A stretch of DNA of 20,000 bases from an uncultured virus (IMG/VR IMGVR_UViG_3300037067_005627) (IMGVR_UViG_3300037067_005627); one strand, 5' to 3'. Numbered from the stretch's first letter, positions 1 to 20,000 are shown. Notes: a model not told the origin generated them from the sequence alone. Translations and numbers: made by a program.

Positions 1-2
1 TC

Positions 3-350
3 TCCACGCATCTGTGGTGGAAAGCATTAGGGAGAATGAAGTCCTACCAACGAAAAGGGCGTATCAACCCCCACATAGACGCAGACATTCCAGCCATGTT
101 CTTCGGCTCACATCAACCAGAACAAGAAGCAAGAGTTGGATTCAAACAATTCCTTGAATCGTTATCAGCAGAAGCTTTTGAAGTAGTAAGAATCATCTTT
201 GAAGCTCCTGCCGAGTTATACGAGTACACAACACAGAAAGGGTTAAGGCCAAAAGCACTGGCAAGATTCTTCGTTAAGGAAAGGGGGTGGAAGTTCGAGA
301 AGGCGTGGGAAGCAAACAAGGAGATAGCAGACAAACTCAAAACACTTTAA
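3..350 (+). CDS. Sigma-70-family (ECF-like) RNA polymerase sigma factor-like protein, 5'-truncated by the window edge
   Basis: The frame of ORF 36..350 is open back to position 3 and reads STHLWWKALGRMKSY, resembling the sigma region 2.4 pattern (FSTYAxWWI/xxGxI). It is followed by a region-4-like 'LESLSAEAFEVVRIIF' segment. Only the C-terminal part is visible. Confidence 0.5.
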   Translation, partial: STHLWWKALGRMKSYQRKGRINPHIDADIPAMFFGSHQPEQEARVGFKQFLESLSAEAFEVVRIIFEAPAELYEYTTQKGLRPKALARFFVKERGWKFEKAWEANKEIADKLKTL

Positions 351-363
351 AAGGAGAAGCAAC

Positions 364-1002
364 ATGATTACACCGGATAGGCTGAATTGTATTAACGCAA
401 TTCAAGGGAGTGAATATAGGGGCCATGTCATTGATGTTGACCTGGTGCCAGATAAACCAGTCGAATTTGTGACAAGGATACTCCCTGACATTGAAGTCAG
501 AGAAGCCACGATCGAGAAAGTGTTCAACAAGATCGACGCCTCCATTCGCAGAGAAGAAGAGAAGGTGCGAGCAAAGGTCGGGGAGCCTTGCATGGTTCTC
601 CATAAGGGTGAATGGAAAGAGGGCAAGATCACGACAGCAGGGGTGGACGGTTCTGTAAGGGTACAACTCGGAAAGGGCGGCATCAGTCTTACCCTTGAAG
701 AGTTCAACGAGAGGATAGTCGCCCACACAGACGAAAACAAGGACGCCCTTGAGAAACTCATTGAGTATGAAGAGCTCCGGAAAGAGGCTGACAACGACAT
801 CCAGAAGTTGAAGGATAGCCTCAAGAAACTTGACCTTCGGCCTTTCCTACAGCCTCTTGAAGAAGAGATAGAGGCGGCTGCAAAGGCGGATAGAGAGAAG
901 GTCGAGAAGATGGAGAAGAAGGTGGCCAGGGAAGAGAAGAAGGCTGCAAAACTTCAGAAAGCAGCCCCTTCCAAGAAACTCGTCTTTGTGAGGAAAAAGT
1001 AA
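364..1002 (+). CDS. Hypothetical protein (small beta-barrel/SH3-like segment plus charged coiled coil)
   Basis: 212-aa ORF with a strong SD (AAGGAG) upstream. 'KVGEPCMVLHKGEWKEGKITTAGVDGSVRVQL' looks SH3/Tudor-like. The C-terminus is E/K-rich and helical. Confidence 0.75.
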   Translation: MITPDRLNCINAIQGSEYRGHVIDVDLVPDKPVEFVTRILPDIEVREATIEKVFNKIDASIRREEEKVRAKVGEPCMVLHKGEWKEGKITTAGVDGSVRVQLGKGGISLTLEEFNERIVAHTDENKDALEKLIEYEELRKEADNDIQKLKDSLKKLDLRPFLQPLEEEIEAAAKADREKVEKMEKKVAREEKKAAKLQKAAPSKKLVFVRKK

Positions 1003-1010
1003 TGAACCCC

Positions 1011-1042
1011 TTTAAGCTGGGAGGTAATTCTCCCAGCTTAAA
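1011..1042. terminator. Perfect 13-bp intergenic stem-loop (terminator-like or processing hairpin)
   Basis: TTTAAGCTGGGAG (1011-1023), loop GTAATT, CTCCCAGCTTAAA (1030-1042). There is no downstream U-tract on +, so intrinsic termination is uncertain. Confidence 0.5.
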
Positions 1043-1059
1043 ATCAAAAAGGTAATCAT

Positions 1060-3015
1060 ATGGGCATCATAGAGAAAATTCAAAACTCAGATGGATGGGC
1101 AGTCGGTGCGCTACTTGCATTGCACCGACTACAAACGCCAGACGAACAAGCTGTTCATGGTACGATTGAAGTTAATAACGCAGGGTTCAATAAGTTTGAT
1201 GCGACATACCTTACAAGCCTTACAGATCAATACTACAGGACAAAGACGCTATCGCCAAAACAAATCCACCACATTAAATTGGCACTACCCAAGTATTGGC
1301 GACAACTTCAAACCTTGAGTATTCGGGAAGTCCAATTAAGTCCGCCACCAAAAGTGAAGGAAGTTCAAGAAGCAGATTTTGCAACCGATGGAAGGTTGGC
1401 GATAAAGTTTCTCTTTGAGAAAAGCGATGTAGGGAAAGAGAAGTTCTTGAAGTGCCTTCAAATGGTAAAGTCCCTAGAGGGGCCAAGGGCTATATTCTTT
1501 CCAGATAAAGACCATGTTTGGAAAGCTGATCTTACCCCTACCAACGTGACTATATTGAAACATGCAGGCTTCCAACTATCAGACAAACTAGGTTCCTGGC
1601 ATAAAGCTATAAACAGGATTCCATCTGTAAGGACAAAGTTTAACATCAAAGGCTTGAAGTTACCTATCCGGCCCTTTCAACATCTAGGGGTTGGCTTTAT
1701 TACATCAAGACAAGGAAGGGCGTTAATTGCGGATGATATGGGGCTAGGGAAAACAGTTCAAGCCCTTGCATGGATTCACTACAAAAAAGCATACCCTGCA
1801 CTAATCGTTGTCCCTGCAACAGCTAAACTAAATTGGGAAGCAGAAGTTAAGAAGTGGTTGCCAGATAATATCTCCTGTTCTGTCTTGTTTGGTATGAACG
1901 GGAACCATGCAAGCCTTGTGTCAAATCGTCCCAAAATCACGGTCATAAACTACGACATCCTTGATTCGTGGTCAAGTACCTTCGATGATATAAATACCCT
2001 TGTCTTGGACGAGGCTCATTTTGTGAAAAACAAAAAAGCTAAACGGTCTATGGCTGTGAGAACAGTTGCGAAGAAGGCAAAAAATATCATCGCATTGAGC
2101 GGAACCCCCATCATCAATCGCCCAGCAGAATTTTTCAATGTCCTTAACCTACTATCCCCTGAGCACTTCAATAATTTTTGGTATTACGCCAAGAAATTCT
2201 GCAATCCAAAGTATAACCGTTTTGGTTGGAACTTCACTGGCTCTTCTAATGTTGAAGAGCTTCATAAACTTCTAGTCAGGACAGTTATGATAAGGCGAAC
2301 GAAATCAGAAGTCTTAAAGGAACTCCCCGCCAAGGTAAGAACAGTTGTCCCTATCGAAATTGATAACAAAGCTGAATATCAAAGAGCGCAAGACGATTTT
2401 GTTAAGTGGGTGAGGGATAACTTTGGAGAGGCTAAAGCTGTTAAAGCGTCTAATGCAGAAGCTTTAGCTAGAATAGAGGGGTTGAAACAACTAACCATCA
2501 AAGGCAAACTCAAAAACATCGTATCATGGATTCAAGACTTCCTTGAATCAGATCAAAAGCTGGTAGTCTTCGCCATACACCATCTCACCATAGATACCCT
2601 ATTGTCTAGCTTCCCAAAAGAAATTTGCGTGAAGTTGGATGGGCGTGATGAAGTACATAAAAGACAACAGGCCATCAACTCATTTCAGAATGATCCGAAA
2701 GTGAGGCTCTTCATAGGGAATGTGAAGGCGGCAGGAACCGCAATCAATTTAACAGCGGCATCCAATACCTGTTTCACAGAACTAGGGTGGACGCCCGGAG
2801 AACATGATCAAGCAGAAGATAGGGTACATAGGATTGGTCAAGAGGCTGATAGTGTAAGTGCTTATTATCTCTTGGGGGTAAAGACGATTGAAGAAGAGAT
2901 AGCAGAACTTATAGACAATAAACGCCAAGTATTGAGTAGGATTTTGGATGGCAAAGAAGTGGGATCAGAAGGGATACTAACAGAGTTGCTAAACAATATT
3001 CTTGGAAAGGAGTAG
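1060..3015 (+). CDS. SNF2-family (SMARCAL1/HARP-like) DNA translocase/annealing helicase
   Basis: Motif I ADDMGLGKT, motif II LDEAH, motif III LSGTP, 'MIRRTKSEVLKELPAK', motif V AAGTAINLT, motif VI QAEDRVHRIGQ. A HARP-like segment lies before the ATPase domain. Confidence 0.93.
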   Translation: MGIIEKIQNSDGWAVGALLALHRLQTPDEQAVHGTIEVNNAGFNKFDATYLTSLTDQYYRTKTLSPKQIHHIKLALPKYWRQLQTLSIREVQLSPPPKVKEVQEADFATDGRLAIKFLFEKSDVGKEKFLKCLQMVKSLEGPRAIFFPDKDHVWKADLTPTNVTILKHAGFQLSDKLGSWHKAINRIPSVRTKFNIKGLKLPIRPFQHLGVGFITSRQGRALIADDMGLGKTVQALAWIHYKKAYPALIVVPATAKLNWEAEVKKWLPDNISCSVLFGMNGNHASLVSNRPKITVINYDILDSWSSTFDDINTLVLDEAHFVKNKKAKRSMAVRTVAKKAKNIIALSGTPIINRPAEFFNVLNLLSPEHFNNFWYYAKKFCNPKYNRFGWNFTGSSNVEELHKLLVRTVMIRRTKSEVLKELPAKVRTVVPIEIDNKAEYQRAQDDFVKWVRDNFGEAKAVKASNAEALARIEGLKQLTIKGKLKNIVSWIQDFLESDQKLVVFAIHHLTIDTLLSSFPKEICVKLDGRDEVHKRQQAINSFQNDPKVRLFIGNVKAAGTAINLTAASNTCFTELGWTPGEHDQAEDRVHRIGQEADSVSAYYLLGVKTIEEEIAELIDNKRQVLSRILDGKEVGSEGILTELLNNILGKE

Positions 3016-3019
3016 GACA

Positions 3020-3196
3020 ATGGAACTAAAAAGAAGTAAGCTTTCGCCTAATAGATATGATTATTTAAGTGAGGAAGATTCCAAACTATACGATGAAGTA
3101 AAAGATAGCCAAGACCCAAAAGACAAGCAAATAAAAAAGCTATTAATCGACAAACTTAATGCTTGTCAAGGAGCTCATATTAATAGCGTATATTAA
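3020..3196 (+). CDS. Hypothetical protein (58 aa)
   Basis: ATG at 3020 follows AGGAG/AGGA and fits the gap between the SNF2 gene and the next ORF. Confidence 0.6.
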   Translation: MELKRSKLSPNRYDYLSEEDSKLYDEVKDSQDPKDKQIKKLLIDKLNACQGAHINSVY

Positions 3197-3217
3197 CTCT
3201 TAGGACGGAGTAGAGCA

Positions 3218-3541
3218 ATGGGACAAATGAGGATCATAGACCAAATAATCAGATTAAACGCTATATCCGATTATGATGGCCAGACTACGGTACGAGAAAG
3301 GTTTAATGGCAAGAAGATGTTAAGGAAATTAATCTGTCAACTTCTCGACGAAGGGAAACAATTTTCAGTAAAGAAAAAGCCATTCTCTTTAGCGTTCTTA
3401 AAACAACGATGTAAGGGCTATCCTATGAAAAAATACGCGAAAAGTCATTTAGGCTGGTTCCCGTCAAGCACTGAAGAGTACGAGTTTGTCGCGAAGCCTT
3501 TTGACGATCGCTGGGTGTTCATTGTAAGTTGGAAGGACTGA
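3218..3541 (+). CDS. Hypothetical protein
   Basis: 107-aa ORF with a GGAG SD, co-oriented and tightly packed. Confidence 0.65.
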   Translation: MGQMRIIDQIIRLNAISDYDGQTTVRERFNGKKMLRKLICQLLDEGKQFSVKKKPFSLAFLKQRCKGYPMKKYAKSHLGWFPSSTEEYEFVAKPFDDRWVFIVSWKD

Positions 3542-3557
3542 GAAGGAGGGTAAAACA

Positions 3558-4466
3558 ATGGGATTCACAGAATTTTTGGAAGCGTATGAGATTCCATATA
3601 CCACATCAGGGAAACACGCAAGAGCAGGGTGGATTCAAATTGAGTGCCCATTCTGCGAAGGCAATCCTGGGTATCATGGTGGCGTTAATTTGAAGAAGAT
3701 TTATTATAACTGCTGGAGATGTGGATGGCACCATGTCACTGATCTTATTCAGGCATTGGTTGGAGTAAGTCGAAACGCAGCTAAGGGAATCATACGTGAT
3801 TATGACTTGGTTGGCGACTATATTGATGATGAGCAAAGAGAAAAGTTTGGGAAGGTCAAGCTTATAATGCCGCCACACGCATCGGAAACGAAGTTCCACC
3901 TAACCACACGCCATCAACAATATCTCGTAGCCAGAGAATTTAGCCCACTCCAAATTCAAAACCAATGGGGGGTATATAGCGCGTCACATATCGGAGCCTA
4001 CAAATTCAGAATGGTTATCCCTATCCGCTTCCAAACAGAGATAGTAAGCTTTACTACGCGAACAGCATCCAATCAAGAGCCAAAATATCTATCCTGCCCT
4101 AAAGATATGGAGATCATCCCTCACAAAGAAATCCTTTATGGCTTCGATGCGCTCCCAACTGATCATGTCATCGTTGTTGAAGGGCCTATAGATGTATGGC
4201 GATTTGATAGGAGAACGGTAGCCACATTTGGAATTAACTACAGCAGAAAACAATTACTTCTTCTGGCAAAGACTTTTAGTAAAATAACGGTAGTTTTTGA
4301 CAACGAAGAAGAGGCTCAAGTACAAGCCTATACTCTTGCAGCAGAACTTATGGGGTTAGGAAGGTTGGCTGAAGTAAGGACTATTCCTACGCGCTATAAA
4401 GACCCTGCCGATATGTCTCAAGAAGATGCCAACCTGTTTACTTCTTCTTTACTCCCTCCTATATAA
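3558..4466 (+). CDS. DNA primase (N-terminal Zn finger + TOPRIM)
   Basis: CPFC...CWRC zinc-binding domain. TOPRIM motifs IVVEGPIDV, VVFDNE and KDPADM. Strong SD AAGGAGG. Confidence 0.9.
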   Translation: MGFTEFLEAYEIPYTTSGKHARAGWIQIECPFCEGNPGYHGGVNLKKIYYNCWRCGWHHVTDLIQALVGVSRNAAKGIIRDYDLVGDYIDDEQREKFGKVKLIMPPHASETKFHLTTRHQQYLVAREFSPLQIQNQWGVYSASHIGAYKFRMVIPIRFQTEIVSFTTRTASNQEPKYLSCPKDMEIIPHKEILYGFDALPTDHVIVVEGPIDVWRFDRRTVATFGINYSRKQLLLLAKTFSKITVVFDNEEEAQVQAYTLAAELMGLGRLAEVRTIPTRYKDPADMSQEDANLFTSSLLPPI

Positions 4467-4482
4467 CTCCTGGAGCTACGTG

Positions 4483-4590
4483 ATTATTGTATCCATTGTA
4501 TTAATACAATAATATAATAATACAATAAAAAAAGAATATATTATGAATATAATATATATACATGATTTTTCGTTTTTTGTGTTTTAAGAG
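4483..4590. promoter_or_regulatory. AT-rich region with ATACAAT boxes; candidate replication origin
   Basis: 16-bp perfect palindrome ATTGTATTAATACAAT (4495-4510) and direct repeat TAATACAATAA (4502-4512, 4518-4528). There is an extra inverted box at 4486-4492, then an almost pure A/T tract to 4560. It lies between the primase and helicase genes. Confidence 0.5.
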
Positions 4591-4597
4591 GGGCACA

Positions 4598-5056
4598 ATG
4601 AAAAACCTATTCAAAGAAGAAGCACATCTCCAAGGGAGAAACTGCTACATAGATATGTGGAATAGACTTCCAACTCCCTTCAAACACAGGAATATAAAGA
4701 CTTCTTTATACAAGAGAACAGCACAATACTTCTCCCAATTAGAAGCAGGAGCCTTTTGGAAAAGCAAGGTTATTGATAATGATTGGATAAGCAATATTGG
4801 ACTATCCAAAAAGGAATTGGATAGGAGATGGCAACACAACGAGATAATGAGAGCATTAAGAAGATTAGCAGGAATGTATAAAGAAGGGAACTGGCCTCCA
4901 AATAAATGGGGACTGCCAACAAACCTGCACGATCTCCTTTATAATGCTCGCTCTAACAAGAGCATGATATTCCTTGTAATGAAACAGAAAGTGGTTAAGC
5001 ATAAGACAGGTAAGAAAGAAGCAACTATCCATGTGTCAGATCAATTCACTATCTAG
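4598..5056 (+). CDS. Hypothetical protein; possible helicase loader / replication-initiator C-terminal-type domain
   Basis: ATG at 4598 with SD GAGGGG is preferred over the ATG at 4562. The protein is basic. Function is inferred only from its position between the candidate origin and the DnaB-like helicase. Confidence 0.6.
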   Translation: MKNLFKEEAHLQGRNCYIDMWNRLPTPFKHRNIKTSLYKRTAQYFSQLEAGAFWKSKVIDNDWISNIGLSKKELDRRWQHNEIMRALRRLAGMYKEGNWPPNKWGLPTNLHDLLYNARSNKSMIFLVMKQKVVKHKTGKKEATIHVSDQFTI

Positions 5057-5068
5057 AAAGGCAATCTA

Positions 5069-6616
5069 ATGAAAAGAGTTCGGCGTGATAATCTAGCAGG
5101 GGATATTCAACTTGAGCGCCAAATAGTGACAGGGATGATATTGTCCCAATACTTCCTGAGAGAAGCAACAAAAACATACAAGGGGGATTCGTTAAGCCTA
5201 CCATTCGCAAAGATAGTAGCAGGCTGGTGTACCCAATACTATGGAGAGTTTAAAGACGCGCCAAGGCAACACATTCAAGATATTTATAGGCGAAATAAAG
5301 ACGAATTGCCAGAGGATAGCGCAGCGGTAATTGAAGAGTTCTTATTCTCCCTGTCAGAAGAGTTTAAAAAACAGGAGGCAGCATTTAATAGCGATTACGT
5401 GTTGAAAAATACGGATGAATATTTCAGACTAAGGGCATTAACAAGTGCAAGAGACAAATTAGATCGAGCCATAATCTCTAGCAAGATAGAAGAAGGGGAA
5501 GCAGTAATAAGTGGGTTTCATAGGGCGACTCGACCTATCGCTGTAGGCGTTGATCCTTTCAGGGACTTCCAATATGTTGAGGATGCTTTTAACGCAGATG
5601 AAAGGGAGCTATTGTTTTCTTTCCCTGGTGACTTAGGGCGATTATTAGGGCCATTTTATAGGAGTTGGTTTGGCATGGTTGTTGGTGCTCAAGGGAGGGG
5701 AAAGACATGGTGGCTATTAGAGGCTGCTATGAGGGCGTTATTAAAGAGGCTCAATGTCCTCTTTGTGTCTATGGAAATGACAGAGAAACAAATGATTAGG
5801 CGAATGTATCATTGGATTACGGGCCTACCAAACAAGAGATGGGCAGGAGAGATTCTCTTCCCAAAGTTTGATTGCTTATGGAATCAAGATGGAAGTTGCG
5901 ATATGCAAGGAAGGGCGTGGTCAGGGCGATTATTAGGGAAGGGTAAAGAGTTACCGTCTTTTGAAGAGGCTGAACAGGTAGGTTATAAGATATGCGTTGC
6001 GTGTCGTGGTGAAGACGCCTATACCCCTTCGGTTTGGTACAAAAAGAAAGTGTTCAAAGAACTCGACATCCAAGAGGGGATTGAAAAGGCTGAGGACTTG
6101 GCGAAGTATCTACTTAGAGGGGCTAGACTGAAATTGGTGACGGTTCCTGCCGGCCTTATAAGTGTTAAAGATATTCGGGTGATGTTGGAAAATTATGAGC
6201 ACTACCAGAATTGGATGCCTGATATAGTTATAACCGACTACTCGGACAAGATGGCGCCAGATAATAAATTCGAGAAAGAGTATAGGCATCGACTTAACGA
6301 TATAAGCGCAGCACATAAAGCGTTAGCGTTAGACAAGAACATACTCGTCCTAACAGCCAGTCAAACTTCGATAGGGCGCGATGAAGACAGGGATATCGAT
6401 AGCGGCGGTTTTGCAGAGGACATCAGGAAGAAAGGGGAGATAGATATAGGCTGGTCATTGAACCAGACAGCGATGGAAAAACGGAGGGGGATTATGCGGG
6501 TCAAGACCATGAAGCAGAGACATGATGATTACTCAACGCTTGATTCGTGTATCGTTTTACAACAGTTAAAACTAGGAAAACCATACCTGGATTCCTGTAT
6601 AAACCGGGGTTTTTGA
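5069..6616 (+). CDS. Replicative DnaB-like (SF4) helicase with a Cys-rich insertion
   Basis: Walker A GAQGRGKT, H1a FVSMEM, H2 ITDYSD, H3 LTASQ, H4-like AEDIRK...D and a KQRH arginine-finger region. Confidence 0.88.
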   Translation: MKRVRRDNLAGDIQLERQIVTGMILSQYFLREATKTYKGDSLSLPFAKIVAGWCTQYYGEFKDAPRQHIQDIYRRNKDELPEDSAAVIEEFLFSLSEEFKKQEAAFNSDYVLKNTDEYFRLRALTSARDKLDRAIISSKIEEGEAVISGFHRATRPIAVGVDPFRDFQYVEDAFNADERELLFSFPGDLGRLLGPFYRSWFGMVVGAQGRGKTWWLLEAAMRALLKRLNVLFVSMEMTEKQMIRRMYHWITGLPNKRWAGEILFPKFDCLWNQDGSCDMQGRAWSGRLLGKGKELPSFEEAEQVGYKICVACRGEDAYTPSVWYKKKVFKELDIQEGIEKAEDLAKYLLRGARLKLVTVPAGLISVKDIRVMLENYEHYQNWMPDIVITDYSDKMAPDNKFEKEYRHRLNDISAAHKALALDKNILVLTASQTSIGRDEDRDIDSGGFAEDIRKKGEIDIGWSLNQTAMEKRRGIMRVKTMKQRHDDYSTLDSCIVLQQLKLGKPYLDSCINRGF

Positions 6617-6641
6617 CGGTTTTTAACGGGTAGGTTATAAT
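6613..6641 (+). promoter_or_regulatory. Consensus sigma70/sigmaA-type promoter
   Basis: TTGACG (6613-6618), 17-nt spacer, TATAAT (6636-6641). Confidence 0.85.
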
Positions 6642-6714
6642 TGTTTTTCGCGTTTCGGTATCGGTTTTCCGAAAGGGGGTGATGCTATGAATTAAAAGGT
6701 AGTAAGCATTTTAA

Positions 6715-6736
6715 TGTTTGTTGAGCTCAAGAAACA
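6715..6736. repeat. 22-bp near-perfect palindrome in the 5' leader (operator-like or RNA hairpin)
   Basis: TGTTTGTTGAGCTCAAGAAACA, with one mismatched pair. It lies between the promoter and the AAGGAG SD of the 6765 gene. Confidence 0.5.
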
Positions 6737-6764
6737 ATAACAATCTTACATTAAGGAGTTACAA

Positions 6765-7589
6765 ATGGTATTCAAGAAAGCAGGAGTAAAGAAGGTTGTG
6801 AAGAAGGCTGGCGAATCCAAGTACGTGAAAGTTGCAAAAGAGTTGACCGAGCTGATGGGTCTTGATCCGGCCATCGACACATCGGTTGATGAGGAAGAGC
6901 TTCAGGGTCTCCTGGTTGAAGCTGGGGGGATGTTGGACGCCAATGACACCATTTCGGATTTGGCTACAGAGGTTCTCACTGAGTTGGGTGTCGAGCTCCC
7001 CTCAGGCGAGGAAGAAGAGGAAGAGAAGCCGGCTAAGAAGGTGGTTAAGAGGGCTGCGACCACGAAGCCTGCAAAGAAAGTTCCGATGAAAAAGGCCGCG
7101 AAGGTCGAAGAGGAAGAAGAAGAGGAGGAGCCTGAGGAAGAAGAGGAAGAAGAGGAAACGGCTGAGGGCGATGAGTTGGATGATCTCGACCGTTCCGGGC
7201 TCAAGAAGTTCATCGCAGAGAACGAGCTGGATATAAAGGTATTCAAGTCCATGAAAGATGATGACATCCGGGCTGCGATTCGCGCTATTGCGGAACCTGA
7301 AGAGGAAGAGAAACCCGCAAAGAAAGCACCTGCGAAGAAAGCACCTATGAAGAAGGCTGTCAAGAAGGAGGAAGAGTCCGGCCCCACACGCGCCGAGGTT
7401 TTCAAGGAGATTATGGAAGAGGGTGGCGGAACCCAAGAAGAGATTGTTGAGTCTATGCACGCCAACTACAAGGACGGGAACTCTTCTGAGGCAGAAGCAA
7501 GGTTCCAGGTTGGTCTCTTCCTGAGACTGCTTCGGACGATGGGATTTGTCGAGAAGAACAAGAAAGACAAGTATGTGCTGATCGGGTAA
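6765..7589 (+). CDS. Low-complexity acidic/basic protein with histone-H1-like PAKK repeats; putative DNA-binding/nucleoid protein
   Basis: Repeated KPAKK/PMKK units alternate with poly-Glu runs. There is a small helical 'LDDLDRSGLKKFIAENELDI...DDDIRAAIR' module (HEH/Rho-N-like) and a C-terminal winged-helix-like segment. It has a strong SD and is the first gene after the consensus promoter. Confidence 0.7.
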   Translation: MVFKKAGVKKVVKKAGESKYVKVAKELTELMGLDPAIDTSVDEEELQGLLVEAGGMLDANDTISDLATEVLTELGVELPSGEEEEEEKPAKKVVKRAATTKPAKKVPMKKAAKVEEEEEEEEPEEEEEEEETAEGDELDDLDRSGLKKFIAENELDIKVFKSMKDDDIRAAIRAIAEPEEEEKPAKKAPAKKAPMKKAVKKEEESGPTRAEVFKEIMEEGGGTQEEIVESMHANYKDGNSSEAEARFQVGLFLRLLRTMGFVEKNKKDKYVLIG

Positions 7590-7598
7590 GCATTCACC

Positions 7599-8423
7599 GT
7601 GATCACCAATACTCCAATACAGAAGGTTGGCCTTGGCGGCAAAACAATCTATGTCAAGAGAGAAGACATGGCCTGTGAGTCGCCAGGGCCACCTTTTTCT
7701 AAAGTAAGGGGTCTTATCCCTTATCTCCGCTCTATCCCCCAAGTCAAACATATAGCTTATATGGAAACGTCTATCTCTATGGCAGGATGGGGGGTGTCAT
7801 ATTCGGCGGGGAAAGTGGATAAGGAGGCAACAATCTTTTATCCCCGATACAAAGCTGGCCTTAAAGATAATCAAGCATTCCAAATGGAGAAATGGAAAGA
7901 GTTTGGAGCTAACATTATCCCTATCAAAAGACCTAACATGCAAAACATTAACTTCCTTATGGCAAAACATCTTTTGGAAGAGATTGACCCAAAGGCATTA
8001 CTTCTCCCTTTAGGGTTGTCCTTCCCTCAAACAGTGACAGCGGTAGCAAGGGAATTGTTGCGAACTCACAAGTCCTTTTTGACGGGCTCCATTGTTTGTT
8101 CTGTCGGAAGTGGAACTATGATGGCAGGAATAATAAGGGGGTTATCGCATACCTCTTGCCGCCCTGACCTTTACGGAGTTCTGGCTGCAAAGAAAGGGGT
8201 ACTCGGAATATACACTAAGATCGAACGGATGGCTAATTGTTTCCATACTTACAACCTCCGCATTGTCAGCCATGGATATGAATACACCCAAGCTGAAGAA
8301 TGCGCCGTTCCATTCCCTTGCAACAAGTATTACGACAGGAAGGCTTGGAAGTGGATGATTGATCACATTGGGCAACTAAAGGAGCCAATTCTTTTCTGGA
8401 ACATAGGGGGAGATGGCAAATAA
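7599..8423 (+). CDS. PLP-dependent enzyme, fold type II (ACC deaminase / D-cysteine desulfhydrase / PALP-like)
   Basis: TPIQ...IYVKREDM...FSKVRG (Schiff-base Lys), phosphate-binding loop CSVGSGTMMAG, YYDRKAW and C-terminal LFWNIGG. GTG start. Confidence 0.85.
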   Translation: MITNTPIQKVGLGGKTIYVKREDMACESPGPPFSKVRGLIPYLRSIPQVKHIAYMETSISMAGWGVSYSAGKVDKEATIFYPRYKAGLKDNQAFQMEKWKEFGANIIPIKRPNMQNINFLMAKHLLEEIDPKALLLPLGLSFPQTVTAVARELLRTHKSFLTGSIVCSVGSGTMMAGIIRGLSHTSCRPDLYGVLAAKKGVLGIYTKIERMANCFHTYNLRIVSHGYEYTQAEECAVPFPCNKYYDRKAWKWMIDHIGQLKEPILFWNIGGDGK

Positions 8424-8932
8424 TGGAAAAGATAATTATCAATATCAATGGGCAGAAAGAGTTCGTTGCATATAAAAGTGCGGCTGGTGCTCTCTTCGCA
8501 CAGTTCATCCCCTTCCTTAAAACAATGGATTGCGCCACCCTCCGAGAGAATGTACGATGGGCTTACTGGATACTCCAAGTCATAGACAGGAAGGAATATA
8601 ACAGACGCCATAAGAAGACTTGGAAGTGGCTGTCTTCAGTGATGAAGGCTAAAGGGGATTTTAACCAAGAGCCTGTGGTCAAGTTCGTCATCAACTCCCA
8701 TCTTGCTTCTATTGACATGGGGCTTCTAAGGGGATTTGGATTATCCAAGGGGCACAGAACAAAGGGCAGAACTAAGGTGACAGGTGGTTCATACTCTGAC
8801 CCTGAACGCTATACTATCTATCCAGAGATAACTCCGAAGACTGAGTGGCCCGAAGTCCTGAAGAAGAAGCGATTTACCAGGAGACAAGGAGCGCACATCT
8901 ATAAGAACGTAAAGATAAGGGGGATAAAGTAA
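8423..8932 (+). CDS. Hypothetical protein
   Basis: 169-aa ORF translationally coupled (TAATG) to the PLP enzyme gene. Confidence 0.7.
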   Translation: MEKIIININGQKEFVAYKSAAGALFAQFIPFLKTMDCATLRENVRWAYWILQVIDRKEYNRRHKKTWKWLSSVMKAKGDFNQEPVVKFVINSHLASIDMGLLRGFGLSKGHRTKGRTKVTGGSYSDPERYTIYPEITPKTEWPEVLKKKRFTRRQGAHIYKNVKIRGIK

Positions 8933-9162
8933 TGGGAAAAGGGATTGTTAAGATCACTCCAAAACTGTTGCTTTCTGGCTTAGGCTCAGTTCCTGCGGAT
9001 TGGGAGATTGAAAGCATTCATATGAATCCTGGGGACGAGTACGCGACAGCGGTTATTACAGGTTTTGACTTCCCTGAAGTTCATGAAGATTGGCATGTGC
9101 GGGAATGTCGGATTATTGTTCATACAGGGCACACAACTTTTGAAGTGCAGGAGATATTGTAA
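8932..9162 (+). CDS. Hypothetical protein
   Basis: 76-aa ORF with TAATG coupling on both sides. Confidence 0.65.
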   Translation: MGKGIVKITPKLLLSGLGSVPADWEIESIHMNPGDEYATAVITGFDFPEVHEDWHVRECRIIVHTGHTTFEVQEIL

Positions 9163-9434
9163 TGAGACCTACAATGAAGATGTTTGTCAGGCGTCTTGAA
9201 CAGATGTTGGACAAAGCAAAAAGAGAGGATACGGCTTTGCGTCTCTATTGTCCAGGTGGGTTGAAATTCTCCGCCGCCTCTCATCCCACTTTAGGATTGG
9301 ATGGCGGAAACTGGTGCCATTATTGTAAGGAGTTTATGGAGACTATGTTGTGTCCTTGTGATAAATATGGCCCATATTCTTACGAAGAAGCAAGAAGGAG
9401 GATCGAAGAATGGAGAGAGAAGAATGTGGCGTGA
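9162..9434 (+). CDS. Hypothetical Cys-containing protein
   Basis: 90-aa ORF with TAATG coupling. It contains YCP, CHYC and CPC motifs, suggesting possible metal binding. Confidence 0.65.
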   Translation: MRPTMKMFVRRLEQMLDKAKREDTALRLYCPGGLKFSAASHPTLGLDGGNWCHYCKEFMETMLCPCDKYGPYSYEEARRRIEEWREKNVA

Positions 9435-9543
9435 TTTAACGACTGGCGGAGAAGGGATAGGGGCAACGAAAAGTTTTATCAAGTCGTTGGTGTGGCCATT
9501 AGTTATTATCCTTGTCGCTATATGGCTTTGGTGGGGATTATAA
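9424..9543 (+). CDS. Small predicted membrane protein (39 aa)
   Basis: ATG at 9424 after GGAG. Sequence MWRDLTTGGEGIGATKSFIKSLVWPLVIILVAIWLWWGL with a hydrophobic C-terminus. It exactly fills the gap to the next ATG. Confidence 0.5.
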   Translation: MWRDLTTGGEGIGATKSFIKSLVWPLVIILVAIWLWWGL

Positions 9544-9544
9544 G

Positions 9545-10507
9545 ATGTTGTTCACAAGATTCTCAAGAGGCGATAGTAAGGGTAAAAACCTAGACGCCCT
9601 TAACCATTCAAGGAAACTCAGGCAGGATTTCAAGACAGAGTTCGGGTGTATCCCGCGCTCTATCCTGGTACGTGACCCCACCGATAAGGCTATTGATCCT
9701 TCAGCTAAAGACAGGGGTTATATAAGGCTTAGTCGATTAGCCCTCAAAGAGAATGATGGAATATCAGATCGCAAGCTTCAATCAGCTTTTGAGACTGCAT
9801 ATCGTGGGGTCAGAGGTAAGCCAGGGGATAAGAAGACAACGGGGATGGCTCTATCCAGGTTCCCTCAGAATATAGGGCGTATCCTTGTCAAGTTCTACTG
9901 CCCTAAAGGGGGGATAGTTTATGATCCATTCGCAGGGCACAACTCTCGTATGCAACTTACTTTTGAAGCAGGTCGGAGTTACATAGGGTACGACATATCC
10001 AAGCAGTTCATGGAACACAACAGGGCGATCAGAGATATTCTGTTACAAAACCAAAAAGGTTCCCTTATCCAAGACGACACTTTCATTGATCTAAACGAGA
10101 GAAGTTCCCATGACACTGGTTTGGATAATGAGATAGCGGATTTTACGGTTACATCACCGCCATATTGGGACATAGAATATTATGGCGATGAGCCTGAACA
10201 ACTTGGCAACACAAAAACTTATGATGCTTTTTTAGAAAAGATCGGTCATCATATCGTGGAAAACTATCGGGCGCTTAAATCAGGAGCTTTTTGTTGTTGG
10301 TGCATCAATGACTTCAGAAAAGGCGGAAAGTTTTACCCCTATCATGCAGACCTTATCCCTATATTTGAAGATGCCGGATTTGTGTTATGGACGATTTATA
10401 TCATCGACTTAGGAGAGCCGGCACAAAACGCTTTTGTTAGACCAATGGTTCAGAGGATGGCGTTCCATAAGAGTCATGAATATTGCTTGGTATTTAAGAA
10501 GGGGTAG
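9545..10507 (+). CDS. Amino (N4-cytosine/N6-adenine) DNA methyltransferase-like protein
   Basis: SAM-binding motif I YDPFAGH (variant) and 'YIGYDIS' precede catalytic motif IV TSPPYW. Also 'YRALKSGAFCC' and C-terminal HEYCLVFKK. ATG at 9545 is preferred to the TTG at 9512. Confidence 0.85.
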   Translation: MLFTRFSRGDSKGKNLDALNHSRKLRQDFKTEFGCIPRSILVRDPTDKAIDPSAKDRGYIRLSRLALKENDGISDRKLQSAFETAYRGVRGKPGDKKTTGMALSRFPQNIGRILVKFYCPKGGIVYDPFAGHNSRMQLTFEAGRSYIGYDISKQFMEHNRAIRDILLQNQKGSLIQDDTFIDLNERSSHDTGLDNEIADFTVTSPPYWDIEYYGDEPEQLGNTKTYDAFLEKIGHHIVENYRALKSGAFCCWCINDFRKGGKFYPYHADLIPIFEDAGFVLWTIYIIDLGEPAQNAFVRPMVQRMAFHKSHEYCLVFKKG

Positions 10508-10516
10508 GGTAAAAGC

Positions 10517-10879
10517 ATGGAAGAAATGTTCATTAAGTTTATGGCGAAAGAACTTGAGAAATTGCTATCGAGGGAGATAGACGAATCCAAAATCCTTTTT
10601 GGCGGCAACAAAGGGAGGGAAGAGATGCTAAAGTTTACTGAAGATGAGGCTACGAAGTTGGCAACTGATCATGTCGAGTGGTTCCTATCAACACTCAAAC
10701 CGTTGTTAATTTCTCACTTCGTTCATGGCTTTAAACATGGGGTTGAAGATAGCAACAAGGACAAGATAAAGATAAACGTCACAGGAGCTTCTATATGGCC
10801 TGATCCACCATTTACAACAACAGAATCCCAATATACTATAGACGAAGCAGAGAAAGAAGCAATACTAAAGGCGCTTTAA
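10517..10879 (+). CDS. Hypothetical protein
   Basis: 120-aa co-oriented ORF filling the gap between the MTase and clamp genes. Confidence 0.65.
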   Translation: MEEMFIKFMAKELEKLLSREIDESKILFGGNKGREEMLKFTEDEATKLATDHVEWFLSTLKPLLISHFVHGFKHGVEDSNKDKIKINVTGASIWPDPPFTTTESQYTIDEAEKEAILKAL

Positions 10880-10891
10880 AAAGGAGCAACT

Positions 10892-11953
10892 ATGAAACGA
10901 AATCTTGTTAGTAGTGGAGCAAGAATAAACAGGGGAACATTGGATGCCAAATTAGGTATCCTCAAAGTTGCTTTAACTTCTAACGTAGCAGTTGAACAAG
11001 CCGGTTATCTGGTTATGGGAGGGCACTATATATCAGCCTTTGATGGAGAGGTAGGGGTGAATGTTCATCTCCCTGAGAATCTCCCTTCGGCGTGCGTAAG
11101 TGCAAAACCTTTTACCGAGTTGGTTAAAAAGGGCGGTGATTCTACAGTGGAGTTAGAGTTGCAGGAGAACAACTTGCACTTCAAATGCGGCCGAACAAAA
11201 GCGGCTCTCCCTACCAAAGAACTCAATGCGCCCCTGAGTCCTGAAGAGATAGAGGGGCTCGAATGGTTTCCTATCCCCAAAGATTTTATAATGGGGTTGA
11301 CATTGTGTGCGGAATCTGCGGCAACAGATATTAGCCGAGGGGTTCTGACTTGCGTTATGTGTGAGCGATCGGCATTGACCGGATGTGATTCATATAGGCT
11401 GATGCGGTTCGAGTTGGAAGAGGCGCTTCCTGATGAAGTTGAATCCCCGCTGTTCATCCCTGCAAGTAAGGTGCAAGCGATTTCAAAGCACGAAGTCGTG
11501 TCGTTCGCAGTAGGGCATGGGATGATTCACTTCTCTAATGCCGAGAAGGATTATCTCAGTGTGTCATTGTTGAGCGGCAACTACCCATCCATAAAGAGAG
11601 TCATTGATGATGCCAAAGGGGGTGAACCGATCACAGTTCCTGCCCCAAGATTGTTTGATGCCCTTATGAGGATAGAACCTTTGGCATCCGAGTCTTCAAT
11701 CGGAAAAGAAGTTGAGCTATCTTTCGATGGGGACATCTTGCTCTGCAAAGTGGCAAGCGATTCAGGATGGGCGAGTGAAAGTGTGAAGGGGTGCGAGAAC
11801 CCAACAGGGGAAGCCTTGAAATTCAGGATGCACATTCACCATCTTAAAACTATTCTTGGCATGGGAGTTAGTGGGTCGATTGTCAATAGCAAGGGCACAC
11901 TCTTATTCCAAGAACATAGGGTGTCGTATGTAGCCTGTAAAATATCTGATTAG
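10892..11953 (+). CDS. dnaN: DNA polymerase III beta subunit-like sliding clamp
   Basis: 353 aa, a size that fits three clamp domains. 'GCDSYRL' matches ATDGHRL and 'LLSGNYPSIKRVI' matches LIDGxYPDYxRVI. It sits next to DnaE. Confidence 0.82.
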   Translation: MKRNLVSSGARINRGTLDAKLGILKVALTSNVAVEQAGYLVMGGHYISAFDGEVGVNVHLPENLPSACVSAKPFTELVKKGGDSTVELELQENNLHFKCGRTKAALPTKELNAPLSPEEIEGLEWFPIPKDFIMGLTLCAESAATDISRGVLTCVMCERSALTGCDSYRLMRFELEEALPDEVESPLFIPASKVQAISKHEVVSFAVGHGMIHFSNAEKDYLSVSLLSGNYPSIKRVIDDAKGGEPITVPAPRLFDALMRIEPLASESSIGKEVELSFDGDILLCKVASDSGWASESVKGCENPTGEALKFRMHIHHLKTILGMGVSGSIVNSKGTLLFQEHRVSYVACKISD

Positions 11954-11964
11954 GAGGGCGGAAG

Positions 11965-12612
11965 ATGTGGTTAACAAAACCACGTTTTGTTATCGAGCAA
12001 ATTATGGGAATTGATAGCGACCCTTTGTTCCTTATTGAAGCCGCAGGAAGAACTTGTTACAAATCAGAAGGGAAATCAAGACCTGGTAGTGCTGCGAATT
12101 TTGTCAAGTCGCTTCGAGATAGGGGCCATGAATCAGTCATTGAACATTCAGCAATGACAGTTCGCTTTATAATTGACAGAGGGGTATCGCATGAATTAGT
12201 TAGGCATCGTTTATGCGCCTTTAGTCAAGAGAGCACCAGATATTGCAACTATGGTGGCGGGGTGACATTTATACTTCCGCCTTGGGTAAACATTCCGCCT
12301 GGCGAATATCTGAAAAGGATTAGTATTCGTTCGTCTTTAGCCGACGATATATGGTTTCAACATATGTTTAACACAGGACAGGAATACACCGCTTTACTCC
12401 AAGCAGGTTGGTCTCCACAAGAAGCCAGATCTATACTCCCTAATTCGCTCAAGACCGAGATTGTTGTCACGGCGAACTTCAGAGAGTGGAGGCACATCTT
12501 TAAGCTGAGATGCAGTACCGCCGCACATCCCCAAATGCGAGAAGTTATGATCCCTTTATTGGGTACGGTTCGTAACCAAATCCCTGTAGTCTTTGACGAC
12601 ATTCCTTACTAG
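11965..12612 (+). CDS. thyX: FAD-dependent thymidylate synthase ThyX
   Basis: GHESVIEH, signature HELVRHRLCAFSQESTRY, EARSILPNS and NFREWRHIFKLR...AHPQMRE. Confidence 0.96.
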   Translation: MWLTKPRFVIEQIMGIDSDPLFLIEAAGRTCYKSEGKSRPGSAANFVKSLRDRGHESVIEHSAMTVRFIIDRGVSHELVRHRLCAFSQESTRYCNYGGGVTFILPPWVNIPPGEYLKRISIRSSLADDIWFQHMFNTGQEYTALLQAGWSPQEARSILPNSLKTEIVVTANFREWRHIFKLRCSTAAHPQMREVMIPLLGTVRNQIPVVFDDIPY

Positions 12613-12622
12613 GAGCGAACAC

Positions 12623-15600
12623 ATGCTGAATCAGAACTTTGCCCACCTTCACGTTCATAACGAATATAGCCTTCTCGATGGTCTAGGAAAAGCAGAAGAG
12701 TATGTTGCAAGAGCAAAGGAGTTAGGGTTTTATTATCTTGCGCTTACTAATCATGGGAATATAGATGGGCTCATATCTTTTCAGAAAGCTTGCAGGAAGC
12801 AGAAGATAACCCCTGTCTTTGGGTGCGAACTTTATATTTGCTCAGGGAAAGCCTCTAGTAAAGAGGGGCGTCATAACTACCATATCACTACCCTTATTAG
12901 GAATCAGGCAGGATGGAATACCCTGTGTCGCATGTTGTCATTTGCTAACCTGGAAGGGTTTTACTATCGTCCCAGGATTGGCATAGAAGACCTATTAGAG
13001 TTCGATCTATCCGGGCTCATCATCATGACAGGTTGCGCCAACTCTGTCCTTATGTGCGAAGGGGGAATTGAACTCATCCAAGCCATTCAAGAGCAATACG
13101 AGAATGTCTTTCTAGAAATAATGCCTCATCAAACTCCTGAACAAAGGGAGCACTACCAAGTAATCAAGCCCTTGATCAAAACCTTCCCTGTAGTAGCCAC
13201 TAATGATTGTCATTATGTTATGGAAGGGGATTCGCTTCCACAAGAAGTCTTGCTTGCAGTTCAACGCTCTGCAAAGTGGAGTGACCCTAAGCGTTTTAAG
13301 TTCGACATCAAAGGGCTTCACTTAAGATCGGCGGAAGAAATGGTTGACGCTTTTCAAGAGCAAGACTTTTATCCCGAAGAAACTTGGAGACTAGCACTAT
13401 CTAATACGGTTAGAGTTGCTAAGATGTGCGGCCCTTTTCAAATCAGAAAGAGGCAAATCAATCTCCCAACAGTTCCAAAGCATGAAGGCAAAGACCCAGA
13501 CTTGTTGCTTACCAAGTTGTGTTATGATGGGCTATTCAGTGTGAGAGATCGGAACCTGATTAATGAAGTAGAGCTAGAAGAATACAAGGAAAGGATGGTG
13601 ACAGAGCTCGACCTTATCAAGGGCAAAGGATTCTCTAACTACTTCTTGATTGTAAGGGAGTTGCTTGATTGGTGCAAAGAGACAGGGATAATGTATGGCC
13701 CTGGGCGTGGAAGTGTTGGTGGTTCAATGGTAGCATATCTATTAGGCATAACAAATATCGACCCTATCAAGTTTAATCTCCTGTTCGATAGATTCATCAA
13801 TAAAGATAGAATCGACTATCCTGACATTGATTTGGACTTCGAGGACATATACAGGGAGAGAGTTAGGAAACACCTGGAAGAGACTTATGGAGAGAATAAT
13901 GTGGCAGGACTTTCCACCTTCCTTGAAATGAAAGGGCGTATGGTTATAAGGGATGTCGGAAGGGTGTTTGACTTGCCATCTTATGAGATTGATGCTTTTG
14001 CAAAATCTCTATGGAGTAAGGATGATAATGCGAAGATTCTAGGGGAAGCAAGAACAGGAGAAGGGAGAGCGTTAGCAGACGAACATCCTGAAGAGTATGC
14101 TGTTGCAGAGAGACTTGAGCAACAGATCAGGGGTGTCGGTCAACATGCAGCAGCAGTCATTGTTTCCAGGGATGATCTCACTGAAACAAATAGGGGGCAC
14201 CTTTGTAAAAGGAATGACCACCTTGTTATGAATTGGGATATGGGCGATGCTGAATATATGGGCCTTATGAAGCTAGATATTCTAGGCCTGGCAACTCTAA
14301 CTGTGCTGAATGAATGTAGCAGATTAGTAGGCGGCATAGATTTCAATTCGATCCCCTTAGATGATGGGGAAGTGCTTGCGTCTATAACAGCAGATAATCT
14401 CGCAGGTCTATTCCAACTATCAGGAAAGGCAACTGCTGATCTGCTTAACCATATAAAGATCAAGAGCTTTAATGACATTGTAATCATCATCACAGCATCG
14501 AGACCAGGGCCTGCTGATTCAGGAATGACTGCCGAATATATCAAGAGAAGGGGCGGGGGAGGGATTAGGAAAGAGCATCCTCTCTACCAGGAAGCAACAA
14601 AGGAAACGCTAGGGGTCGTCCTATTCCAAGAACAGATGATGGCTATAATGAACAAGGTTGCAGGGTTATCATATTCAACAGCTGACAATATCAGGAAAGT
14701 TATTGGGAAGAAGAGGGACAAGAAGGAGTTTGAGCCATATAGACAGGGATTCATAAGTGGGTGTCTTAGGAACAAAACAATGTCGGGAAGAGAAGCAAGC
14801 CTTTTTTGGGAAGGGCTGTTAGAATGGGCACGCTACGGATTTCCTAAAGCCCACGCTGTAGGATATGCGATGTTAGGATATTGGACAGCCTATTGCAAAG
14901 TTCGGTATCCCAAAGAATTTATATGTGCTGCTCTTGCTTACGGCAAAGATAAAGAAGGATACAAGGCTGACCTAGTTAAGTATGCAATAAAGGTGGGGCT
15001 TACAGTATCTCCGCCCAAAGTTGGGAAGTCCGATTCAATCAAGTGGACGGCAATAGATGCCGTCCTATACGCCCCTTTCATTGAGATTAAAGGGATAGGT
15101 GAGAAGACAGCGTTAGAGTTGTCTCAACGGAAGGAGGTTCAACTCGGTTTCTTTTCACGCCCTGAAATGGAAAAGCTCGCCGCAACAAAGGGAAACACTA
15201 AGACCTCCGCCCTTCTATCAAAGGTGGGGGCATATGGGGATGACATTCCAGAAGGGGCGCAAGAATATTTCTCTTTCCCAATTTCGGTTAAGGATAGCAA
15301 ATGGAAATGGTTGCCACTCGAAGGGGATAGGTTGCGTTTTCCCAAAGGGTTGATCACATCCAAGCACTATCGTGATCTCCATGTCTTAGCATGTACGAAA
15401 TGTAATCTGGCTAAGGAATGTTCCAAACCAGTCCTGACTTCTATAGGGCAGACCAATACAGTTATATTGGGTGAAGGGCCAGGGAAGAATGAGGACGCAG
15501 AAGGGCTCCCTTTTGTGGGGGATAGCGGGGAAGTTTTATGGGAGAGCTTGAATAGGCTAGGATATAAGCGAGAGTTCTTCCACATCATGAACGTAGTAAG

Positions 15601-15913
15601 GTGTTGGCCTTCTGAAAGCAAAACCCCTAGTCAAGAACAGATAGGGATTTGTTTCCCCTGGACAGCCTACGAACTCAGACAGATAGACTGCAAACTTATT
15701 CTGGCGTTAGGGAATACCCCATTAGTAGCCTTGACTGACAAACCAGGGATAACAAAGAAGACGGGCACAACTGAGTGGGTAGAGAGGGTTGGGGCATGGG
15801 TGTGCTGGTGCGTCCACCCATCGTGGGTTTTAAGAGGCAATGACCAGGATATTTTTGATAAAGGCATAGATAATTTTGTCAAACGGTTACGATTTTTAAG
15901 ACGAAATAAGTAA
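12623..15913 (+). CDS. dnaE: DNA polymerase III alpha subunit (family C, DnaE-type) with a C-terminal family-4 uracil-DNA glycosylase domain
   Basis: PHP domain HLHVHNEYSLLDG; GRGSVGGS; catalytic PDIDLDF and KLDILGL; YGFPKAHA; HhH IKGIGEKTA; clamp-binding-like QLGFF. The C-terminal UDG4 shows CTKC, GEGPG..ED...PFVG..G, NVVRC and HPS. ATG at 12623 follows AGGAG. Confidence 0.95.
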   Translation: MLNQNFAHLHVHNEYSLLDGLGKAEEYVARAKELGFYYLALTNHGNIDGLISFQKACRKQKITPVFGCELYICSGKASSKEGRHNYHITTLIRNQAGWNTLCRMLSFANLEGFYYRPRIGIEDLLEFDLSGLIIMTGCANSVLMCEGGIELIQAIQEQYENVFLEIMPHQTPEQREHYQVIKPLIKTFPVVATNDCHYVMEGDSLPQEVLLAVQRSAKWSDPKRFKFDIKGLHLRSAEEMVDAFQEQDFYPEETWRLALSNTVRVAKMCGPFQIRKRQINLPTVPKHEGKDPDLLLTKLCYDGLFSVRDRNLINEVELEEYKERMVTELDLIKGKGFSNYFLIVRELLDWCKETGIMYGPGRGSVGGSMVAYLLGITNIDPIKFNLLFDRFINKDRIDYPDIDLDFEDIYRERVRKHLEETYGENNVAGLSTFLEMKGRMVIRDVGRVFDLPSYEIDAFAKSLWSKDDNAKILGEARTGEGRALADEHPEEYAVAERLEQQIRGVGQHAAAVIVSRDDLTETNRGHLCKRNDHLVMNWDMGDAEYMGLMKLDILGLATLTVLNECSRLVGGIDFNSIPLDDGEVLASITADNLAGLFQLSGKATADLLNHIKIKSFNDIVIIITASRPGPADSGMTAEYIKRRGGGGIRKEHPLYQEATKETLGVVLFQEQMMAIMNKVAGLSYSTADNIRKVIGKKRDKKEFEPYRQGFISGCLRNKTMSGREASLFWEGLLEWARYGFPKAHAVGYAMLGYWTAYCKVRYPKEFICAALAYGKDKEGYKADLVKYAIKVGLTVSPPKVGKSDSIKWTAIDAVLYAPFIEIKGIGEKTALELSQRKEVQLGFFSRPEMEKLAATKGNTKTSALLSKVGAYGDDIPEGAQEYFSFPISVKDSKWKWLPLEGDRLRFPKGLITSKHYRDLHVLACTKCNLAKECSKPVLTSIGQTNTVILGEGPGKNEDAEGLPFVGDSGEVLWESLNRLGYKREFFHIMNVVRCWPSESKTPSQEQIGICFPWTAYELRQIDCKLILALGNTPLVALTDKPGITKKTGTTEWVERVGAWVCWCVHPSWVLRGNDQDIFDKGIDNFVKRLRFLRRNK

Positions 15914-15927
15914 TGAATTAAAAGGGT

Positions 15928-15956
15928 TTGACGTTTTTGTGTTATTCGTTTATAAT
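15928..15956 (+). promoter_or_regulatory. Consensus sigma70/sigmaA-type promoter
   Basis: TTGACG (15928-15933), 17-nt spacer, TATAAT (15951-15956). The hexamers are identical to those of the 6613 promoter. Confidence 0.85.
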
Positions 15957-15961
15957 TATTT

Positions 15962-16102
15962 TTCGTTCTGAGTCGGGGTGAGCTTATCATTATGAATAGG
16001 AAAAAGGCTGTTGATTTCCTGTCCCTTTGCAGTAGGGATATATTGATGGGTTAGCAGACAAAACCACCTTGTTCCTTTGGAACTTAACTGGCTCAGAACG
16101 AA
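15962..16102 (+). ncRNA. Putative structured non-coding RNA / leader (~141 nt, rod-shaped, ends paired)
   Basis: It begins at the expected +1 of the promoter. 15962-15976 pairs with 16088-16102 (15 bp, 2 G-U). Nested stems are 15998-16007/16067-16076, 16008-16017/16048-16057 and 16020-16026/16034-16040. The G-U pairs work only on the + strand. Confidence 0.6.
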
Positions 16103-16175
16103 TCTTATAATAAGGCAGGAATAGAATATGAGGAACAAGAAGAGCAGATGAAGGCTGAGAGGAAGGAGGGGAAAT

Positions 16176-16409
16176 ATGAGAGGAACAGTGGCAAAAAGAA
16201 TCCGGTCTTTGGCTCGGAAGATGGCGGCGAGAAACCCTACCGAGTATAAGATCAGGTGGTTCGAGAGACTGCTTGGCAAGTCTGGCCCTGATGGAAGGCC
16301 GGCCAGGGAAATGGTTGGGACAGTATTCTGCACTGGCTATCGCCGGGTCTATCAAGATACAAAGCGGGAAATCAAAGAGCTTAGGAGAGCGAATGGAAGA
16401 GTTCATTAA
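16176..16409 (+). CDS. Small basic hypothetical protein
   Basis: 77-aa ORF with a strong SD AAGGAGG. Confidence 0.7.
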   Translation: MRGTVAKRIRSLARKMAARNPTEYKIRWFERLLGKSGPDGRPAREMVGTVFCTGYRRVYQDTKREIKELRRANGRVH

Positions 16410-16629
16410 GATTGAAAGTGGCATAGAGATTCCCCCACGAGGGCGCCCTGCTATCTATCCCTGGCGAAAGATGGAAGTGGGTGATAGTTTCGAGGTAGAA
16501 ACGACTAACAAAACACGAAGGGGGCTCTACTGTCTCGCTCATAGGGTGGGGATAAAGATTACGGCGAGATCAACAAAGATTTGGAGTGACCCTCTCTTGT
16601 TCAAGACAAGGGTGTGGAGAATAGCATGA
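16393..16629 (+). CDS. Small conserved phage protein (YPW..MEVGDSF...RVWR type), probably DNA-binding
   Basis: ATG at 16393 after AGGAG. The pattern 'KIESGIEIPP...YPWRKMEVGDSFEV...RVWRI' is one I recognise from small phage proteins. The function is inferred. Confidence 0.7.
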   Translation: MEEFIKIESGIEIPPRGRPAIYPWRKMEVGDSFEVETTNKTRRGLYCLAHRVGIKITARSTKIWSDPLLFKTRVWRIA

Positions 16630-16835
16630 AGCGGATACACAAGGTCGCATGTAATATATGTGGCAACCTCGAAAGGAATAAGATAACAGGAGAGGCAGTC
16701 TCCCACCCTCAAAATATTGCTACTGTTATTTGTGGCGACTGTATCATGAAGGCCCTGACAGGAGGCAAGAAAGTAAAGAGCAGGCCAATCCTAAGAAGGA
16801 CAAAGGATAAACCTGTTTTCAAAAGGAGGAAGTAG
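16626..16835 (+). CDS. Small zinc-finger protein
   Basis: ATGA overlap with the previous stop codon. CNIC...CGDC motif and a basic C-terminus. Confidence 0.65.
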   Translation: MKRIHKVACNICGNLERNKITGEAVSHPQNIATVICGDCIMKALTGGKKVKSRPILRRTKDKPVFKRRK

Positions 16836-16836
16836 A

Positions 16837-17772
16837 GTGACGCTTTATCTTGATTATCGCCCTGATTCCTGGGAAAACTTTTATGGAAACGAAACTACGC
16901 TAAGCGCATTGACTGCGATGTTTAAGAAGCCTCTCAAAAGGGAGAGCATCCCCCACGCATTTATGTTCTATGGGCCTACTGGCTGTGGAAAGACAACGCT
17001 TGCAAGAATCATAGCATTCAAACTTGGTTGCGACCCTCTGGATTTTATGGAGATCAATGCCTCTAATAACAGGGGAATTGACACAGCAAGAGAGATCATC
17101 CAAATCGCAGGGACTATGCCTATGAATGGTTTAAGCAGAGTCTTCCTCCTTGATGAAGTTCATATGGCAACCAAAGAGTTTCAGAATGCCTTACTCAAAC
17201 CATTGGAAGACACTCCCCCGCATGCCTACTTCATCCTCTGCACTACTGCGCCAGAAGGCATCATAGTGGCTATCAAGAATCGGTGCCATCACTTCAAAGT
17301 AGAGCCCCTTTCTCAAGGACAACTTGGGGCATTAATTACAGGGGTGGCTGAAGCTGAAGGGCAAGAACTTGAAGAAGACGTTACTTTCCAAATCATCTCT
17401 GCTTCAGAAGGTTCTCCAAGACAAGCCCTTATCATCTTAGAGAAGGTGCTATCCCTCCCTGAATCTGAGCGGTTAGTTGCGGCTGAGTTTGAATCGCCAG
17501 AGAATGCTCAAACCATCGAACTATGCAGGGCATTAATCAAGAGAGCGCAATGGAAAGAAATTGCGAAACTTTTGAAAGGCATACAAGATGAACCAGAGAA
17601 AGTAAGGAGAGCTGTGTTAGGGTATTTTAATACGGTACTTCTTGGGAGTTGGGGGGCTCAAGCAGACTATGCCGCATTAGTGATAGAGTTATTCGCCAAG
17701 GGGACGTTCATGTATTCAGGGAAGGCGGGGCTAACTCATGCGTGTTATATGGCTGCGACCGTAGGGGGGTGA
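16837..17772 (+). CDS. Clamp loader AAA+ ATPase, DNA polymerase III gamma/tau-like (short form)
   Basis: LYLDYRP..., Walker A GPTGCGKTT, EINASNNRGID, Walker B LLDEVH, NALLKPLED and an SRC-like NRC. GTG start after AGGAGG. Confidence 0.9.
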   Translation: MTLYLDYRPDSWENFYGNETTLSALTAMFKKPLKRESIPHAFMFYGPTGCGKTTLARIIAFKLGCDPLDFMEINASNNRGIDTAREIIQIAGTMPMNGLSRVFLLDEVHMATKEFQNALLKPLEDTPPHAYFILCTTAPEGIIVAIKNRCHHFKVEPLSQGQLGALITGVAEAEGQELEEDVTFQIISASEGSPRQALIILEKVLSLPESERLVAAEFESPENAQTIELCRALIKRAQWKEIAKLLKGIQDEPEKVRRAVLGYFNTVLLGSWGAQADYAALVIELFAKGTFMYSGKAGLTHACYMAATVGG

Positions 17773-17773
17773 C

Positions 17774-17965
17774 ATGGGCTGGGAAATCTTAGAAAAGATA
17801 AGGTGGTTCAGCCAAGGAGAAATAATGGGGTGGTTATTAACGATTTGCCTCTTGTTCTTTTTGGGCACATTTCTTTGGAGCTTTTATCTTTGGGTTTTAG
17901 AAAAAGTAGCACTCACGTTTCCTAAGTGGAAAGGGTTATACCGATGGATTATCAAAAAGATTTAG
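17774..17965 (+). CDS. Small predicted membrane protein
   Basis: 63-aa ORF with one hydrophobic helix (WLLTICLLFFLGTFLWSFYLWV). There is an alternative start at the internal ATG after AAGGAG. Confidence 0.55.
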   Translation: MGWEILEKIRWFSQGEIMGWLLTICLLFFLGTFLWSFYLWVLEKVALTFPKWKGLYRWIIKKI

Positions 17966-18426
17966 CTATAGACCCACATAACTTAGCGGAAGAATGGCTT
18001 AATCAACCCGTCCTCTTTATGCGCTACAGTGAAGAGTTGGCTAATGTTAGGAAGAGGCTCTCCTTTCAGGAAGAGAAGGTAAAGATTGTAAGGAGTCGCC
18101 TTATTAAAGAAGCCGCAGACAAAGCGGAAGGGGGAAAGTCTGCTGATCTTAGAGAGGCGTACTATCGCACACACAAAGACCACATCGAAGCCAAAGACAA
18201 GCAGGCAGAGTTAGAGTTTGAAGCCAACCTCCTTGAGTCTGCTGTCTTCGCGTTTAACCAGAGGAAAGTAGCATTAGAAAATCTTGTGAAATTATTTATC
18301 GCCCAATACTTTGCAGGGCCAAGGGAACCGCAAACTTTGCCGGAAGGCAAAAGGTTTTCGCCAGAAGTAGAGCGGGCAGATAAGGTCTCCAACACAATCA
18401 GGAAAACTTTGCAAAGAAGGCGATAA
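17944..18426 (+). CDS. UvsY-like recombination mediator (coiled-coil)
   Basis: 'DLAIDPHNLAEEWLNQPVLFMRYSE', a long helical body and 'AFNQRKVALENLVKL'. It lies directly before the SSB and RecA-like genes. Confidence 0.6.
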   Translation: MDYQKDLAIDPHNLAEEWLNQPVLFMRYSEELANVRKRLSFQEEKVKIVRSRLIKEAADKAEGGKSADLREAYYRTHKDHIEAKDKQAELEFEANLLESAVFAFNQRKVALENLVKLFIAQYFAGPREPQTLPEGKRFSPEVERADKVSNTIRKTLQRRR

Positions 18427-18596
18427 TGGAAAGCGTCCTTTACATATTGTACTTCATTATTTTTTTGGTCGCCCTATACATAACAATAAGGGTAGGAGTT
18501 AGGGCTATAATCGTATCTTTGAAGGAGGGGTTTTTAGATGCTAAACAAGAGAGAAACAAGAGGAAGCGGACTGTCGGATCAGGAAAAGAAACTTAG
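18426..18596 (+). CDS. Small predicted membrane protein (56 aa; absent from the ORF track)
   Basis: TAATG-coupled to the previous gene. MESVLYILYFIIFLVALYITIRVGVRAIIVSLKEGFLDAKQERNKRKRTVGSGKET has an N-terminal TM helix and a basic tail. It overlaps the SSB start. Confidence 0.5.
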   Translation: MESVLYILYFIIFLVALYITIRVGVRAIIVSLKEGFLDAKQERNKRKRTVGSGKET

Positions 18597-19605
18597 GGAG
18601 AGGATTGCAAGAGGGCAGAGGGATGTCGGCAAGAGAGGTCTAGGGCGTGCTTCAGTCCTAGACCTTACTGCTTACAGTCCAAGTTTTTATAAGGCTGTAG
18701 GTGGAAAGAATAAAAACCTTTTTGATATTATTCCATTCAAGGTTTCACAGCCTTGGTATCCCAAGCTCCGCACCCACGCAGGGAATGTTGTCGGGCTACA
18801 AATTGGTGATCTGGATTACAAACTGGAAGTCCCTGTGCATAGAAGCGTGGGGGAGAACAATGGCGCCTTTCTTTGTCTAAGAGAGGCGTTTGGGAAGCCT
18901 TGCATCATCTGTGAAGAAAGGTTCAAGGAATTTGAAAAGGGCAAAGGGGATAGGGATGACGCCCTTATTAAATCCCTGAATGCTTCATGGCGTTGCTTTT
19001 ACAACATCTATGACTACAACGATGAGAAGGAAGAGATCAAGATTTTTGAAGTGTCATACAAGATGTTTGAAGAGCAACTACTCGCCGAAACTGAGCCGGA
19101 AGACGAAAGGGTTGAACCTATCGCCTTTTCTTCTCTGGCGCATGGAATGACTATCGAGTGGAAGGGGAAAGAGAAGTCGTTAGGCAAGAGTACATTCATA
19201 GAGGCGGTCTCTTTCGAGTTCCGTGAGCGCGACCCGTACAGTGAAGAAGTGGTTGAGGAAGTGTATCCTCTTGACAAGATGCTTATCATTCCGACCTATG
19301 AGATAGTCCAAGCGGCATACTTCGGCATTGTCGAAGGTGAAGAAGAGGAAGAACCAGTAAGAGAGAAAAAGGCTATCAGTGGAAGAAGATTGCCAGGAAG
19401 GGCTACGAAACAAGAAGAGGAAGAAGTCGAAGAGGAAAGTGAATGTCCAGCAGGAATGGAGTTTGGCAAAGACTTTAACGAATCCAGTGATTGCATGGAG
19501 TGCGAAGAGGATACAATGAGGCGGTGCATGGAAGCCTCAGAAACGGAAGCCGGATACGAAAGGAACATGAAGAAGCCGGAAAAACTTAGGAGGTTTAGGA
19601 GATGA
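18538..19605 (+). CDS. Single-stranded DNA-binding protein, T4 gp32-like, with Zn ligands
   Basis: 'FDIIPF', H...C-x8-C-x2-C (VHRSVG...LCLREAFGKPCIIC), 'FYNIYD...IKIFEVS', an acidic linker and a second Cys cluster. It lies between the UvsY-like and RecA-like genes. Confidence 0.72.
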   Translation: MLNKRETRGSGLSDQEKKLRERIARGQRDVGKRGLGRASVLDLTAYSPSFYKAVGGKNKNLFDIIPFKVSQPWYPKLRTHAGNVVGLQIGDLDYKLEVPVHRSVGENNGAFLCLREAFGKPCIICEERFKEFEKGKGDRDDALIKSLNASWRCFYNIYDYNDEKEEIKIFEVSYKMFEEQLLAETEPEDERVEPIAFSSLAHGMTIEWKGKEKSLGKSTFIEAVSFEFRERDPYSEEVVEEVYPLDKMLIIPTYEIVQAAYFGIVEGEEEEEPVREKKAISGRRLPGRATKQEEEEVEEESECPAGMEFGKDFNESSDCMECEEDTMRRCMEASETEAGYERNMKKPEKLRRFRR

Positions 19606-19868
19606 GCGAACAGACATGGATTCCTACTTATGAAGCTGTTGACATTGTTCATAAGAAAGGGTATGGTAACTTCACTGTTGCCACTATGAGGAATTGGTCG
19701 CGCCGATATAAGATAGGAAAGAAAATTGGCGGTCGATTCTTCATAGACAGAAGGGCATTAATGAAACTCATGGGGGAGATACGAGATGAAGAGAAGGCGC
19801 TCAAACCTGTCCGAACAAATCCTGCAAAGGAGCCGACAACCACAGAAAGAAAACAGAAAAAGGCCTGA
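19602..19868 (+). CDS. Small HTH DNA-binding protein (excisionase/MerR-like)
   Basis: 'WIPTYEAVDIV...TVATMRNWSRRYKIGKKIGGRFFIDRRALMKLM' fits a winged HTH of the Xis/MerR type. ATGA overlap with the SSB stop codon. Confidence 0.7.
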   Translation: MSEQTWIPTYEAVDIVHKKGYGNFTVATMRNWSRRYKIGKKIGGRFFIDRRALMKLMGEIRDEEKALKPVRTNPAKEPTTTERKQKKA

Positions 19869-20000
19869 TTTTATTTCAACTGGTTCTGTTGCGTTGAATC
19901 TCGCCCTATCTCAAAGGGGGCGAGATGGCGGATGGGCGAGAGGGCATATAGGGAATATAGTAGGGGATGGTTCTACAGGCAAGACCATCCTCTCTATAGA
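19786..20000 (+). CDS. recA: RecA/UvsX-like recombinase, 3'-truncated by the window edge (absent from the ORF track)
   Basis: ATG at 19786 after GGGGAG. Translation gives MKRRRSNLSEQILQRSRQPQKENRKRPDFISTGSVALNLALSQRGRDGGWARGHIGNIVGDGSTGKTILSI, matching RecA ISTGS..LD.AL..GG...G...G..SSGKT. Confidence 0.9.
   Translation, partial: MKRRRSNLSEQILQRSRQPQKENRKRPDFISTGSVALNLALSQRGRDGGWARGHIGNIVGDGSTGKTILSI

Follow-up and report, generated by a model that had tools for sequence, protein, structure and literature searches.

A gp52-like PLP enzyme and a permuted methyltransferase-fold enzyme as a candidate SAM-based DNA modification pair in an uncultured phage

Judging from homology, structural models and gene linkage, a PLP-dependent and a methyltransferase-like (MTase-like) enzyme encoded close together in this phage probably act jointly to add an undescribed, larger-than-methyl group to DNA bases. 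In particular, we propose a two-step modification of the phage's own DNA that would be independent of 5-hmdU. The MTase-like enzyme would transfer the aminocarboxypropyl (ACP) group from SAM to a base, with its Arg135 and Glu211 holding the carboxylate and the amine of that group. The PLP enzyme would then engage the adduct's free alpha-amine in a Schiff base and remove CO2, leaving a cationic 3-aminopropyl base. This second step is proposed because the proven homologue, gp52 of phage M6, decarboxylates a DNA adduct. It would be optional, MTase-only phages carrying the ACP base, and the purpose of the modification is likely protection against host nucleases. This specific chemistry, ACP transfer from SAM to a DNA base and then decarboxylation to aminopropyl, is a tentative reading to which we give slightly less than an even chance.

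The relevant features lie in what we call the window, i.e. the whole 20,000-nt stretch of DNA that was analysed; the window-based searches covered these 20,000 nt, the 64,172-bp contig having about 44 kb more. Some of the features are judged below by a close strain.

6613..6641, plus strand: Sigma70-like promoter candidate, TTGACG-17-TATAAT, 11/12 consensus matches
7599..8423, plus strand: PLP-dependent enzyme, fold type II, M6 gp52-like; by homology, proposed decarboxylase of a DNA amino-acid adduct
8423..8932, plus strand: unknown 169-aa ORF, 'c11'-like by a weak pairwise match only (E 0.01); in the Atlas, hypothetical viral clusters only
8932..9162 and 9162..9434, plus strand: two short ORFs of 76 and 90 aa; dispensable, missing in the close strain; no family matches
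9424..9543, plus strand: 39-aa ORF, hydrophobic in its C-terminal half by translation; covered in the close strain; no Pfam or PHROG match
9545..10507, plus strand: circularly permuted amino-MTase-fold enzyme of a subfamily that we label MT-A; proposed ACP transferase, from Pfam, alignments, model and fusions
10517..10879, plus strand: 120-aa ORF, dispensable; the close strain joins 10492 to 10875
10892..11953, plus strand: sliding clamp (phrog_947, E 6e-32; TIGR00663)
11965..12612, plus strand: ThyX (TIGR02170), a neighbour outside the module

An earlier note on this DNA had placed both genes in one apparent operon with the clamp, ThyX and DnaE, with four tightly packed ORFs between them, and this description is borne out. 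Namely, the gaps around those four ORFs measure -11 to +1 nt, no intergenic gap between 6765 and DnaE exceeds 12 nt, and the family calls of the clamp, ThyX and DnaE(+UDG) were right. The promoter candidate lies directly after a terminator-like hairpin (6593-6609) and upstream of the tightly packed run with both genes, in a scan whose count of promoter-like sites was at chance level (10 against 8.8 expected). By synteny, the clamp is the downstream edge of a variable slot in this phage lineage. The close strain retains the PLP and MTase genes and lacks ThyX and three small ORFs: in its contig, present in runs X3 and X4, 8922 is followed directly by 9401, so that two of these ORFs are gone, and 578 other bases replace ThyX. 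Because both genes persist there without them, ThyX and the three small ORFs fall outside the PLP-MTase module. A role for the small ORFs is not supported, and ThyX no longer serves as an argument. Two further contigs carry the PLP and MTase genes in the same order. The ORF at 8423-8932, which synteny first suggested as a third component, was ruled out as such by profile matches in many PLP-less loci; it is kept with the pair in the close strain, but its frequent presence without PLP suggests that it probably belongs to the lineage and not to the module. Among 23 window ORFs scanned with Pfam there was no restriction nuclease and no gene for ADDT, HMUDK or a ThyA-family enzyme, in agreement with the earlier note on both restriction and the 5-hmdU pathway. 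What is more, no nuclease family of the kind that a type II restriction-modification system would carry occurs among the ORFs flanking the MTase gene, and those ORFs are deleted in the close strain.

The PLP gene runs from a GTG at 7599 to the stop at 8423 (274 aa), and its identity as a fold-type-II enzyme holds on profiles (Pfam PALP, E 4e-10; PHROG 7093, E 4e-47) and on fold. Its AlphaFold model (pLDDT 96) has the fold of the D-cysteine desulfhydrase/ACC deaminase type (TM 0.81, identity 16-21%), the best fold matches being eliminases and deaminases. By BLASTP, the protein is 32% identical over its full length to M6 gp52 (E 5e-50), and the catalytic, Schiff-base Lys35 (codon 7701-7703) aligns with gp52 K36, named as the aldimine lysine by Lee et al. 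(PMC8989533). Lys35 is invariant in 45 relatives, and the window protein retains all invariant residues. It falls below the curated cut-off of TIGR01275 (NCBIfam ACC_deam_rel), with 15 bits versus 289. Because of this score, and because its identity to gp52 is 32% over the full length versus 16-21% for ACCD/DcyD, comparison with phage DNA-modifying and metabolic enzymes supports placing it in the DNA-modifying gp52 family and not with the metabolic ones. Within the PLP tree it sits in a clade separate from the M6-type genes, on a long terminal branch (0.73 versus a median of 0.41), and the near-identical phage P0242 carries a divergent N-terminal PLP allele. The window's own PLP clade comprises 45 rows, with no record 90% complete (best 85% and 80%).

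The MTase-like gene extends from the ATG at 9545 to the stop at 10507 (320 aa) and matches Pfam N6_N4_Mtase with an E of 7.5e-15; a class I Rossmann fold carrying motif I and motif IV is confirmed (model pLDDT 88.7). Motif I, DPFAGHNSR, spans residues 127-135 (Arg135 codon, 9947-9949) and, in permuted order, stands ahead of motif IV, TSPPY, at residues 203-207 (10151-10165; Glu211 codon, 10175-10177). The canonical GSGTT-type loop after motif I is absent and GHNSR is found instead. The earlier note had rightly called this motif atypical, but it is the signature of a large subfamily rather than an oddity of one genome: among 120 relatives examined, Arg occupies the Gly+4 position in 109/109 with the motif found, and Glu occurs at PPY+4 in 119/120. 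None of 17 proteins with motif IV preceding motif I carries Arg at the Gly+4 position, and the equivalents of Arg135 and Glu211 are invariant in an alignment across four MTase subfamilies. Among the fold matches, the tRNA methyltransferase Trm11 ranks first (Z 19.3, rmsd 2.8, 181 aligned), further ones include TrmN tRNA methyltransferases, and the best PDB sequence matches are methylase-type. TYW2 is not among the 50 fold matches listed, which does not amount to evidence of absence. We count against the ACP reading these fold and PDB matches, the frequent occurrence of MT-A without PLP, and the intact SPPY motif IV, as in ordinary m4C/m6A enzymes.

The two enzymes are linked by fusions in other genomes. 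MT-A is fused to a PLP domain in 2 among 150 relatives listed (P0321 and P0285); P0321 has the motif DPFAGHNSRM and a PLP domain 29% identical to that of the window (E 3e-40). Sister MTase subfamilies are fused or adjacent to PLP in Pam4, ZS04, Mae-JY30 and Vincenzo, an MT-B1 protein in Pam4_70 and ZS04_7 being interrupted by the PLP domain after motif I and before motif IV, and MT-C is fused to PLP in P0246 and P0248. MT-A is also fused to a 2OG oxygenase and to a radical SAM domain (P0249); the idea that the latter resembles M6 gp53 was rejected on comparison.

The co-occurrence across phages that the earlier note proposed to test lies above background: PLP is present in 14/47 MT-A records versus 3/43 lineage records (whole records; p 0.007). 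The former count comes from a search repeated with a custom alignment, the Pfam PALP profile having missed divergent PLP genes (10/48 records, one probably metabolic). In 36 PLP-drawn, de-duplicated loci that show the DnaB-clamp slot in full, 23 slots hold the SPL-like radical SAM gene rS2, 10 an MTase, 2 both and 1 neither, so that 35/36 PLP genes share the slot with one or the other; the exception is a PLP gene split over two frames. When the lineage was sampled by DnaB or clamp loader, an MTase or rS2 occupied 6/6 PLP-positive versus 7/43 PLP-negative slots (Fisher p 1e-4, with kin not independent). MTase and rS2, which both use SAM, have swapped at least five times on the PLP tree, and ParB+rS2+PLP before the terminase mirrors ParB+MTase+PLP; one locus with an rS2 swap inside the window's PLP clade, L109, has an MT-C gene as well. 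No PLP gene was detectable in 33/47 MT-A records (mostly fragments, though 1/3 near-complete records is among them) or in 7/13 full slots, and in the slot survey MTase without PLP is far commoner than the reverse. Because of this frequent independence, the PLP step appears to be an optional tailoring step, not an obligatory partner. A broader scheme seems to us possible but on the whole doubtful, namely that this apparent 'DNA methylase' family consists of DNA ACP transferases, that the SPL-like radical SAM enzyme, though not homologous to them, takes over their step, and that both feed one PLP decarboxylase plus optional acylating or oxidising enzymes.

The linkage evidence would fit equally well a pair with another chemistry or target, in which the PLP enzyme catalyses deamination or elimination of the adduct in place of decarboxylation, or the MTase methylates the amine, or the substrate is RNA. 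The eliminases and deaminases among the PLP fold matches and the Trm11/TrmN matches of the MTase point that way, as do the MT-A fusions to 2OG oxygenase and a non-gp53 radical SAM domain, which imply that product chemistry varies. We consider this unlikely, though deserving of attention: the PLP enzyme's closest characterised homologue works on DNA as a decarboxylase, the genes occupy replisome or pre-terminase positions with ParB, and an MTase that only methylates would leave no enzyme to supply the amino-acid adduct.

Could MT-A instead be an ordinary orphan m4C/m6A MTase, with the PLP enzyme's true partner (an MT-B paralogue or rS2) lost or outside the window and both genes passengers of a variable slot? 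Direct MT-A+PLP fusions speak against this. In L008, L077, L111, L181 and L198 no such MTase other than MT-A lies beside PLP, and G040 (85% complete) lacks both rS2 and any other such MTase. Moreover, the window PLP keeps all its invariant residues, and the pair stays in order in the two further contigs. On the other side, MT-A often stands alone with its SPPY motif intact, MT-B1/B2 are the usual MTase genes touching PLP, and the long branch and the P0242 allele suit a passenger gene. MT-A also occurs in phages with radical SAM cassettes and next to MT-B paralogues lying closer to PLP, its nearest tree neighbour, L148, being one of these cases, and this too is counted against the ACP reading. 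We give this account roughly one chance in five.

Less probable still is the reverse order, which would lead to the same final base: the PLP enzyme would decarboxylate free SAM, and the MTase-fold enzyme would be an aminopropyl transferase acting on DNA, after the logic of spermidine synthase. Aminopropyl transferases do share the Rossmann MTase fold, and fusions and co-occurrence fit. That said, M6 gp52 acts on a DNA adduct, the invariant Arg near motif I would better suit a carboxylated donor, and MTase without PLP being so much the commoner case also argues against it.

As for the known thymidine hypermodification, ADDT lies above cut-off in 6/49 records and HMUDK has matches in 4/49, all with M6-clade PLP genes. 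Neither is matched within the window's PLP clade (8 partial records, 21-85% complete; M6 ADDT control positive), in 6 other near-complete virus records (lineage or rS2), or in Pam4, ZS04 and JY30; Vincenzo lacks ADDT. The absence noted earlier for the window thus extends to the relatives with the pair in the records searched, and ADDT and the 5-hmdU kinase are almost only found with M6-type PLP genes. Of the refuting outcomes named in the earlier note, none of those open to testing here was observed. Elsewhere in the family, HMUDK adjoins a related PLP gene in L112, G037 has a weak ADDT match, and ThyA-family matches outside the M6 clade occur in G021 and G035, with none in records of the window's PLP clade; the L112, G037, G021 and G035 cases, the MT-C gene of L109 and the lack of any 90% complete record in the window's PLP clade are counted against the ACP reading. 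A TET/JBP search, run without a positive control, gave 0/26 records. While the 44 kb beyond the window, the L112 case and the uncontrolled TET/JBP search leave some room for ADDT, HMUDK and a 5-hmdU source elsewhere in the genome, the clade and near-complete records without either gene, and their position directly flanking gp52 in M6, make this very improbable.

If ACP transfer and decarboxylation are correct, a SAM-based route on unmodified DNA would be new DNA chemistry, requiring no pre-modified nucleotide. A large set of 'methylase' genes would be relabelled (the MT-A profile finds 255 clusters at E<=1e-30), and under the broader scheme such a route to cationic bases would run across many phage lineages, mis-annotated as methylation. 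A further gain would be a sequence-directed means of placing a primary amine handle on DNA. A literature search by title and abstract opening found no paper in which an MTase and a PLP enzyme are described as a DNA-modification pair, and none on ACP as a DNA modification; a 2013 computational survey of DNA-modification systems that Lee et al. cite, reportedly by Iyer et al., may already mention the association.

In the M6 pathway to 5-NedU, gp51 is the ADDT, gp52 the PLP decarboxylase, gp53 the rSAM isomerase and gp54 the HMUDK; gp52 removes CO2 from an amino-acid-thymine conjugate in DNA and requires a primary amine, and the amino-acid-type DNA hypermodifications covered by that paper all begin from 5-hydroxymethyl-uracil (Lee et al., PMC8989533). 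The window shares with M6 and ViI a homologous fold-type-II enzyme (32% to gp52 and, by alignment, 18% to ViI gp226) with conserved Lys, and a modular scheme in which a tailoring step is optional. It differs in that the window and the searched relatives with the pair lack ADDT (PF18724), HMUDK (PF18748) and a dUMP hydroxymethylase, that the partner is a SAM-using Rossmann enzyme, and that the PLP enzyme belongs to a separate clade. Orphan phage DNA amino-MTases (PF01555; PDB 2zie, 8s9n) likewise have DPFxG and SPPY, a class I Rossmann fold and no nuclease nearby, whereas the window MTase is permuted relative to 2zie, has G-x-x-x-R versus GSGTT/GTGTT in 2zie/8s9n-type matches and an invariant Glu at PPY+4, and its family is recurrently fused to PLP, oxygenase and radical SAM domains.

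ACP makes up SAM's amino-acid portion, and its transfer is known for both the Rossmann MTase and the radical SAM classes, Dph2 and ArsL being radical SAM-class examples. The RNA ACP transferases TYW2 (Rossmann), Tsr3 and TapT (SPOUT) give precedent for ACP transfer in place of methyl transfer by an MTase fold, although their substrates are tRNA or rRNA and the parallel with the window MTase is one of chemistry. In human TYW2, a basic residue on the carboxylate of SAM is needed for ACP transfer (PMC3386263). Finally, Pam4_70, Erythrobacter ZS04_7 / vB_EliS-R6L ORF1, Microcystis Mae-JY30 and mycobacteriophage Vincenzo gp1+gp2 belong to the same permuted, Arg-bearing MTase family. The ORF1 of vB_EliS-R6L was called a single-domain CcrM-like methylase in the R6L paper by prediction alone. 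These uncharacterised genes of cultured phages differ from the window in being of the sister subfamily with GGSVRG/SCPPY and in being ParB-linked or upstream of packaging/lysis genes, and they resemble it in having an ACCD-like PLP domain fused or adjacent.

The two genes under study lie in a phage replisome region whose genes all run on the + strand, and the coordinates given earlier for both are borne out. In order, the region comprises:

SNF2 helicase, + strand
primase, + strand
DnaB, + strand
6765-7589, + strand, very acidic, Lys/Ala-rich protein of 274 aa
7599-8423, + strand, PLP enzyme
four small ORFs, + strand
9545-10507, + strand, MTase-like gene
one ORF, + strand
clamp, + strand
ThyX, + strand
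12623-15913, + strand, DnaE with a uracil-DNA glycosylase-family domain fused at its C-terminus
clamp loader, + strand
UvsY, + strand
gp32-like SSB, + strand

From 6765 up to DnaE all intergenic gaps are 12 nt or less, and a near-consensus promoter-like site precedes this tightly packed run. A single transcript is therefore plausible from these sequence features. A strong antisense sigma70-like site (11/12; 9566-9537, - strand) overlaps the MTase start and may be due to chance. In many relatives the acidic protein lies immediately 5' of the PLP gene, and many carry a separate gene of ~410 aa, a weak DnaE match, after the clamp. A near-identical phage contig in a Syntrophorhabdaceae MAG bin gives a weak hint as to the host.

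The PLP enzyme is 32% identical to M6 gp52 over its full length, its Lys35 aligning with Lys36 of gp52; gp52 and ViI gp226 are decarboxylases of amino-acid-thymine conjugates in DNA, according to an excerpt of Lee et al. (PMC8989533). A tblastn search of annotated phages gave 67 records, each covering at least 80% of the query, with M6/YuA-like phages predominating. The predicted model has the DcyD/ACCD fold (16-21% identity), and the score lies far under the metabolic family cut-off. The phylogeny against phage and metabolic enzymes that the earlier note had called for was realized on the phage side: a quickly built tree with 134 PLP domains, for which no metabolic family was chosen as outgroup, puts the window's enzyme in a 45-row clade (SH-aLRT 99) separate from the clade containing M6. 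Residues ~30-80 (window 7696-7829, the catalytic Lys and the next loop) are a different allele in a near-identical phage (P0242), possibly through local recombination that would alter specificity. At four loci (L059, L063, L067, L070) a PLP clade has no MTase, SPL-like radical SAM enzyme rS2 or amino acid:DNA transferase (ADDT) nearby; its neighbours there are a metallophosphoesterase gene and one resembling dNMP kinases.

In the MTase-like protein motif I precedes motif IV, an order permuted relative to 2zie, the best PDB sequence match (E 7e-18); its model is a class I Rossmann fold, with Trm11 as best match. Four subfamilies occur around PLP genes, namely MT-A (GHNSR/TSPPY, that of the window), MT-B1 (GGSVR/SCPPY), MT-B2 (GGGTR/TCPPY) and MT-C (GWGGR/TSPPY), and in a 24-row alignment all four share an invariant Arg at motif I Gly+4 and Glu at PPY+4. 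Of the 120 closest relatives, 119 have the Glu, and all 109 in which the motif could be matched have the Arg. Inteins are frequent in MT-A, inserted within motif I or close to SPPY (P0252, P0264, P0268, P0278, P0316 and others; L101:2372-4708). In P0249, P0251 and P0344 it is joined to an Asp/Arg-hydroxylase-type oxygenase or to a domain of the radical SAM type that has no relation to M6 gp53. The best viral fold match, Bacillus phage G gp294 (L408:5605-6693), has the same Arg and Glu signature, and no PLP gene is annotated in the 12.7 kb shown.

One line of evidence for linkage is the slot between DnaB and clamp. Both flanks were visible in 51 PLP-drawn loci, or 36 after merging near-identical clamps: 23 slots hold rS2, 10 an MTase of the family described above, 2 both and one neither, the last (L073) with its PLP gene broken across two frames. 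There rS2 is usually accompanied by a second radical SAM gene and two further genes. A lineage sample was also collected with DnaB or the clamp loader as query (160 rows; 55 full slots, reduced to 49 by merging). In it, 6/6 PLP-positive slots had an MTase or rS2 partner versus 7/43 PLP-negative ones; the query alignments had been made from loci that carry PLP, and related phages do not count as independent. In whole records, as a test of the co-occurrence across phage genomes that the earlier note had asked about, PLP is commoner in MT-A records (14/47, two being fragments) than in lineage records (3/43, the longer ones of that sample, chosen by length). On the PLP tree the partner label changes 10 times, 5 of them MTase/rS2 swaps, versus 33.6 when shuffled (counted on 90 rows with a label, leaving aside 38 without one and 6 on long branches; kinship by itself lowers such counts). 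An alternative slot cassette (L012, L020, L022, L023 and ~20 other loci) consists of a radical SAM gene, PLP, an SPL-like radical SAM gene with additional invariant Cys and a CC at its C-terminus, and the genes c7 and c8, of which c8 resembles LPG_synthase_C; a match to the A2 MTase profile is absent in 6/8 near-complete records searched.

In some relatives the two domains are also physically joined. MT-A is fused to PLP in two of the 150 representatives listed (P0321, P0285), a PLP domain is inserted within MT-B1 in Pam4_70 and ZS04_7, and of three longer matches P0246 is an MT-C+PLP fusion and P0248 adds an aminoacyl-transferase-like domain. Adjacent MTase and PLP genes precede the terminase in Vincenzo (gp1/gp2) and Mae-JY30. 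Three loci carry a gene that is ParB-like by eye, followed by rS2 and PLP (L051:9310-12065, L055:2660-5366, L074:8182-10795), with terminase-like genes downstream in the first two, an arrangement that parallels ParB+MTase+PLP of Mae-JY30 and Vincenzo. Among close strains, one contig (runs X3 and X4 of one study) retains the PLP gene, the 169-aa ORF and the MTase gene and lacks 8922-9401 and 10492-10875; where ThyX would stand it carries 578 different bases. A further contig, less closely related, has pieces of the PLP and MTase genes in the same order. This cuts the module down to two genes.

That said, the dependence runs one way. MT-A occurs without PLP in 7/13 full slots and 33/47 records; it is also present in phages with the radical SAM cassette, it often neighbours an MT-B nearer to PLP, and rS2 cassettes too are found without PLP. 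Such a pattern fits PLP as an optional tailoring step, by analogy with PaMx11, in which gp52 is replaced (Lee et al., PMC8989533, in excerpt). It also fits an MTase that is an independent methylase, which we consider unlikely. At L008, L077, L111, L181 and L198 no candidate PLP partner other than MT-A was seen, and the record G040 (85% complete) has no further MTase of the same kind and no rS2.

We consider the module real and probably functional, with post-replicative DNA hypermodification as its predicted role. The PLP enzyme would require a free alpha-amine on its substrate, both observed partner classes, MTase and rS2, would consume SAM, and since no ADDT was found with the pair, the amino-acid group would have to come from another source. 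Radical SAM enzymes such as Dph2 and ArsL transfer the aminocarboxypropyl (ACP) group of SAM. Excerpts on the Rossmann enzyme TYW2 report the same transfer (PMC12630136, PMC3386263), with a basic residue required on the carboxylate (PMC3386263). Together, the need for a free amine, the SAM-using partners and the TYW2 precedent point to ACP being placed on an exocyclic amine of a base, with subsequent loss of CO2 leaving an aminopropyl group. We infer every enzymatic step here, and hold the scheme tentatively, at slightly short of an even chance. Some other chemistry, or RNA as the target, has the same low probability as the independent methylase; SAM decarboxylated before transfer is more doubtful still.

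Least probable is a hidden hmdU gene set, for which ~44 kb of the 64,172-bp source contig outside the window would offer room. Among 49 records, ADDT exceeded the cut-off in 6 and the 5-hmdU DNA kinase (HMUDK) matched in 4, all with M6-clade PLP genes; HMUDK adjoins PLP at locus L112, and a weak ADDT match occurs in G037. Neither was found in the other 6 near-complete virus records, in three cultured phages with an MTase+PLP pair, or in 8 window-clade records that are partial (21-85%); nor was ADDT found in Vincenzo, G059, G065 or G067. ThyA-family matches occur in 6/49 records, G021 and G035 being outside the M6 clade, and a TET/JBP search, run with no positive control, matched 0/26 records.

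Among the papers listed by full-text literature searches, judged by title and abstract start and not including a 2013 computational survey, none described the MTase+PLP pair. The R6L paper takes the fused protein to be a CcrM-like methylase on prediction (PMC5463345). The window contributes the MT-A subfamily with its direct PLP fusions, the exchange of MTase and radical SAM partners within one slot, and the narrowing of the module to two genes by close strains. Since ADDT and HMUDK were looked for and not found with it, the module is not a member of the M6/ViI route, which has both; the last step, however, would work alike in the two pathways.
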